DNA from: Candidatus Iainarchaeum sp.
GTDB lineage: Archaea; Iainarchaeota; Iainarchaeia; Iainarchaeales; UBA10219
Reading direction: 5' to 3'
Assembly: GCA_018304425.1 (NCBI GenBank)
Contig: JAGVWE010000003.1
Location: 128,001 to 192,000 of the forward strand
Length of the DNA: 64,000 nt
Shown: piece after piece, positions 1 through 64,000 of the stretch
How the letters are laid out: the number at the start of each line of letters is the position of its first letter
Numbering within the stretch: the stretch's first letter is position 1
Program-made: the position numbers and the translations under genes
Notes under the pieces: generated by a model
What the model was told of the DNA's origin: nothing
The model's input: only the letters and a program-made list of their open reading frames with translations
Database searches by the model: none

Positions 1-1
1 A

Positions 2-655
2 TTTTGTTTACGGTTGAAATTGCCAGCCGAAGACGGAAAACTTCGTTTAACTGACTGCGTTAACACTCGAAACGCATTCCGACTCATCCAGTCCGTTCCA
101 TCCAAGAAAGCAGAGCCCTTCAAGCAGTGGCTGGCGCAACTAGGCAAGGAACGAATCGATGAAATAGAAGACCCTGAGTTGGCACAGAACAGGGTAAAGG
201 ATTATTACGAACTTAAAGGCTATCCACAGGACTGGATTGACAAACGCCTGCGCGGCATAACCGTCAGACAGGAATTGACGGACGAATGGAAGAACCGATA
301 CGTTACCGAAGAAAAGGAATTCGCGATACTCACCAATGAAATCAGCCGCGCAACCTTCGACAAAAGCATTCAAGAATACAAGAAGTTAAAGGGCTTGACG
401 AAGAAAAACCAGAACTTGCGCGACCACATCACTGATTGGGAACTCATCCTCACTATGGTGGGAGAAAAGGCCACAACTGACATAACCAAGGCCAGGGACT
501 CCAAGGGATTCCCAAAATGCAGGCAATCCGCCCAGGCAGGTGGGAAAATCGCCCGCAATACGCGGAAGGAACTCGAGCGAAAAACCGGAAAACCCGTAGT
601 TTCCAGCGAAAACTTCAGGCACCTCACCGAAAACAAGAAAAAACGACTCGTTTAA
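2..655 (+). CDS. Bro-N/antirepressor-like DNA-binding protein (5' truncated by window edge)
   Basis: Frame open from base 2; motif LKLPAEDGKLRLTD...RLIQSVPSKKAEPFKQWLA...ELTDEW is typical of Bro-N family proteins. Confidence 0.8.
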   Translation, partial: FCLRLKLPAEDGKLRLTDCVNTRNAFRLIQSVPSKKAEPFKQWLAQLGKERIDEIEDPELAQNRVKDYYELKGYPQDWIDKRLRGITVRQELTDEWKNRYVTEEKEFAILTNEISRATFDKSIQEYKKLKGLTKKNQNLRDHITDWELILTMVGEKATTDITKARDSKGFPKCRQSAQAGGKIARNTRKELERKTGKPVVSSENFRHLTENKKKRLV

Positions 656-668
656 AGCGCCGGCGCCC

Positions 669-1670
669 TCACACCACTTTCTTCGCCGCCTTGAGCGCGC
701 GGTTCATGAGGGTAAGCCCGATGCCTTTTTCCGGCACGCCCTCGACGACGATGCGGCCAATGCCAGCCTTGTCGAGGAGGCGGAAGTAGGCGAAGAGCCT
801 GCGGGCGAAGGCCTTCACCGAGGGGAACACGATGACGATTGCATCCGCCTTGACGCGCGAACGCGTGGTCAGCACGGCCGTGCGCCTGCCCTTCGCGCCC
901 TTCAGGGCCTTCCCGAGCTTGCGGCTGGACAACGGCGGCCGGATGACCACGACTTCGGCCTTCGGCGCGTAATGCCGGTACTTCATGCCCGGGGAAAGCG
1001 CCTTGCCCCGCACCGCGCCGTGCCGCTTGACGGAGGCGTGGACGCGCACGCGGCCAATCGCCTTGCGTAGTTGCTCCAGCGTCACCGCACCCGGCCGCAG
1101 CAACTCGGGAACCGGCCGACTCAAGTCCACAATAGTGGACTCCACGCCGTGCTCGGTCGGCCCCCCATCGAGGACGGCCTCGATGCGACCCCGCAGGTCT
1201 TCGACGACGTGCTGCGCGTCCGTGGGGCTCGGTTTTCCGGCGACGTTCGCCGAAGGCGCGGCGATGGGGCAGCCGGCGGCGCGAATCAATTGGAGTGCAA
1301 CCGGATGGTCGGGCATGCGCACGGCCACGGTTTGCAGGCCGCCGGAGACCACGGATGGCACGCGCGCGGTTTTGCGGAGGACGAGCGTCAACGGGCCGGG
1401 CCAGAATTTTTTCATCAGCTTGCGGGCGGAAGATGGAATTTCGGCAACCAGCCTCCCCAGTTCACTCTGCCGTGCAACGTGCACGATGAGCGGGTTGTCG
1501 CTGGGCCTGTGCTTGGCCTTGAAAATCTTGCGACAGGCCCGCGCATGGAAGGCATCGGCTCCGAGGCCGTACACGGTTTCCGTGGGAAAAGCCACCAGGC
1601 CACCGCGGCGAAGGATAGCCGCCGCTTTTTTGATGCCGGCCTCATCCGGTTTCAGCAACAAGGTGCGCAT
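669..1670 (-). CDS. sua5: L-threonylcarbamoyladenylate synthase (Sua5/YrdC, with C-terminal SUA5 domain)
   Basis: VAFPTETVYGLG, KxRPxDNPLIVH, APSAN and PGMKYRHYAP motifs. Confidence 0.95.
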   Translation of the reverse strand: MRTLLLKPDEAGIKKAAAILRRGGLVAFPTETVYGLGADAFHARACRKIFKAKHRPSDNPLIVHVARQSELGRLVAEIPSSARKLMKKFWPGPLTLVLRKTARVPSVVSGGLQTVAVRMPDHPVALQLIRAAGCPIAAPSANVAGKPSPTDAQHVVEDLRGRIEAVLDGGPTEHGVESTIVDLSRPVPELLRPGAVTLEQLRKAIGRVRVHASVKRHGAVRGKALSPGMKYRHYAPKAEVVVIRPPLSSRKLGKALKGAKGRRTAVLTTRSRVKADAIVIVFPSVKAFARRLFAYFRLLDKAGIGRIVVEGVPEKGIGLTLMNRALKAAKKVV

Positions 1671-1674
1671 CCCA

Positions 1675-2025
1675 TCAGCCCAGAAACTCCTTCAAGGCCA
1701 CGGCGTTGTTGCGCGCTATGTCTTTTGCGCCGAACAAGAGCATGACCACCTTATGCCTTTTCTCCAGCATTTTCAGCTTTCCCGCCCATTCCTTGTTTTG
1801 CCTCAACTCGGCGGCATACTTTTTCCGGAAGGCCGGCCACTTGGCCGGGTCGTGGGCAAACCACTTGCGCAGCGCGTCGGAGGGCGCGATTTCCTTCAGC
1901 CACTCGTCGATGGAAGCCTTTTCCTTTGTCAGGCCGCGCGGCCAGAGCCGGTCAACGAGAACCCTGCAACCGTCTTCTTTCGCCGGCGCCTCATACACCC
2001 GTTTTACCCTGAACATCTCATTCAC
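1675..2025 (-). CDS. DUF488/YeaO family protein
   Basis: KRVYE...DG.RVLVDRLWPRG..KE...DEWLKEIAPS..LRKWF.HDP signature. Confidence 0.9.
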   Translation of the reverse strand: MNEMFRVKRVYEAPAKEDGCRVLVDRLWPRGLTKEKASIDEWLKEIAPSDALRKWFAHDPAKWPAFRKKYAAELRQNKEWAGKLKMLEKRHKVVMLLFGAKDIARNNAVALKEFLG

Positions 2026-2485
2026 AGCATTTATTGTATTTTTCCGGGGGCAAGGCCCTCATCCTGGCAAAGGCTTCGGCCCGTTCTTTTTCGCTCACCG
2101 ACTGGTCAATCCAGGGGTAGAGGATGTTTTCCTCCTTCTCGTTGTGGGCCTTCAGGACCTCCAGAAGGCCCTCTTCCGCTTCACCCGCCGCCGGGTTTTT
2201 TTCCCCAAACTTGTCGTGGATTTCCTCCAAAAACCCCTTGATTTGGCGGTGCTCCTGCCGCATGACAGCGGTTGGCCCGGCCTCCTTCATACCTGTGCGT
2301 TCCTCGAACAAGGGAAAGAGGATTTCCTCCTCCCATACGATGTGGCGCTGCAGCCCGACCTTGAATCCGGCGAAAAAGCGGAGCGCCCCCGCTTTGTCTT
2401 TTGGGAGGGCCCTCAAATATTCCTGGAAAATGGCGTCCAGCCGGTCATGGTCCGCGCCCATGAAGTCCTTCACCTTCTCGGTCAT
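2018..2485 (-). CDS. Hemerythrin HHE domain protein
   Basis: Start at MTEKVKDFMGADHDRLD; HxxxEE (HIVWEEEILFP), EH and HNEKEENILYP metal-ligand motifs. Confidence 0.88.
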   Translation of the reverse strand: MTEKVKDFMGADHDRLDAIFQEYLRALPKDKAGALRFFAGFKVGLQRHIVWEEEILFPLFEERTGMKEAGPTAVMRQEHRQIKGFLEEIHDKFGEKNPAAGEAEEGLLEVLKAHNEKEENILYPWIDQSVSEKERAEAFARMRALPPEKYNKCCE

Positions 2486-2489
2486 GCCC

Positions 2490-3788
2490 TCACCTGGGCC
2501 TCGTGTAACCCCAGTAGTCCATGGCCTGCTGGAGCGCCTTGCAGGATGCGGAGGCCTCTTCCAGGCTCTTGCCTTCGAGCTTGGCTTCCAGGGCCGCCCG
2601 CATGGCAATAGCCCCCGCGTGGCTGCCTTTGGGGTGACCGTGCACGCCGCCGCCCAGCTGGAGCATGATTTCGGTGCCCAGCAAGTCGATGATTTGCGGG
2701 ATGAGGCCGGGCTGCAGGCCCCCGGAGGCAACCGGGAAAACGGGTTTCGTGTCCAGCCAGTCCTCGGCCAGGCAATGCTCTACCGGGTTCTCCCTGACTT
2801 TCTGTTGGGTGATGTGCTCCTGCACATCCAAGACCTCGTGCTTGGGCGAAACCATTTTCCCGATGTGGGTGCCGATGTGGTACTGGTCGACGCCGAGGAG
2901 GCGCACGACCTCGCCCACGGCGAGGTTCGAGAAACCATGTTTCGGGTTCCGGTCGAAGGCCCCGTGGAAGGCGCGGTGGGCGTGGATGGCGAGGCCCAGG
3001 TCCGCGCAGTGCTCGCGCAGGGTTCTGACGCTCGTCCAGCCAGAGGTTATCACATCAATCATGGCGTACTCGCCGCCCTCGCGCGCGACGAACTTTGCCC
3101 TCCGAAGCATTTCGTCCGTGGTCGGGGCGGTCACGTTAATCAAGTAACTCTTCTTTTCGCCGGTTTCCTTCTCGGCCTTGTCCCGCAACTTCAGCGAGAG
3201 CTTGACGCGCTTCTCGAAGGGATTGAATTTCTGGTTGCTCAGGTTCTCGTCGTCCTTGAGCAGGTCCAAGCCTCCCGTCCAGATGTCGTAACCGATTTGC
3301 GCGTGCTCTTTCGTGGTCATGCCGACCTTGGGCTTGGGCACGCTGAGCATGAGCGGCCGCTTCTTGACGCCGAAAATCTTCCGAATCCCTTTGATGCCGA
3401 ACTGCGGGCCGGGAAAGGCCTTGACTATCTTGGCCGGCCACTTCACATCCTGCAAGCGCAGGGAAGAAACGGCTTTCATGCCGAAGTCGTTGCCGGCAAT
3501 CGAGGCCAGGATTTGCGCCATGTTGCCGTACTCGAAGTGGTCCACGGGGTAAGCGATTTTAATCCAGCCGTCCTTGCCGGCCCAGAAGACCTTGGCCGCG
3601 ACCTTCTTGACGTGCTCGTACTTCAAGCCCACGACCTTGGCCCAGGTGCCAATCGAGCTCTCGGAGGCAACCGCGCCCCAGGCGCGCTTCTTGGTCTCCC
3701 ACCCTGGAACCCCCACGCGGAAGCTCACAATCATGTCGGATTTAGCTGGTTTATAGGAAAGGTCAACGAAGTCTTCATAGCCGGCCAA
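2490..3788 (-). CDS. rbcL: Ribulose-1,5-bisphosphate carboxylase/oxygenase, archaeal form III/III-like
   Basis: ESSIGTW, GN, KPK, GGLDLLKDDE, HAHRA, HIGT.IGKM, SGGL and GGGVHGHP catalytic motifs all present; TTG start 5 nt after a GAGGTGA Shine-Dalgarno. Confidence 0.93.
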   Translation of the reverse strand: MAGYEDFVDLSYKPAKSDMIVSFRVGVPGWETKKRAWGAVASESSIGTWAKVVGLKYEHVKKVAAKVFWAGKDGWIKIAYPVDHFEYGNMAQILASIAGNDFGMKAVSSLRLQDVKWPAKIVKAFPGPQFGIKGIRKIFGVKKRPLMLSVPKPKVGMTTKEHAQIGYDIWTGGLDLLKDDENLSNQKFNPFEKRVKLSLKLRDKAEKETGEKKSYLINVTAPTTDEMLRRAKFVAREGGEYAMIDVITSGWTSVRTLREHCADLGLAIHAHRAFHGAFDRNPKHGFSNLAVGEVVRLLGVDQYHIGTHIGKMVSPKHEVLDVQEHITQQKVRENPVEHCLAEDWLDTKPVFPVASGGLQPGLIPQIIDLLGTEIMLQLGGGVHGHPKGSHAGAIAMRAALEAKLEGKSLEEASASCKALQQAMDYWGYTRPR

Positions 3789-3886
3789 AGCGCTCACCTC
3801 ACGCGGAAAACAACAGAATAAGGTTGAACCCGTATAAATAGTTGCCGCCCGAAAGGAATAAATGGAAGCGACGCCCACCTATTACC

Positions 3887-4732
3887 ATGCACTTCATGGG
3901 GCCCTGGAAGGCCCTCCGGAGAAATCCTGCCTTTCGCAAGTGGTGGCATGGCAACTGGGAAGCAAGCGAGCCCAAGGGCACCCGGAAACGTCTCGAAGGC
4001 GCGTACAGGACAACCGTTCGGCTGGATCGGGCGGCACAGGCGGGAGCCGACACGGGAGAATACCGGTCTAACCTAGGACTCACGGAGATTCAGCGTAACT
4101 ACGGGCTCACCCTCGGCAGGTTCGCCCAGGCCATGCTTCCCACCCATGGGGATAGGCTGCGGGTGCTCGACATTGGGGCCGGCCATGGCCGCCTCCTCGC
4201 TGAGTTGCGCCAACAGCTGGGGCAGGAGAAAGTCGAGGCCCACGCCACGGGTCTGGCCAGGCCGCCGCAAGCCGAGCAGTTTCTGGGGCCTGGGAAGTAC
4301 AAGCAAGGCGTCTTCGCACGCAGCCATCGCACTTGGTTCCCGCCTCGGTCCCTCGACCTGATCACATCGATCAGGGGGGAGACCGCCGACTTCATCGATG
4401 TGCAGAGCATCGCGCGAAGCCTAAGCGACCACGGGGTCGCGCTGCTGGATGTCGGTGCCGTGGATGCGATGGAACTCGTGGCGCTCCGTGCCGAGGCCGA
4501 AAAGGCCGGGCTCAAGCTCCGCTGCGTTTCGGCTGTCCTGCAACGGGCCAACAAAAAAAGGTCGACCATCAACCTTCTTCGGGCAGGCGAGAGAGCGTTG
4601 CCGTTGACCGCGCAGGTCGAAACCATGTTCGTGTTGATGCACAGGCACCATCTGGATCCAAGGATCCAGAATGCGATAAGCAAGGACCTGGTGGATGTCA
4701 AGGGCTGGGATAGAATCAGAATCGGATTATGA
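3887..4732 (+). CDS. Class I SAM-dependent methyltransferase-like protein with basic N-terminus
   Basis: LRVLDIGAGHG motif I; LDLITS motif; Arg-rich N-terminal extension. Confidence 0.65.
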   Translation: MHFMGPWKALRRNPAFRKWWHGNWEASEPKGTRKRLEGAYRTTVRLDRAAQAGADTGEYRSNLGLTEIQRNYGLTLGRFAQAMLPTHGDRLRVLDIGAGHGRLLAELRQQLGQEKVEAHATGLARPPQAEQFLGPGKYKQGVFARSHRTWFPPRSLDLITSIRGETADFIDVQSIARSLSDHGVALLDVGAVDAMELVALRAEAEKAGLKLRCVSAVLQRANKKRSTINLLRAGERALPLTAQVETMFVLMHRHHLDPRIQNAISKDLVDVKGWDRIRIGL

Positions 4733-4823
4733 GGGCCATTGGGGAGTTCCCCAAACCCTGAAGGGGCGGGGCCATGGCCCAGCGGCTTGAACGGATTGAT
4801 TGGGGGAGGGAGGAAGGGGGGAA

Positions 4824-5189
4824 TTATTTTCCCTCCTCGAAGATGGCTTCCAACTTTTCGTTGAATTCCTCCCATTTCTTCGCCATCTCCTGCTTGCCCT
4901 TCCACTTGGCGGCAAGCACGCCCACAACCAGTTCTGCCACCTCGTCGAATTTTCTGCCATGGGCTTTCTCGAGGCGTGCCTTGATTTTTTCGGTCAACAA
5001 CTCGTGCTTGGCCCGCAAGGCCGCGCCAAAAATCATTTCAGCGTGGCCGCCGGAACCACAGCCTTTCAGGCCGCTGCCGCAGCCGCCCTCGTTGGAACCG
5101 CATTCGCAGTTGGCTTCGCCGCACTCGCACCTGCAGCCTGCACCGGTTTCTTCGCTGGAACAAGCGTCTTCCTTGATATCGCATTGCAT
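4824..5189 (-). CDS. Small protein with Cys/Gly-rich (metallothionein-like) N-terminus and helical C-terminus
   Basis: GGAGG SD upstream; 9 Cys in the first 45 aa (CRCECGEANCECG...CG...CG). Confidence 0.7.
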   Translation of the reverse strand: MQCDIKEDACSSEETGAGCRCECGEANCECGSNEGGCGSGLKGCGSGGHAEMIFGAALRAKHELLTEKIKARLEKAHGRKFDEVAELVVGVLAAKWKGKQEMAKKWEEFNEKLEAIFEEGK

Positions 5190-5209
5190 GTTGGGAACCT
5201 CCTTGAATA

Positions 5210-5278
5210 GAGTAGGATGTCCTACTCAACACATATAGGACGCGCTACATATTTAAAAACATATTGGGCACCCTATAT
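5210..5278. promoter_or_regulatory. Three 18-bp palindromic operator-like sites around a TATA box in a divergent promoter
   Basis: GAGTAGGA-TG-TCCTACTC (5210-5227, perfect), ATATAGGA-CG-CGCTACAT (5233-5250), ATATTGGG-CA-CCCTATAT (5261-5278); TTTAAAAA at 5252-5259. Confidence 0.7.
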
Positions 5279-5326
5279 GTAAGGGCTTTCCCTATGTTTT
5301 TAATGGATTTGGACGCATTCCCTGCC

Positions 5327-5662
5327 ATGGACGGCAAGCAGTGCGCTGGAGCCCCTTGTGACATGCGTGGCTTTCTCTCTTTTTTCACGCTGTGGCTCCT
5401 GAACCAGAAGCCGCGCTCGGGCAAGGACATCGCCGAGGAAATCGGGAAAAAGAAGGGCGAGTGCCCGAAGTCGGGAACGATTTATCCGGCGCTGAAGAAC
5501 CTCAAGGAACACGGCCTCATCCAGGGAAAACGCGATGGCAAGGAAATCGTGTACTCGCTGACGGCCGACGGAAAGCGGGCCTACGAGAACGCGTTCAACT
5601 TCTTCGTGAAAGCCTATGGCGAAATCGTGCAAGGACACGAAGCCGCGCGGAAAAAAAACTGA
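5327..5662 (+). CDS. PadR family transcriptional regulator
   Basis: SG.DIAEEI...SGTIYPALKNL...GLI...YSLT.DG winged-helix pattern; start uncertain (5294-5363). Confidence 0.88.
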   Translation: MDGKQCAGAPCDMRGFLSFFTLWLLNQKPRSGKDIAEEIGKKKGECPKSGTIYPALKNLKEHGLIQGKRDGKEIVYSLTADGKRAYENAFNFFVKAYGEIVQGHEAARKKN

Positions 5663-5681
5663 AAAACTGGAGGCATGTTTC

Positions 5682-6248
5682 ATGGACTTACCCTGGGGAG
5701 ACCCCCGCAGCACCCAATTCATCACGAACGTCGGACTCATCACGAGCGACGGCCCGAACGGCCCCGACATCATGTCCAGCGAGTGGACCCACCACATTTC
5801 CTACAGCCCCGGACTCCTCGCGGTCTGCATCCGGCCGGGAGGCGCAACCCACGAGAACATCCGCTCATCCAAGGAGTTCGGCGTGAGCATCGCGGCCACC
5901 GACCAGAACGTGATGGCCAGCGTTGCCGGCACCAACAAGGGAAAGGAAGTCGACAAAATCGCGGCCCTCCAAGAACTGGGCTTCAAGTTCCGCCCGGCCA
6001 AGCAAATCAATGCCTTGATGGTGGAGGGCGCAGTGCTCAACATCGAGTGCAGGCTCAAGCAAGAGCTGGCCCTGGGCAGCCACACGGTCTTCGTCGGCGA
6101 AGCCGTCGAGGCCACCTTGAACCCGGGCAAGAAGCCCCTGGCCTACCATGCCGGCCAGTTCTGGCGCCTCACGGAAGCCATTGCCAAGCCCGGCCCCACC
6201 GAACTCGAGCGCATCGCGAAAACCGTGGCCGCGCACCAAAGGAAATAG
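5682..6248 (+). CDS. Flavin reductase-like FMN-binding protein
   Basis: VGLITS.G...ISYSP.LLAV.I...T.ENI...EFGV...LGSHTVFVGE; GGAGG SD. Confidence 0.85.
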   Translation: MDLPWGDPRSTQFITNVGLITSDGPNGPDIMSSEWTHHISYSPGLLAVCIRPGGATHENIRSSKEFGVSIAATDQNVMASVAGTNKGKEVDKIAALQELGFKFRPAKQINALMVEGAVLNIECRLKQELALGSHTVFVGEAVEATLNPGKKPLAYHAGQFWRLTEAIAKPGPTELERIAKTVAAHQRK

Positions 6249-6290
6249 CCGGCCGACCGCGTTAGGTTAATAAAAACGTGCCGGGGTTAA

Positions 6291-8000
6291 ATGCACCTAC
6301 CGGTTTTCCAGATGCCCTCCCCAGACCTACGAAGATACGTCAAGGAATCCCTGACCTTTGACTTGAAGGCCGGCTTCATCACCGCCATCGTGGCCCTGCC
6401 GCTGGCCATCGCCTTCGCCATCGCCTCCGGGGTTCCCCCCATCATGGGCCTCTACACCGCGGTGGTGGCGGGAGTCCTTGGCAGCAGCTTTGGCGGCTCC
6501 AGGTTCTCCATCACCGGGCCGACCGGCGCCATGACGGTCATCATTCTCTCCGTCGTCAACCAGTTCGGCGTCGAAGGCCTGCTGCTGGCCGGCTTCCTCG
6601 CCGGCCTCATCCAGCTCGCGTTCGGTGTCATGAAAATCGGGCAACTCGTGAAATTCATCCCCTTCCCCATCGTCTCCGGCTTCACGGCGGGCATCGGCGT
6701 CATCATCTTCGTTGGCCAAATCCCGAACGCGCTGGGCCTCCAACTGCCTCCCAAGGAATTCGTAAGCGAGGCCCTGCTGCAAATCGCCGAACACGCGGGA
6801 AGCGCCAACCCCTGGGCACTTGGCATCGCGGTGGGAACGGTTGCCATGCTCACGTGGCTGCCCAAAATCATGGCCTCCAGCCACAAACTGGGCCCCCTCA
6901 AGAGCCTGCCCCCCTCCCTGTTCGCCTTGTTCCTCTCCACGGCCCTTGTTTACTTCCTGGCCCTGCCGCTCCCGCTCGTCGGCGACATCCCCATGGGCCT
7001 GCCCACCCTCCACCTGTTCCCCGTCAACCTCGACCTCATCCACGATTTGCTGCCCTCCGCGCTCACCATTGCCTTGCTGGGCTCCATCGAAGCCCTGCTG
7101 TGCGCGGTGGTCTGCGACGGCATGACCAACACCAAGCATGATAGCAACCGCGAGCTCATCGGCCAAGGCATCTCCAACCTCTTCATGCCCTTCTTCAACG
7201 GCATCCCCGCAACGGCTGCCATTGCCCGCAGCGCCGTCAACGTCCGCGAAGGCGCCAAGACCAAACTGGCAGGAGTCATCCACGCGCTCATCCTCCTCCT
7301 CATCCTCTTGTTCTTCGCGCCCTGGGCCCGGTTCATCCCCAAGGCGTTCCTGGCAGGCATCCTCTTGTTCGTCTCCATGCGCATGATTGACTTGGAGGAA
7401 TTCAAGACCATCCTCCACATCAGCAAATCGGAAGCCCTTGTCTTGTTCGCGACCTTCGGGCTCACGGTGTTCACGAACCTCGTGTTCGCCATCCAGATGG
7501 GCATGACCTTCGCCGTGTTCCTCTTGTTCATCCGGTTGACGCAGATGGCGGAGATAACCTCGTTCGAAGCCTACCAGGGAAGGAACGCGAAGGTGGCGGC
7601 CATGCTGGAAGCCAATCCCCGGCTCAAGGAGAACGTGGAACTCTACTCCATCAACGGCCCCTTCTTCTTCGGCGCCATGCACGTCTTCGACTCGCGCCTG
7701 GGCACGCACCTCGCCTTACAGGCGCCCTACATCGTGTTGCGCCTGCGCAACGTTCCATTGATTGACGCCTCGGGCGTCACGCGCCTGGCCGCCTTCATCG
7801 CGCACGCCCACAAGCAAGGCAGAACCGTGCTGTTGGCCGCCGTGCAGCCCGCCGTTGCGGAGCGGCTGCAGCACAGCCCCGAATACCGGGAACTCGTCAA
7901 GGCCGAGCACTTGTTCGACAGCGCGGACAAGGCCCTGGAATGGGTGGAAAAGCGGTTGGGCGGCAAACCCATGCCTTTTATATTCCCCCGACGACAATAG
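6291..8000 (+). CDS. SulP/SLC26 anion transporter with STAS domain
   Basis: DLKAG...VALPLAIAFAIASG, GPTGAM, ELIGQG, TAAIARSAVN; STAS GPFFFG and IDASG. Confidence 0.93.
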   Translation: MHLPVFQMPSPDLRRYVKESLTFDLKAGFITAIVALPLAIAFAIASGVPPIMGLYTAVVAGVLGSSFGGSRFSITGPTGAMTVIILSVVNQFGVEGLLLAGFLAGLIQLAFGVMKIGQLVKFIPFPIVSGFTAGIGVIIFVGQIPNALGLQLPPKEFVSEALLQIAEHAGSANPWALGIAVGTVAMLTWLPKIMASSHKLGPLKSLPPSLFALFLSTALVYFLALPLPLVGDIPMGLPTLHLFPVNLDLIHDLLPSALTIALLGSIEALLCAVVCDGMTNTKHDSNRELIGQGISNLFMPFFNGIPATAAIARSAVNVREGAKTKLAGVIHALILLLILLFFAPWARFIPKAFLAGILLFVSMRMIDLEEFKTILHISKSEALVLFATFGLTVFTNLVFAIQMGMTFAVFLLFIRLTQMAEITSFEAYQGRNAKVAAMLEANPRLKENVELYSINGPFFFGAMHVFDSRLGTHLALQAPYIVLRLRNVPLIDASGVTRLAAFIAHAHKQGRTVLLAAVQPAVAERLQHSPEYRELVKAEHLFDSADKALEWVEKRLGGKPMPFIFPRRQ

Positions 8001-8075
8001 TTATTGCCCCGATGAAGAACTGACGATGATACTGAGCCACAAGCGATGACGACTGATGGGCGAGCTGAGGGGCAC

Positions 8076-8696
8076 TCAACTTTTCTTTCCAGCCAACCGG
8101 CTTTTCCGCCGCGCCTTCAAAAATTCGAGTGCCACCGGCACCAGCGAGACCACGATGATGCCGACGACCAGGGCCTCGATGTTTTCCGCGATGACGGGGA
8201 TGCCGCCCAGGAAGTAGCCGGCGGAAACCATGGAAACCGACCACAAGACGCCGCCGACGACGTTGTACTTGATGAACGTCTTGAAATCCATGTGGCTGGC
8301 CCCGGCCACGATGGGCGCGAAGGTCCGCACCACCGGCACGAACCGCGCGAGGACAATGGTTTTCTTGCCGTACCGGGCGTAGAAGGCTTCCGCGCGCTTG
8401 ATGTGCTCGGGGTCGCGGAAGAAATCCCCCTTGTGGACAAAGAACCGGCGGCCGTACTTGCGGCCCATCCAGTAGCCGACTTGGTCCCCCGCGATGGCGA
8501 AGAAAGCGGTGCCGATGATGACCAGGTTGAGGTCGAGGAGGCCGCGCTGGGCGAGGAGGCCCGCCGTGAACAGCAGGGAATCGCCCGGCAAAAAGAAGCC
8601 GAAGAACAGCCCGGACTCGGCGAAGACTATGGCGAACAAGGCCACATAGCCAAGCGTCGCGAGCAGGGCTTCGAGGTTTCCGACCAGGCCGAACAT
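8076..8696 (-). CDS. DedA family membrane protein
   Basis: FAESGLFFGFFLPGDSLLFTAG and ARFVPVVRTF signatures. Confidence 0.92.
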   Translation of the reverse strand: MFGLVGNLEALLATLGYVALFAIVFAESGLFFGFFLPGDSLLFTAGLLAQRGLLDLNLVIIGTAFFAIAGDQVGYWMGRKYGRRFFVHKGDFFRDPEHIKRAEAFYARYGKKTIVLARFVPVVRTFAPIVAGASHMDFKTFIKYNVVGGVLWSVSMVSAGYFLGGIPVIAENIEALVVGIIVVSLVPVALEFLKARRKSRLAGKKS

Positions 8697-8812
8697 GCCA
8701 TGGACAGGGTTGGGAAAGGATTAAATGGCAACCCCCCGGGCCCACGCAATCCAATGCTTTTCCCTCTGCATTCCAGCAGGGTATATATACAAGCTCTGGC
8801 ATCTAATAGTGC

Positions 8813-9493
8813 ATGTCGAAAGCGTTTTCGTTCCTGGGCCTGGCGGCCATCCTCGTGGTGTTCGTGATTGCCGCCGGCTGCCTTAACCCGACACCCGCGC
8901 AGCCAAACCCGGGCGAGCCCGGGGGCATGTGCGGGGGCATCGCCGGCATCGAGTGTGAAGAGGATTTCGTCTGCCAATATGGGGGAAATAATCCGGATGC
9001 GGCGGGAACCTGCGTGAAAGCCGAAGAGGAAAGGCCGCCGGCCGAGGAAGGCGAGTTCTGCGGTGGCATCGCGGGCATCCCCTGCGAGGCCGGGTTCGAG
9101 TGCCAGTTGCAGGGCGATTACCCGGATGCGGGCGGCACCTGCGTGGATGTCTTCGCAAGGCCGCCGAAGCCAGCCCAGGAAGGCGAGCGCTGTGGCGGAT
9201 TCGACAGCCGCTCCTGCGACGTGGGCCTCGTATGCGAAACGAGCGCCGGGCCCCCGGGTTCTTTGGACATGGACACCGGCAGCTGCGTGAAGTTGCCGAA
9301 CCAGCCGGACACGGAGGGCTGCACGCTCATGCGCAACGTGAACACCGGCGAGGTCGCCTGTTTCGGCTGCGGCCGCAGCATCTGCAGCGACCCCAGCCCG
9401 GATTTCCAGCCCTTAGAACGCGACCCGAGCCAGCTGGGCATCCCATACTCGTGCTACATCGACGAGGCGGGCGCGTGCGCGCTCGCGCAGTGA
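8813..9493 (+). CDS. Cys-rich putative lipoprotein with three GxxCGG repeats
   Basis: Hydrophobic leader + AAGC lipobox-like motif; repeats GGMCGGIAGIECEEDFVC / GEFCGGIAGIPCEAGFEC / GERCGGFDSRSCDVGLVC. Confidence 0.8.
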   Translation: MSKAFSFLGLAAILVVFVIAAGCLNPTPAQPNPGEPGGMCGGIAGIECEEDFVCQYGGNNPDAAGTCVKAEEERPPAEEGEFCGGIAGIPCEAGFECQLQGDYPDAGGTCVDVFARPPKPAQEGERCGGFDSRSCDVGLVCETSAGPPGSLDMDTGSCVKLPNQPDTEGCTLMRNVNTGEVACFGCGRSICSDPSPDFQPLERDPSQLGIPYSCYIDEAGACALAQ

Positions 9494-9494
9494 A

Positions 9495-11072
9495 TCAGAC
9501 TTTCTTGTCCCACGTTCCACCCACCTCGCAGACCACGAGGTAGACTTCGCCGAGGACTGCGGGTGTGGAGGACGGGATGGTGCCGGTCAAGCCGTTGGGG
9601 AAGAATTTCTGGATGCTTTTCACGTCACAGCCTTCCACCAGGCTCCCAACGGGTTTGCCTTCGATGCGGGCGCTGGTGCCCACGTAGTTGAAGCCGAGGT
9701 TGAGGTTGATGCCGAGGGGCTCGTAGAGGTGTTCGCCCTTCAACTTGTAGGTGCCGGCGGCACTGCATTCCACGTTGTAGGCCACGCCGTTCTCCATCAG
9801 GAAGTTGCGGGCGATGCTGCCCTTGGAGTGCGTGTGCCAGTCCTGGATTTCGTAGACGCTGACCTTGTCACAGGACAGTCCCTGCCTGGAAACGTCGATG
9901 AGGAAGGCCTCCGCCGAATAGTTTTCCGGGACCTTTAAGGGCAGGGAGACGTAGTTTTTCCCGGCCTTGAAATTGAATTCATACACCGTTCCCTGTGCGT
10001 CCTCGGGGATGGTTTCGTGCAGGCGGAGGATGATTTCCCGTTGCCTCAAATCCCATTCCTTGCGCGTGGTCTGGGTTTCGAAGGGGCCATAGGTGTTCTC
10101 CCGGGTTTCAACGAATAACGGCTTGAGCAGGGCGTACACCACGCCCTTTTCCTCGATGCCTTCGACTTCGAAGATGAGTTGCTTGAACAGGAGGTTCCCG
10201 AACTCGTCCACGTACCTGCGGTCGGCCCTGGAAAAGTCATCCAACGTCACTTCCACCTCGCCTTCCGGGGAAATCTCCTTGTAGAGGCCGGTCTCGTTTT
10301 CCTCGAACTTGAGGTAAAGCACGCCGCCCACGAAGTTTCCGCCCGTGGCCTCGTCGAAGAACCTCACTTTCAGGGGCAGCAAGTCCTTTTCGCGGACCAC
10401 GCGCTTGGCGATGGCCCGGTAACCGCCCGAGAGCTTGCGGAAGTCATCGGACTTGAAGGAGTGGAAGCCTTCGGCGAACAAGGTGGAGTTCGAGAACACG
10501 CCGGCATCCAGGTCCCTGATTCTTCCCACCAAATCGGTTTTCGCGTCCACGACCGTGCGGGGGATGCACTGGTCCTTCAAATCGCAGACCAGTTTTTCCA
10601 CGCGCACCGGCACTTCCCGCACCAGTTGGCCGTCCTCGTCTACGACTTCGAGGAAGAGCTTTTTGGTTTCCACGGGCCTTGGGGCCGGCGGCTTTTCATC
10701 GCCGGGCGGCACGTAGTCCGGGCCCTCGACGGGTTTCTCAGCGCCCTTCTCGTGGCGGCACTCGACTTCCTCCGTCGTGGAGTCCAGGTAGAGCACCAGG
10801 GCCTTGGAGGCGTTCTTGGCTTCCACACGGTAATAGTACTTGACGGGCATCTCCTTCTTGCACTCCGCGTCCAGCTCCTTTTTGACCGCGGAAACCGTGT
10901 CCTCGTCCCACAAGGCGATGACTACTTCGGCGTCGGGAACCGAGTCAATGGCTTCCCGCACCACGGGAATGGCGCGCACCTTTTCCTCCAAGGAGGCCTT
11001 CCCGAAGTCCGGCACGCAGCCAGCCAAAGCCACGAGGAAAGCCAGGGCAAGCAATAAAAGGGCTTTATTCAT
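9495..11072 (-). CDS. Large hypothetical lipoprotein
   Basis: MNKALLLLALAFLVALAGC leader; long ORF with coding-like bias; C-terminal GxNYV repeats. Confidence 0.75.
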   Translation of the reverse strand: MNKALLLLALAFLVALAGCVPDFGKASLEEKVRAIPVVREAIDSVPDAEVVIALWDEDTVSAVKKELDAECKKEMPVKYYYRVEAKNASKALVLYLDSTTEEVECRHEKGAEKPVEGPDYVPPGDEKPPAPRPVETKKLFLEVVDEDGQLVREVPVRVEKLVCDLKDQCIPRTVVDAKTDLVGRIRDLDAGVFSNSTLFAEGFHSFKSDDFRKLSGGYRAIAKRVVREKDLLPLKVRFFDEATGGNFVGGVLYLKFEENETGLYKEISPEGEVEVTLDDFSRADRRYVDEFGNLLFKQLIFEVEGIEEKGVVYALLKPLFVETRENTYGPFETQTTRKEWDLRQREIILRLHETIPEDAQGTVYEFNFKAGKNYVSLPLKVPENYSAEAFLIDVSRQGLSCDKVSVYEIQDWHTHSKGSIARNFLMENGVAYNVECSAAGTYKLKGEHLYEPLGINLNLGFNYVGTSARIEGKPVGSLVEGCDVKSIQKFFPNGLTGTIPSSTPAVLGEVYLVVCEVGGTWDKKV

Positions 11073-11221
11073 GGAATCCAAGTATATAATGCCTTTGGGG
11101 TTTAAATAGTTACGCCCCCCAGGCAGGCAAGAAAACGCATGGGCAAGCCTTTAAAACCTTGACGTTTCACAATTGGTATAGCGTTTTTTGCGCTGCAAAA
11201 CGGATTTTTCGAGGTGGGTTT

Positions 11222-11650
11222 ATGGCGGAAGACAAGAAACAAGTGCCCGTGGATGACGACGACGAGGGTTCCGACGAGGAACTGCCCTTTCCCCGCGCGA
11301 CCATCGTCAACATGCTGCGACAGCACCTGGACTCCGGCAAGCAAATCAAGGGCCAGGTCAAGCGCGAGATGAACATCTGGCTGGGCAGCATGGTGGAACG
11401 CATCGCCCACAAGATGAACGCGCACCCCTACACCTACGTGGACGGCAGCATGTTCCGCGAGTCGATAGAGCCCTACGAGGCCATCCAAGAAATCGAGAAA
11501 GAAAAAGAACGCATCATCAAGCAGCTGGAATCCGTCAAAGCGGCCTGCGACGTGCTCATCAGCGAAGTCGACCGGAAATTCGTGTTGAGAAGCGGTTTCG
11601 CCACCGAGTACCAGAAGGAAAAGGAAGCGGCCGCAAAGGGGAAGAAGTAA
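11222..11650 (+). CDS. Histone-fold protein with acidic N-terminal tail and C-terminal coiled coil
   Basis: ELPFPRATIVNMLR resembles histone/NF-Y helix 1; long helix 2; heptad C-terminus; GAGGTGG SD; T-rich terminator follows. Confidence 0.65.
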   Translation: MAEDKKQVPVDDDDEGSDEELPFPRATIVNMLRQHLDSGKQIKGQVKREMNIWLGSMVERIAHKMNAHPYTYVDGSMFRESIEPYEAIQEIEKEKERIIKQLESVKAACDVLISEVDRKFVLRSGFATEYQKEKEAAAKGKK

Positions 11651-11684
11651 AAACTTCCCTTTTCTTACCTATTTTTTAAGCCAG

Positions 11685-12044
11685 TCAATAGCTGCGCTTT
11701 GCAACCAGTTCGTAAAAGAAGATGTCCATGCAAAAGGCGCGTTGCCGCATGTAATGGTCAAACTCTTGCGCTGTTTGCCGTCAGGTTATCCTCAAGCCGG
11801 CAGCGTCATGCAGATTCCTGTGAAGCGAATCCAAGAACTGGCTCCGCAAGGCAGCGCGCCGCCAAGCTGAAATTTCGCCTCCCTGGTGGGCCAGAAAGTT
11901 CGCCTGGCGCTCCAATTCATACCAAGAGGAAGCAGGCCGGCCAAACACTTCCCGGATGCCCGCAGCCAGAGTGGCACGACGGGCTTTCCGTTCCCTGCGT
12001 ACGGCCTTGAACGAGGCCATTCGCTTCCTGAGGTTCAATCGCAT
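11685..12044 (-). pseudogene. Arg-rich orphan ORF with in-frame TGA at 11781-11783
   Basis: 87 codons to TGA, then 31 more sense codons in frame to TGA at 11685; TATA-like box upstream. Confidence 0.4.
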
Positions 12045-12083
12045 GCATTACAATTGGGGCCCGAAAAATAAAAGGTTATATGT

Positions 12084-12341
12084 TCAGCCCCCGAAAACAA
12101 TCCGCTCGATGTCGGCCTTCCGATGGACATTCAGCGAAACCTGCAGGCCGTAGTGGGCGGGTTTCGGCACGATTAAGCCCTCCTTAACGAGCTTGTCGAG
12201 TTCCTCCTCAACGTCCTTTCGCTGGTCCTTTGGCAAGCCATGCGCAATCAGTTCATAGTCCAAGTGCTTGCCGCCCCATAGGTTCTTTCTAACCATTTTG
12301 TTGAGAATCCACCAGCGAAGCTTCGAAGAAGGAAGTTTCAT
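12084..12341 (-). CDS. Small winged-helix-like hypothetical protein (WGGKH motif)
   Basis: Coding-like 85 aa; VEEELDKLVKEGLI wHTH-like helix. Confidence 0.7.
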   Translation of the reverse strand: MKLPSSKLRWWILNKMVRKNLWGGKHLDYELIAHGLPKDQRKDVEEELDKLVKEGLIVPKPAHYGLQVSLNVHRKADIERIVFGG

Positions 12342-12393
12342 TTATTGATACATAAAGCGTTAAATATTTAAACTTTGCCAACATACAGCTAAT

Positions 12394-12418
12394 TAGACAA
12401 ACCGCAGGCGTTTGTCTA
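12394..12418. promoter_or_regulatory. Palindromic operator-like site in divergent promoter
   Basis: TAGACAAAC-N7-GTTTGTCTA perfect 9-bp inverted repeat. Confidence 0.6.
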
Positions 12419-12434
12419 CTTAAAGGTCGTTCGC

Positions 12435-12779
12435 ATGAAACAAATTCCCAATTCCCTGTTCGTCGAGTTCCTCGGAGATTACCCCCTTATTCGGGTGCTG
12501 GACTTCCTGATTGAGAATCGCATCTTCGACTACTCTAAGAAGGACATCTGCAAGTATGCTGACGTCTCTTGGAACACGCTGGAAGACTTCTGGGACGGCC
12601 TGGAAAAAAACGGCCTGGTGACCCACACCCGCAAGGTCGGCAAGGCCAACATGTACAAGCTAAACACGGCCAACCCCATGGCAAACCAACTCATCGAATT
12701 GGACAAAGCACTGATGAAGCAAGCCATGGATAAACTAGACGAGCACGAGAAAGTCAAGATTGTGGCGCGCAGCCACTGA
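12435..12779 (+). CDS. Winged-helix HTH transcriptional regulator
   Basis: P.IRVLDFL...DYSKKDICKYADVSWNT...LEKNGLV.HTRKVGKANMYKLN. Confidence 0.8.
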   Translation: MKQIPNSLFVEFLGDYPLIRVLDFLIENRIFDYSKKDICKYADVSWNTLEDFWDGLEKNGLVTHTRKVGKANMYKLNTANPMANQLIELDKALMKQAMDKLDEHEKVKIVARSH

Positions 12780-12893
12780 TTGGATATGAAACGAACGGAA
12801 GAAGACGAAGCGTGGGAACTCTTTGCCTGCCTATCCATGCGGCGCGCATGGGGCAAAACGGACCAGATTTGGGATAAAATCGCGGCAGAAGAC

Positions 12894-13457
12894 TTAGCCA
12901 AGTAATTCCTCTATTTTCCGCGCCACCATGCTCTCCGTGTTCCGGAACAGGAACGCCTCCACGGTGGAACCGTTGTGGCACTTGCGCACGTAGCTGGCTT
13001 TCTCGAAGTCGAGGATGCAGACCGTGTGGTCGGGGCGCACCAGGATGTTCCGCCCGCGCCCGGCGAGCTGACCATGGTCCACGCCGATTTTGTCGAGCTT
13101 TTGCGCCTGCTCCTGCAGGGAGGCGATGACTTTCTGCAGCAGGGCCTTGTCCGGCTTGCCTTCGAGGAACTTGTCGAAGGTCTGGCCCTCGACGAACTCC
13201 AGCAGCAGGCAGCGTTCCTCCTTGTCGAAGCCGATGAGCTTGGGGCCGATGCCGGCGCGGTTGGCCAGGGAGAGGCAGGCCGCCTCCTGTTCGACCATGA
13301 AGCGCCGCGTGGACTTGTCCCGCTCGGCCTTGAGGGCAAAGGCCTTGCCCGCCTTGTCGTGGACGAGGTAGACCTGGCTGGAGTAACCCTTGGCCAGGGG
13401 CTTGCCCAGCATAAGGTGACGGGCGGCGCAGAAGGCCTGGACGCGTTCCGAGTGCAT
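12894..13457 (-). CDS. Archaeal atypical Ser/Thr protein kinase (RIO/Bud32-like)
   Basis: LAKGYSSQVY P-loop, ALK, HGQL...NILV catalytic loop, ILDFEKA. Confidence 0.8.
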   Translation of the reverse strand: MHSERVQAFCAARHLMLGKPLAKGYSSQVYLVHDKAGKAFALKAERDKSTRRFMVEQEAACLSLANRAGIGPKLIGFDKEERCLLLEFVEGQTFDKFLEGKPDKALLQKVIASLQEQAQKLDKIGVDHGQLAGRGRNILVRPDHTVCILDFEKASYVRKCHNGSTVEAFLFRNTESMVARKIEELLG

Positions 13458-13481
13458 GCAGGGAATGAGGCGGAAAGGGCT

Positions 13482-14450
13482 TTAAGTCCCTTCCTTCAAG
13501 TAGGGCTCCAGCAGGCGTGCCCAAGCCATCGAAAGTTTATAGTATTCGTCCGGGCAACTCTCCGCACGCTCCGCAGGCAAAACCTCGTCATCTATCAGAT
13601 TGGCGAAGCCCTCGGGGTTTCTGCCATACACCCAGCAGGCGATGTTGTAAAACCGCTGCTGGCCCAGGGCGTGCTCGTCCCAGAACGCCAGTTCCCCGGG
13701 CTCTTCAAGGGAAGACCACAGCATGAAGGCGGCGGCCGCATTCAAGGCAATGCCTGGCCCCGCTTCATCCCCTCTTTCAATCAGCAAAAAAGTCGCCAAT
13801 TGGTCCACGCTGTCCTCTTCGCGTCCGGTGGCCGGCAAATCCAGCAAGTGGATGAGGGCATGGCCGGCTTCGTGATAGAATATAAACTCCGTGGCAAACA
13901 AAGTGGACTTCGTGGGGTCCTCTTCTTCGGCCGTGTTCTCGGCAAACAACGCTTGCAACTCGGAGACCAATTCATAGCATAAAACAAGGGTGGTTTCTTC
14001 CGGCAAATAAAAGGCGTTGGCTTCCCCGCAGTCCTGGAAAACCACCGGAACATCCCGGGGCAACGCCACAAAAGCATTCAAGCCGTCAACGATGCCCTCG
14101 AAATGCCTGGACTCCTTCAAGTAAACCATCCACTCGTTGGCCGTGGGGTCGCTGGATTCCGCGTACCCTAGCTTGAAGTCGCCTTGGTCTTCAAACCGGG
14201 GAGGCTCCACGGCGGGGGTTTCAAGGGGCTTGGTTTCAACGGGTTCGACCGGAGTGGGCGGCGGGTTTGGAGTGGCTGGAACTCGAATCATTTTTCCCGC
14301 GGAATCGGGCCCGGCAACGGGTTCAGCAGCCTGGTCAAGGGCGTCCGCGGTTTTTTCCAGGGCCTGGGAGGCCTTCTGGAGGCCCTGGGCCGTGCAGCCG
14401 GCCAGCAAAATAAGCACGACCAAAAACAAGCCACCCCCTGGCAGGGGCAT
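13482..14450 (-). CDS. Putative metallopeptidase lipoprotein (DUF4344-like)
   Basis: LAGC leader; CGEANAFY; HEAGHALIH zinc motif; EEDSVD; DEH...QR.YN..C. Confidence 0.82.
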   Translation of the reverse strand: MPLPGGGLFLVVLILLAGCTAQGLQKASQALEKTADALDQAAEPVAGPDSAGKMIRVPATPNPPPTPVEPVETKPLETPAVEPPRFEDQGDFKLGYAESSDPTANEWMVYLKESRHFEGIVDGLNAFVALPRDVPVVFQDCGEANAFYLPEETTLVLCYELVSELQALFAENTAEEEDPTKSTLFATEFIFYHEAGHALIHLLDLPATGREEDSVDQLATFLLIERGDEAGPGIALNAAAAFMLWSSLEEPGELAFWDEHALGQQRFYNIACWVYGRNPEGFANLIDDEVLPAERAESCPDEYYKLSMAWARLLEPYLKEGT

Positions 14451-14523
14451 CCGCCTGAAAGACAAGAACATCCAAGAAGTAAGGCAATTGGGCTATATAA
14501 GCCTGTCTGGCCCCATTAACACG

Positions 14524-14572
14524 CATATCCATCAAAAAACGCGTTAGCTTTAAAAACCTTCATATCCATCAA
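14524..14572 (+). promoter_or_regulatory. Thermosome promoter: TATA box flanked by a 12-bp direct repeat
   Basis: CATATCCATCAA at 14524-14535 and 14561-14572; TTTAAAAA at 14549-14556. Confidence 0.5.
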
Positions 14573-14634
14573 TAATTTACGATTCCAATTAACCCTGATT
14601 AGGGCATTTTTGCCACTGAATGGAGGTCGATTTC

Positions 14635-16290
14635 ATGGCGGAAGCAGGACAACAACCAGTCATTTTCCTCTCTGAGGGAACCAAGCGCACCCGGGGAAGG
14701 GACGCGCAGCGCATCAACATCATGGTCGCCAAGGCGGTGGCCAACGCGGTCCGGTCAACATTAGGGCCGAAAGGCATGGACAAAATGATTGTCGACGAGT
14801 TGGGGGACATCACGATTTCCAACGACGGCGCCACCATCTTGAAGGAGATGAGCATCGACCACCCCGCGGGGAAGATGATGGTCGAAGTCGCCAAGACCCA
14901 GGATGACGAGGTCGGCGACGGCACCACGACCGCAGTAGTCTTCGGCGGCACGCTCCTGAGCAAGGCCGAAAGCCTGCTCGACGACGAGATTCATCCCTCC
15001 ATCATCGTGAAGGGCTACCGGCTCGCGGCCGAGAAGGCCCGGGAGTTTTACACGCAAATCGCGGACGTAATCAAGTTCGATGACGTCAAAACGCTGAAGG
15101 AAATCGCCATCACTTCGATGACCGGCAAGGCCTCCGAGGGCGCGGAAGAACTCGCGAACCTGGTCGTGCAGGCCGTGCGGCAGGTCGCCGAAAAGGAAGG
15201 CGACAAGATGGTCATCGACCGGGACAACATCAAGCTCGAAAAGAAGGTCGGCGCCAGCCTGCACGAGAGCCAACTGGTCAAGGGCATCATCGTGGACAAG
15301 GAAATCGTGCACTCGGGCATGCCCAAGAAAGTCCAGAACGCGAAAATCGCGTTGGTGGACTCCGCGCTCGAAATCAAGAGCACGGAAGTCGACGCCAAGA
15401 TACAGATTTCGGACCCCGACCAGTTGCAGGCGTTCCTCGACCAAGAGGAGAAGATGCTGAAGAACATGGTCGACAAGATTGTGGCTTCCGGAGCCAACGT
15501 CGTGTTCTGCCAGAAAGGCATTGACGACATGGCCCAGCACTTCCTCGCGAAAGCCGGCATCTCGGCCATCCGCAGGGTGAAGGCCAGCGACATGACGGCC
15601 TTGGCCAAGGCCACGGACGCCAAGGTCGCCACCCGGCTCAGCGACCTGGGCAAGGACGACCTAGGCTACGCGCAAAGCGTCACCGCCAAGAAAGTCGCGG
15701 GCGATGACATGGTCTTTGTCGAGGGCTGCAAGAACCCGAAAGCCGTTTCCCTGCTGGTCAGGGGCGGTAGCGAGCACGTCGTAGACGAAGCCGAAAGGGC
15801 CGTGAACGACGCCATCGGGGCAACGATGTCCGCCATCAAGACCGAGAGGGTGCTGGCCGGCGGCGGTTCCTCGGACGTCGAGGTCGCGAACAAGCTCCGC
15901 GACTACGCCAAGACGGTTGGAGGCAGGGAACAGCTGGCCATCGAGGCCTTTGCCGACACCCTGGAAATCATCCCCCGCACCCTGGCCGAAACCGCGGGCA
16001 TGGACCCGTTGGACACCATTGTCGCGTTGCGCAGCAGGCACTCGACCAAGGAAGGCAAGTACATTGGAGTGGACGTCTACAAGGGCAAGCTCTCGAACAT
16101 GAAGGACTTGCACGTCATCGAGCCCCTGGCCTTGAAGACGCAGGCCATTTCCTCGGCCAGTGAGGTCGCGGAAATGCTGTTGCGCATCGACGACATCATC
16201 GCCGGCAGCAGCAAGGGCCCACCCGGCGGAATGCCCGGCGGCCACGGCCACGGCGGCATGCCCGGCATGGGCGACATGGGCGAGATGTAA
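14635..16290 (+). CDS. ths: Thermosome (group II chaperonin) subunit
   Basis: [31 protein letters not shown]; GGM-rich tail; GGAGGT SD. Confidence 0.97.
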
Positions 16291-16304
16291 CCCGCCCACC
16301 CCCC

Positions 16305-16326
16305 TATTTCTTTTTTTCTTTTATTT
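16305..16326 (+). terminator. Oligo-T archaeal terminator
   Basis: TATTTCTTTTTTTCTTTTATTT directly after the thermosome stop. Confidence 0.6.
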
Positions 16327-16331
16327 CCCGG

Positions 16332-17600
16332 TCACTCGTACCGGAGCGCGTCCACGGGATGCAAGCTCGCAGCCTGCCGGGCCGGCACCGCGCCGGCAAC
16401 CACGCCGACCACGGTGGAAAAAGCGATGGCGGCCAGCACCAGCAAGGGATTAACGACCGTGGTAATGCCTCCGCTGCTCCCCGGTCCCGGCAGGAGGCCC
16501 ACGCCCAGCAACGGCAGGGACAAGGCGATGAGGCTGCCGAGGACCGCGCCAATCACGCCGCCCACGAAACCGAACAACGCGGTCTCGATGAGGAACAACC
16601 GCAGGATTTCCTCGTTGCTGGAACCAAGTGCCTTCAGGATGCCGATTTCCTTGGTCTTCTCCAGCACCGAAGTGAACATGCTGTTCGCAATGCCAATCGA
16701 ACCCACGACCAATGAAACCGCGGCGATGGCCAGCAAGAACAAGACCAGGGTGCCGGTGACATCCGTTACCCGTTGCCGGATGGCCTCCGTGGAACTCACC
16801 GTGAAGTCCTTGTCGCGTTCCGTGACATGACGCGAAACCATGAGGCGCTGCTCAACGGCCTTCGCAGCCTCGGCCGAGTCGCTTCCCGCCACGAGCTTGA
16901 CCTGGATGCCCGTGAACTCGTCTTCCGCAATGCCTTCCAGGAGGGCCTGGGCGGTCTCGTTCACCATGAAGGCCATCGAGTCATCCGAGCCGTTCAAGGA
17001 CTCGCGGAGGATGCCGACCACGCGGAAGGACCGCTTGTTCAGCACCAACAGGTTGCCGACCGCGAGCTTCTTCTTGAAGACCTCGTTGGCAATCCGCCAC
17101 CCCACCACGACGCCATCCCGGTCGGCGGGCGTGAGATAGCGGCCCGAAGCCACTTCCGTGGTGTTGATGAGGCGCCAGGTCACCGGGTTGATGCCTTGCA
17201 CGGACACCGTGGATTCCTCGGCCAGGAACGACGCGGTCGCATTGCCCCGCACCACTTCATTGATGAACGCGACCTGGGGAATGGCTTTGAGGGCCAGCAC
17301 GTCGCGGTCCGTGAGCGGCTCACTGGACGAAGCCGCAACCCCTCCGCCCCCGGGGATGCCGCCGCCGCGGAACTCGCCGAAGGTGCGGCTGGCCCGCGAA
17401 AAGCCGGGGCTGACGTTGATGATGTCGGCTCCCAGGCCGCTCAGGCGCTGGTTGACGCTGGCCTGGGCTCCCTCCCCAATGGAGATGATGGCCACCACGG
17501 CAGCAACCCCAATGATGATGCCGAGGAGGGTGAGCCACGAACGCAGCCTCCGGTGGAGGAGACTGTTCACAGCCAGGTTCACGGAGTCTTGGAACTTCAT
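16332..17600 (-). CDS. ABC transporter permease, MacB/FtsX family
   Basis: RS.LTLLGIIIGVAAVV; GIANSMFTSVLEKTKEIGILKALG; PARQAASLHPVDALRYE. Confidence 0.93.
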   Translation of the reverse strand: MKFQDSVNLAVNSLLHRRLRSWLTLLGIIIGVAAVVAIISIGEGAQASVNQRLSGLGADIINVSPGFSRASRTFGEFRGGGIPGGGGVAASSSEPLTDRDVLALKAIPQVAFINEVVRGNATASFLAEESTVSVQGINPVTWRLINTTEVASGRYLTPADRDGVVVGWRIANEVFKKKLAVGNLLVLNKRSFRVVGILRESLNGSDDSMAFMVNETAQALLEGIAEDEFTGIQVKLVAGSDSAEAAKAVEQRLMVSRHVTERDKDFTVSSTEAIRQRVTDVTGTLVLFLLAIAAVSLVVGSIGIANSMFTSVLEKTKEIGILKALGSSNEEILRLFLIETALFGFVGGVIGAVLGSLIALSLPLLGVGLLPGPGSSGGITTVVNPLLVLAAIAFSTVVGVVAGAVPARQAASLHPVDALRYE

Positions 17601-17604
17601 GCCC

Positions 17605-18854
17605 TCACTTGCCTGCTCTCTTGCGCTTTTTCAGGTAGAGGTAGTAGGCACCGCCCACCCCGACGAGTACGACCAGTGCAGGCAGCCAGGGAAAGCCGCC
17701 CTGCCTGGCCTGGCCCATGGCCTGCCCGCCTTCCGTGGAGGGCTGCCACAGGCTCTGGGGCAGGAAGTGCACGGTTTTCTTGACGGTCTGCCGTTCCCCC
17801 GTGGTATCGGTGTAGGTTATCTCGACCTGGAGGTCGGCAAACTTGGATTCCCCTGCCGGAGGCAAGGCATTGGTTTGCAGGAAGCCGCCCTGCCGGGCCT
17901 GCCTACGCGCTTCCGCTGTCCCACTGGTCGGCTCGATGCGAAAAGAGGCAATCGTGAAGTCGCCGCGGTTGAGGTTGCCGAGCACGGCCGTGTCAAAGCC
18001 CTGCGTCGAAAAATGGGCCTGCTCGGGGATGCGCACCACGATGCCTTCCGCGTTGTTGGAGCCGATGTTCGCAATCGACAGGGAGACCTGGTTGTTGCCG
18101 GTTTCCTGGAGGCTCACGTCGAAGTCCGTCGTTCCCCCGACCACGAACCCGATTTTGGAAGTAAGCGTGTTGGTGGAAGCCGATTCGTCATTGTACGTGA
18201 TGTTCGTGTCGAAGGCGTTCACGCCCGGCGTGATGTTGGGGTCAACGGCCACCAGGAACGTGACCTCGGCCTGCTTGCCTGCTCCCAGGGAGGCGACAGG
18301 TTGATGTTGGACAAGACGTTGTTGCTGGTGTTGGACAAGGTGAACTTCACGTCCACCTTCCGACCCGGCAGCAAAACCACGGGCTCGACCTTCAATTCCA
18401 GGTTTTTCCGCGCCTTGTTGACGGGGATGGTGATGGTCTTGATGTCTTCCACTACTTCCTTTTCCACGTTTTCCGCGACGACGTTCATGCTCTTGTAGTT
18501 GATGCGGATGTTCAGGCTGTAAACGCCGGGCAAGGCGTCTTCCCTGATGCGGAACTTGAACAGGACGGTCTGCGTGATGTTGGGCCGGATGTTGTCCAGG
18601 CTGCTTTCCACGTCCAGGCCCTCGAACTCGGCCGGCAGCACCAGCTCGGCCTTGAGGTCCTTGGCCATGTTGACCATACCCTTGTTGTGGAGTTGCACGG
18701 ACAAGCTGACCGTGTCCCCCACGTACACCTCGACCGGCAGGATGGAATAGTCGTCCTGGATGTTGATGACTTTGGCCGCCTCGATGTAGGCCGCATGGGC
18801 CGGCAGCGCCAGCCACGCCAGGGCCAATAAACCGATTACTGTTTTCATCTGCAT
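17605..18854 (-). pseudogene. COG1361-type S-layer-domain protein, frameshifted near 18297
   Basis: Signal peptide and Ig-like repeats in one frame (to ...NINLS); continuation VASLGAGKQAEVTF...C-terminal TM+basic tail in another frame. Confidence 0.75.
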
Positions 18855-18874
18855 GTCCGTTCCTCCTTTGAGCG

Positions 18875-19546
18875 TCAAACAATCCGTCCATCCCTCACGT
18901 GCACTACGCGTTCCGCGTAGTCCGCGATGTCGGGTTCGTGCGTGATGACCACAATGGTGCGGCCCTGCTTCTCGTGCAAGCCGACCAAGAAATCCATGAT
19001 TTCGTCCTTGGTCGCGGAGTCCACGTTGCCGGTGGGTTCGTCCGCGAGGATGAGCGGTGGGCCAGTTGACAGGGCGCGCGCGATGGCCACGCGTTGGCGT
19101 TCCCCTCCGGAGAGCTGGGCCGGGAAATGAGTCAACCGGTGCCCAAGGCCCACCAGCTTCAAGAGCTTCCGGGCGCGTTCCCCCATTTCCTGTTCGCCGA
19201 AGTCATGGATGCGGAGGGGCAGCAACACGTTTTCGAGGACGTTGAGGGTGGGGTATAAGTTGAACATCTGGAAGATGAAGCCGATTTTGCGGCCCCGGAT
19301 ACGGGCCAACTCGCTTTCGCGGAGGCTGGAAACCGGTTGCCCATCCAGCCAGACCTCGCCCCGCGTGGGAACGTCCAGGCAACCGATGAGGTTCAACAGG
19401 GTGGACTTGCCCGAGCCGCTGGGCCCCATGACGGCCACGAACTCCCCTGGCTTGACTGCAAGGTTGACGCCCCGCACGGCCTGGACTTCGACTTCCTCCA
19501 TTTGATAGGTCTTCCAGACGTTTCGCAATTCGATGACCGGCCGCAT
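18875..19546 (-). CDS. ABC transporter ATP-binding protein (LolD/MacB type)
   Basis: [36 protein letters not shown]. Confidence 0.95.
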
Positions 19547-19583
19547 GGTTTAAATGTAGGACGCAACCCTTAATATACGTTGA

Positions 19584-19617
19584 GTGAAACCAGTTGAAAC
19601 GGGAAACGAGGTGAAAC
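19584..19617 (+). promoter_or_regulatory. Direct-repeat (T/G)GAAAC array downstream of TATA box
   Basis: GAAAC at 19586, 19596, 19603 and 19613 (spacing 10, 7, 10). Confidence 0.5.
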
Positions 19618-19622
19618 GACTG

Positions 19623-20138
19623 ATGTCGACGGCGAAAAGGCACTCGTATGTCATGGTATTGGCCTTCTTGTATGCCGGCTTCTCCCTGGTTTTAACACTG
19701 CTGGTGGTGTACCACCTCTTCTGGCGCCCGGAGGGCGGCGGCTTTGGCTTCCTGCCCCCGGGTGGCCGCGGTCACTCTCCCCTGTCTCCCTGGGCCTTAA
19801 TCACTTCCGCGCCCTTCGTGGTGCTCTTGGCCGGCGGCCTCATCTCCCTATTCGCCGGCTACTCGATTTGGCAGTTGACGCGCAAAAAAGAGGTCCACGC
19901 GGCCCGGCACGGCGTCATGAACGCGTTACTGTTGCCCAATGAAGCCCGCCTCATCGGGTTGTTGAAGGCCTCCGAGAACGGCTTGACGCAGTCCAGGCTA
20001 GTGGTGGAGTCCGGCCTCTCCAAGGTGCAAGTGCACCGCATCGTCAAGAAACTGGAATCCCAGGACATCCTCTCCAAGCACAAGTACGGCTTGACCAACA
20101 AGCTCGTGCTCGCCAAGGACTACGCGGAACCAGCGTGA
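19623..20138 (+). CDS. Membrane-anchored winged-helix regulator
   Basis: Two TM segments followed by LTQSRLVVESGLSKVQVHRIVKKLE...GLTNKLVL HTH. Confidence 0.82.
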   Translation: MSTAKRHSYVMVLAFLYAGFSLVLTLLVVYHLFWRPEGGGFGFLPPGGRGHSPLSPWALITSAPFVVLLAGGLISLFAGYSIWQLTRKKEVHAARHGVMNALLLPNEARLIGLLKASENGLTQSRLVVESGLSKVQVHRIVKKLESQDILSKHKYGLTNKLVLAKDYAEPA

Positions 20139-20151
20139 CGTCCGGCTTCGC

Positions 20152-20547
20152 TCAGGCCTTCGCCTTCTCTCCAAAGCACATTTCCGTTTTCGACTCGGTG
20201 CCTGGGACGCTGAAGACCACGCAGCCGTTGCCGACCGCTTTTTCGTTGCCCCTAAAGTGCTCCAGCGCGGTCTCGTCCAGGTAAAAGTCGGCCGTGACAG
20301 TCGAGTCCTTGGCTATGAGGTGGCAGAGCTTCCCTGCGCCCTCCAACCGGTCGCTGGAATAGTCCTCCAAGCCCACGATGGAAGGCATGTAATACTTCAT
20401 GCCAATTTGGTCACCGGGTTGGCACCATTGGCCGCCAAGGCTTCCGCCCTTCAAGCCCTTCATGGTTTGGGTGATGTCCTTGGACGAACAGCCGGCAAGC
20501 AGCAAAAGCAGGAGCAACAAACCCATTGCAAGCCAAGCGCGTTTCAC
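20152..20547 (-). CDS. Small hypothetical lipoprotein
   Basis: GTG start after AGGTGA; LLLLAGC lipobox-like motif. Confidence 0.7.
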   Translation of the reverse strand: MKRAWLAMGLLLLLLLLAGCSSKDITQTMKGLKGGSLGGQWCQPGDQIGMKYYMPSIVGLEDYSSDRLEGAGKLCHLIAKDSTVTADFYLDETALEHFRGNEKAVGNGCVVFSVPGTESKTEMCFGEKAKA

Positions 20548-20548
20548 G

Positions 20549-21847
20549 TCACTCACCTTTCCTGAACTCAAAGTACTGCGAGGAAATGCCGATGCTGTTC
20601 AAAATGCTGGTAGAAGTCTCGGAACCGCTGGGGCTCGTGCCTCCCGTGGGCACCAACTGGAAGTAGGTGCAGTCGCTGCTCGTGGAGAGGTTGCCGCGCA
20701 CCGTGTAAGGCTCGGCAATCGAGCCCGTCATGGTAAAGGCCTTGTCGTCAAACGAACCCGAGAGATAGGCCACGGCGCCCGGAATGTTGTTGTATTCGTT
20801 GAAGACCGAGGCCTGGAAGCCCTGGTTGGAGCCCGTGACCTCGGCCCGACCCACCTTGAGACTGCCCTGCACCCAGTTCCAGGTGCCCATGAAGCTGCAG
20901 GCGGCCTCCGGTGGCTGCGCGGGAGGCAACTCGACGGGGGGCCGCTTGACGGGAGGGAGCGGCGGTTGGGTGGGCGGCTGTTCCGTGGGCGGGTAGTAGG
21001 GCGGTTGCTCGGCAGGCGGCGTGTATGGCGGCTGCGGAGGCGTTTCCATGCTTTCCCCTTTCTTGAGGACGGACTGCAGCAAGTCCACGAGTTGCTGGGT
21101 GCGCTCGGGGCCCAAGGCGTTCAAGAGCTGGCGGAGGTTCCGCGTGTTGTGGACGAAGTGCGCGTAAATGAGTTCGCTCATCATCGAGTCCAAGCCCGGG
21201 ACGAGGAAGGTGTCGCCGCGGGGCGCGTATTTTATGAGGGACTTTATTTCGTCGGGCGCGTGCTCGACCATCAACTCCATGACGTCGTCGGGGATGCTGG
21301 ACACCAGGCGCTTGAGGTTTTCCTTCACCGTCTTCGGGTCGAGGCAGACCGTGTGCAGGTCGTCAAACTGGCCCTCGCATTCGCACTTTTTTCCGTTCAC
21401 CGAGAGGGAGGAGTTCGCGGGGCAGCCGTCGTCGCGGCCGTGGACGTAGAAATTGTAGAAGAATTCCTCGAGGTCGCGGCCCTGCGCGCGGACGGCGTTG
21501 CAGACGGCCGAAAACTTATCGCCATAGTGAAGCGGCCGGCACTGGCCGCTGGCAAAGCATTTATTGCAGTCCTTGACCAGGACTTCGGCTTCCGTTTCGG
21601 CGTCAATGGGTCGTCCGTCATCAGAGTAACCGCCGGGGCCATACTTCCAGGGCTCCTGGATGCATTGCTGGCTGCACTTGTTCAGAACCTTCCACTCGCA
21701 TTGCACGAACTTCTGGCAAGCCTTGGCGCATTCCGCGGCGCAGACCGCGTAAAGGGCGCGGTCCTTGGAAACGGTGTAGTTGGCTGCCCAGACAGAAGCC
21801 GCAAGCAAGACCAAAAACGCTCCCACTAACCCCCAACCATGCTTCAT
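20549..21847 (-). CDS. Secreted Cys-rich protein with Pro-rich linker
   Basis: Signal peptide; CxxxC-rich N-domain; PPQPPYTPPAEQPPYYPPTEQPP linker; beta-rich C-domain. Confidence 0.78.
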   Translation of the reverse strand: MKHGWGLVGAFLVLLAASVWAANYTVSKDRALYAVCAAECAKACQKFVQCEWKVLNKCSQQCIQEPWKYGPGGYSDDGRPIDAETEAEVLVKDCNKCFASGQCRPLHYGDKFSAVCNAVRAQGRDLEEFFYNFYVHGRDDGCPANSSLSVNGKKCECEGQFDDLHTVCLDPKTVKENLKRLVSSIPDDVMELMVEHAPDEIKSLIKYAPRGDTFLVPGLDSMMSELIYAHFVHNTRNLRQLLNALGPERTQQLVDLLQSVLKKGESMETPPQPPYTPPAEQPPYYPPTEQPPTQPPLPPVKRPPVELPPAQPPEAACSFMGTWNWVQGSLKVGRAEVTGSNQGFQASVFNEYNNIPGAVAYLSGSFDDKAFTMTGSIAEPYTVRGNLSTSSDCTYFQLVPTGGTSPSGSETSTSILNSIGISSQYFEFRKGE

Positions 21848-21957
21848 GGGCTTGGCCCACGGAATAACGTTGACCCCGTATTTATAGGTTTCGTTCGGGG
21901 TTAGGCGGGCTCATAGGGCCGCAAAAGGAATAAATAGGCGGGCGGCATAATGCATGC

Positions 21958-22902
21958 ATGCGACGCATGCCGCCAGCCAAACGCCGGCCTTACCCCAACG
22001 CTTCCAACCTCGCCCCGGAAATCGCCGAACGTGGCAGGGCCTTTGACGACGCACCCGAACCCGGGCCACGTACGCGCAGGCAAGTCATCGCTGACGCCAA
22101 AGCCTACCTGCGCGCGGCAAGCACGGTGAAGAACAGGACGCCCGAACAGATACTGGATATCAAGCGGGCACGGCAGCGGCAAATGAGGAACCGGCGATGG
22201 CATCCAAGGTGGCGCTTGAAGAACCTCCTGAAACACGATGCAGAACTCCGCAAGGCCTACCACCGGCTGGGCCCCGCAACGCATGATTCCCCAAAACGCA
22301 TCCTGGGCAGGGCGCTTGCCGTCGCAGAAGCCGCAGAAATCGCAAGAGGGGGAACGGGGCGCACGGCCGTGCGGAGGGTCTTGGCCAAGCTACGGGCACA
22401 CTGGCCCCCCTATGTGACGGTAGCCGCCATGGCAGAGCTTAACCGAGCGGATCCGACTACCCGGCGGTTCACCCGCATCCGCAGCGAGAACCTGGCCAAC
22501 CCCAGCCAATTTCCAAAAGAAAAAAAGAACCGCATCGTGACTGCTTGGGAAACCGCGGGCAAGGAAATCAAGGGTGCCTGGCGGCGGCTGCGAGCGGAAG
22601 ATCGAAAGATATCGCTGGGCGACATCAGCTGGGTGCTGGTCGAACGCGGACTGAAAAGGCTGCCGCCCCGCAGGGACTCCCATCAGGCCTTTTTCACGGG
22701 ACTCACCAGCGAGCGAACACGGCCACTTGGGCTCTCACCGTTCCAGACCCTCGTGCTGGCCGAACTCCGGACTCCACAGTCCATCGTGGAGATTGCCGTG
22801 AAACTCGGCGTGGACCCGGCACAGGTGTCCCGCGCCCGCCTACGAATCCTGAGAAAGGCCGGCGTGTGGCGCCCTGAAAGACACCGGTCACCGGGAAGAT
22901 AG
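21958..22902 (+). CDS. Arg-rich orphan with C-terminal sigma-70 region-4/LuxR-like HTH
   Basis: LSPFQTLVL...SIVEIAVKLGVDPAQVSRARLRILRK; TATA-like AATAAATA upstream. Confidence 0.6.
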   Translation: MRRMPPAKRRPYPNASNLAPEIAERGRAFDDAPEPGPRTRRQVIADAKAYLRAASTVKNRTPEQILDIKRARQRQMRNRRWHPRWRLKNLLKHDAELRKAYHRLGPATHDSPKRILGRALAVAEAAEIARGGTGRTAVRRVLAKLRAHWPPYVTVAAMAELNRADPTTRRFTRIRSENLANPSQFPKEKKNRIVTAWETAGKEIKGAWRRLRAEDRKISLGDISWVLVERGLKRLPPRRDSHQAFFTGLTSERTRPLGLSPFQTLVLAELRTPQSIVEIAVKLGVDPAQVSRARLRILRKAGVWRPERHRSPGR

Positions 22903-22973
22903 CCTGCACCTTTAAATAGTTCCTCGGCCCAGATGGTATAGCTCCCAAGAATTGTTTGAATCCAGTGATTGCC

Positions 22974-23327
22974 TTGCAGGTTGGAGAGTTGCGGCCTTAC
23001 GCGAAAAAAGTGGAAGTAATCGTCAAAGTACTCGACAAGAACGAGGCCAGGGAAGTCCACTCCAAGCTTGACAACCGAAACCACTCCGTCACCGAGGCGC
23101 TCGTCGGGGATTCCTCGGGAACCATCCTGCTCACTCTCTGGGATGACGCCATCGACAAGCTCGTCACCGGCAAATGCTACAAGCTCTCCAACGCCTTCAC
23201 GTCTCTCTTCAAGAACACGCTGCGCTTGAACCTCGGCAGGTACGGCAAGCTCGAAGATCACCCCGAAGACGTGGCAGCCAACGCCCACCACAACCTGTCC
23301 GAGAAAGAGTTCGAGGGCCGAGGGTAA
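22974..23327 (+). CDS. Single OB-fold ssDNA-binding protein (SSB/RPA-like)
   Basis: V.ELRP....VIVKV...EALVGDSSGTILLTLWDD...NAFTSLFK..LRLNLGRYGKL. Confidence 0.88.
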   Translation: MQVGELRPYAKKVEVIVKVLDKNEAREVHSKLDNRNHSVTEALVGDSSGTILLTLWDDAIDKLVTGKCYKLSNAFTSLFKNTLRLNLGRYGKLEDHPEDVAANAHHNLSEKEFEGRG

Positions 23328-23346
23328 GGTTGCGGGCCGGCGGGCT

Positions 23347-24336
23347 TCAGGACGGGAGTTCCTGGCCGGGAAACTTGGCGGCGAAACGGCGACGCAGTTC
23401 GACCACGTCTGCCCGGCTGAAATGGGCCGGGTGGGTGCGCAAGAGCCTCGAGAGCGCGGTGACGTCGGCCCCTCCAGGATTCCGGGCACTGGCCAAAAGG
23501 AGTGCGGCAGCCCGGACATAGTGCTTTTTTTCATAGGCCTTCGCAATGGCAGCGGCATAGCGGTTCTTCGGGGACTGGATTCTACCGGGACGCTTCCGAG
23601 AAAGCGAATAGGGCACTTCGGGGAGCGGCTCGTGGAAGCGCAGACGATAATTCCGCCGGACAATCTCTCGCTCGGTCTCCCTCAGCGGGGTCTCCAAAGA
23701 GGCGTTCCCGAAGATCAGCCGGATCTTGATTCTCGCCCCTGGAGTGCCTTCGAGGATATACCATTGCAACGCATCGAACACCCTTCCATCCCTCATCGCG
23801 GCTGCCCCCTCTTCCTCGTATCGCTCGGCCGGCCGAAGCATGCTGCTCAGCGACCTGGTGGTCTCAGGCTCGACGTAGCGAGGACTCACGTCCCCAGATG
23901 AAAGCCATGCGCGCACGCGCTCCGACATCCGGTGGATGGTGCCGAACTCGTCGCAATAGGGGCCGAGCGCCTCGACGAGTTCCCTCGCTTTTTCGTGGTC
24001 GGTCTTCGCCAGGTGCTCCGCGACCGCCAGGGCCTTCTGCTGCAGGTAACGTCTGAAGGTCTGCCTGACGCTGGCGTCGCGGATGGCGAGGAAGTTCTCG
24101 GCCAAGCGGAACCACTTGTACACGTCCGGGACCTCGACCCCGGTGTTCCGGAAGAAGGTCCGTGCCCTCCGCTCCGCGAGCTCGTGCCGGCCGTGCAGGA
24201 AATCTAAGTCCACGGCAGCGGAGACCGCATCGAGGGCCTTGGAGAGAGTCCTCTGCAGGGTTACCCGTTTCGCCTCAGGCAGTTTCCCACGCCCGCGGGT
24301 GAGGCCATGCCGTGCCCTGGAGGGAATCGCCGCCAT
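23347..24336 (-). CDS. Arg-rich helical orphan protein
   Basis: 329-codon ORF filling the gap; TATA-like TTAAATA about 25 nt upstream. Confidence 0.6.
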   Translation of the reverse strand: MAAIPSRARHGLTRGRGKLPEAKRVTLQRTLSKALDAVSAAVDLDFLHGRHELAERRARTFFRNTGVEVPDVYKWFRLAENFLAIRDASVRQTFRRYLQQKALAVAEHLAKTDHEKARELVEALGPYCDEFGTIHRMSERVRAWLSSGDVSPRYVEPETTRSLSSMLRPAERYEEEGAAAMRDGRVFDALQWYILEGTPGARIKIRLIFGNASLETPLRETEREIVRRNYRLRFHEPLPEVPYSLSRKRPGRIQSPKNRYAAAIAKAYEKKHYVRAAALLLASARNPGGADVTALSRLLRTHPAHFSRADVVELRRRFAAKFPGQELPS

Positions 24337-24443
24337 GCAAAAACTAGCCTCCGCCCCCCTATTTAATCGTTTCGAGTAGGGGGGTGGACGGGACCAAGGC
24401 CCGGAGCACTCCTTAAAACCCTTTCTCCCCCCAAACTGAGTCT

Positions 24444-24521
24444 ATGAACGGCAGAAGGGATCTAGAAATACTCCGGCAAATACCTCTCAGAAGGGGCCTT
24501 CGGCAAATTCTGCGGTACTAG
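24444..24521 (+). CDS. Putative 25-aa small ORF (MNGRRDLEILRQIPLRRGLRQILRY)
   Basis: ATG about 26 nt after TTAAAA (24413-24418), leaderless geometry; two ATA and one ATT codon. Confidence 0.3.
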   Translation: MNGRRDLEILRQIPLRRGLRQILRY

Positions 24522-24592
24522 CGCCGCGCCCAGCCGTTCGAATACCCCGTTTTTTAAACCTGTTTCCCTTGAAAACAATGGAACTAGGCCCG

Positions 24593-24666
24593 GGGCCCGT
24601 AGCTCAGCCTGGCAGAGCATTGGTCTTATACACCAAGCGCCGGCGGTTCAAATCCGCCCGGGCCCA
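24593..24666 (+). tRNA. tRNA-Ile (anticodon UAU)
   Basis: Cloverleaf: GGGCCCG/CGGGCCC acceptor, GCTC/GAGC D-stem, TTGGT-CTTATAC-ACCAA anticodon arm, GGCGG-TTCAAAT-CCGCC T-arm; no encoded CCA. Confidence 0.9.
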
Positions 24667-24689
24667 TTCCAGCGCGAGGCGCTCAACCC

Positions 24690-27593
24690 ATGACCGACAA
24701 GAAAAACCTGGAGCCCTTCACCCTCCAAAAAGAAGAAGAAGTGAAGGCCTTCTGGAAGCAGGCGGGCGTTCCCGAAAAGGTGCGGAAGCAGCACGCGGGC
24801 AAGGGCAAGCCCTATTACTTCATGGACGGGCCGCCTTACGCGACCGGCCACATCCACATGGGAACGGCCTTGAACAAGGTGTTGAAGGACGTGGCTTTGC
24901 GCTCCAAGCGCATGGAGGGCTTCGATGTCTTCGACCGGCCCGGCTATGACACGCATGGCCTGCCCATCGAGCACCAAATCGAGAAGGAACTGGGCTTCAA
25001 GGTGAAAGCCGACATCGAACGGTTTGGGGTCAAGCCCTTCGTGGAGAAATGCAGGGAGTACGCGACGCGCTTCATCGGCACCATGAACGAGGAATTCGGG
25101 AACCTCGGCGTGTGGATGGACTGGAAGAACCCGTACCTGACGCTGAGCAACGAGTACGTGGAAGCCATCTGGTGGACGTTCAAGACCGCCTACGAAAAGG
25201 ACTTGTTGTACTTGGACAGCTACTCGGTGCACGTATGCCCCCGGTGCGCGACCGCCGTGGCGTACAACGAGATAGAGTATTCCAAGGTCGGCGACGCCAG
25301 CGTCTACTACAAGCTGACCCTAAAAGACCAGCCCAACACCCACCTGGCGGTGTGGACGACCACCCCTTGGACCATCCCCGCCAACCGCGGGGTCATGGTG
25401 CATCCAGACTACGAGTACGCTTTCGTGGAAACCAGGGAGCACGGCACCCTGGTGGTCGCGAAGGACCTGGTCTCCAAGCTCATGCCCAAGTTCGGCGTCA
25501 AAGAGCACCGCGTGACGCAGGTGAAGAAGGGAGCCGAATTGGTTGGTCTCCGGTATTCCGACCCGCTTGGCAAGCACATGAAAATGTCGTACACGGAAAA
25601 GGATTTGCGCGTCATCCCAAGCCCCCGCTACGTGAACCTCACGGATGGAACTGGCTTGGTGCACTGCGCGCCCGGCCACGGAAGGGAGGACTACGAGGAA
25701 GGCAAGCGCCACGGCCTGAGCATCGCGTGCCCCGTGGACCTCACGGGCACGCTGAAACCCGAAACCGGGAAGTACGCGGGCAAGCGCGCGAAAATCGTGG
25801 ACGCGGAAATCGTGGAAGACTTGAAAGCCGATGGCTTCGTGTTGGGCGAGGAAAAGTACGTGCACGATTATCCCTTCTGCTGGCGGTGCAAGCAGGCCCT
25901 GCTCATGCTGGCCGTGCCCCAGTGGTTTTTCCGCGTGACCAAGCTGCGCGAAAAGATGCTGAAAGAAAACGAGGAAGTCAACTGGGTGCCGGGCTGGATG
26001 AAGGACCGCATGAAGAACTGGCTCGAGAACCTGGGCGACTGGCCGGTTTCCAGGGAACGCTACTGGGGGACGCCGCTGCCCATCTGGCAATGCGGTGCCG
26101 CCGATGCCCCGGGCTGCGGGCACATCGAGGTGTTCGGTTCGGTGGCCGAGCTGGGCGGGAAAGCCAGGCTACCCAAGGAACTGAATCTACACAAGCCGGA
26201 GATTGACGGAATAACCTTCCCCTGCCTCAAGTGCCGCAAGGAGATGAAGCGCATCCCCCACGTCCTAGACGTCTGGTTCGACGCGGGAGTTTCCTCTTGG
26301 GGGGCACTTGACTACTCGAGGGACGACCAACTGTTCAAGCGCTATTGGCCGGCCGACCTCAACATCGAGGGCACGGACCAGGTGCGGGGCTGGTGGAACT
26401 CCGAAATCATCACTTCCACGATTTGCTTTGACGCCAAGCCCTTCAAGAACATCGCCGTGCACGGCATGGTGCTGGACATCACGGGCAGCAAGATGTCCAA
26501 GTCAAAGGGCAACGTGATTGGGCCCGCGGAAGTCATCGCCAAACACAACCGCGACTACTTGCGCTACTTTTTGGTCAGCGAGAGCCGGGGAGAGGACTTC
26601 AACTTCTCGTGGGATGCCTTCAAGGACATCGGGCGGTTCTTCAACATCCTGTGGAACACGTATAACTTCGCGCAAATGTACGCGTTCGTGGACTTCAAGG
26701 AATCCGCGGCGAAGGCGAAGCTGAACGTCGAAGACCAGTGGATTCTCAGCAAAATGAATTCCCTGGTGAAGAAAGTGCGGGAAGCCTATGACTCCTACGA
26801 GTATTTCAAGGCCCCGGATGCCATCAACCGGTTCGTGTTGGAGGACCTGAGCCGCACCTATGTCAAGCTCATCCGCGACCGCGTTGGAACAAAGGACGGG
26901 CGGGGCGCCGAGGAAACGCTCAACTACTGCCTCGTGACCCTGGCCCGGCTGTTGGCGCCCATTACCCCCCACGTGACCGAATACGTGTACCAGCACTTTA
27001 AGGGGCCAAGCCTTCCGGAAAGCATCCACTTGCTGTCCTTGCCGGAACCCGAGGAAAAGCGGATGGACGCGGGCCTGGAAAAGGAAATGGAGTTGGCCAT
27101 GGAAATCGCGCAAGCCACGCTGGCCTTGCGCGAGGAAAAGAAGCTGCGCCTGCGCTGGCCGCTCAACGAGTTGGTCGTGCAGTCGAAGGACGGAAGGGGC
27201 GTAGGGCGCGCCGCGGGCATCCTGGCCACGATGTGCAACGTGAAAAAGGTTTCCGAGGCCACGACGGCCCCCAAGGGAGAGTATGCCAGCAAGCCTGTCG
27301 ACGAGTTGACTCTGCACCTCAACACGGCTGCCGATGAAAGGCTGCGCGACGAGTGGGAGGTCAGGGAACTGGTGCGGCGCGTGCAGGAACTGAGGAAAGA
27401 AGCAAAGCTCCAGCCCGGCCAAAAAGTGGACTTGCTGATTGCCTGCGACGACGGCAAATTCCTCGAAGCCCACCGGAAGGCCGTCGAGGAAGAGACGCAC
27501 ACGCGGTTTGTGAACGGCGAGGGCCTGCCCCCAGCAGGGGAGAAACGCGAGAAGCTATTGGACCGCGTGTTCTACGTCAAGCTGAAGCCCTAG
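24690..27593 (+). CDS. ileS: Isoleucyl-tRNA synthetase
   Basis: DGPPYATGHIHMG (HIGH), GYDTHGLP, WTTTPWT, GTGLVH, SRERYWGTPLP, KMSKS. Confidence 0.96.
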   Translation: MTDKKNLEPFTLQKEEEVKAFWKQAGVPEKVRKQHAGKGKPYYFMDGPPYATGHIHMGTALNKVLKDVALRSKRMEGFDVFDRPGYDTHGLPIEHQIEKELGFKVKADIERFGVKPFVEKCREYATRFIGTMNEEFGNLGVWMDWKNPYLTLSNEYVEAIWWTFKTAYEKDLLYLDSYSVHVCPRCATAVAYNEIEYSKVGDASVYYKLTLKDQPNTHLAVWTTTPWTIPANRGVMVHPDYEYAFVETREHGTLVVAKDLVSKLMPKFGVKEHRVTQVKKGAELVGLRYSDPLGKHMKMSYTEKDLRVIPSPRYVNLTDGTGLVHCAPGHGREDYEEGKRHGLSIACPVDLTGTLKPETGKYAGKRAKIVDAEIVEDLKADGFVLGEEKYVHDYPFCWRCKQALLMLAVPQWFFRVTKLREKMLKENEEVNWVPGWMKDRMKNWLENLGDWPVSRERYWGTPLPIWQCGAADAPGCGHIEVFGSVAELGGKARLPKELNLHKPEIDGITFPCLKCRKEMKRIPHVLDVWFDAGVSSWGALDYSRDDQLFKRYWPADLNIEGTDQVRGWWNSEIITSTICFDAKPFKNIAVHGMVLDITGSKMSKSKGNVIGPAEVIAKHNRDYLRYFLVSESRGEDFNFSWDAFKDIGRFFNILWNTYNFAQMYAFVDFKESAAKAKLNVEDQWILSKMNSLVKKVREAYDSYEYFKAPDAINRFVLEDLSRTYVKLIRDRVGTKDGRGAEETLNYCLVTLARLLAPITPHVTEYVYQHFKGPSLPESIHLLSLPEPEEKRMDAGLEKEMELAMEIAQATLALREEKKLRLRWPLNELVVQSKDGRGVGRAAGILATMCNVKKVSEATTAPKGEYASKPVDELTLHLNTAADERLRDEWEVRELVRRVQELRKEAKLQPGQKVDLLIACDDGKFLEAHRKAVEEETHTRFVNGEGLPPAGEKREKLLDRVFYVKLKP

Positions 27594-27655
27594 TTATCGG
27601 CAATCGACGAAGTAAGTTTATTAAGCAGGTGGGTGCCATTAGTTCCGGAGAATGC

Positions 27656-27805
27656 ATGGGTTGGCTAGGATTTCCAAAATACCAGTGGCGCGGATTAAGC
27701 TATCTACTGGTGATTGGTGGCATCGGCTTGTTGCTCCTCAAAGAATACGCGGTGGGCGCCCCCTTGATAATCATTGGCGGCTTGATAGGAATAACCAATG
27801 GGTAA
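27656..27805 (+). CDS. Small membrane protein (49 aa)
   Basis: MGWLGFPKYQW...two hydrophobic stretches; TTTATTAA box upstream; AT-richer DNA. Confidence 0.5.
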   Translation: MGWLGFPKYQWRGLSYLLVIGGIGLLLLKEYAVGAPLIIIGGLIGITNG

Positions 27806-28127
27806 GAACATGAATCCGAGGGAATCACGAGCATTTGGTGCCGGAAAACTGAAGCACGACCGCATGATTAAAATCACGGCCCTGGTGCTCACTTTCGGCG
27901 GCTCCATTCTTGCCGGCCTCGCATTCAATGAAAAAATCCTGCTTCCCGCAAGCAAGGAAATAATCATCGTATTGTTGGCAGGCATCCTGTTCCTGTTGCT
28001 GCTTTTCCAAAACGCGAAGTTGAACGCGCTGGAACAAATTTTGGGCTGGGATGAAAAAGCCGAAGAAGGAAAGATGAATCTGCTCGCCCGGTGGATTGAC
28101 AAAGCAATTAAGCCAATCACAAGATAA
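27798..28127 (+). CDS. Small two-TM hypothetical membrane protein
   Basis: Overlaps the previous stop; two hydrophobic helices. Confidence 0.6.
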   Translation: MGKNMNPRESRAFGAGKLKHDRMIKITALVLTFGGSILAGLAFNEKILLPASKEIIIVLLAGILFLLLLFQNAKLNALEQILGWDEKAEEGKMNLLARWIDKAIKPITR

Positions 28128-28133
28128 CAGAAG

Positions 28134-29294
28134 CTATTCGCCCTGACCCGCCACGTACTCCCCATAGTCGAAGTGCAGGTATTTCAGTACCTCGTTTTCG
28201 TCTTCGTGGCGCGTGTAAACCGTGGAGAAAAACGGGTACTGGGTGTGGTCCACGACGACGTAGTCCAGGACTTCGCGGAAGGTTTGCTTGAACTTTTCGT
28301 GGTCAACCGAGTAATGGCTTGGCAGGCCCTTTTTGGGGCGCTGGCCCAAGACGAAGGCATAGGTCCGGTCATCTGGTTTGGATAGGATGTGCTTCCAGTC
28401 GGGTGCCTGGCCTTCGAAGAAGTGCCGGTACTCGTTCACGCCGAAGGCATGGAAGGACAAATCGGCGAGGCCGAAGCCGCCAAACCGGAGGGGGTTGACT
28501 TCAATGGGGCGGAGGCCCTTCCGGGTCAAGCGGAACTCGAAGTGCACGGGAAAAGAAGCCAGCGGCGCCAGGGACCCGAGTTTTCCGAGGAAAGCCGTGA
28601 CCGATTCCAATAACCGGCGCAACAGGGCGTGGCTCGTATAGTACACGACGTTCCGCGAGTCCTCGGGCGAGGCAAACGGGTGCTTGGAGAGGCCGACCAC
28701 GGCGGGTTTGCCGCGCGTGTCAAAGAAGGCATCGCACGCAAACTCCTCTCCCTCGATGAAGTCCTCGACCAGGAACTTGTCCGCGTTGAGCACGGCGTCA
28801 TTGAACGAGCCCTGGAAGGCGCTGATTTCGGCGAGGACCCTTGGAACGGCGTCATCCCACTCGGCTTGACCTGAAACCCTGGCGTTGCCGCGGCCGCAAA
28901 AGCCAATTGAGGGCTTGAGGAACAGCGTCCTCCCGGCAGGCACGTGGAAGCCGGCGAGTTCCCCGCGTGTCAACTCGGCGAAAAAGAAGTCCGGAAACCA
29001 GGCGCGGAGTTTTTCCCGCAAGGCAGCCTTGTCCTTGAAAACCGTTATCGCATCCACCAGTGGCTTCCGCCCGGACGCGTACACGAGCGGAAGCGAGTCC
29101 TCGGCATTCGAGTACACCACGGTGTCGGGCGCGGCCAGCAATGCCTTGGCCCTGGCTTCATCCACGAAGGACAGGTTGACGGGAAGCAGGGCGCGGAGTT
29201 CCTTGGAGGCATGCACGGGAACCCGGTACTTGGCCAGGGTCTCCAACAACAACCTGGAAAGAAAGGACTTGGACAACAAGCACAAGGCGTTCAT
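28134..29294 (-). CDS. ATP-grasp domain protein
   Basis: KDKAALR, FLKPSIG, LVEDFIEGEEFACD, HFEFR, IEVNPLRFGG. Confidence 0.85.
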   Translation of the reverse strand: MNALCLLSKSFLSRLLLETLAKYRVPVHASKELRALLPVNLSFVDEARAKALLAAPDTVVYSNAEDSLPLVYASGRKPLVDAITVFKDKAALREKLRAWFPDFFFAELTRGELAGFHVPAGRTLFLKPSIGFCGRGNARVSGQAEWDDAVPRVLAEISAFQGSFNDAVLNADKFLVEDFIEGEEFACDAFFDTRGKPAVVGLSKHPFASPEDSRNVVYYTSHALLRRLLESVTAFLGKLGSLAPLASFPVHFEFRLTRKGLRPIEVNPLRFGGFGLADLSFHAFGVNEYRHFFEGQAPDWKHILSKPDDRTYAFVLGQRPKKGLPSHYSVDHEKFKQTFREVLDYVVVDHTQYPFFSTVYTRHEDENEVLKYLHFDYGEYVAGQGE

Positions 29295-29325
29295 GGCGTT
29301 TGTACAAGGTAGAGGGCAACGCCTT

Positions 29326-30303
29326 TTAAAGATTGACCCACGCCCAGGCCAGCAGCGGGAAGACGAGGGTGGCCTCGGCCTCGATGGCCACCGCGTTGCG
29401 CTGGTCTTTGAGCTTGTTCCAGCTCACGGCCTCCTTGGGCAGGGCCCCGGACAGGCTGCCATCGTATTGGGTGCCCGTGGAAACGTAAACCGCGTAATCC
29501 AGGCCGTCGCGGAGGATGGCCGCGCCAATGAGGTGGTGCTTGGCGATGCCGCCCCCAAGGATAACTCCGCCAACCTTATCAGGCTGGAGGATTTGGTCGT
29601 AGAACTTGGTGACGTCGGCCGCCTGGTCGATGACCAGCTTCTCGCGCTTGCCTTGGTTGAAGAAGTAAAAGTGGTCGCCCATGGCCCCGTCCACAAAGCC
29701 CGGGCAGTAGATGGGAATGCGGTTCTGGGTGGCCCAATGGAGCACGGAGTGCTTGTCCTGGATTTCCTTGCCCAACTCGAAGACGTAGTCGCTGGGCGCC
29801 CAGATGCGCTTCTGCGCGTAGCGCTTTTCGATGAACTTCGTGTGGAAGGCCTCGAAGTCCACGTAGTGGTCGTCGGGCACGAAGAGGTTGCCGATGCGGT
29901 TGAGCTTGTTGGCCTTGACTTCCGAGTCATTCACTTCAAAGTCGCCGACCCGGAACGGGTGCCTGGACTTGATGCAGTCCTCTTCGATGGCGCCGGTGGA
30001 GGTGACGATGGCCGCAACCAACTTGTGTCTGACCAACTGGGCGATGATCTCCCGGAGGCCGGACGAAACCATGTTGGATGTGAGCGACAGGAAGACCGCG
30101 GCCTGGTCTTTTTTCATGCGCTGGACCAATTCGACGGCGCGGCCGAGGTTCGAGGCCTGGAAGCCGAGCGAGGAATAGTGGCCGAGCAGTTGCCTGACGG
30201 AAAGGTTCTTGTCGAGCGCGAAGCCCTGCACGGGCGGAAGCTGTTGGAGGTCGATGGACTTGCTTGCCTTGCGGCGGCGGAAGCTGGGGTTCTTTTGAGT
30301 CAT
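29326..30303 (-). CDS. dys: Deoxyhypusine synthase (archaeal type)
   Basis: GFQASNLG, TSNMVSSGLR, GAIEED, NRIGN, LGGGIAKHH, DGSLSGA...EAVSWNK. Confidence 0.9.
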   Translation of the reverse strand: MTQKNPSFRRRKASKSIDLQQLPPVQGFALDKNLSVRQLLGHYSSLGFQASNLGRAVELVQRMKKDQAAVFLSLTSNMVSSGLREIIAQLVRHKLVAAIVTSTGAIEEDCIKSRHPFRVGDFEVNDSEVKANKLNRIGNLFVPDDHYVDFEAFHTKFIEKRYAQKRIWAPSDYVFELGKEIQDKHSVLHWATQNRIPIYCPGFVDGAMGDHFYFFNQGKREKLVIDQAADVTKFYDQILQPDKVGGVILGGGIAKHHLIGAAILRDGLDYAVYVSTGTQYDGSLSGALPKEAVSWNKLKDQRNAVAIEAEATLVFPLLAWAWVNL

Positions 30304-30322
30304 GGAAAACACGAAAAAGCGG

Positions 30323-30493
30323 TTACCCGGCCACTAGGTGGATGGCTAGGACGATGGCCGAGAACGCGCCCGCAAAGAGCACCACGAATTCGGGGGTGAG
30401 CTTGGGGCCCGCGGTGTCCGCGTCGAAGAACCGCATGATGCCGATGCTGGAGCTCGGAGCCGAGACCCCACCGGAAGTGCGCTGGAACTTCAT
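30323..30493 (-). CDS. secG: Preprotein translocase subunit Sec61-beta (archaeal SecG); not in the ORF track
   Basis: Translated by hand: MKFQRTSGGVSAPSSSIGIMRFFDADTAGPKLTPEFVVLFAGAFSAIVLAIHLVAG. Confidence 0.88.
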   Translation of the reverse strand: MKFQRTSGGVSAPSSSIGIMRFFDADTAGPKLTPEFVVLFAGAFSAIVLAIHLVAG

Positions 30494-30546
30494 TTTAACG
30501 CCTCAATAGAAGGCTTTTATAGGAGAAGGTTTAAAATATATCCTAT

Positions 30547-31509
30547 ATGTATCCCGTGCCTGAAAACCCGGCCAAGAGCGCCCTGAAAGTCACCATGCTG
30601 GTGGCGCTCATCGCGGTGCTCTGGTTTGTCGGGGTGTGGACCGGCGCCATCCGGTGCAGCCTGTTGCCCGGCGGCTGTCCGGTGTACTGGGGGTTACTGC
30701 GAAGCGGCACCGGCGGAAAACCCGAGATTTTGATTGTGCACGGCGAGGAAGACGACCCCGGCCTCGGCGACCCCAAGCTGTTGGAGAAAGCCCTGTCCGA
30801 CCCCAACATCCTGGCAGTCCACCCGGATGCGGTGAAGGTGGAGCGGGTGACCAAGGACTTCCTGAAAGGCTATGACCTGGTCATCGTGACCAAGGCCAAA
30901 GTCATTCCCACCAAGAAGGTCAAGGAATTCATTGACTTTGCCGCGGAAGGCGGGCGCCTGGTGTGGACCGGGGACGCGGGCACGGCGTTGGGCGGAGACG
31001 AGAGCCCGGGAGAGGCCCTGTTGTTGAAGAGCCAGCGGCCCGGCGAAGAAGACGTGAACGAGGTCATCGGCCCCTGGGCGAGGAGGGACGGCGAGTACAT
31101 GGTGCCCTTGGACGAATTCATTGCCGCGGAATTCCTGGGCACGTACTGCGAGTTGAAGAACTGCCGGGACGCGAACCAGCTGATGGGGCTGTTGGAGGCC
31201 TTGCCGGGGAGAAAGCATCCACTCGTTGAAGGCATCCGCGATGACCTCGAATTCTATGGCGACTTCGCGTTGGTCAATCAACGCGAGGGCAACAACGCCA
31301 AGCGCGTGCTCACCCTGAAATACGGTTCCGAACTCGTAACCAAGGACAAGCGCAAGCTCGGCAAGGAATTCCCGGTCATCATCAGTTCCGGGCTGGGCAC
31401 CGGCAAGGTCGTCTATTACGCCGCACCCCTCGAATACTTCTTCGCCCCAGGGCGGCCCAAGAAGTACTACCAGTTCCTGGAAAACATGTACAAGGGCATG
31501 CTGAACTAA
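30547..31509 (+). CDS. Membrane-anchored protein with class I GATase-like (flavodoxin-type) domain
   Basis: N-terminal TM; YDLVIV...FAAEGGRLVWTGD...HPLVEG...GKVVYYA. Confidence 0.7.
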   Translation: MYPVPENPAKSALKVTMLVALIAVLWFVGVWTGAIRCSLLPGGCPVYWGLLRSGTGGKPEILIVHGEEDDPGLGDPKLLEKALSDPNILAVHPDAVKVERVTKDFLKGYDLVIVTKAKVIPTKKVKEFIDFAAEGGRLVWTGDAGTALGGDESPGEALLLKSQRPGEEDVNEVIGPWARRDGEYMVPLDEFIAAEFLGTYCELKNCRDANQLMGLLEALPGRKHPLVEGIRDDLEFYGDFALVNQREGNNAKRVLTLKYGSELVTKDKRKLGKEFPVIISSGLGTGKVVYYAAPLEYFFAPGRPKKYYQFLENMYKGMLN

Positions 31510-32000
31510 CGCCCGAATAGCGCATCGATGAAGTCAAGGCGCGCTGCCTTGTAGATTCTGTACTTTCTCACTCCAAGCGTTGCGGCCAGGGAAAGATGAA
31601 GCTGGATGTTTAGCATCATAACCTGAGCCTGCGTAAGAGGCGCAGATTTCTTCCGGAGGCGTCGCTTCAAGACCCCATGCTCAGACAACCAGACTTCAGC
31701 GTCGAATAATCCCCTTGCGATGTTTCTTGGGACTGCTTGCTTGCGCGTCAAGCAATTCATGGCTTCAAGAACATAACTCAGGAACAGGTTCGCCTGTTTT
31801 GCCCCAACCAGCTTTGCGGGGGGCAAATGAAACCCCTTAAGGACACGTTCACCAAGAGCCTGGAAAGCAAACGTCTTGCCTGGGCCACCTAATTCAGGCC
31901 GTGCTTCCTCAAGGAACCGCTGATGTTGGGGACGCAGGCGATTGCGGCGGGCAACCGAAACAACACCCCGACGGCGGCGGCTGGACCCTGGAGTGGACAT
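31506..32000 (-). CDS. Arg-rich orphan protein
   Basis: MSTPGSSRRRRGVV...; TTTATA box upstream; AT-richer than neighbours. Confidence 0.55.
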   Translation of the reverse strand: MSTPGSSRRRRGVVSVARRNRLRPQHQRFLEEARPELGGPGKTFAFQALGERVLKGFHLPPAKLVGAKQANLFLSYVLEAMNCLTRKQAVPRNIARGLFDAEVWLSEHGVLKRRLRKKSAPLTQAQVMMLNIQLHLSLAATLGVRKYRIYKAARLDFIDALFGR

Positions 32001-32159
32001 ATTCAAGCAGAAGCAGCAAATTCCTATAAATCTTGCTTTAGCGGTTTAAGCGACCTAAAACAGCCCGCGGAAACCTTTATATATACTAAAAGCATAGGTA
32101 TAGTAGGGTTCAGGGGGCAAGGGAAAGGTATATAAATCCCTTAAGCCCTAAATACATAG

Positions 32160-32177
32160 CAATTAACAAGTTAATTG
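32160..32177. promoter_or_regulatory. Palindromic operator-like site
   Basis: CAATTAAC-AA-GTTAATTG between TATA box and SD of the 32194 gene. Confidence 0.45.
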
Positions 32178-32193
32178 GAGAGGGTGAAAAAGA

Positions 32194-33087
32194 ATGTATC
32201 CTGAAGCTGGTGGAGCGGATTTGCCTCCGGCAGGCGGCGGGGGTTATTTCCCGGAGCCTGATTGGAAGAGCCGGATTGCCTACAATCTCGAAGGACTTAT
32301 TCCCTTAATCCTCATACTCATCATCGCCTTTTTCTTGGCGGTCAAGTTCAACATCGTTTCGAGTTCGACCCCTTTCGTGGGGCCCATTGCAAACGTTTTC
32401 GGCGTCGGCAGCAGCCCCGTCAAGTTGCTCATCATCGGCAAGAGCAGCCCGGAAGTCATCGACGTCCTGAACAAGAACCCGGACCTCGTGGTTTACCGCA
32501 TGAAGTCCCCGCATGAACTCGAGCGGAACCCCAAGGAACAGATTTCACAGTACGACGTCGTCATGCTGGACCAGAGCCAGGAAGCCGACAAAGCCATTTC
32601 CCGGAGGCTCGGCGATGCCTTGAACAGCTGGGTCAAGGGCGGCGGAAACCTGGTCACGGTCATGGACTCGGGAATCCGGCGCACGGGCCTGGGTGGACAG
32701 GTCGCGTTTGACGTCGTCGGCTGGCAGGGTACCATCGGAGACGTAGTTCCCGTTAGCTGCGACCGCGTCGGCGAAGGACAATTGGCATGCGAAAACAAGA
32801 TTATCGTCCGCGGAAAACTCACGCGACAGATTGAGTCCCATGCCATCATGTCCGGCATCGAGGTGGCGCCACCCCAGGAAGGAGCCTTCTTCCTGCTGGA
32901 AACCTTTGACGTCACCCCCACCGGCACCGAGGTGGCCTATGTTTCCGAGGCAAGGGGCATCGACTCCTTCCCCGGCATCGTGGAAAAGAAGATGGTGGTC
33001 GGGAAAAGCGTTTACTTCAACTATAACCCGGGCATCACCCAAACCATCCTCGAGAACACGCTTAAATACATGCGGAAAGCGATTTAA
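32194..33087 (+). CDS. Membrane-anchored GATase-like domain protein (paralogue of 30547-31509)
   Basis: TM helix; YDVVML...WVKGGGNLVTVMD...HAIMSG...GKSVYFN. Confidence 0.7.
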   Translation: MYPEAGGADLPPAGGGGYFPEPDWKSRIAYNLEGLIPLILILIIAFFLAVKFNIVSSSTPFVGPIANVFGVGSSPVKLLIIGKSSPEVIDVLNKNPDLVVYRMKSPHELERNPKEQISQYDVVMLDQSQEADKAISRRLGDALNSWVKGGGNLVTVMDSGIRRTGLGGQVAFDVVGWQGTIGDVVPVSCDRVGEGQLACENKIIVRGKLTRQIESHAIMSGIEVAPPQEGAFFLLETFDVTPTGTEVAYVSEARGIDSFPGIVEKKMVVGKSVYFNYNPGITQTILENTLKYMRKAI

Positions 33088-33234
33088 CCCCCTTAAGGGG
33101 GTGGAAACCGCCTCCCCTCTTTCCTTTTTCTTTCAGCCCTTTTTCCGGCCAGCGGCAGCCCTTTAAAATGAGTTTGGGAAAACCATGCTATTAGTGCCAC
33201 CAATAGGGAACGACTTACCAGTGGAGGCGATGGC

Positions 33235-33510
33235 ATGGCGGAAAACGACAACACGGTGTTCGTGGGAAAAAAGGGGACCATGGCCTATGTCTTGGCCGTG
33301 GTCACGCAAATCAACCAGGGTGCGAGGGAAGTCACGGTCAAGGCCCGGGGCAAGGCCATTTCGCGTGCCGTGGACGTCGCGGAAATCGTGCGCAACAAGT
33401 TCGACACGAACCTCCTGGTGTCCGGCATCGGCATCTCGACCGAGGAAGTAAGCACCGAGGACGGCACCCCGTTAAAGGTTTCGGCCATTGAAATCACGCT
33501 CAGGAAGTGA
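33235..33510 (+). CDS. albA: DNA/RNA-binding protein Alba
   Basis: VFVGKK..MAYVLAV...[18 protein letters not shown]...VSAIEITL. Confidence 0.96.
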
Positions 33511-33528
33511 GCCAAGGAGTTGGAGCCG

Positions 33529-34026
33529 ATGAAGTTCCCGCTGTGCGAGCAATGCATTGAAGCCGAAGAGCTTTGCCCGGCCTGCGAACAGCTGCTCCGG
33601 GAGGGGAAAATCACCGCGCTCGACGTCGCGGTATCGCACCTCCTCGGCAGGCTCAAGCGGAAGCTCTCGCTGGAGAACGCGGACTTCGTGAAGGCCCTGG
33701 ACCTCGGAAAGCTCGTGGTCATCGTGGCCACGGGAAAAATCGGGGTCTTCATCGGCCGGAAGGGCCGCATCGTGACCGAGGTCAGCCGCGAGCTCGGAAG
33801 GAAGGTCCGGGTCATCGAGCAGACTTCGGATGAGAAAAAGATGGTCCAGGACCTGGTGGGAAAGGCACAGGTCCTCGGCATCAACAAGGTGTTTTCCCCG
33901 GCCGGCCAGGAATACAAGGTCGTGGTGGCCAAGAAGGACGCGCCGCGCCTGGTGTCCGGCAAGGCAAGGCTCGAAGAAGCCATCCGCCAGCTGCTGGGCG
34001 CCAAGGCCACGATTGCGTTCGAGTGA
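33529..34026 (+). CDS. NusA-like KH-domain protein with N-terminal CxxC-CxxC motif
   Basis: CEQC...CPAC; IGRKG KH loop; LGRKVRVIE; VLGINKVF. Confidence 0.82.
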   Translation: MKFPLCEQCIEAEELCPACEQLLREGKITALDVAVSHLLGRLKRKLSLENADFVKALDLGKLVVIVATGKIGVFIGRKGRIVTEVSRELGRKVRVIEQTSDEKKMVQDLVGKAQVLGINKVFSPAGQEYKVVVAKKDAPRLVSGKARLEEAIRQLLGAKATIAFE

Positions 34027-34173
34027 ACGGCAGGCGAAAACTATTTATGCTCCTTCGACCCAATAGGTTTACGCAAATTCTTGGACAGCCTTTCGCTGCC
34101 GAACCAAGTAGGGGTTTCCGTCCACCGGCTTATACGGGCTTCGAGAACAAAAAGCGAAAGATATATTAAGGAG

Positions 34174-34210
34174 TCATGATGTATCATGATACAACATGAG
34201 CGGTCATGAC
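34174..34210. promoter_or_regulatory. Four CATGA boxes with exact 10-bp phasing across the start codon
   Basis: CATGA at 34175, 34185, 34195 and 34205 (three are full TCATGA palindromes); TATATTAA box just upstream. Confidence 0.65.
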
Positions 34211-34699
34211 ACCAGGCAAAACGAACAAAACCGGGGCTTCGTGGAGCGCATTGCCCCCGAATTCACCGAGTTGACCCTAGACGTCAAGGAATTGCAGGAG
34301 CAGGGCAAGGACCCGTTGTTCGTCTCTGCGCTCTTATTCCGCCTCATAAAGGAGCGGGAGCGCACCAACCGGCTCTTGGACGACTTGAACGACAAATATG
34401 ACCACCTGATGCTGGAATTAAAGCAGCGAAGAGGGGGGGAGTCCGCCGGCCCTACACCCATGCCCCTGGGAACGGGCATGCAACCGGATGCCGGTAACTT
34501 CCACCTGCTGGCTGTGCAGGACGACCAAATCCTTAAATACGTCGAAGAGCACGGCCAGGCCACCGCTGCCGACATCAAGGCCATCATGAACTACAAGCGA
34601 TTGAACGCGGCCTCGCAGAGGCTCAACAAACTGCACCGGGAGGGGCACCTCAAAAAAGTCCAGCAAGGCAAGCGGGTGTTATTCTTGTCCAGAAACTAG
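34196..34699 (+). CDS. Coiled-coil plus C-terminal winged-helix DNA-binding protein
   Basis: Heptad ERERTNRLLDDLNDKYD; ATAADIKAIMNY...AASQRLNKL..EGHLKK...GKRVLF. Confidence 0.8.
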   Translation: MSGHDTRQNEQNRGFVERIAPEFTELTLDVKELQEQGKDPLFVSALLFRLIKERERTNRLLDDLNDKYDHLMLELKQRRGGESAGPTPMPLGTGMQPDAGNFHLLAVQDDQILKYVEEHGQATAADIKAIMNYKRLNAASQRLNKLHREGHLKKVQQGKRVLFLSRN

Positions 34700-34976
34700 G
34701 AGCAGGCGTTTGGCATCATGGAACGTATTCAACCCCCACCTCACTTCCCTGGTGCCAAAAACTGCCTCCTTCCATTCAGAGGAAAACAAGCCTCCTTGAC
34801 TCCCAATATCAAGGAAACCTCCCAAGTCAACGCCAACAGAAAAACAACAAAAAAAGCGAATCGGGTGAAACGGGGCCCCGCTGCTCGTGCAGCGGGGTAT
34901 CCCATTTCCTACTTCTTTCACGCCGCCTTTCACCCCCCCCCAAAGGCTTAAATAACACCTTGGACAAGAGTAAGGT

Positions 34977-35414
34977 ATGCGACGCCGAAGCGTTCCGAGT
35001 AGAATGCGTACACCGGGTGGACGGCCGGACGCCAAACCAACCGGCGCCTCGAAGCCGTCTGACGCTGCCAGGGCACGGAGAGCACAGACAATAAGGGACC
35101 TCAAAAGAATTGGGAGGCACCGCGTCCCGCCTGAACTCGTGGCAGGGTTGAGAAAAGCCGTGGCCCGGGAAGACCGCATCCGGCAGGTGATGATAGCCGC
35201 GCAACGAGCCTGGCACCGCAAGCCCGGGAGCCCGGCACAGGCCGCTTTCTGGGCAAGACTAGACGAACGCAAGGCACGCGCTTTCTTTGAAGACTGCGCG
35301 GCCAAGGAAGTGGCCTTGCGCGCAGCCCAGCGGAAGCGTGTGTCCTCCAACCTCGAGCGAACGCTTGCCAACATGTGGTGGACCGAGTGGAAGGCGCTGC
35401 CGACCGGCAAGTGA
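34977..35414 (+). CDS. Arg/Ala-rich orphan protein
   Basis: CTTAAATAA box about 25 nt upstream; leaderless ATG; 145 codons. Confidence 0.55.
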   Translation: MRRRSVPSRMRTPGGRPDAKPTGASKPSDAARARRAQTIRDLKRIGRHRVPPELVAGLRKAVAREDRIRQVMIAAQRAWHRKPGSPAQAAFWARLDERKARAFFEDCAAKEVALRAAQRKRVSSNLERTLANMWWTEWKALPTGK

Positions 35415-35451
35415 GGCGGCAGACTATACGAGAAGCAGTAGAAAGCCGTGA

Positions 35452-35913
35452 TTATTTTTTGGCCATGCTCTCGCGTAGTTGCTGCAAGAGCTTCTTGCCG
35501 GACTGCATCTGGTTGAAGGCCTGCTCCGTGTCCGCGTCCCTGAACTCGACTTCGAATTCGCCGGAAGGCAGTTTGACGAGTTGGACGCTGTCCCCGTATT
35601 TTTCCTGCAAGCCTTCGAGGAGTTCTTCTTCTTTGACGACCAGGTTGAGGCGGCTGGCCACCAGGTTCTTGGTCTTGCCCAGGTCCAGGACATGGGAACG
35701 CAGTTCCTCGACGAGGCTCCGGGCTTCCTCGCCGTGCGGGGAAACGTTGACCTCAACGTTGTCCAAGCCTTCCTTGGCGATGGCCTGGCCGAGCCCGGCC
35801 TGCTTGGCCTCCACTTGTTTGAGTAACCGCTCGAATTTCGCGAGCTCGGCTTCCACGCGCGTCAACAAAAAGCGGAGCCGTTCCTCTTGCTCTTTCAACT
35901 CGGATTCAGGCAT
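35452..35913 (-). CDS. Acidic coiled-coil hypothetical protein
   Basis: Strong heptad pattern; host-like codon usage; divergent from the HerA-like gene. Confidence 0.8.
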   Translation of the reverse strand: MPESELKEQEERLRFLLTRVEAELAKFERLLKQVEAKQAGLGQAIAKEGLDNVEVNVSPHGEEARSLVEELRSHVLDLGKTKNLVASRLNLVVKEEELLEGLQEKYGDSVQLVKLPSGEFEVEFRDADTEQAFNQMQSGKKLLQQLRESMAKK

Positions 35914-35971
35914 AAAACCGAGTAATTTAGTGGCCTAAAAGATTTATATACGCGAACGCCGTAGTCCTTGC

Positions 35972-37267
35972 ATGGGCATGGACCTGAGCGAAAAGAAGTC
36001 GGTGCTGGGCCGGACCCTGGAAGACATCGAAAGATACGGGGAAAGGGGCACGGCCTACATCGGCAAGGTCGTGATGTCGGCAGGGGAAAAGCCGGTGCTG
36101 GGCCGGAAAATCCTCTTGGACGTCGCAAAGCCCCACCTCATCCTGATTTGCGGCAAACGCGGCGGCGGGAAGTCCTTCAGCATGGCCGTCCTCCTCGAGG
36201 AGATGGCGCGCCAGCCCCCGGAAATCCGGAACCGGTTGAGTGTCATCGTGATTGACACGGTCGGCATTTTTTGGACGCTCAAAATCCCGGACCGGAGGAA
36301 CCCAGCCGAGTTAGCGGACTGGGACTTGAAGGCCGACAAGACCAATGTCAAGGTATTGGTGCCGAAAGGCAGACTCGACTTCTACCAGAAAAACGGTTTG
36401 CCGGTGGACGGCGCCTTCACCATCAAGGTGTCCGAAATCGGCGCCGAGGAATGGCTGGCCTTGTTCAAGCTGACGTGGAAGGACGCGGAAGGCGTCTTGC
36501 TGGCCCGGGTGCTTGAACGCGTGCGGGAAACGCTGGGCACCCTGTACGGCTTGGACGAACTCATTGCCGAGACCAAGAAGGACGATGAAAGCGAGAAGCT
36601 GGCCCGGCAGGCCCTGGCCAACCGCTTCGAGGTGGCCAAGGTGTGGGGCTTGTTCGAAAAGGAGGGCACCAAGATGAAGGACCTGGCTGCGCCCGGGGAA
36701 ATCACCATCATCGACGTCTCGGCGTACCGGCAGGCCATCGGCATGCAGGGAACCAGGGACATCATCGTGGGCTTGATTGGCAAGAAACTGTTCGAGGAGC
36801 GCATGCTGTTCCGCAAGGAGGAAGAGGTCAAGGTCATCAAGGGCTTGAAGCGGGAGTCGTCCATGCCGATTGTCTGGATGTTCATTGACGAGGCCCACAT
36901 GTTCATGCCCAAGGACGAGGACAACATCGCATTGCAGGTGCTATTGGAATGGGTGCGGGTGGGAAGGCAGCCGGGCCTGAGCCTGGTGCTGGCCACGCAG
37001 AGGCCGAACAAACTGCACCCGGACGCGATTTCGCAGGCGGACCTGTTCATCAGCCACCGCCTGACCGCGCAGCCGGACATCGAGGCCGTGGCCGAGCTCC
37101 GCCCGAGTTACATGGCGCAGGACTTCGGCAAGTACTACCAGGAGATGCCGCGCAGTAAGGGCTTTGCCGTGGTCTTGGACGACAACACGGAGAAGATGTG
37201 GCTCATCAAGATGCGGCCCCGGTTCTCGTGGGACGGGGGAGTTACCGCGAGCGCGTTCACCGACTGA
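35972..37267 (+). CDS. HerA/FtsK-superfamily ATPase (DUF87 type)
   Basis: Walker A GKRGGGKS; IDTVG; Walker B MFIDEAH; GRQPG...LATQRP. Confidence 0.9.
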   Translation: MGMDLSEKKSVLGRTLEDIERYGERGTAYIGKVVMSAGEKPVLGRKILLDVAKPHLILICGKRGGGKSFSMAVLLEEMARQPPEIRNRLSVIVIDTVGIFWTLKIPDRRNPAELADWDLKADKTNVKVLVPKGRLDFYQKNGLPVDGAFTIKVSEIGAEEWLALFKLTWKDAEGVLLARVLERVRETLGTLYGLDELIAETKKDDESEKLARQALANRFEVAKVWGLFEKEGTKMKDLAAPGEITIIDVSAYRQAIGMQGTRDIIVGLIGKKLFEERMLFRKEEEVKVIKGLKRESSMPIVWMFIDEAHMFMPKDEDNIALQVLLEWVRVGRQPGLSLVLATQRPNKLHPDAISQADLFISHRLTAQPDIEAVAELRPSYMAQDFGKYYQEMPRSKGFAVVLDDNTEKMWLIKMRPRFSWDGGVTASAFTD

Positions 37268-38681
37268 TGACCACGGGGTTTTCGTTGCCGGCCGCGTGCA
37301 GGTAGTTCAAGGTGAACAAGTTCGCGTACAAGGGGTCGAGGGGGCCGGTGAGGGTGTACGAGCCGCTGCCGGCCGCGCGCACGGAGACGAAGTCCGAGGC
37401 CACGCTTTCGAGGCCGGAGAGGTCGTTGGGCGAGCGCAGCAGGGTGCTGTACTCCTGGTCACGCAAATAGACCACGAACAGGTAGCCCTGGGGCCCCAGG
37501 CCCTCGGTTAAGCTGGTTTCCAGGAATTTGGCGGCAGTCAGGGATTTGACGGTGCCACGGAAGAAGGCAATCCAGCCATGCCTTTCCACGACCACCTCAT
37601 CCAGGTGGGGGGCGAGGAGGCCCGCGATTTCGGGGTCCCTGGCGTCTGCCGGCACGCCGTAGACGAAGAAAACCGCCTTTTCCCCTGGGTGGAGGACGCG
37701 ACCGAAGCCGGTTCCAACCAGGGCGTCGAAGGTCTGGTAGCCGAAGAACAACAGGAGCAGCAGCCAGACGACCCGGTGGGGCACGGCGAAGCGGCGCAGG
37801 AAAAGCACCAGGCAGAGCAAGGAGAAGGCGAGCACGCTGAAGGCGTAGGTAGCTGCGATGGTGGCCCCGAACAGGTAGCTGCCCAGGAAGAGGATGCCGC
37901 CGGTGCCGAAGAGGGGGTAGAGGAATTCCTGCCAGGGCTTCAACGCGAGGCCGGAGCGGGCCTTGAGCCAGTAGAAGAGCAGCAGGCCGATGAGGAGTTG
38001 CGAGGCCGCGGTGAAAAAGTTTCCGTCCAGCATCACCACCAGGAGGCCGAAGGAAACAATCCCCCAAAGCATGGGGCGGACGTTGTGCTGCCCCGAATAG
38101 GCGGCCAGGCCTTCCTGGAGGGCGAAGTAGGCGGCGAAGAAGAGCATCACCAGGAGGGCCAGGGAAAAGAGGGCGGCAAAGGGAACGATGGCGTACATGG
38201 GTCTGCCGGTGTCGTATTTGAGGGGCGCACCCAGCCACTGCGTGACCTGGGACAACGCGATTTTCCCTTCATGGGTGTGGCCGAGGTAGCTGGCCTCCCA
38301 TTCGATGCGGTCACCTGAACCGATCAGGGTGCCAACAATGGAAGAAGAATCTTGCAGGGTGAAGCCTGGCACGGTCGTGTAGAGGACGAGGAAGTGCAGG
38401 AAGAAGCCGGTCAACGAGGCAAGGCAGACCATGTAGAGGAACCAGTGGAAGGGGTGCGGGTTGCGCAGGAAAAAAGCGGGAAGCCTGCCATGGTCTTTCA
38501 GGTGGAGCACGCCAAAGTAGAGCAGGAGCCAGCCGAAGAAGGCCAGGCTCTTGCCGAAGGAGTTGCCCTCGAAATAGGTCTTGGTGAAGGCATGCACGAG
38601 GAGTTCAACGGGTTTGAACAGGAAAGCCAGGACCAGCACGAACAGGGAGGCAAGCAGGGCGGTTTTCGCGTTAAAGGCCAT
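37257..38681 (-). CDS. Polytopic membrane protein
   Basis: About 10 hydrophobic segments, an external loop with HTHEGK, soluble C-domain. Confidence 0.75.
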   Translation of the reverse strand: MAFNAKTALLASLFVLVLAFLFKPVELLVHAFTKTYFEGNSFGKSLAFFGWLLLYFGVLHLKDHGRLPAFFLRNPHPFHWFLYMVCLASLTGFFLHFLVLYTTVPGFTLQDSSSIVGTLIGSGDRIEWEASYLGHTHEGKIALSQVTQWLGAPLKYDTGRPMYAIVPFAALFSLALLVMLFFAAYFALQEGLAAYSGQHNVRPMLWGIVSFGLLVVMLDGNFFTAASQLLIGLLLFYWLKARSGLALKPWQEFLYPLFGTGGILFLGSYLFGATIAATYAFSVLAFSLLCLVLFLRRFAVPHRVVWLLLLLFFGYQTFDALVGTGFGRVLHPGEKAVFFVYGVPADARDPEIAGLLAPHLDEVVVERHGWIAFFRGTVKSLTAAKFLETSLTEGLGPQGYLFVVYLRDQEYSTLLRSPNDLSGLESVASDFVSVRAAGSGSYTLTGPLDPLYANLFTLNYLHAAGNENPVVISR

Positions 38682-38742
38682 GGTATCCAGTGCCCGGCAA
38701 GCGAATAAAAACATATTTAAAGCCTTGAACCGTATTCCTTGC

Positions 38743-40116
38743 ATGGGGGAAACCAAAGCCATTGGCTTGCTGCTGGTCGTGTGCCTAGCGGCCTTGCTGG
38801 TCCCGTTCGCGCGGTTCGACCAATTCGTTTCCAGCGACTTGTGGGAAAGGCAACGGGTTTCCGCCGAGATACTGGAAAACGGTTTCGTCCCCGAAAAAAA
38901 CATGGCCTACTCGCCTTCGGCGCCGTTCCTCTACCCGCCCTCGTTTGACCTGCTGTTGTCGCTGGCGGTGGCGACGGGCGCAGACTACCTGTCAGCCGTG
39001 AAAGTGCTTTCGTTGGCCGTTGGAGTCTCGCTGGCGTTCTTTGCCTACCTGCTTTCCCGGCGGTTTTTCAGGCCCGAGATTGCCTTGTTGTCCGCGTTCT
39101 TCGTCTTCTTCATGCCGCGCGTGTTCCGGTTAAGCCTCCAGCCCATTCCGGAGACCCTGGGCCTGTTGTTGTTCGTGGTCACACTCTACTTTGCCTCCAC
39201 CAACCGGTTGAAGCTGGCCGGCTTGTTTGCTTCGGCGTTGATGTTCTACCACACGCGGTCCTTCTTCAACTTACTGCTGGTCAGCGGCATCCTGTTCCAC
39301 TCCCTGCACGGCGTGCAGGGACTCAAGAAGATGAAGTGGCTGCTGGCCTTGCCCCTGCTTTTTTCCCTGGCCTACTGGCTGGAGCGACTGCCTGCCGCGT
39401 TCAAGTCCACGCAGTTGCTGAACCCCTTTGTCTCCGAGTGGAGCCTCCTGCAAGTGCTGGGCCCCCAAGCCCTGCTGGCCGCCTTCTACCTGGTGTTCTG
39501 GTGGAAATACGCCCGCTACAAGCCCCTCATCCACTGGACCGGGGCCTTCGTCCTCTTGTACGTGGCGGCGCTGGGCACCGGCAACAAGACCCTGGCCTTC
39601 CGGGAACTGACTTACTTGTTTGTGCCGGTTGGCCTACTCTCCAGCGCCCTGGTATGGCGTTTACGGGCTTTAAAGGGCTTCATCGTGCCATTGGCCCTGC
39701 TTTTTTCGCTGGGCTACGCGTTTTACCTGAACTTTAACCCAGCCTATCCCCTCGAAAAAGAGGGCGTGCAAGCCCTTTCCATGGCTTCCCGACAAGGGTT
39801 TGGAGCCGTTTTAACCGATTTCGTGACCGGTTACGGGGTGCCAGGCATTGCCCACAAGAAAACCGTGATTGGCGCCTTCATGGAAAACCTACCGGACGCC
39901 AACCAGCGGCTCTTGGACGCCAAAGAATTCCTGTCCACTTCCAGCCCCGAAACCGCGGTGGCGCACATGAAAAAGTACCGGGCGGGAACGGCTTTCCTGG
40001 GCAGGCTGGCCGCCGAAAACCAGTGGGGCCTCGACACGGACTACACGAAATTCGATTCCCCTTCCTTCAACAAGGTGTACGACAACGCGTTCACGAAAGG
40101 CTACTCACTTACTTGA
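38743..40116 (+). CDS. GT-C-fold (ArnT/PMT/STT3-like) membrane glycosyltransferase-like protein
   Basis: SD.W loop, YPP motif, PETLG, many TMs, C-terminal soluble domain (VLTDF..GY). Confidence 0.7.
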   Translation: MGETKAIGLLLVVCLAALLVPFARFDQFVSSDLWERQRVSAEILENGFVPEKNMAYSPSAPFLYPPSFDLLLSLAVATGADYLSAVKVLSLAVGVSLAFFAYLLSRRFFRPEIALLSAFFVFFMPRVFRLSLQPIPETLGLLLFVVTLYFASTNRLKLAGLFASALMFYHTRSFFNLLLVSGILFHSLHGVQGLKKMKWLLALPLLFSLAYWLERLPAAFKSTQLLNPFVSEWSLLQVLGPQALLAAFYLVFWWKYARYKPLIHWTGAFVLLYVAALGTGNKTLAFRELTYLFVPVGLLSSALVWRLRALKGFIVPLALLFSLGYAFYLNFNPAYPLEKEGVQALSMASRQGFGAVLTDFVTGYGVPGIAHKKTVIGAFMENLPDANQRLLDAKEFLSTSSPETAVAHMKKYRAGTAFLGRLAAENQWGLDTDYTKFDSPSFNKVYDNAFTKGYSLT

Positions 40117-41457
40117 AGGCACGGGCTGCGCGGCCGGTGGCTGCTGGGGTTGTGCTCCGGAAACGGGTTGCGGTTTTTCCTGCACGGCTTCCTTGGAGGC
40201 GAAGACGGCCAGGCCATCGTTCAACAAAAACGAGTCCAGGGAACGCTGGTTGGCGTGCGTGATAATGGTTTGCATGACGGCCTCCTTTTCCGCCAAGAAC
40301 AACAGCACGTTCTTTTCCTTGCCCAAAACGAGGGCCACGATGCCTGAACCCTCGTGATCCAGCTCAATGCCGTTGACGGAAAGCGCGGGCTCCGTGGTCA
40401 AGCCGATGGCAGCCGCGTTCTCCCCCACCAGGTTCTTGGAACCGAAATCCGTGACAATGATTTGGTTGGCCGCGGCCGATGCCGGGCCCTGGCCCTGGCC
40501 CGGCGCCACGACATTGGCTTCCAAGCCCTTTCCGTCCAGCAGCCCCTTGAGGGCCAGCGCCACCCGCAGGAACTTCGGGGAATACACGATGTCCACGCGT
40601 CCCCTGAACAGGTAGGGGAAGTCCCTGAGCGAGGGCCGCTTGTTGGCGGAGACCAGCCACTGCGCGAGGTTGCTGGCGAACTGCTTGTTGCCGGCCGACT
40701 CGTTGAATTGGTCGCTCAAAAAGGTCTGGTCGCAGAGGGCAAGCACGCCCCCGTTCAAGGCGACCGGCGAAAACGAGGCCCGGGACTCGATGGCGGTTGA
40801 TTTCGTTCCCTTGGAGGAGAACACGATGCCTTTCTCGTTGGGCGCCACGCTGCACGCGATGTAAAAGGCGAGCTTCTTCACTCCCTTGAAGAGCGCGTTG
40901 CCCGCGAACTGGCTGAAGTACGGGTAGCGGAAGTTGCCGTCGTTTTCCCCGAAGTCATACAAGTAACCGGATTCGAAGAACAAGTCAAAGGCCGTGGCCA
41001 GGGAATTGGCTTGATGGCTTTTCTCGGGGTCCGCGATCAAAAGGATGCGGCCGCCCCGCGAAGCAAACCGCTGGACGACAACGATTTCCTGTTCCTGGAA
41101 CGCCTTGACCGACTGGATGGACACGAAGGCGCTGGCTTCCGCGAGCTTGTCCTCCAAGAGGTTCCCGTCCGCCACATACTCGACGCGGTAGCCCTTGGAG
41201 GCCAGGGAAGAAAAAAAGCCCGAGAAATTCCGTTCATCAAAGGCGTTGTCATGCGCCCGGTCCACCAAGACCATTCCGTCTCCTTGCGCGAACTTTTCCC
41301 TGAACTCCTGCACCGGGGCTTCCGGAACGGAAATGTCGAGGTTGTGGAGGACGGTCTTCGGCGGCACGTAAACGCCCCTATAGTACAAGAGGGCGTGGGC
41401 CGCCAAAACCAGCAAAACCAGGGCAACGAACAGTTTCACGTGCTTTTTTCCGTTCAT
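40105..41457 (-). CDS. Membrane-anchored DUF4350/GldG-like domain protein
   Basis: N-terminal TM; VLVDRAHDN; FASRGGRILLIADP; N.QFASNL..WL. Confidence 0.7.
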   Translation of the reverse strand: MNGKKHVKLFVALVLLVLAAHALLYYRGVYVPPKTVLHNLDISVPEAPVQEFREKFAQGDGMVLVDRAHDNAFDERNFSGFFSSLASKGYRVEYVADGNLLEDKLAEASAFVSIQSVKAFQEQEIVVVQRFASRGGRILLIADPEKSHQANSLATAFDLFFESGYLYDFGENDGNFRYPYFSQFAGNALFKGVKKLAFYIACSVAPNEKGIVFSSKGTKSTAIESRASFSPVALNGGVLALCDQTFLSDQFNESAGNKQFASNLAQWLVSANKRPSLRDFPYLFRGRVDIVYSPKFLRVALALKGLLDGKGLEANVVAPGQGQGPASAAANQIIVTDFGSKNLVGENAAAIGLTTEPALSVNGIELDHEGSGIVALVLGKEKNVLLFLAEKEAVMQTIITHANQRSLDSFLLNDGLAVFASKEAVQEKPQPVSGAQPQQPPAAQPVPSSK

Positions 41458-41459
41458 GT

Positions 41460-42314
41460 TCAGCCCTCGTGCTCCACGTACAAGAAGTAATTGGCCGGAA
41501 CCGTGTTGGTCTTCGGGCTCAACTGGTTTTCGTCGACGAACAACACGACTTGCACGCCCTGCTTCTTCTTGCCCATCCACTCGCTTACATCCCTCACCCG
41601 GTAATGGACGATGCCGGCGAGTTCCGCCGCCTTTTCGAGGGCGCGAATCCCCGAGCCGATTTCGTCGACCAAGCCGTACTTCACGGCCTCCATGCCCTTG
41701 TAGACCTGGGCTTCGGCGATGACTTCCTTGGGCAGCTTAAGCCTTCCCTGCCGTTGTTCGACGACGGCGTTGAGGAAGCTCTCCTTTATCAACTCCACTT
41801 GCCGCGCGTAGTGCCGCTTGCCGGTCCGCTGGCCCTTGAAGGGCCCGGTGATGATCTTGTTTTCGCCGACTTCCTCGGGCTCGGGCAACGACGAAATCAC
41901 GCCCACGCCCCCGATGTCACTGGAAGGCTTGGCGACCACGTAGTTGGCGGCCACCGAGGCATAGTAGGCGCCGCTGGCCGCAATCTGCTCGACTTCCACC
42001 ACCACGGGCTTGGCCTTCCGCAACTCCAGGAGGCTCAGGTAGAGGTCCTCGGAGGCCGCCGCTTCGCCGCCCGGGCTGTTGACCCTGACCACCACGGCCT
42101 TGATTTCCGGGTTCTCCCGGGCAAACCGCACCTGCTCGGAAAAGTCTTCGGCGAACGCGGAATTGATTTCGGCCTTCAAGTCCAGGGTGCCAATCACGGG
42201 CTGGGGCACGAGGTAAGAGGCCAATACCAGGCCAAACGCCAGGGCCAAGGCCATGGTCAAAGGCAGTGAGTGCCTGCGCCAAAAGCGTTTAACGGGTTCC
42301 CAGCTGTTCTCCAT
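41460..42314 (-). CDS. sppA: S49 family signal peptide peptidase
   Basis: AVVVRVNSPGG, AASGAYY catalytic Ser, GLVDEIG. Confidence 0.9.
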   Translation of the reverse strand: MENSWEPVKRFWRRHSLPLTMALALAFGLVLASYLVPQPVIGTLDLKAEINSAFAEDFSEQVRFARENPEIKAVVVRVNSPGGEAAASEDLYLSLLELRKAKPVVVEVEQIAASGAYYASVAANYVVAKPSSDIGGVGVISSLPEPEEVGENKIITGPFKGQRTGKRHYARQVELIKESFLNAVVEQRQGRLKLPKEVIAEAQVYKGMEAVKYGLVDEIGSGIRALEKAAELAGIVHYRVRDVSEWMGKKKQGVQVVLFVDENQLSPKTNTVPANYFLYVEHEG

Positions 42315-42376
42315 ACCTTACCGCTCCCGCACTAAAATAGCCTGGATTGAGTTTAAAAGGGTTTCACACGAGAAAT

Positions 42377-42565
42377 CTGGAAGCCCAGGCCAACGAAGAG
42401 AGGCCTACCGCCCCATTGAACCCTGCGGGTGAAATGGGGCACGTCCGCAAGTGCCAGTTGACCAGGGCAGTGTCCTGCAAGGCAGGACACGTTTCCCCGA
42501 AGACACAGTCTTCGGGGCCTCGTCCCCAAGGGGACAAGGTCGCAGGCCTTTTGTAAAAAGGCCTT
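42377..42565 (+). repeat. Tandem hairpin cluster / putative structured RNA upstream of tRNA-Val
   Basis: Five or more stems incl. 42410-42440, 42470-42490, 42495-42517, 42518-42539, 42544-42564; TTTAAAAG box at 42352. Confidence 0.6.
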
Positions 42566-42637
42566 GGGCGCGTGGTCTATCGGTATGACGTCGCCTTCAC
42601 ACGGCGGAGGTAGTCGGTTCAATTCCGGCCGCGCCCA
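42566..42637 (+). tRNA. tRNA-Val (CAC)
   Basis: GGGCGCG/CGCGCCC acceptor; TCGCC-TTCACAC-GGCGG anticodon arm; GTCGG-TTCAATT-CCGGC T-arm; T-rich tail. Confidence 0.93.
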
Positions 42638-42718
42638 TTTCTTCCCTTTTTTCCAAGTGCGTGGCCTGCGGTCGGCGAAGGCAAAAGGTTTTATGCACGC
42701 ACCCCCCACCAAGTATAT

Positions 42719-43183
42719 ATGAAGAAGGGAACGCCTGGATGGAATCCCCTGCAGAAGGGAAGGCGAACACCCAAGAGGAAACTGCGCCTGCTCGCGGCGA
42801 AGCGGCACGCGCCTCCCGCTGACGTAGTCGCGCGGATGTCCCCAGAGAAACAGTTGGCGTTCGCGGCCAGGGAACTACACATTTTCCACCAGGTGCCAAG
42901 GTTCCTGAGGGAAGCGATCTGCCGGCAGGTATTCGAGTACATGACGGATGAAGTGGCGCGGCTCAGCCGGGCGCGGATGCGGTTGGGCACGCGGCTGAGG
43001 CAGACCCGCGGGTCAGCCAAGGCAGTGGCACGCGCAAAAACCAAACTGGATGAATTGGATGCGGAAATCGGCTGGCTTGAAAAAATCCGGGATGAACCGT
43101 CCGAGCAATGGATAGAGGCCGAGAACTGGATCCGGGCGAAGCGCAGGGAACTCCTCAGGCAGGGCATCCTGAAAAAGGGGTAA
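42719..43183 (+). CDS. Arg/Lys-rich helical orphan protein
   Basis: TTTTATG box upstream; leaderless ATG; coiled-coil character. Confidence 0.6.
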   Translation: MKKGTPGWNPLQKGRRTPKRKLRLLAAKRHAPPADVVARMSPEKQLAFAARELHIFHQVPRFLREAICRQVFEYMTDEVARLSRARMRLGTRLRQTRGSAKAVARAKTKLDELDAEIGWLEKIRDEPSEQWIEAENWIRAKRRELLRQGILKKG

Positions 43184-43240
43184 GGCTGCCTGGGCCAGGC
43201 GAACCGTTTTAAGACCTTGGATGCAAGTGGAGTGGGAAAC

Positions 43241-43912
43241 ATGCTCGAATCCCTGCCAAGCCTTTCATTCGCCTTCCTGGCCCTCGCGTTGGGCTTCAAG
43301 CACAGCTATGACGCTGACCACATCGTGGCCGTTGCCAACCTCCTCCGAAAGTCGAAGTCGTTGCGGGAAGCCCTGGGCATGAGCGTCAGTTGGAGCCTGG
43401 GCCACATGCTCACGGCTTCCGGCATCACCGCGTTCCTCTACGTGTTCCGGGAATCCGTGCTCCGCTTGCTGCTCGAAAAATTCGAGTTGCTGGTGGCCGT
43501 GATGCTGATTGGCCTGGGCCTCTACAGCCTCTACGACTTGACGCGGTTCCACCGGCACGAGCACGAAGGCGAAAGCGGAAAGCACGCGCACCTCCACGTG
43601 CACGCGAAGAACGAGCAAGGCAGGCACCTGCACCAGCACATGTTCGGCATCGGCATCGTGCACGGCCTCGCCAGCAACGACGAACTCCTCATCCTCTTGA
43701 CGGCCTCGCTGGGCCTGAACTCCCTGGCCGGGATGCTGGCCGGAACCGCCTTGTTCAGCGTTGGAGTGGTTGCGGGCATGATGGTGTTTGCCGTGGTTTT
43801 CACGTACCCCTTGTTCCGCGCGCACTCCGACAAGCTCTACGCCGCGTTCACGGTGTTGGTAGCCCTGGCCAGCATAGCCTATGGCTGGTTGATGCTGCGC
43901 GGGCTGGCCTGA
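43241..43912 (+). CDS. NiCoT/UreH/RcnA-like nickel-cobalt transporter
   Basis: LGFKHSYDADH, GH, His-rich loop HRHEHE...HAHLHVH, GIVHGLAS. Confidence 0.85.
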   Translation: MLESLPSLSFAFLALALGFKHSYDADHIVAVANLLRKSKSLREALGMSVSWSLGHMLTASGITAFLYVFRESVLRLLLEKFELLVAVMLIGLGLYSLYDLTRFHRHEHEGESGKHAHLHVHAKNEQGRHLHQHMFGIGIVHGLASNDELLILLTASLGLNSLAGMLAGTALFSVGVVAGMMVFAVVFTYPLFRAHSDKLYAAFTVLVALASIAYGWLMLRGLA

Positions 43913-43955
43913 ACCGGGCGGGCAAAACCTTAATAACCCGTTAAGCCAATAATCT

Positions 43956-44044
43956 GCTGAGGGGCGACCCGGAAAAGGCGGCGCTAATTTCAAGCTCCCC
44001 AAGATTGAAATGCCGCGCAATAAGAAGGGCACGCGCTCCTTAGC
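43956..44044 (+). ncRNA. Novel structured RNA motif, copy 1 (5' leader of the beta-propeller gene)
   Basis: Long stem-loop with internal loops; homologous to 45543-45628 with covarying pairs; CCTTAATAA box at 43928-43936. Confidence 0.7.
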
Positions 44045-44066
44045 CACTTATTTGAGGCGCTCGGAC

Positions 44067-45140
44067 ATGAAGCTACCCCTTGCCACAGGCGTTTTGCTGC
44101 TTGTTTTGCTGCTGGGATGCACGAGCCCGCCAAAAACGGGGCCGGAGCGCGCGGTCTATGTCGCCAACGAAAAAGGCGCCAGTCTCTCGGTCGTTGATGC
44201 GGCAACCAACAAAGTCGTGGAAACGATTGCATTGGGCGGCCACCCGCACAACGTCAACGTGAGCGCCGACGGGAAATACTTCTTCGCCACCAACCACTCC
44301 GAAGACGAGGAAGAAGAAGCGGGGAAAAAGGAGGAAACAGAGCACGACGACCACCATGCCGGTGGCGAAAGCTTTGTCCGCATCCTGGACGCGCGAACGT
44401 TGCAACTCGTGAACTCGATTGCGCTGGAACAATTCGGCGCCCACGTCGTGCCAAGCCACGATGGCAGGAGCCTGTTCGCCTCTGACCAGGGCGCGGACTT
44501 CCTGGAAGTCCTTGACCTGGAGGAAGGCACCAGGCTGTCGCGCATCAAGACCGGGCATGGGCCGCACGGCTTCGTGGTGAGCCCGAACGACCAATTCGTT
44601 TACACGCCCAACGTGGCAAGCAACGACATAACGGTCATCGACGTTGCGGCGCAAGAAGCGATTGGGACCATTGTCCCGGAATACGGCGGACACGCCTGCG
44701 AAAAACCCGTGGCCATGGGCATTGACACAGGAGGCCGTTATGGTGTTGTTACTTGCGGCGGCAGCTTCGACGCCTACAAGATAGATTTCGCGGAAAAGAA
44801 AGCCGTAGGCCGCGTGGAGTTCAGGAAAGGGGAATACCCAGGCCCCATCCAAACACCCTTACACCCCGACGGAAAAACCCTCTACATCCCGGACATGCGG
44901 AACGGCGTGGTGCACAAGGTTGACTTCGAGTCCTTCAAGCTGTTGAAAGATATCCCTGTAGGAAAGGGCGCGCACGGCATCGCCTTCAGCGCCGACGGGA
45001 AAACGGCTTACATCACCCTGACCTGGGAGAACGCCCTGGCCGTCCTTGACCTGGCTACGGAGCAGGTCAGGGCCCGCATCCCGGTGGGCGAGGAACCCAA
45101 CGGCGTGGCCGTGCGGGGCGGAAAGAACCAGGGATGGTAG
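44067..45140 (+). CDS. YVTN/YncE-type beta-propeller lipoprotein with acidic His-rich insert
   Basis: LLGC leader; YVAN...PHN, GPHG, GAHGI, PNGV blade repeats; EDEEEE...HDDHH insert. Confidence 0.85.
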   Translation: MKLPLATGVLLLVLLLGCTSPPKTGPERAVYVANEKGASLSVVDAATNKVVETIALGGHPHNVNVSADGKYFFATNHSEDEEEEAGKKEETEHDDHHAGGESFVRILDARTLQLVNSIALEQFGAHVVPSHDGRSLFASDQGADFLEVLDLEEGTRLSRIKTGHGPHGFVVSPNDQFVYTPNVASNDITVIDVAAQEAIGTIVPEYGGHACEKPVAMGIDTGGRYGVVTCGGSFDAYKIDFAEKKAVGRVEFRKGEYPGPIQTPLHPDGKTLYIPDMRNGVVHKVDFESFKLLKDIPVGKGAHGIAFSADGKTAYITLTWENALAVLDLATEQVRARIPVGEEPNGVAVRGGKNQGW

Positions 45141-45142
45141 CG

Positions 45143-45470
45143 TCAAATGGATTGGACCGGGGGCGTTGTGCCGAAGAAGAAGGCAGCCGCTCCAACCAAA
45201 GCAAACAGGACTCCCATTCCCAGGAACACCCAGAAAAACAGGCTGCCGCCTCCAAGGAACGCCTCGACTGGTTGGGCTTCATATGGATTCCCTGGGTTGA
45301 CTTTTACCGCCAACGTTGAACCCGGTGAGTGTTCGTCCGCATAGCGTTGGGCGGCACCGTAATCGCCAGAACCGGGGGACGTGTAAGCGTTCGTGTATTC
45401 TTTTCCCTGATAAGTGAATTTGTATTTCAGGATGCTGCCCCACGCGATGCCGGTGTCCTTGACCCAGCCA
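45143..45470 (-). pseudogene. N-terminally truncated DUF3592-like paralogue
   Basis: Aligns to the C-terminal two-thirds of 45713-46216 (LKY.FT..GK.YTNA..SP.S.DYGAAQRY.DEH) but lacks the first TM and a clear start. Confidence 0.6.
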
Positions 45471-45542
45471 AGCCAGCCCAAGCCCCAGAAAGCCTTAATA
45501 AGCAGTTAGCGCCTATAATGTGATTGAAAGTGGTTGGAAAAA

Positions 45543-45628
45543 TAAGGAGCCACCTGGAAAAAGCGGTCCTCTTTCAAGCTCCCCAAGATTGAATCAAACC
45601 GCATAATAAGCAAGGCAACGGCTCCTTA
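45543..45628 (+). ncRNA. Novel structured RNA motif, copy 2 (free-standing)
   Basis: TAAGGAGCC...GGCTCCTTA closing stem; identical core TTTCAAGCTCCCCAAGATTGAA; CCTTAATAA box at 45493-45501. Confidence 0.7.
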
Positions 45629-45712
45629 CAATCCATTCGCCAGCTAGTTCTTCGAATACGGTTTCAAGGCAGCCAGCAGGCGACAAAAAAGGGGTTAACC
45701 TCCCTGCAGGGG

Positions 45713-46216
45713 TTAAAGGTTTTGGCCGGCAGCCGGGGCCACGCCCAGGAATAATACCGCTGCGCCAATCAAGGCAAACCCGATGCCCATGCCGAGGAAA
45801 ATCATCATAGCCAACCCCATTCCGCCCAGCAAGGCATCCGCGGGATGGGAGTCATAGGGGTCGGCCGGGTTGACTTTCACTTGAATCGGGGTTCCCGAAA
45901 GGTGCTCGTCCGTGTACCGCTGCGCGGCCCCATAGTCGCTGGAACTCGGTGAATTGAAAGCATTCGTGTAGTCTTTGCCCTCGAACGTGAAAGAATACTT
46001 GAGCGTGTTGCCCCAGGTGACGCTCGAGCCACTGCGCCCCGTGGAACGGTCCTCGAACACGCTGGACTCCACGACCCTGGCATCTATGGAAACCCAGGGC
46101 GTGGTCTGCTCCTTGTACAAGAAGTAACCGCCTAGGCCGGCAAAAACGAGGCCCACCACCAAGAAAAGGGCTCCAACCAGTTTCGGGTTATTGGTTTGAT
46201 ACGAATACAATTGCAT
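45713..46216 (-). CDS. DUF3592-like membrane protein
   Basis: TM - W...ARVVESSV...YSF...VNPADP - TM architecture. Confidence 0.75.
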   Translation of the reverse strand: MQLYSYQTNNPKLVGALFLVVGLVFAGLGGYFLYKEQTTPWVSIDARVVESSVFEDRSTGRSGSSVTWGNTLKYSFTFEGKDYTNAFNSPSSSDYGAAQRYTDEHLSGTPIQVKVNPADPYDSHPADALLGGMGLAMMIFLGMGIGFALIGAAVLFLGVAPAAGQNL

Positions 46217-46273
46217 GCAAGGCAATAGAAGACCATGGACCTATTTAAAGGTTCCTCCAATGGCAGCTGAGAG

Positions 46274-46527
46274 TGCACGGGGCAGACCTTTTTACAACCA
46301 TCAAAAGCTTCGCTTTTGGTGGCGTCGTCCACGAAGTGGACAACGAAGCCCTGGGAAAACGTCCCCTGCGCGGCAGGGGGCTGGCTTGGCCTATCGGCCT
46401 CGCTATTTATGGCCCACCATCAAAACCTTCGGTTTTGGTGGCCTCGTCCACGAAGTGGACAAGGTCTTTAGATGGGCCGACGTATAGCGCGCAGCCGCCG
46501 CTATCGTGCGGCTAATGCACGGGGCAG
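46274..46527. mobile_element. Miniature palindromic element bracketed by a duplicated tRNA-Leu 3' end
   Basis: TGCACGGGGCAG at 46274-46285 and 46516-46527; internal 49-bp direct repeats 46297-46345 and 46416-46464. Confidence 0.55.
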
Positions 46528-46599
46528 GATTCGAACCTGCGCACGCACTGAGCGACCGGGTTCTAAGCCCGGCGGATTTGGCCGCTTTCCTACCCGTGC
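46516..46599 (-). tRNA. tRNA-Leu (UAG)
   Basis: GCACGGG/CCCGTGC acceptor; CCGGG-CTTAGAA-CCCGG anticodon arm; long variable arm; GCAGG-TTCGAAT-CCTGC; discriminator A. Confidence 0.9.
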
Positions 46600-46640
46600 A
46601 GCAAGAGGATGGCTCAGGCTTATTTAAGGCGAGCCTGAAT

Positions 46641-46799
46641 TTAAAGTAGTAGTTCGGATAAATAGAGCGACTGGGCCTCATGAACGTTGCACAGGGCTTC
46701 CGCTTTGGTCTCGCCCTGTGAAATGCATCCCGGCAGTTCTGGGATGTAAACCGTGTACCCGCCCTCTTCTTGGGCTTCAAGAACCACATGCAATTTCAT
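46641..46799 (-). CDS. hicB: Short HicB-family antitoxin (52 aa); not in the ORF track
   Basis: Translated by hand: MKLHVVLEAQEEGGYTVYIPELPGCISQGETKAEALCNVHEAQSLYLSELLL. Confidence 0.82.
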   Translation of the reverse strand: MKLHVVLEAQEEGGYTVYIPELPGCISQGETKAEALCNVHEAQSLYLSELLL

Positions 46800-46849
46800 G
46801 ACAACCAAGGAATATAGGTGCTTAGCTTATTTAAAAACATTTGGCCTGT

Positions 46850-47422
46850 TCAGCCCAGCTTATGCCGTTTAAGCCATCTCGCCAGCTTCTTGGCGGCCAC
46901 GGCCCGGTGGCTGAACTTGTTTTTCTCGGCCAAGGGCATCTCGACGATGGTCTTCGAATAGCCTTCGGGGATGAAGAGCTTCTCGTAGGCCAGGCGCTTG
47001 GAGTGCGGCTTCTTCAGCTTCGAGCCCATGCTACCCTCCAGCGTGCCCACGAACAGCTTGCGCTGGTTCTTGCGCTTGCCCCACTGGAGGACGATAACAA
47101 CCTTGAACAACGCGCGCCGGTCCTCTCCCTGCAAGAGCTTGAGCAAGCCCTTGAACCCGATTCCCAAGTAGACGCGTTTGGCGAAGATGCCGGGAAAATC
47201 ATGATAGGCCTTGAAGTAAATGCCGGTGTCCTCGACGATGACCGGCTTTTTCACGAGGGCATAGGCTTGCTCGGCCTTGTAGAGCGCCACCCTTTCCTGG
47301 GAGCCCACGTCCGGCTCCGCCAGCTCGGTGTCCACCTGCTCGACTTCAATGCCGTGGGAAGCCAGGACGTGCGCGACCTCTTCGACCTTGTGCTCGTTGG
47401 AAGTTACGAAAAAGAGTTTCAT
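46850..47422 (-). CDS. Ham1/RdgB non-canonical purine NTP pyrophosphatase
   Basis: FVTSNEHKVEE, VEDTG, FPG.F.K, KNKFSHR. Confidence 0.88.
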   Translation of the reverse strand: MKLFFVTSNEHKVEEVAHVLASHGIEVEQVDTELAEPDVGSQERVALYKAEQAYALVKKPVIVEDTGIYFKAYHDFPGIFAKRVYLGIGFKGLLKLLQGEDRRALFKVVIVLQWGKRKNQRKLFVGTLEGSMGSKLKKPHSKRLAYEKLFIPEGYSKTIVEMPLAEKNKFSHRAVAAKKLARWLKRHKLG

Positions 47423-47438
47423 GTTGGTTCCCCGCCCT

Positions 47439-48377
47439 TCAGCCGAACATGTAGACTTCGGTGTCCCCGCCCTTCTTGTGCCAGACGCCCTTCTTGGACT
47501 GCTTGGGCTTGGGAAGGTCCTTCTTGTTGACCAGGGTACGGTAAGGGAACGGGATTTCCACGCCTTCGGCGTCAAACCGCTTTTTCACGGACTCCAGCAG
47601 GTCCATGGCCATGAAATCGGCTATCTTCTGGTCCTTGGCCCAGTAAAAGAGGCGCAGGACGACGGCCGAATCGTCCAACTTGGCCACCTTGACGACCACG
47701 GACTGTTCCCCGTCGAAGACGCCCTGCTTCACCTTATAGGCAAAATAGTCCGGGTGCTTCCGCACCTCCGACTGGAGGATGGCCCGTGCCAGGTCGATGT
47801 CGGAATCGTAGCTGATGCCGAAGTCCAGCTGTTTGATGGCCTTCTCGTCCTTGATCGTGTGGTTGAAAATCAGCTCCTCGGTGATGATGGAATTGGGGAT
47901 GATGACGCGCGCGTTCTCATTGGTGCGGATGACCGTATCCCGCAAGGTGATGTCCTCCACCTTCCCATAGATGTCCTTAACCTTGATGCGGTCCCCCACG
48001 CGGAAGGGCTGGTACATCGCGATGGTGACGCCGCCGATGATGTTGGAGGCAGCCTTTTGCGCCGCGAAACCGATGATGATCGCCAGGACACCGGCACCGG
48101 CGAAGAGGCTCAGGGTCAGCTGGCTCAGCTCAGGAACCAGGGAAATCGCAGAGATTATGCCGAACAACCAGATGAGCGCCACGACGATGCGCGCCGTGAT
48201 GGTGTATTGCGTCTTGTTGAAATGGATTCGTTTGCTGGTCTTGTCAAAGACCCCCCGCAGGATGTTGCTCACCACGAGTGCCACCACGTACGTGATGAGG
48301 AGCACGAGGAAAGGCCCCAATACGTGCTCGTATTGGCCAAGGAAGTCAAGGGCCGTAGTCAAGTCAAGCAGTGCCAT
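47439..48377 (-). CDS. mscS: Small-conductance mechanosensitive channel
   Basis: GAG...IGFAAQ...NIIGG...PFRVGD...G.VEDITLR.T...IPNS; GVEIPFP. Confidence 0.92.
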   Translation of the reverse strand: MALLDLTTALDFLGQYEHVLGPFLVLLITYVVALVVSNILRGVFDKTSKRIHFNKTQYTITARIVVALIWLFGIISAISLVPELSQLTLSLFAGAGVLAIIIGFAAQKAASNIIGGVTIAMYQPFRVGDRIKVKDIYGKVEDITLRDTVIRTNENARVIIPNSIITEELIFNHTIKDEKAIKQLDFGISYDSDIDLARAILQSEVRKHPDYFAYKVKQGVFDGEQSVVVKVAKLDDSAVVLRLFYWAKDQKIADFMAMDLLESVKKRFDAEGVEIPFPYRTLVNKKDLPKPKQSKKGVWHKKGGDTEVYMFG

Positions 48378-48453
48378 GCAAACCATTCTAATAACGGCAA
48401 TGAGCTATAATAGGCTTTGGGTTCGGAAAGGCAAACTCCTGGGCTGCCGCAAA

Positions 48454-49800
48454 TCAGTAATCCTGTTCCCGGATTCCCTCGACTTCCCTGGGCTCCGGCC
48501 CGGCTTCAAGGTGGACCGCTTCCCGGGGCGGCCGCTCCATGGGCTTCGATTCTTCCAAGACCTTCTTGCCCGGCGGCCCTTTCCCCGCGCTTCCATTGCC
48601 TGAACCCGGTGCGCAGAAAAACCGGAACCCAATGGTGAACACCAGGATGGTGATGAGTATCACGGAAAAGGCGATGCCCGTGTACTGCTCGCTCCCCGGA
48701 ATGCCGTAGGTCGAGGGCATCACGGCCAGCACGGCCGCCGCGAACCCGCGCGGCATGGCGATGGTCATGAGTTTTTTTTCCTGGGAAGAGAATTTCCCGC
48801 CAGCGGCCGACAGCCACACGGCGAGGGGCCGCACCAGCAGGACGGCGGCGGAAACCGCGAGCCCGATTAGGAACGTGCCGGTCTCCAGGGACATCAGCAG
48901 CCCGATGAAGACGAAGAAAAAGGTCTTGATGAAGAAGCTCAGCTGTTCGTGGAAGCCGCGCGCGTCCTGCTTGAAGGCGATGACTTCGGGGAACCGCAGG
49001 GCCCTGGAGATGGCCGCGCCGTTGCCCAGCACCACGCCGAACAACAGCACCGTGATGGCCGCGCTTCCGTTCACCGCATTGGATATCACGTACAAGAACA
49101 TCATGACGGCAAAGGTCAGCGTATACGAGTAGGCCGTGCCCTGCAGGAACCGCAGCAGCCACAGCCACAGCAGGCCGGCGACGATTCCCAGGAAGCCGCC
49201 GACCGAGAACTGGGCGGCGATGTTTTTCACCACCGTGTCAAGGCCCGAGCCCGGCTCCAAAATGAATTGGATGACGGCGATGACCAGCACCACGCACAGG
49301 GTGTCGTTGACCGCGGACTCGATGCTGAGCAGGTTCGCCACTTCTTCCCGGAGTTTCGCGGTCTTCCCCAAGGGCATGATGATGATGGAAGAGGTTCCCC
49401 CCACAATGGAGCCCAGCAGCACGCTGTTGGGCAGCGACCAGCCGGGGAGGAAACCAAGAAACGCGAGTCCCTCGCTCACTGCCACGACGGCCGCCACCGA
49501 AAAGAGCACGCCCAGCACGGCCAAGGCGAATCCACGGGGGGCACCGGAGAGCAGTTCGCCCAGCTTCAAGCCCAGGCCGCCCTCGAACATGATGACCACC
49601 AGGGCCAGGGCCGAAAAGAAGGGCGCAAGGCCCCACACGAAGTCCCGTGAAACCAGGTGGAAGACCGGGCCGAGGAGCACGCCGATGAGCACCAGCCAGA
49701 GGACGTCCGGCACCTTCGTGCGCACGAAGATGACTTCGCCCAGGGTGCCCATGACCAGGATGCCGGCCACGATGAGCAAGAACAACGAAATGGGGTCCAT
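48454..49800 (-). CDS. CPA1 (NhaP-type) cation/proton antiporter
   Basis: FEGG, IESAVND, FFFVFIG, MPRG.AAAVLA motifs. Confidence 0.9.
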   Translation of the reverse strand: MDPISLFLLIVAGILVMGTLGEVIFVRTKVPDVLWLVLIGVLLGPVFHLVSRDFVWGLAPFFSALALVVIMFEGGLGLKLGELLSGAPRGFALAVLGVLFSVAAVVAVSEGLAFLGFLPGWSLPNSVLLGSIVGGTSSIIIMPLGKTAKLREEVANLLSIESAVNDTLCVVLVIAVIQFILEPGSGLDTVVKNIAAQFSVGGFLGIVAGLLWLWLLRFLQGTAYSYTLTFAVMMFLYVISNAVNGSAAITVLLFGVVLGNGAAISRALRFPEVIAFKQDARGFHEQLSFFIKTFFFVFIGLLMSLETGTFLIGLAVSAAVLLVRPLAVWLSAAGGKFSSQEKKLMTIAMPRGFAAAVLAVMPSTYGIPGSEQYTGIAFSVILITILVFTIGFRFFCAPGSGNGSAGKGPPGKKVLEESKPMERPPREAVHLEAGPEPREVEGIREQDY

Positions 49801-49852
49801 GGGAGAATAGAAGCGTAAGTGCATTAAAAGGCTTTCGCCGCTTTGCCTGGCC

Positions 49853-51487
49853 TCAAATCGGGCACACGTTTTTGTCGAATTTGTCCGAGAAAATCATGTT
49901 TTCGCCGTAGGTGATGGGCACGTCCACGATGCAGACGTTCTTCGTGGACAAGGCTTTTTCCAGGGTCGGGTAGAGGTCGGCCGCGCTTTCCACCCGGTAG
50001 CCCTTGGCGCCGAAGCTCTCCGCGTAGGCCACGAAGTCAGGGTTGGTGAAACTGACCCCGGACTCCCGGCCGAACTTTTTTTTCTGCTTCCAGCCGATGA
50101 CCCCGTACTTGGCGTCGTTGAAGACGACGATGGTGAAGTGGACGCCCAACCGCTTGGCGGTCTCTATTTCCTGGGAGTTCATGAGGAAGCCCCCGTCCCC
50201 CGTGACCGCCAGGACCTGCCGCTTGGGTTCCGCGAGCTTGGCCGCCACGGCCCCGGGAACCGCGATTCCCATGGAGGCGAAGCCGTTGGAGATGATGACC
50301 GTGTTGGGTTCGCGCGCGGGATAGTTGCGCGCAATCCACAGCTTGTGCGCGCCGACGTCACTGATCAGGATGTCGCAATCGCCCATGGCCTTGCGGATGT
50401 CGTACAACACTTTTTGGGGCTTCAAGGGGAAGGAGACATCCAGCTTGTTGGCCGCGTATTCTTCCTTGATGAGGGTCCGCAGCGTGTTGGGATAGTCAAA
50501 GCCCTTCCGGAAGCCCGTCCGGGTGGAGAGGATTTTGAGCGTGGTCCGGAGGTCGCCCACGAGTTCCACGGCGGGAACATAGTTGGCGTCGACTTCCGCT
50601 GGCACCGAGTCCACGTGGATGATTTTCTTGTTGTTGGCCGGGTTCCAGAGGCTTGACCCGTATTCCACGAAGTCATAGCCTACCGCGATGACCAAATCAG
50701 CCTGGTCAAAGCCGCAGGACACGTAGTCCTTTTGCTGCAAGCCAATCGTGGCCAGGCAGAGCTCGTGCTTGGCCGGAATCACGCCCTTGGCCATGAACGT
50801 GTTGGCCACGAACACGTTGTTCTTGACCGCGAACTCAACGAGTTCCCTGGAAGCGCGGCCGCGGATGACGCCGTTGCCGGCCAGGATGAGGGGCTTTTCG
50901 GCTTGCTGGATGAGTTCAACGGCCTTGTCGAGTTCCAGTATGTCCGGGTGGAAGCGCGGGCTGGAGGTCACGCGCAGGGGCCTGGCGTCCGACTGGAGGC
51001 CGGCAATATCTTCCGGCAACTCGATGTGGGTTGCCCCAAACTTCTCGGTTTGCGCGACGCGGAAGGCCTTTCGCACGATTTCCGCGACCGAGTCAGGGGA
51101 AGCGATGCGGGCATTCCATTTGGTGATGGGTCGCAACGCGCTCACGATATCAATGTACTGGTGGGATTCCTTGTGGGTCTTGGCCAGGCCGGCCTGGCCA
51201 GTGATGGCCACGAGGGGCGCGCGGTCCATGTTCGCGTCCGCAACCCCCGTGATGAGGTTCGTTGCCCCAGGACCAAGCGTTGCCAGGCACACGCCCGCGC
51301 GCTGGGTCAACCGCCCATAGACATCCGCCATGAAGGCCGCACCTTGTTCGTGGCGCACGGGCACGAATTTTATCCTGGCCCCGTTCATGGAATCCAGGAT
51401 ATCAATGGTTTCCTCGCCAGGCAAGCCGAAGACGTACTCGGCTTCCTCGTTTTCGAGGCATTCCACGAACAAGTCGCTTACCTTGAT
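49853..51487 (-). CDS. ilvB: Acetolactate synthase large subunit (TPP enzyme); start ATC 51487 or TTG 51472
   Basis: FGLPGEE, RHEQGAAFMA, TLGPGATN, GDGGFLM...ND TPP motif. Confidence 0.9.
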   Translation of the reverse strand: MKVSDLFVECLENEEAEYVFGLPGEETIDILDSMNGARIKFVPVRHEQGAAFMADVYGRLTQRAGVCLATLGPGATNLITGVADANMDRAPLVAITGQAGLAKTHKESHQYIDIVSALRPITKWNARIASPDSVAEIVRKAFRVAQTEKFGATHIELPEDIAGLQSDARPLRVTSSPRFHPDILELDKAVELIQQAEKPLILAGNGVIRGRASRELVEFAVKNNVFVANTFMAKGVIPAKHELCLATIGLQQKDYVSCGFDQADLVIAVGYDFVEYGSSLWNPANNKKIIHVDSVPAEVDANYVPAVELVGDLRTTLKILSTRTGFRKGFDYPNTLRTLIKEEYAANKLDVSFPLKPQKVLYDIRKAMGDCDILISDVGAHKLWIARNYPAREPNTVIISNGFASMGIAVPGAVAAKLAEPKRQVLAVTGDGGFLMNSQEIETAKRLGVHFTIVVFNDAKYGVIGWKQKKKFGRESGVSFTNPDFVAYAESFGAKGYRVESAADLYPTLEKALSTKNVCIVDVPITYGENMIFSDKFDKNVCPI

Positions 51488-51903
51488 GGTTCCACCTTCA
51501 GGCAGTCGTTGCAGAGGCCCTGGAAAGTGAGGTGGTGGCCTGAGATGTGGAGCCCGGTTTTCTCGGAAAAGCTTCGCTCGATTTCGCGGCTATAGCTTGG
51601 CACGTCGGAAACCCTTTGGCAGGACGTGCAATGGAAGTGATAGTGCTCGGAGAGGTTGGAGTCGAACCGCGTGATGCCGCGGTCGCAGTGGATTTCCCGG
51701 AGCAGGCCCTCCAGGCGGAGGATGTGGAGGTTCCGGTAGACGGTTGCCAGGGAAATCGAGGGCAGCCTGGGTTTCACGGCTTCAAAGACTTCCAAGGCGC
51801 TGGGATGCGAGTCCAGGCCCTTCACGCCTTCAAAGACCTGCATGCGTTGAACGGTGATGCGGCGGTTTGCCTTCCGCAACTGGTCCACCAATACAGCCTG
51901 CAA
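51478..51903 (-). CDS. Fur/PerR family transcriptional regulator
   Basis: RIT.QR, HPSA, ISLATVYRNL, HYHFHCTSC, GLCNDC. Confidence 0.92.
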   Translation of the reverse strand: MQAVLVDQLRKANRRITVQRMQVFEGVKGLDSHPSALEVFEAVKPRLPSISLATVYRNLHILRLEGLLREIHCDRGITRFDSNLSEHYHFHCTSCQRVSDVPSYSREIERSFSEKTGLHISGHHLTFQGLCNDCLKVEPSR

Positions 51904-52020
51904 TCAAACCCCCCTTACCGATAAAAGTTCTCAATAGCATGCATTGGCAAGCGTCAGGTATAAAAACCCTATTAAGGCCATTAAATAGCGTTTTGTTGAA
52001 CCTACTTCATGGTGCCAGGA

Positions 52021-53253
52021 ATGCCGGACAAAGCACAAGAATTTGACGTCATCGTGGTGGGAGGCGGACCTGGCGGGAGCACATGCGCGTCCTTCTGCAG
52101 CAAGGCCGGGTTGAAGACCCTTTTATTGGAGGCCAGCAAGTTCCCCCGCGACAAGGTGTGCGGGGACGCGATTTCCGGGAAATCCATCGGCATCCTCCGC
52201 GAACTCGGCATCGAAGCCGAGATGCAGAACATCCTGCACGGCCGGGTCAATGGAGTCCTGTTGAGCAGCCCCAAGGGCACCCTGCTGGAAGTGCCGATTC
52301 CGCAAACGTTCAAGGACCGCGAGTCCTACGGCTACTGCTCGCGGCGCATGGTGTATGATAATTTCCTGTTCCAGCACGCGAAAAAACTCGCGGTGACCAT
52401 GGAGGAATTCCGGGTAACGGACCTGGTCAGGGAAGGCAGCCAGGTAGTCGGAGTCAAGGGCCTGGACTTGAAGACCCGGCAGGAAAAGGAGTTCCGCGCC
52501 AAAATGGTCGTGGGCGCGGACGGCGCCAACTCAGTGGTTGCCATGAAAACCGGCTTGCACGAAGTCGACCCCAATCATTCCTGCATCGCTTTGAGGGCCT
52601 ACTACGAGGGCATCACCGGGATGAAGAACCTGATTGAAATCCATTTCCTCGAAGAAGTCCTGCCGGGTTATTTCTGGATTTTTCCCCTCGAAAACGGCCT
52701 CGCCAACGTTGGTGTTGGCATGATTACCCATGACCTGCGGAAGTCCAACAAGAAGCTCGAGGAAGCCTTGAACAACGCCATCCAGAGCAAGCTGTTCCGG
52801 GAACGGTTCAAGGACGCGAAACTCATCGCCCCCATCCGGGGCTGGACCCTGCCATTCGGCTCGAAGCACCGGAAATGCTATGGCAACGGCTTCGTGCTCC
52901 TAGGCGATGCCGCCTCGCTCATCGACCCCTTTTCCGGGGAAGGCATCGGCAACGCCATGACTTCGGGGAGGACGGCTGCCCGCATCATCAAACAGGCCTT
53001 CGAGGCAGGGGATTTCTCGGAAGCGTTCCTCAAAAAATACGATGCAACGCTCTGGCAGGAAATCGGGCCCGAACTGCAGACGAGCCTCATGCTGCAGAAA
53101 GTGGGGAGGAACACGATGCTGCTGAACATGATTATCAGCAAGGCCGCGAAAAACAAGCACCTGCGCGACCTGATTTCCGGCATGCTCGTCAACGAGGTGC
53201 CCAAGAAGACCCTCGCCGACCCCTTGTTCCTGCTGAAAGTGCTGGTCAGCTGA
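52021..53253 (+). CDS. Geranylgeranyl reductase family FAD-dependent oxidoreductase
   Basis: DVIVVGGGPGG, PRDKVCGD, GADG, GYFWIFP, GDAA..IDPFSGEGI. Confidence 0.9.
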   Translation: MPDKAQEFDVIVVGGGPGGSTCASFCSKAGLKTLLLEASKFPRDKVCGDAISGKSIGILRELGIEAEMQNILHGRVNGVLLSSPKGTLLEVPIPQTFKDRESYGYCSRRMVYDNFLFQHAKKLAVTMEEFRVTDLVREGSQVVGVKGLDLKTRQEKEFRAKMVVGADGANSVVAMKTGLHEVDPNHSCIALRAYYEGITGMKNLIEIHFLEEVLPGYFWIFPLENGLANVGVGMITHDLRKSNKKLEEALNNAIQSKLFRERFKDAKLIAPIRGWTLPFGSKHRKCYGNGFVLLGDAASLIDPFSGEGIGNAMTSGRTAARIIKQAFEAGDFSEAFLKKYDATLWQEIGPELQTSLMLQKVGRNTMLLNMIISKAAKNKHLRDLISGMLVNEVPKKTLADPLFLLKVLVS

Positions 53254-53264
53254 GCCGCCTACGT

Positions 53265-53573
53265 TCAGCGGAATTGCTCGAAAAGCAGGCGCACTTCTTC
53301 GCTGGCCTTTTCAGGGCTCCACGGAGGGTCGAACACCACTTCGATGTCGATTTCCGGGTCCTTGAAGCCCAGGTCCTCGAGGGCCAGCCGGGAGTTGCCC
53401 ACAATCATGGGCGCGGCCGGGCAGCCGGGGCTGGTCAAGGTCATCCGCACGTACACCTTCCCGCCTTCCCTCAATTGAATGTCGTAAACCAGGCCCAGGC
53501 TCACGATGTCGATTCCCAACTCCGGGTCGATGACCTGTTTGAGGCCTTCGCGGACTTGTTCAACGGAAACCAT
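53265..53573 (-). CDS. DUF59/SufT metal-sulfur cluster assembly factor
   Basis: V.DPELGIDIVSLGLVY...MTLTSPGCP...FDPPW. Confidence 0.92.
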   Translation of the reverse strand: MVSVEQVREGLKQVIDPELGIDIVSLGLVYDIQLREGGKVYVRMTLTSPGCPAAPMIVGNSRLALEDLGFKDPEIDIEVVFDPPWSPEKASEEVRLLFEQFR

Positions 53574-53618
53574 GGCGCCCCCCTTAACAACATTCACCCA
53601 TAAGAATTTAAAAGAGGT

Positions 53619-56279
53619 TCAACCGGCTGAAAACGGGTTATAGGCCTGGCAGGCGGACTTATCTGGGCACACCGGGTTTTCACCGGGGCAGTCAAAGCAA
53701 GGCAAAGTCTTTTGCGCCATGAAACAACAGGTGAATTGGTTCATGACCTGGTTGTTGTATGTGTATTTCTGGGTGCCGAACTTTATGTAAGTGCATAGAG
53801 TAGTACACACGGGTGGTTCTTGTTGTGGGACAAAACCGCCGCAAAAGCTTTGAGGGTCTTGGCCCATGGTCTGGCCGCTGCCAATAAACCTACCAATGGA
53901 ACCAAGGCTCTGGCCAAACCGTTGATTGCAGTCAAAGGGCGTGGAATCACAGACATCCCCTAACCTGTCCGCATCCTCGTCCCCTTGGTTAGAGTTAGGC
54001 GTGTGCGGGCAGTTGTCCTGGTCATCGCAGATGCCATCATTGTCCGAGTCAGGGCAACTGGGGGTCTGCGGGCCTTCGTCGACAGGCGGGCCTTCATCGA
54101 CCGGGGGCTGGGTTACAAGTCCTGTGCCAGGTGTTTCGGTAACCAACTGCTGGCAAATGCAGCTGTTGGGGTTACACGTGTATCCAGCAGGGCAAGTCGT
54201 TGTATCACAGTACATCGTCTGCTGGTTATACAAAATACTGCCCCCGCCCCAGCCACAGGGAAGCCTCCTCTTTGGCTCACAGGCACAGGAATTGGGGTTG
54301 CAGGCTAATCCTTCGGGGCAGTCATCCTTACAGACCTCCTTGCCTTGGTTAAAGTACGAGGTATATGTTTCGCCCATCCTGGCTATTATGCCCGAGCATT
54401 TCCGCACAGGCTTTTCAACGATGGTTTTGGGGGTGCAGGTACAACTGCTGGCATTGCACTGATAACCCGGCGGGCAGTCGTCCTTACAGGTCATTCCCGA
54501 GGGACTGAAGGGATTGCGGTCAGTCGCATCCACGTAGGTTGTGTTGGCCGCGCAACTCTTTTCTTCCTTGACCGGCTCACAGACACAGGCCGAATTGCAG
54601 CGCTGGTCTCCTGGACAGTCATCCACGCACTCCTTGCCTGGCGGCAGTCTTGCAATCGTGCCACCGGGTCTATAACCAGTTGTGCGCGTTCTCTCCCTGC
54701 AGGATTCCCCTGGTTTTTTCACGCAGACACAACTCCTTTGGTCGCATTCGGTTCCGTCAGGACAGTTGTCTTCGCAAGCCATTTTCTTGGCGTCAAAGTC
54801 GGAGGCAAAGGTTTCCCCTGGTTTAACGGTTTTTTCAGCGCACTTCCTTGTGGGAGGCTCTTCCTTTTTCTTGCACGTGCAATCATTCAAATTGCAGGTT
54901 TCTTTTGGATCCTTGCATGGCGTTCCCACTTCGCATTGCTCCCAGGGGTCGAGGATTTTGTCCCCACAATAGGGGATATCCCATGGCCACTCCTCACATG
55001 TGCAGTTATTCATGTTGCACATCTGCCAAGGATTGGGACAGGGGTCAAACCACTCGCATTGCTCGGGCGGAGACTGCAGCACACCGTCCCCACAGAATTC
55101 CTCGGGCGGGATTTTTTTGAATCTCCAGAGCTGGAGCGGCGTTACGGCGGGGTTCCTGTCAAAGCCTTCCAGCACTTTTCCGTTCACCGGCTCGGCTTTC
55201 CTCCACTTGCCGTCATAGCGCGAGAAGTAAATCTCGCCGGGAGCGTCTGCATCACTCCACCAAACATCCAAGCCAATGGTGCGCCCAAGAATAAAGGTCA
55301 AAGAATTCCTGAAATCCTTGCCCTTCGTGTCAGCGGCGAGGGCCTTTGCCAGGCCCCCAAAGACATCCACTGCATACCATAAAGCCCCTTTCTTCAGGTA
55401 AACGCTGTACGCCTTGCTTTCCCGGTCGTACGCCAAATCAGGCATCATTTCCTTGTCAACAAGTAGGCTGGGCCCTGATTCCTCTGCCCACATGGCGGCA
55501 TAGACTTGGCCATCGATTGCAGGCCAAACCGCTGCCCCCGGCCCTTTGGAGGCTGCATCAACGCCCGTCCTTTGATCGGTTGGAATCTTGTTATCTATCA
55601 CTGCCTCAGCCAGTTGCCCTGGCACCTCTTTTGCCGGCCGCCATTTTCCTTCCTTGAAATAACTGCCATAGGCTTTTCCGCCGGAACCGTTATCTGCTGT
55701 GAACACTAAACCAAACGCTCCCCAGGGACTCCAGGCAAGCTCTGGGAGGCTAACCTTTTTTAGGCCTGCTCCCCTCCAAAGGGGTTCGGCTTTCCCGCCA
55801 AGCACAGCGTACATGAGTTCACTGGAACCATCCTCATTCAAGTGTACCCAAACAATTAGCACAGAATCGGGGCCCACTGCAACGGTTGGATCCAAGTCGT
55901 TGCCTGGCAACGCTGCCAAAGAGGTGGGCGCAGCCCATTTCCTGGACTTCCATTCAGAAAAATAAATGTCAAAGTCCCCGGACGGGTTTTTGTGAGACCA
56001 AACCGTTACCGCATAATTATCCTTGGATGAAACATCTGGGTCATGGTCTTCGCCGGACAGAAGGGCAACCGGTGCACTCCTCCCCCCGCCTGGCACAAAC
56101 CAGGCAACCCTTTGGTCGTCGTACAAGGAATACCAGATGTCCCAGTCTTTTCCCTTGTGCTGCCAGACCACGAGGGCATCAACGGCTTCCTTGGAGGCAG
56201 TCACAAGCCCGGTACTGCAGCCAGCCAAAAGAATCAGCAAAACTAGGAAAGCAACCACTAAAACAGGCTGGCCCCTCAC
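53619..56279 (-). CDS. Giant Cys-rich lipoprotein: propeller-like N-domain, Cys repeats, TSP3-like Ca-binding repeat, shared C-terminal Cys domain
   Basis: LAGC; two CGDxxLxxxEQCE repeats; five CxxxCPxxxxCxxxxCxC repeats; DSDNDGICDDQDNCP. Confidence 0.82.
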   Translation of the reverse strand: MRGQPVLVVAFLVLLILLAGCSTGLVTASKEAVDALVVWQHKGKDWDIWYSLYDDQRVAWFVPGGGRSAPVALLSGEDHDPDVSSKDNYAVTVWSHKNPSGDFDIYFSEWKSRKWAAPTSLAALPGNDLDPTVAVGPDSVLIVWVHLNEDGSSELMYAVLGGKAEPLWRGAGLKKVSLPELAWSPWGAFGLVFTADNGSGGKAYGSYFKEGKWRPAKEVPGQLAEAVIDNKIPTDQRTGVDAASKGPGAAVWPAIDGQVYAAMWAEESGPSLLVDKEMMPDLAYDRESKAYSVYLKKGALWYAVDVFGGLAKALAADTKGKDFRNSLTFILGRTIGLDVWWSDADAPGEIYFSRYDGKWRKAEPVNGKVLEGFDRNPAVTPLQLWRFKKIPPEEFCGDGVLQSPPEQCEWFDPCPNPWQMCNMNNCTCEEWPWDIPYCGDKILDPWEQCEVGTPCKDPKETCNLNDCTCKKKEEPPTRKCAEKTVKPGETFASDFDAKKMACEDNCPDGTECDQRSCVCVKKPGESCRERTRTTGYRPGGTIARLPPGKECVDDCPGDQRCNSACVCEPVKEEKSCAANTTYVDATDRNPFSPSGMTCKDDCPPGYQCNASSCTCTPKTIVEKPVRKCSGIIARMGETYTSYFNQGKEVCKDDCPEGLACNPNSCACEPKRRLPCGWGGGSILYNQQTMYCDTTTCPAGYTCNPNSCICQQLVTETPGTGLVTQPPVDEGPPVDEGPQTPSCPDSDNDGICDDQDNCPHTPNSNQGDEDADRLGDVCDSTPFDCNQRFGQSLGSIGRFIGSGQTMGQDPQSFCGGFVPQQEPPVCTTLCTYIKFGTQKYTYNNQVMNQFTCCFMAQKTLPCFDCPGENPVCPDKSACQAYNPFSAG

Positions 56280-56343
56280 CCTCGCATCCCCTTAAAATAA
56301 ATCTCCCCCAGAAATGCATTAAAAGCCCTCGCATTGGGAGCAG

Positions 56344-56688
56344 CTATTTAAAGGCCGTTGTTTGCTGCAAGGCATCGATTTTGGCCGCCAACACGAAGTC
56401 GTTTTCGCTCAAGCCCCCGATGGCGTGGGAGGACAAGCGCAGCGTCAAGCGGTTCCACTTGACTTCCATGTCCGGGTGGTGGCCCTCGCTTTCCGCGAGT
56501 TCAGCCACTTTGTTCACGAACGCCATGTTTTCCTTGAAGTCCTTGAACTTGAATGCCCGCGAAATGGATTTCGCGTCCGGGCCCAGGTCCCAGGTGCCAA
56601 GCTCGGCGTGGTAAAACCGTGCCTGGGCTTCCGTGAACGGCTTTACGCCGCCCTCACAGGGTTTGCAGCGTTTGGAGGCAAGGTCCAT
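56344..56688 (-). CDS. Pterin-4-alpha-carbinolamine dehydratase
   Basis: CKPCEGG; FKDF...FVN.VA.LAE.EGHHPD; SH...GLSENDF.LAAKID. Confidence 0.92.
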   Translation of the reverse strand: MDLASKRCKPCEGGVKPFTEAQARFYHAELGTWDLGPDAKSISRAFKFKDFKENMAFVNKVAELAESEGHHPDMEVKWNRLTLRLSSHAIGGLSENDFVLAAKIDALQQTTAFK

Positions 56689-56757
56689 GCCTACAATAAG
56701 GCTTAAATAATAGAAAAACCTATTGATTGCCTACTTTGAGGGGTATGGGTTAGCTCA

Positions 56758-59322
56758 ATGGCTTGGACAGACCTGTTCGCGGAAATCAAGGCACACCCCA
56801 AGCGGTTCCTGGCCGCCTTCCTGGTCGGCATGGTTCCAGTCCTGAACCTGTTGTCCTGGGGCTACGCCCACCGCGTCCTCCAGGAAACCAGCCGCCAACG
56901 AAAACCCACCCTGCCCGCCTTCGAACCCTCGGTGGAACTGTGGCTAACGGGCCTGAAAGTGGGCCTGCTGCTTTTCCTCTACAACCTCGTGCCGGGCCTC
57001 CTCCAATTCGTGCTCGCCGTACTCGCCGCCTGGATTAACTCCCCGCTTGCCGCTTTGCTCGTCCTGCTGGTGTCCATCGTCCTGAGCTTTGCCGCCATGA
57101 TGGTTTTCTTCATTGCCTGGAAACGGTTTGCCGCCACCGACTCGTTCAAGCAGGGCCTGCGCTGGCAGTCCTTCCTGTCCGAGGCCCTTGAAAGGGGTTT
57201 CCTCTGGTTGTCCGTCAAGCTCACGGTGTTCGCGGTCCTGGTGCTGGTCGTGGCAAGAATGCTGGGCCTCTTCGGCTTGCTTCCCCTGGCCGGCCTGTTC
57301 CTCTTCCTGCTCGTGGCCGCCATGGCCCTGGGCTTGCGCCAAAAAATGTCGTTCGAAAAAATCTCGATTCCCACGCCCCCCAAACGGGGCGGCCCCGGCC
57401 AGAAGGGCCTCGGCCAACCCGGCCTCGGCCGGAAAGGCCTGCTGGTGCTGGGCCTCGTGCTCCTGTTAGTCGGCGAATTCGCCTTCGTGGGCAGCCACAT
57501 GGAACCCATTCAATCCCAGACCCAGAAGAAAATCGGCGTAGAATTGTGGAGCGTGAAGCTGATAGCGCCCTCGTTCTGGCAGTGGCTCTGGCTGTCCGAA
57601 GAAGAACTCAGCCTTACCACGCGGGTCAATGAAACCCAGCACGACCACGGCTGGCAGTCCAACGCCTTTCAGCTCGACAAAAGCGCGAACGCGAGCTGGG
57701 ACCCACTTGGCACCAGCGGCTACTTCAGTTTTTCAAAACCAAAACCCCCGATTTACTCCCACCTCCAATGCCACTACCTGGATGACCCGACCGATGGCTG
57801 CTTTGAAGTCAAGAATTCCAGCATCGGCATCACCTGGAAGTTCATGCAAAAACTGTTCGAACTCTTGGCCGGGCAAATCCTGAAAACCCTAACTGGCCAA
57901 ATCACGCCCGGCGGCATCGCCATCGACTTCCTGGTTGGGCTGGTCACCGACCAAATCAGCGGCTTCCTGGGCCTGGACGCTGGCATCCTGGATGGCTTGA
58001 CGGGCGCAGGCAAGTCCAGTGCCGGCTCGGTGCAAGCCGCAGGCACTTCGGAAGCCATCAACGCGGGCATGGAGGCCCTTGGCAAGGCCACGGAAGAAGG
58101 CGCGGGCATGCTGGGCCAGTCGCGGCTCGGAAAAGCCGTCACCTCCGCCCTCGAAAAACAGTTCGGAAAGGGCACGGGCGGAAAAATCGGCTTGAACATC
58201 ACCCTCGGTGCCTTGACCGACATCCTCGTCAAAATCATTTCCGAACTCATCTTTGGCTTGATTCCCAAGACCACCACGGTGCTGGCCAGCGGCTGTGCGA
58301 ACCTCGCAACCGAAAGCAAGGTCGGGCTCTCAGGGGACTACACGGGCTATGTGCTTACACTGGCTCGCGAAGAGACCACGGACATCCAATGTGAGGAAAA
58401 AATCGTTCCGCCCACGACCGGCACCATCTACATCCCCCCGGATGGCACGGGCAAGACCGGGGGAGACCCCTGGCGGGAGCCTCCACCCATTCCCCCGCCG
58501 GAGCCGCCGCCTGTCACGCCCCTGCCGCCCACGACACCGGGAACCCCTGGCGGGGCCAAGAAATGCACCAGTGAAAAGGACTGCTATGACCTCGACCAAT
58601 ACTATTGTTCGGGGCTGGTCGCGCACGCCGACATGGGCCAGTGCATCAAAGGCGAGTGCCGCGTCCTCAAGCAGTCCAGGGACTGCGACGACAAAAAGGA
58701 CTCCACCGAAGACCTGTGCGAGGCCTCGAAGACCGACGTGAAATGCATCAACCGGCCCAGGTGCGGCAACGGCAAGCAGGACTCCGGGGAAAACTGCTCG
58801 AATTGCTCGAAGGACGTGAAGTGCGCGGCCGGGCAATACTGCGAGGCCGGCGTCTGCAAGGAGCCGCCCTGCAAGGACCACGGCGGGGACACGGACGGGG
58901 ACGGCACCTGCGACGACGTGGACAACTGCAAGGACATTCCCAACGACCAGCGCGACCTGGACGGGGACGGCACGGGCGATGTATGCGACGAGGCCCCCAT
59001 CGACTGCGGGGGATGGGCAGCGGAAAACGGCCACGAAAGCTTTTCCAGCGGCTGGACTTCCCCCGGCACCGAGGAAGCCGCCAAAGACTTCTGCATCCGC
59101 AAGATGTGGGAAGGCGTGGACAAGCCGGTTTGCTATACGACGTGCCTCAAGGTGTTCATCAACGCCTACATGACGCCCAACAACGTATTCACCTGCTGTG
59201 CCCGCTACGTGACCAGGATTGCCTGCGACGACTGCCCGGGCCAGCACCCCAACTGCCATCCCTGCGGCGAAGACTATGACAGCTGGATTGGCGGCGGGCC
59301 CGTTGTAGAAGGCGGGTCCTAG
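56758..59322 (+). CDS. DUF4013-like multi-TM domain fused to a large extracellular Gly-rich/Cys-rich region
   Basis: P..NLLSWGY..RVL TM block; Gly/Ala-rich amphipathic region; Pro linker; CGNG...ENC.NC; DxDGDG TSP3-like repeat. Confidence 0.8.
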   Translation: MAWTDLFAEIKAHPKRFLAAFLVGMVPVLNLLSWGYAHRVLQETSRQRKPTLPAFEPSVELWLTGLKVGLLLFLYNLVPGLLQFVLAVLAAWINSPLAALLVLLVSIVLSFAAMMVFFIAWKRFAATDSFKQGLRWQSFLSEALERGFLWLSVKLTVFAVLVLVVARMLGLFGLLPLAGLFLFLLVAAMALGLRQKMSFEKISIPTPPKRGGPGQKGLGQPGLGRKGLLVLGLVLLLVGEFAFVGSHMEPIQSQTQKKIGVELWSVKLIAPSFWQWLWLSEEELSLTTRVNETQHDHGWQSNAFQLDKSANASWDPLGTSGYFSFSKPKPPIYSHLQCHYLDDPTDGCFEVKNSSIGITWKFMQKLFELLAGQILKTLTGQITPGGIAIDFLVGLVTDQISGFLGLDAGILDGLTGAGKSSAGSVQAAGTSEAINAGMEALGKATEEGAGMLGQSRLGKAVTSALEKQFGKGTGGKIGLNITLGALTDILVKIISELIFGLIPKTTTVLASGCANLATESKVGLSGDYTGYVLTLAREETTDIQCEEKIVPPTTGTIYIPPDGTGKTGGDPWREPPPIPPPEPPPVTPLPPTTPGTPGGAKKCTSEKDCYDLDQYYCSGLVAHADMGQCIKGECRVLKQSRDCDDKKDSTEDLCEASKTDVKCINRPRCGNGKQDSGENCSNCSKDVKCAAGQYCEAGVCKEPPCKDHGGDTDGDGTCDDVDNCKDIPNDQRDLDGDGTGDVCDEAPIDCGGWAAENGHESFSSGWTSPGTEEAAKDFCIRKMWEGVDKPVCYTTCLKVFINAYMTPNNVFTCCARYVTRIACDDCPGQHPNCHPCGEDYDSWIGGGPVVEGGS

Positions 59323-59345
59323 TTGCTCGTGCCCAACTGATATCC

Positions 59346-61865
59346 ATGGGACTCAATGAAATCATGGGGGAAATCCAGCGGCACCCCAAACGGTTCCTCG
59401 CGGCCTTGGCTGCCAGCCTCTTTCCGCTGACGGGCTTGTTTTCGGCCGGTTATTTGACGGCCGTGCTCCGGGAAACCAGCAAAAACGGGAAACCGTTGTT
59501 GCCACCCATTCATGCGCCCACACGGCTTTTCATGGACGGTGTAAAGGTCGGGACCCTGTTTTTCCTCTACAACCTCCCCACCAGCGTAGTGGGCGCCTTC
59601 CTGGGGCTGGCGGCCGCAACCGTCGGCGGTGCTTTGCCGTGGCTTGCGGCAGCGGTTTACCTTGCCCTTGGCTTCGCTTCCCTGGCCCTCTTTTTTGTTG
59701 CCTGGAAGGAATTCGCGTTGACGGGCTCCCTGCGGAACGCGCTTCGCTGGCGAGAAAAAATTCCGGCGGCATTCGAAAAGACGTTCCTGGTCAGCTACCT
59801 TAAACTCTGCGGGTTCGGAATCCTGGTGTTGGCCATTGCCCGGCTGATGGGCTTCTACGGCATCCCCTATTCGGCCGGCATGTTCCTGTTCCTCCTCACC
59901 GCAGCTTGCTCCCTTGGAACCAAAAACCAAGGGCCCTCGCCGAATGCGCCACCGGCCCAAACAGCCGGAAAAGCGCGGAATCCCGGAAAACTGGTGCCCC
60001 TGCTTCTGGTGTTGCTGCTGTTTTCATCGGCGGCTGCGCAGGCCCCCCTTATCGCGCCCAGCGAGTTCAAGTACGTCAAGAACGTGACCGTGTACATCAG
60101 AAACGCGGATATCACCGCCAGGAATTCGTGGTACTATTATTGGCTGGAGGACAAGGAACTCGCCATTGAGTCAGAGGCGACGGAAGGTAAGGACAAGAGC
60201 ATGAACGCTTCCGTCGGCCTAGAGAATGCAATCCATTCCAATTGGGATTACTGGAGCCTGACAGGCCAATTCACGTTCCGCGAGCAGCCTGGAAAAATAT
60301 ACGCCTATTCCAAATGCAGTGAATTCAAGCCAGCCCTGCGCGGCTGCTTCAAGCTGGTCGAAACCAGCGCGGGAAGGGGCACGAAGTTCGCGCAAAAATT
60401 GTATGAGTTCACGGCCTCCAACGCCGCCAAACTCCTCACCGGCCAGTACACGCCAGCAGGCTTTGCGCTGGACATGGTAGTCGACCAATTGGTTGGCCTC
60501 CTCATCGGGCAGATAGACCGGCTCACGGGCATCAGCGCCATCGAAGAGCCAGGGGTCTTCGACCAGGCCGGCATCGCCACCGAAGGAGGGGTAGTGAGCG
60601 GCGGCGCAGGCAAGGCAGCCGACATCTTCCGCGCAGGCACGCGGTTCGAGGTGGGGGACACGAAAATCTCTGATTGGGTGAAGGGAAAGCTCCACACCGA
60701 ACTCGGAAAGTTCGCCGGCGACGTCTCGATGAGCGTGGTCACCGACCTCGTCGTGAGCCTCACCTCAAAAGCCATATTCGAGTGGTGGATTGAAAAACAG
60801 TCCACGGTGCTGGCAAGCGGTTGTAGCCCCATCAACCTGGAGCCCGAGCAACCGCTTGGAAACTATGAAATAACGCTCACGGACCCTTCGGGGGAGTCAA
60901 AGTATTCCGCTACGCTCGTCGTCGGCCCCATTGAAAAGGACACGGCCCAGGAATGCTTGCAGCCAAGGGACCTCATCAAGGCAGACAACGCTGGCAACGC
61001 TCCCGCGGACGCGCCAACACCCGACGCCAAAGGCGGGAAACCGCCTGCGCCTGGCAAACCCCCGGAGCCAGGGGACGACAAAAAGGGCCATCCCTATACC
61101 GTGGACGAACCTGAATGCAGGTCGGATGCCGAGTGCGGGCACCTTTCCGGCGCGCGCTGCAACGGCCCCATGGTGGTCAACGAGAAAGGCATCTGCATTG
61201 GAGGAAGGTGCGTGAAGGGCGAGGGAAAATCAGTGGTCTGCGATGACCGGGACAGTAGCACCGATGACTCCTGTGAGGAAGGCGGGGCCGGGGGAGCGCA
61301 CTGTGTTTTCACGCCCAAGTGCGGGAACGGCAAAAAAGACTCGCGAGAGAACTGCAGCAACTGTCCAGCTGATGTCCCATGCCCTCCTGGCACGCAATGC
61401 CAGAACAAGGTCTGCGAGAAAATCGACCCCTGCAAGGACAAGGGCGGCGATTCCGACAATGATGGAATATGCAATGACCAGGACAACTGCGACAACGCGC
61501 CGAACCCGGACCAAGTGGATGCGGACGGAGACGGGAAAGGCGATGCCTGTGACACGAGCCCAATCGACTGCGGGAAATGGGCGGACGGCGTTGGCGGCTC
61601 TGGATACAGCAGCGGCTTTGTCTCACCCGGCACCGAGCAGGCCGCCAAAGACTTCTGCGGGGAAAGCATGTGGAACGGCGTCGAGAAACCGGTGTGTTAC
61701 ACCACTTGCCTCAAGGTGGAAGTGAAAATGTACCACACGGCCAACGGCATGTACGTTTGCTGCTCCCGTACCAGCAGCTACCTGCAGTGCACGGACTGCC
61801 CAGGTGAATCCCCAGCCTGCCCCAGTTGCGGGCCCGGATACTCGCAGAGCGCACCCGCCAATTAA
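59346..61865 (+). CDS. Tandem paralogue of 56758-59322
   Basis: Same architecture and collinear motifs (EI..HPKRFLAA, LIAPS, LTGQ.TP.G.A.D, TVLASGC, SPGTE.AAKDFC, KPVCYTTCLKV). Confidence 0.8.
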   Translation: MGLNEIMGEIQRHPKRFLAALAASLFPLTGLFSAGYLTAVLRETSKNGKPLLPPIHAPTRLFMDGVKVGTLFFLYNLPTSVVGAFLGLAAATVGGALPWLAAAVYLALGFASLALFFVAWKEFALTGSLRNALRWREKIPAAFEKTFLVSYLKLCGFGILVLAIARLMGFYGIPYSAGMFLFLLTAACSLGTKNQGPSPNAPPAQTAGKARNPGKLVPLLLVLLLFSSAAAQAPLIAPSEFKYVKNVTVYIRNADITARNSWYYYWLEDKELAIESEATEGKDKSMNASVGLENAIHSNWDYWSLTGQFTFREQPGKIYAYSKCSEFKPALRGCFKLVETSAGRGTKFAQKLYEFTASNAAKLLTGQYTPAGFALDMVVDQLVGLLIGQIDRLTGISAIEEPGVFDQAGIATEGGVVSGGAGKAADIFRAGTRFEVGDTKISDWVKGKLHTELGKFAGDVSMSVVTDLVVSLTSKAIFEWWIEKQSTVLASGCSPINLEPEQPLGNYEITLTDPSGESKYSATLVVGPIEKDTAQECLQPRDLIKADNAGNAPADAPTPDAKGGKPPAPGKPPEPGDDKKGHPYTVDEPECRSDAECGHLSGARCNGPMVVNEKGICIGGRCVKGEGKSVVCDDRDSSTDDSCEEGGAGGAHCVFTPKCGNGKKDSRENCSNCPADVPCPPGTQCQNKVCEKIDPCKDKGGDSDNDGICNDQDNCDNAPNPDQVDADGDGKGDACDTSPIDCGKWADGVGGSGYSSGFVSPGTEQAAKDFCGESMWNGVEKPVCYTTCLKVEVKMYHTANGMYVCCSRTSSYLQCTDCPGESPACPSCGPGYSQSAPAN

Positions 61866-62911
61866 TACGGCCAGGACCTTCCCAGCATCCGCGCATAGTT
61901 CCTGGGCTTGCGCTTCTTCCAGTCCCCCTTGTGGTAGAGGTAGCTGGCGATGAGTGGAACAACGGTTGTGGCTTCGGCGTACACCATTTGTTCGTAGACC
62001 GTGTCCACCTTGCCCCAGGAACTGGCTTCCTTGAGGGTGGAACTCGAGCAGGCGCCGTCGCGGACGTCGGCCACCGTTATTTGCACCGCGTACTTGTGGG
62101 GGGGCACGTCGTGGCCGAGGACTTCCGCGCAAACCACGGTGTCTTGCGCGAAGTTCTTGGGAACGCCGCCCCCAACCATGAAGAGCCCGGAAACCGGCGA
62201 AGCCATCTTCAGCCGGGTCAGCTCGTGGAAGTCCTTGACCGAGTCAATGGACAGGTAGGGCTTGCGCTTCTCCATGCGCCGCACCTGGTGCATGACCAGG
62301 CCAAAGCCCGCGCTCGAGTCCGTGAACGCCGGGCAGAAGATGGGCACCTTCTTCTTGTACGCGATTTCGACCAGGGAGCTGTGTTTTTTGGCGTGCTTGG
62401 AGGCCCATTTCCCCATCTCCCAAATGAATTCCCTTGAACTGTAGGGCCGCGGCTCCAGGTAGTCGGCTATCTTGCCCACGGTCTTGTCGCAGTGCTGGAG
62501 TTCCTCTTCGTCGATGAAAGTATCGTAAATGCGGTCGATGTAGTTCCGGCGCAGCATCTTGTCGTCGACGTTGACTCTTCCCTTGTAGTGGCTGTAGCCA
62601 AGGGCTTCCAGGAAATCCATGTCCACGATGCTGGCCCCGGTTGCCACAACCGCGTCCACCATGTTGTGCTTGACGAGGTCATGATAAACTTGCATGCAGC
62701 CGCCCGCGCTGGTGCTGCCCGCCAAGACCAGGGTGATGGCGCAGTCCCGGTCCTTGACCATCATGTCGTAGAGGTCGGCGGCACGCGCGGTGTCCCGCGA
62801 GGAAAACGACATGCCCCTGTAAGAGTTTATGATGGGTCGGGCGTCAAAGGACTTGATGTTGATGTGCCTTATTTTTTCCCTGAGCAACTGGCGTTTTTGC
62901 TTTTTGTTCAT
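61862..62911 (-). CDS. Second deoxyhypusine synthase-family protein (bacterial-like / polyamine synthase type)
   Basis: ATGA, IDRIYDT, FCPAFTDSS.G, GGGVPKNF.QD, RDGACSSSTLKEASSWGK. Confidence 0.88.
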   Translation of the reverse strand: MNKKQKRQLLREKIRHINIKSFDARPIINSYRGMSFSSRDTARAADLYDMMVKDRDCAITLVLAGSTSAGGCMQVYHDLVKHNMVDAVVATGASIVDMDFLEALGYSHYKGRVNVDDKMLRRNYIDRIYDTFIDEEELQHCDKTVGKIADYLEPRPYSSREFIWEMGKWASKHAKKHSSLVEIAYKKKVPIFCPAFTDSSAGFGLVMHQVRRMEKRKPYLSIDSVKDFHELTRLKMASPVSGLFMVGGGVPKNFAQDTVVCAEVLGHDVPPHKYAVQITVADVRDGACSSSTLKEASSWGKVDTVYEQMVYAEATTVVPLIASYLYHKGDWKKRKPRNYARMLGRSWPY

Positions 62912-62954
62912 GGCACGGAGAAGGAACTAAAACCATAAAAAGGTATCCTGTGCC

Positions 62955-63392
62955 TCATTCGCCCAAGAATTTCTTGCGCGCTTCGTACGAGAAAATGACG
63001 GGCACGAAGTAGGTTACGTCCGCCAACAGGGTGCCGGCCGCAATGGCCAGGGCGTAGTCCGCGATGACCAGGGGGAGCGCCGCCAAATAGAAGGGGCGGA
63101 TGAGGAAGCTGTCCAGGTACTCGCCGGGGCCGAACTCCAGCACCAGGTTCCGCAAGGCCAAGGCGTACGCCTTCCACCCAAACCGCTGGTGCCGGCGCTG
63201 GCGCGCGAGTTCCTACCAGGCCAGGGTACCATAAAAGAAGAAGTTGGTGGCCCAGGTCGTAATGAACGCGGAAACCAGGATGCTGCCGGACAACCCCAAG
63301 GCGGCCTGCGCGGAAAGGAGGGCGGCCACGAAACTGATGACTTCGGCTGGGCCATAGCGTTTCAGCCACTCAACGAGTTTTTCGCGGAACAT
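62955..63392 (-). pseudogene. Small membrane protein gene interrupted by in-frame TAG at 63213-63215
   Basis: MFREKLVEWLKRYGPAEVI...FYGTLAW*ELARQ...NLVLEFGPGEYLDSFLIRP, one frame throughout. Confidence 0.7.
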
Positions 63393-63444
63393 GCATCCAC
63401 CTGGCTCGGAAACGTTTTTATTGACAATTACCGACCATTGGTTG

Positions 63445-64000
63445 ATGCAAGCCTTTCCCGCGCAGGCCCTCTTGAAGTGGTTCTCAGCCGAGCAGCGCCC
63501 TCTGCCTTGGCGCGAGGCCTATAACCCGTACGAGGTCTGGGTCTCGGAAATCATGCTCCAGCAGACGCGCGTCGAACAGATGCTGCCCTACTACGAGCGG
63601 TTCCTCCAAAAATTCCCTTCCGTCGAGGCCCTTGCGCAGGCGGACGAACAGGCCGTGCTGAAGGCCTGGGAGGGCCTGGGGTATTATTCGCGGGCGCGGA
63701 ACTTCCACGCGGCGGCGAAGCGGGTCGTGGAGAGGTTCGGGGGAAAACTGCCGATGCGGCTGGATGACCTGCTGGAACTGCCGGGCCTCGGCCCCTACAC
63801 CGCTGCGGCAGTGGCGAGCATCGCCTTCAACAAGAACCATGCGGTGGTGGACGGCAACGTGGTGCGCGTGCTGTCGCGGTTTTTCGCGCGAGCGGGAGAG
63901 GCAAAGGACTTCCAGGAGACCGCACAACAAATCCTTCCAAAGGGAAGGGCTCGCGCCTTCAACCAGGCCCTGATGGAGCTGGGCGCGCTGGTGTGCGTGC
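63445..64000 (+). CDS. mutY: A/G-specific adenine glycosylase (3' truncated by window edge); not in the ORF track
   Basis: Translated by hand: LPWR...PYEVWVSEIMLQQTRV...WEGLGYYSRAR...LPGLGPYTA...VVDGNV.RV...NQALMELG. Confidence 0.93.
   Translation, partial: MQAFPAQALLKWFSAEQRPLPWREAYNPYEVWVSEIMLQQTRVEQMLPYYERFLQKFPSVEALAQADEQAVLKAWEGLGYYSRARNFHAAAKRVVERFGGKLPMRLDDLLELPGLGPYTAAAVASIAFNKNHAVVDGNVVRVLSRFFARAGEAKDFQETAQQILPKGRARAFNQALMELGALVCV

What the first reader, a model, noticed from the sequence alone, without database searches (positions are those of the whole stretch)
43956..45628. Twice-present structured RNA with compensatory base changes beside Ni/Co-handling genes: candidate new riboswitch or sRNA
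Seen: copy 1 (43956-44044) and copy 2 (45543-45628) share an identical core TTTCAAGCTCCCCAAGATTGAA and fold into the same nested rod. Closing stem: TGAGGGGCG/CGCTCCTTA vs TAAGGAGCC/GGCTCCTTA. Short stem: CCC/GGG vs CCT/AGG. Purine-rich internal loop GGAAAA / AATAAG. Next stem: GCGGC/GCCGC vs GCGGT/ACCGC. Apical stem TTCAA/TTGAA with the 11-nt loop GCTCCCCAAGA. Three pairs swap compensatorily (G-C to C-G, C-G to T-A twice) while the loops stay conserved, which indicates selection on RNA structure. Each copy follows its own CCTTAATAA TATA-like box. Copy 1 lies between a NiCoT-like transporter and the SD of a His-rich beta-propeller; copy 2 has no same-strand ORF behind it. From memory it does not match cobalamin, NiCo, Mn, Moco, TPP, FMN, SAM or T-box consensus. 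Inference: a metal- or ligand-sensing leader, or a trans-acting sRNA whose CUCCCC loop pairs with G-rich ribosome-binding sites. Few riboswitch classes are known in archaea.
Basis: partly seen in the sequence, partly recalled or inferred. Interest (0 to 1): 0.85.

Follow-up and report, generated by a model that had tools for sequence, protein, structure and literature searches.

The report
Paired small structured RNA genes, archaeal
Two neighbouring copies of a roughly 90-base hairpin-shaped RNA gene in a small groundwater archaeon are real and look functional, but they behave like free-standing small RNA genes of unknown role rather than like a metal-sensing riboswitch.

Summary
Two + strand copies (43958-44042 and 45543-45628) share an identical 22-nt core and fold into the same nested rod. 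A third homologue turned up on a metagenome contig, L038 (78.5 bits). Across the three sequences 98.6% of pair cells are standard pairs, and 5 of 24 pairs changed on both sides. The slid-partner controls show 0 such pairs. The 22-nt apical hairpin never varies, while the rest is only 66-75% identical.

Nothing matches Rfam. No further homologue was found in the 214 other genomes of the phylum, or in phage and plasmid records.

All three copies keep a BRE/TATA-like box upstream that resembles the boxes before this genome's tRNA genes. Only 1 of 3 has a same-strand gene behind it. In L038 the RNA is followed by TTTTT and then a convergent gene.

Best reading: a lineage-restricted pair of independently transcribed small non-coding RNA genes whose invariant C-rich hairpin is the working part. 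The riboswitch reading is weak. Three sequences are too few for firm covariation statistics, and no RNA data exist. Interest is moderate to low.

The parts
43924..43938 (+). BRE/TATA-like promoter box of copy 1 (AAAACCTTAATAAC). It lies about 21 nt before the first stem base.
   Evidence: Conserved before all three homologues. Resembles the boxes before this genome's tRNA genes, for example GCCTTAAATAAGCC before tRNA-Leu(tag). Promoter function is inferred, not shown.
43947..43954 (+). Second A/T-rich box (CCAATAAT) between the TATA-like box and the stem. Possibly a promoter-proximal element.
   Evidence: Conserved as CCTATAAT in copy 2 and CACATAAAT in L038. The role is inferred from recalled knowledge of archaeal promoters.
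43958..44042 (+). RNA copy 1: a nested rod with a 9-bp closing stem, a 3-bp stem, the purine-rich internal loop GGAAAAG / GCAATAAGAA, a 5-bp upper stem and the apical hairpin.
   Evidence: (108.6 bits).
43988..44009 (+). Invariant 22-nt apical hairpin core of copy 1 (stem TTCAA/TTGAA, C-rich loop GCTCCCCAAGA).
   Evidence: Identical in all three homologues, while columns outside it are 66-75% identical.
44048..44053 (+). T-rich stretch TTATTT after copy 1. A weak candidate for an archaeal terminator, lying 14 nt before the beta-propeller start codon at 44067.
   Evidence: Read from the sequence. L038 has TTTTT at the matching place. Function is inferred.
45489..45502 (+). BRE/TATA-like promoter box of copy 2 (AAAGCCTTAATAAG).
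   Evidence: repeat D14.
45512..45519 (+). Second A/T-rich box of copy 2 (CCTATAAT). A 19-nt insertion follows it that copy 1 lacks.
45543..45628 (+). RNA copy 2, with the same nested rod as copy 1.
   Evidence: (108.3 bits).
45572..45593 (+). Invariant 22-nt apical hairpin core of copy 2.
43217..43912 (+). Context: a 231-aa NicO-like membrane protein gene that ends 46 nt before copy 1. The same gene end precedes the RNA in L038.
   Evidence: Pfam NicO at 27.5 bits against a 27.7 cut-off, and DsbD_2 at 21.5 bits. NCBIfam nickel-transporter models score only about 20 bits. Synteny with L038 is seen.
44067..45140 (+). Context: a YncE/YVTN-type beta-propeller gene with an acidic, His-containing insert. 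It lies downstream of copy 1 only.
   Evidence: It is absent behind the RNA in L038.

Best explanation
These are two paralogous genes for a small structured non-coding RNA. Copy 1 is about 90 nt. Copy 2 is probably about 110 nt or more, because it has a 5' extension. The family is confined to this archaeal lineage. Each gene appears to be transcribed on its own from a BRE/TATA-type promoter, and the RNA acts in trans.

The RNA folds into a rod. Its stems need only stay paired. Its purine-rich internal loop (GGAAAA / AAUAAG), and above all its 22-nt apical hairpin with the C-rich loop GCUCCCCAAGA, are fixed in sequence and are the working parts.

The mechanism I commit to is this: the exposed CUCCCC loop resembles the anti-Shine-Dalgarno end of this organism's 16S rRNA (CCUCCUU). 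It pairs with G-rich sites such as GGGGAG at or near ribosome-binding sites of a few mRNAs and blocks or alters their translation. The two copies would then be sibling sRNAs sharing one seed.

What is shown: the repeat, the common fold, the compensatory changes, the invariant core, the conserved promoter-like box, and the lack of a downstream gene in 2 of 3 cases.

What is inferred: transcription, action in trans, and the target type.

I put about 0.55 on 'independently transcribed functional sRNA' and about 0.2 on the specific anti-SD-like pairing mechanism. Sequence-specific protein binding to the hairpin is the next most likely mode.
For: 1. Real and rare. There are 2 copies in the 1.48-Mb genome and no others. 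A third homologue sits on metagenome contig L038 at 78.5 bits, E 4.4e-21.

2. Common fold. All three fold to the same rod independently and in RNAalifold. On the 3-sequence alignment 98.6% of 70 pair cells are standard pairs. 5 of 24 pairs changed on both sides. Controls with the partner slid by 1-3 columns give 0 such pairs and 29-49% pairing.

3. Strand. Three G.U pairs (copy 1 columns 4-88 and 8-84, L038 columns 27-59) would be A.C mismatches on the minus strand. The minus strand of copy 1 folds no better than shuffles, z +0.58.

4. Sequence constraint. The 22-nt core is 22/22 identical in all three pairwise comparisons. Outside it, identity is 45/65, 47/63 and 43/65.

5. Own transcription unit. 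The motif RAAA-CC(W)TTAATAA is conserved before all three. It resembles the boxes before this genome's tRNA genes. In L038 the RNA is followed directly by TTTTT and a convergent gene. Copy 2 has no upstream same-strand gene and no downstream same-strand ORF.

6. Not a hybrid of integration sites. Each copy's two stem strands match each other where the copies differ.

7. Anti-SD likeness. The 16S 3' end reads GGAUCACCUCCUU, and the loop holds CUCCCC. Sites such as AAGGGGAGCUU lie 5-12 nt before some start codons.

8. A documented mode in bacteria. C-rich sRNA loops that pair with G-rich target sites are described for RoxS (PMC5419742, passages read).
Against: - Only three sequences exist, two of them paralogues in one genome. 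In the shuffle control, 16 of 500 shuffles reach the observed covariation score, so the statistics are suggestive and not decisive.
- The L038 fold is no more stable than shuffles (z -0.54; 59 of 200 shuffles fold as well).
- Transcription is unshown.
- No extended target exists. No 15-nt antisense site with 2 or fewer mismatches was found apart from the loci's own opposite strand. The best duplexes are 10-11 nt, about what chance gives in 3 Mb.
- GGGGAGC is near candidate starts in 13 of 191 occurrences. The figures for GGGGAGA, GGGGAGG and GGGGAGT are 9/184, 11/221 and 9/114, so there is no enrichment.
- GGAGG occurs in only 35 of 621 start regions, so SD-led initiation is a minority mode here.
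- Both strands of the apical stem are invariant. That fits protein recognition or a tertiary role at least as well as a base-pairing seed.
- Copy 1 has only a weak T-stretch (TTATTT) and sits 24 nt before the beta-propeller start codon. There it may also serve as a leader.
- The terminator of copy 2 is unclear.
Confidence: 0.55

Rival explanations
1. A protein-binding RNA. The invariant hairpin and the purine-rich internal loop would be recognition sites for a protein, so that the RNA works as a scaffold, decoy or RNP component and not by base pairing.
For: - All 7 apical pairs and the loop are invariant, while the other stems covary. That pattern fits sequence-specific recognition of a folded hairpin.
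- No convincing antisense target was found.
- The internal loop GGAAAA/AAUAAG is invariant in all three.
Against: - No partner protein can be named.
- No K-turn is present, so L7Ae, which the genome does encode, is an unlikely partner.
- No gene co-occurs with the RNA beyond the NicO-like gene in two related organisms.
Confidence: 0.2
2. A cis-acting leader or riboswitch. Copy 1 would sense a metal ion or other ligand and control the beta-propeller gene downstream, or the NicO-like gene upstream. Copy 2 would be an orphaned duplicate.
For: - The architecture is riboswitch-like, with conserved internal loops and covarying stems.
- Copy 1 ends 24 nt before the beta-propeller start codon with only a weak T-stretch between them, so the gene is probably transcribed through it.
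- The neighbours have faint metal links: NicO at 27.5 bits, and a weak AztD zinc-chaperone match at 40.6 bits against a cut-off of 400.
- The RNA follows the NicO-like gene in both organisms.
Against: - Only 1 of 3 homologues has a same-strand gene behind it. L038 has TTTTT and then a convergent regulator gene. Copy 2 faces a convergent DUF3592 gene.
- No alternative pairing that would sequester a start site or form a terminator is conserved (inspection).
- More distant NicO-like genes in 3 genomes have no such RNA beside them.
- No Rfam riboswitch matches, even at E up to 10.
- The NicO-RNA synteny comes from two related organisms and may reflect shared ancestry alone.
Confidence: 0.1
3. No RNA function. 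The two copies would be a duplicated intergenic segment (promoter plus palindrome) that works at the DNA level, for example as an operator for a dimeric regulator, or would be a decaying repeat or miniature mobile element.
For: - TTCAA-N11-TTGAA is an inverted repeat of the kind that regulators bind.
- The similarity extends into the promoter region.
- There are only two copies, 1.6 kb apart, and the region lies between two tRNA genes.
- The covariation statistics rest on three sequences.
Against: - The outer stems change by compensation while the loops stay fixed. That is the reverse of what a MITE with conserved terminal repeats shows, and a DNA operator has no need for it.
- The G.U pairs are strand-specific.
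- No further copies exist in the genome, in 214 other genomes of the phylum, or in phage or plasmid records.
- No transposase or integrase was noted beside it.
- GC content across the region is unremarkable.
Confidence: 0.1
4. A 3'-end element of the NicO-like mRNA, such as a stabilising hairpin or a processed 3'-UTR fragment, and not a separate gene.
For: In both organisms the RNA starts 45-60 nt after the NicO-like stop codon on the same strand.
Against: - Copy 2 has no upstream same-strand gene; the gene upstream of it is divergent.
- A BRE/TATA-like box sits between the stop codon and the RNA in all cases.
Confidence: 0.05

Closest known systems
Bacterial sRNAs with C-rich loops, RoxS/RsaE type
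   Same: A small, independently transcribed RNA in which exposed C-rich stretches are the conserved working parts. RoxS has C-rich regions that pair with G-rich sequences in its targets (PMC5419742, passages read). Here the invariant loop holds CUCCCC.
   Different: This is a different domain of life with no sequence or Rfam relationship. It has one C-rich loop where RoxS has several, and the stem around the loop is invariant as well. No targets are shown. G-rich ribosome-binding sites are uncommon in this genome.
Sibling sRNA pairs such as OmrA/OmrB of E. coli
   Same: Two neighbouring paralogous sRNA genes share an identical functional segment and differ elsewhere. OmrA and its sibling OmrB are named in the abstract listed (PMC13473878, search listing only); the rest is recalled.
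   Different: The resemblance is in gene arrangement alone. No homology, chaperone or target is known here.
NiCo riboswitch (czcD motif) and other metal-sensing riboswitches
   Same: A structured RNA next to a gene of a nickel/cobalt-transporter-like family.
   Different: No Rfam family matches, even at E up to 10. This RNA is an unbranched rod, whereas I recall the NiCo class as a four-way junction. 2 of 3 homologues have no gene to control. The known class is bacterial.
Archaeal H/ACA guide sRNAs
   Same: A single hairpin of similar size with a 9-bp lower stem and a large internal loop. ACA follows the lower stem in copy 2 and L038.
   Different: - No K-turn or K-loop above the internal loop.
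- Copy 1 lacks ACA.
- About 25 nt separate the upper stem from ACA, where I recall about 14-16 nt.
- The rRNAs contain no site that fits the pocket.
- Nop10 was not found in the 92.55%-complete genome, while the control found it in 4 of 4 archaeal control genomes.

Membership tests
Any Rfam 15 family (including NiCo, cobalamin, Mn, Moco, TPP, FMN, SAM, T-box, fluoride, archaeal sRNA families) | Match to the family covariance model at or above its gathering score | tested here: not met
   The whole window at gathering thresholds gives only 3 tRNAs. Region 43850-45750 at E up to 10 gives 3 weak hits, none near its cut-off. The one that overlaps copy 2 is on the minus strand, scores 18.8 against 55.8 bits, and aligns only the outer stem.
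Riboswitch / cis-regulatory leader | Lies in the 5' untranslated region of a same-strand gene in most representatives | tested here: not met
   True for 1 of 3 (copy 1). Copy 2 and L038 are followed by convergent genes.
Riboswitch / cis-regulatory leader | Conserved unpaired core flanked by covarying stems | tested here: inconclusive
   The pattern is present, with 5 pairs changed on both sides and invariant loops. It comes from only 3 sequences, and 16 of 500 shuffles do as well.
Riboswitch / cis-regulatory leader | Expression platform: a conserved alternative pairing that hides a start site or forms a terminator | tested here: not met
   By inspection, no alternative pairing is shared by the three. 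The AAUAAG/CUUAUU complementarity exists only after copy 1.
Riboswitch / cis-regulatory leader | Specific ligand binding that changes the structure | not testable with these tools
   Needs in-line probing or calorimetry.
Trans-acting base-pairing sRNA | Own promoter and terminator, giving a discrete small transcript | tested here: inconclusive
   A promoter-like box is conserved in 3 of 3 and resembles the boxes before tRNA genes. The T-stretch is clear in L038, weak after copy 1 and unclear after copy 2. No transcript data were available.
Trans-acting base-pairing sRNA | Conserved accessible seed | tested here: met
   The apical loop is invariant in 3 of 3 and unpaired in all predicted folds.
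Trans-acting base-pairing sRNA | Complementary target sites beyond chance | tested here: not met
   No 15-nt site with 2 or fewer mismatches. The best duplexes are 10-11 nt. GGGGAGC is not enriched near starts: 13/191 against 9/184, 11/221 and 9/114 for the other GGGGAGN words. Gene starts were crude ORF-based guesses.
Archaeal H/ACA guide sRNA | K-turn or K-loop in the upper stem, and an ANA box about 14-16 nt from the pocket (features recalled) | tested here: not met
   No bulge followed by tandem G.A pairs lies above the upper stem. ACA is present in 2 of 3 and sits about 25 nt from the upper stem.
Archaeal H/ACA guide sRNA | rRNA or tRNA target that fits both pocket strands, and the Cbf5-Nop10 machinery | tested here: not met
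   The 16S has neither CTTTTC nor CTTATT. The 23S region has one CTTTTCC and no CTTATT. Nop10 was not found in the genome at 92.55% completeness.
C/D box sRNA | Box C (RUGAUGA) near the 5' end and box D (CUGA) near the 3' end (recalled) | tested here: not met
   None of the three sequences contains TGATGA. CTGA occurs only at the 5' edge of copy 1 (read).
tRNA, including intron-containing tRNA | Cloverleaf detected by tRNA finders | tested here: not met
   ARAGORN with and without introns, and the Rfam tRNA model, report nothing at either locus. The apical hairpin resembles the tRNA-Gly(CCC) anticodon arm at 12 of 14 positions. I take that as chance.
MITE or other small mobile repeat | Many dispersed copies with conserved terminal inverted repeats | tested here: not met
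   There are 2 copies, 1.6 kb apart, and no others. The outer stems vary while the centre is fixed. No phage or plasmid match.
Integration-site duplication (attL/attR) | An identical core with arms of different origin on either side | tested here: not met
   Within each copy the 5' and 3' arms are complementary to each other where the copies differ (columns 11-81, 15-74, 27-59). Hybrid sites would not show this.

The most novel reading that the evidence does not exclude
The rod would be a new class of archaeal ligand- or metal-responsive riboregulator. Its invariant internal loop and apical hairpin would form a binding pocket. The RNA is encoded beside a NicO-like transporter gene, and it would act both as the leader of the beta-propeller gene (copy 1) and in trans (copy 2 and the L038 orthologue). 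That would make it a free-standing riboswitch-like sRNA in a DPANN-type archaeon.
Probability: 0.08. Interest if true: 0.75.

Novelty: new member of a known kind. Interest (0 to 1): 0.35.

Why it matters
Small-genome, uncultivated archaea of this kind have almost no described regulatory RNAs. My two literature searches listed nothing on structured sRNAs in such lineages.

This locus offers a concrete and cheap test case. The RNA family has its own promoter, a common fold, compensatory changes and a 22-nt segment that has stayed identical while the rest diverged by 25-34%.

If it is transcribed, it would be a first handle on post-transcriptional control in this lineage. If it bound a ligand, it would add to the very short list of archaeal riboswitch-like RNAs.

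As it stands it is a well-supported but functionally anonymous candidate with a very narrow distribution. That narrowness limits both its general importance and the power of comparative tests.

Tried and rejected
- **Rfam.** Nothing at gathering thresholds or at E up to 10.

- **BLAST of copy 1 against 60 relatives.** Nothing better than E 0.03.

- **Model R1 (2 sequences) on 150 other genomes of the order.** Three weak hits of 17.6-23.4 bits. The best lies inside a 231-aa ORF, so I rejected it as noise.

- **Model R2 (3 sequences) on 150 genomes drawn from the class and 150 from the phylum.** Only the same noise hit. The two samples overlap heavily with the order sample, and Infernal's stricter filters were in force.

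- **22-nt core at up to 3 mismatches in all 214 other genomes of the phylum.** Five hits against 0 for the reversed control. None has the rod; the best scores 13.9 bits. One is the antisense of a tRNA-Arg anticodon arm.

- **Gapped loop pattern in public collections.** Genome contigs gave 1 chance hit, L037. Metagenome contigs gave L038, which is real, and L039, which is chance. Viral contigs gave 1 hit, the same contig as L039, and 0 for the exact core. L037 and L039 have no model match.

- **Synteny route.** NicO-like homologues were found in 4 of 195 other order genomes. No RNA lies beside them.

- **Sequencing runs.** 17 DNA holders were listed from groundwater and soil metagenomes, and no RNA holder. 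This says nothing about expression.

- **Laying contigs of 4 runs.** They show the same strain. The single difference within the 43956-44047 alignment span is at 43956, just outside the stem, so no informative variants emerged.

- **H/ACA, C/D, tRNA, MITE and att-site readings.** All rejected; see the membership tests.

- **SRP RNA and RNase P RNA.** Both were found elsewhere in the genome, so this RNA is neither.

- **Target prediction by duplex scan and start-site proximity.** Only chance-level matches. My first H/ACA target pattern was far too loose, giving 257 hits and cut output. Only its rRNA word counts were used.

- **Phage and plasmid records.** No match.

- **Supplementary files.** Not consulted.
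Full report
**What is there**

The window holds two + strand copies of a roughly 90-nt element, at 43958-44042 and 45543-45628.
- They are 77% identical over the structured part (67 of 87 columns).
- They share an identical 22-nt core, TTTCAAGCTCCCCAAGATTGAA. These are the only 2 matches in the window at up to 3 mismatches, and none of 100 shuffles gave a match.
- Copy 1 folds at -35.4 kcal/mol (z -2.07). Copy 2 folds at -25.1 kcal/mol (z -3.27).
- Every detail in the finding checks out.
- The whole 1.48-Mb genome (7 contigs, 92.55% complete) has just these two copies, by BLAST and by covariance model.
- Contigs from other sequencing runs cover each copy with its own flanks, so this is not an assembly artefact.
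- The organism is an archaeon. Archaeal SSU and LSU models match, and the 16S ends GGAUCACCUCCUU.
- It belongs to a phylum of about 215 held genomes of 0.3-1.5 Mb. It is the only held member of its family.

**Relatives**

Nothing in Rfam 15 matches, either at gathering thresholds or at E up to 10.

A two-sequence model (R1) found only noise in 150 other genomes of the order. The best hit lies inside a 231-aa ORF.

A gapped pattern built from the apical loop and the 3' internal loop gave these results:
- One chance hit in the species-representative genome collection.
- Two hits in JGI metagenome contigs.
- One of the two, L038 (2153 nt), matches the model end to end at 78.5 bits, E 4.4e-21. The other hit, and the genome hit, do not match at all.

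A three-sequence model (R2) found nothing more in samples of 150 genomes each from the class and the phylum.

The 22-nt core at up to 3 mismatches occurs in 5 of 214 other phylum genomes. None of these has the rod, and one is the antisense of a tRNA-Arg anticodon arm.

Phage and plasmid records hold nothing similar.

The family is real but very narrow. My metagenome pattern required exact loop words, so diverged members could have been missed.

**Evidence for structure and strand**

On the three-sequence alignment:
- 98.6% of 70 pair cells are standard pairs.
- 5 of 24 pairs changed on both sides (columns 3-89, 8-84, 11-81, 15-74, 27-59).
- Sliding the 3' partners by 1-3 columns gives 0 such pairs and 29-49% pairing.
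- 16 of 500 column shuffles reach the observed score.

RNAalifold recovers the same structure. L038 folds to it on its own, although not more stably than shuffles (z -0.54).

Three G.U pairs would be A.C on the other strand. One C.A mismatch in L038 points the other way. The minus strand of copy 1 folds no better than shuffles. The + strand is therefore the likely RNA.

With three sequences, two of them paralogues, this is good qualitative evidence but not a statistical proof.

**The invariant core**

Outside the core the three sequences are 66-75% identical (45/65, 47/63, 43/65). Inside it they are 22/22 identical in every comparison.

Under a naive uniform-rate model the chance of 22 consecutive invariant columns is about 7e-6.

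Both strands of the apical stem are frozen, along with the loop. This points to recognition of the sequence itself, not merely to a need to pair.

The internal-loop words GGAAAA and AAUAAG are also invariant.

**Transcription signals and context**

All three homologues are preceded by RAAA-CC(W)TTAATAA and by a second A/T box 8-10 nt further on.
- The first box resembles the boxes 30-45 nt before this genome's tRNA genes, for example GCCTTAAATAAGCC before tRNA-Leu(tag).
- In copy 1 and L038 it lies 21-25 nt before the stem. From what I recall of archaeal promoters, that would start the transcript at the base of the stem.
- Copy 2 has a 19-nt insertion, which implies a short 5' extension.

In L038 the RNA follows the stop codon of the homologous NicO-like gene, as copy 1 does. 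It is followed at once by TTTTT and then, 73 nt on, by the end of a convergent Lrp/AsnC-like gene.

Copy 2 lies between two minus-strand DUF3592 genes.

Only copy 1 precedes a same-strand gene, a YncE/YVTN beta-propeller that starts at 44067. A weak TTATTT stretch lies between them.

The 'Ni/Co' label rests on thin evidence. The Pfam NicO match is 27.5 bits against a cut-off of 27.7, and the NCBIfam nickel-transporter matches are about 20 bits.

More distant NicO-like genes occur in 4 of 195 other order genomes, and none has this RNA beside it.

**What it is not**

- **SRP RNA or RNase P RNA.** Both were found elsewhere in the genome.
- **tRNA.** ARAGORN, with or without introns, reports nothing at either locus.
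- **C/D box sRNA.** It has no box C.
- **H/ACA guide.** No K-turn is present. ACA occurs in only 2 of 3 and lies too far from the upper stem. No fitting rRNA site exists. Nop10 was not found.
- **MITE.** There are two copies only, and the ends vary while the centre is fixed.
- **Integration-site pair.** Within each copy the two arms are complementary to each other where the copies differ.

**How it most likely works**

The anatomy fits a free-standing small RNA: its own promoter, a rod whose stems are merely maintained, an invariant exposed C-rich hairpin, and no downstream gene in 2 of 3 cases.

The loop CUCCCC resembles the anti-Shine-Dalgarno end of the 16S rRNA. It would pair with GGGGAG, and a handful of genes carry AAGGGGAGCUU-like words 5-12 nt before candidate start codons. 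C-rich loops that pair with G-rich target sites are a documented mode in bacteria (RoxS; PMC5419742, passages read).

The support for this specific mechanism is thin:
- No extended target exists.
- GGGGAGC lies near candidate starts in 13 of 191 occurrences. The figures for the other GGGGAGN words are 9/184, 11/221 and 9/114.
- GGAGG occurs in only 35 of 621 start regions.
- The neighbouring genes show no notable complementarity.

I give about 0.55 to 'independently transcribed, functional structured sRNA family' and about 0.2 to the anti-SD-like pairing mechanism within it. Protein binding to the frozen hairpin is the next most likely mode, also at about 0.2.

A cis-acting riboswitch or leader gets about 0.1, a non-RNA or decaying repeat about 0.1, and a 3'-end element of the NicO-like mRNA about 0.05.

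**Limits**

- No RNA run holds this sequence, so expression is untested.
- The laid contigs showed only the same strain.
- The gene starts used are crude ORF-based guesses.
- The literature searches were read as listings. Passages were read in one paper only.
- The features of H/ACA and C/D RNAs, the NiCo riboswitch architecture and the archaeal promoter elements are recalled, not retrieved.

**Verdict**

The structured-RNA inference is well supported for so small a family.

The riboswitch interpretation is not supported by context. The trans-acting sRNA interpretation is the best fit but is unproven.

This is a new, lineage-restricted member of a known kind, the archaeal small non-coding RNAs. 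It is of moderate to low general interest unless transcription data or a larger family reveal a ligand or a regulon.

Noticed in passing
window 46297-46343 and 46416-46462; genome-wide, e.g. G000 C1:289570-289626 and C1:292525-292581: A 47-nt element occurs twice, at 94% identity, between the DUF3592 gene and tRNA-Leu(tag). It holds two hairpins and shows one compensatory G/C swap. Its reverse complement sits directly before tRNA-Val(tac) and tRNA-Gly(gcc) elsewhere in the genome. It appears to belong to a family of structured elements that flank tRNA genes.
   Followed up: partly
G000 genome-wide; in the window just before tRNA-Val(cac), about 42549-42563: The palindromic hairpin CC-TTTTGTAAAAA-GG, often framed by CGCA...GCGA, occurs 17 times in the genome. 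Eight occurrences lie within 60 nt of a tRNA gene called without introns. One more precedes an intron-containing tRNA-Pro at C7:53910. It reads TTTTGTAAAAA upstream of tRNA genes and TTTTTACAAAA downstream of them. It may be a processing or termination signal. I have no explanation for it.
   Followed up: partly
G000 genome-wide (upstream of tRNA-Leu(cag), Leu(gag), Ser(cga), Pro(cgg)): A second conserved leader, GGGACGACGTATGCGGTG-CNNCTGACGC-TCGTCAG, directly precedes several tRNA genes.
   Followed up: no
G000 genome-wide: ARAGORN finds 39 tRNA genes without introns. With introns allowed it finds 18 more candidates, including Gly(tcc), Asp, Tyr, Thr(tgt), Leu(caa), Ser(gga), Gln(ttg) and Pro(tgg) with 48-98-nt introns. 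Several calls with introns longer than 1 kb look spurious. The window also holds a tRNA-Ile with anticodon TAT at 24593-24666.
   Followed up: no
window 44010-44066: An ATG at 44010, inside the 3' half of RNA copy 1, is in frame with the beta-propeller ORF and would add 19 residues. Copy 2 and L038 have no ATG there. The ATG at 44067 has GAGG 9 nt upstream and opens a lipoprotein-like signal peptide, so 44067 is the likelier start.
   Followed up: partly
window 43988-44009 compared with G000 C4:145249-145320: The apical hairpin of the RNA (AGCUCCCCAAGAUU) resembles the anticodon arm of this genome's tRNA-Gly(CCC) (AGCUUCCCAAGCUU) at 12 of 14 positions. This was noticed after the fact and is probably chance.
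   Followed up: no
window 45143-45481 (-) and 45713-46225 (-): Two paralogous DUF3592 membrane-protein genes flank RNA copy 2. The TATA-like box of copy 2 is nearly palindromic (CCTTAATAAG / CTTATTAAGG) and could also serve the divergent DUF3592 gene.
   Followed up: no
G000 start regions: In 621 crude start regions, Shine-Dalgarno-like words are uncommon (GGAGG in 35). A/T-rich words dominate positions -22 to -3, which suggests mostly leaderless or short-leader mRNAs.
   Followed up: no
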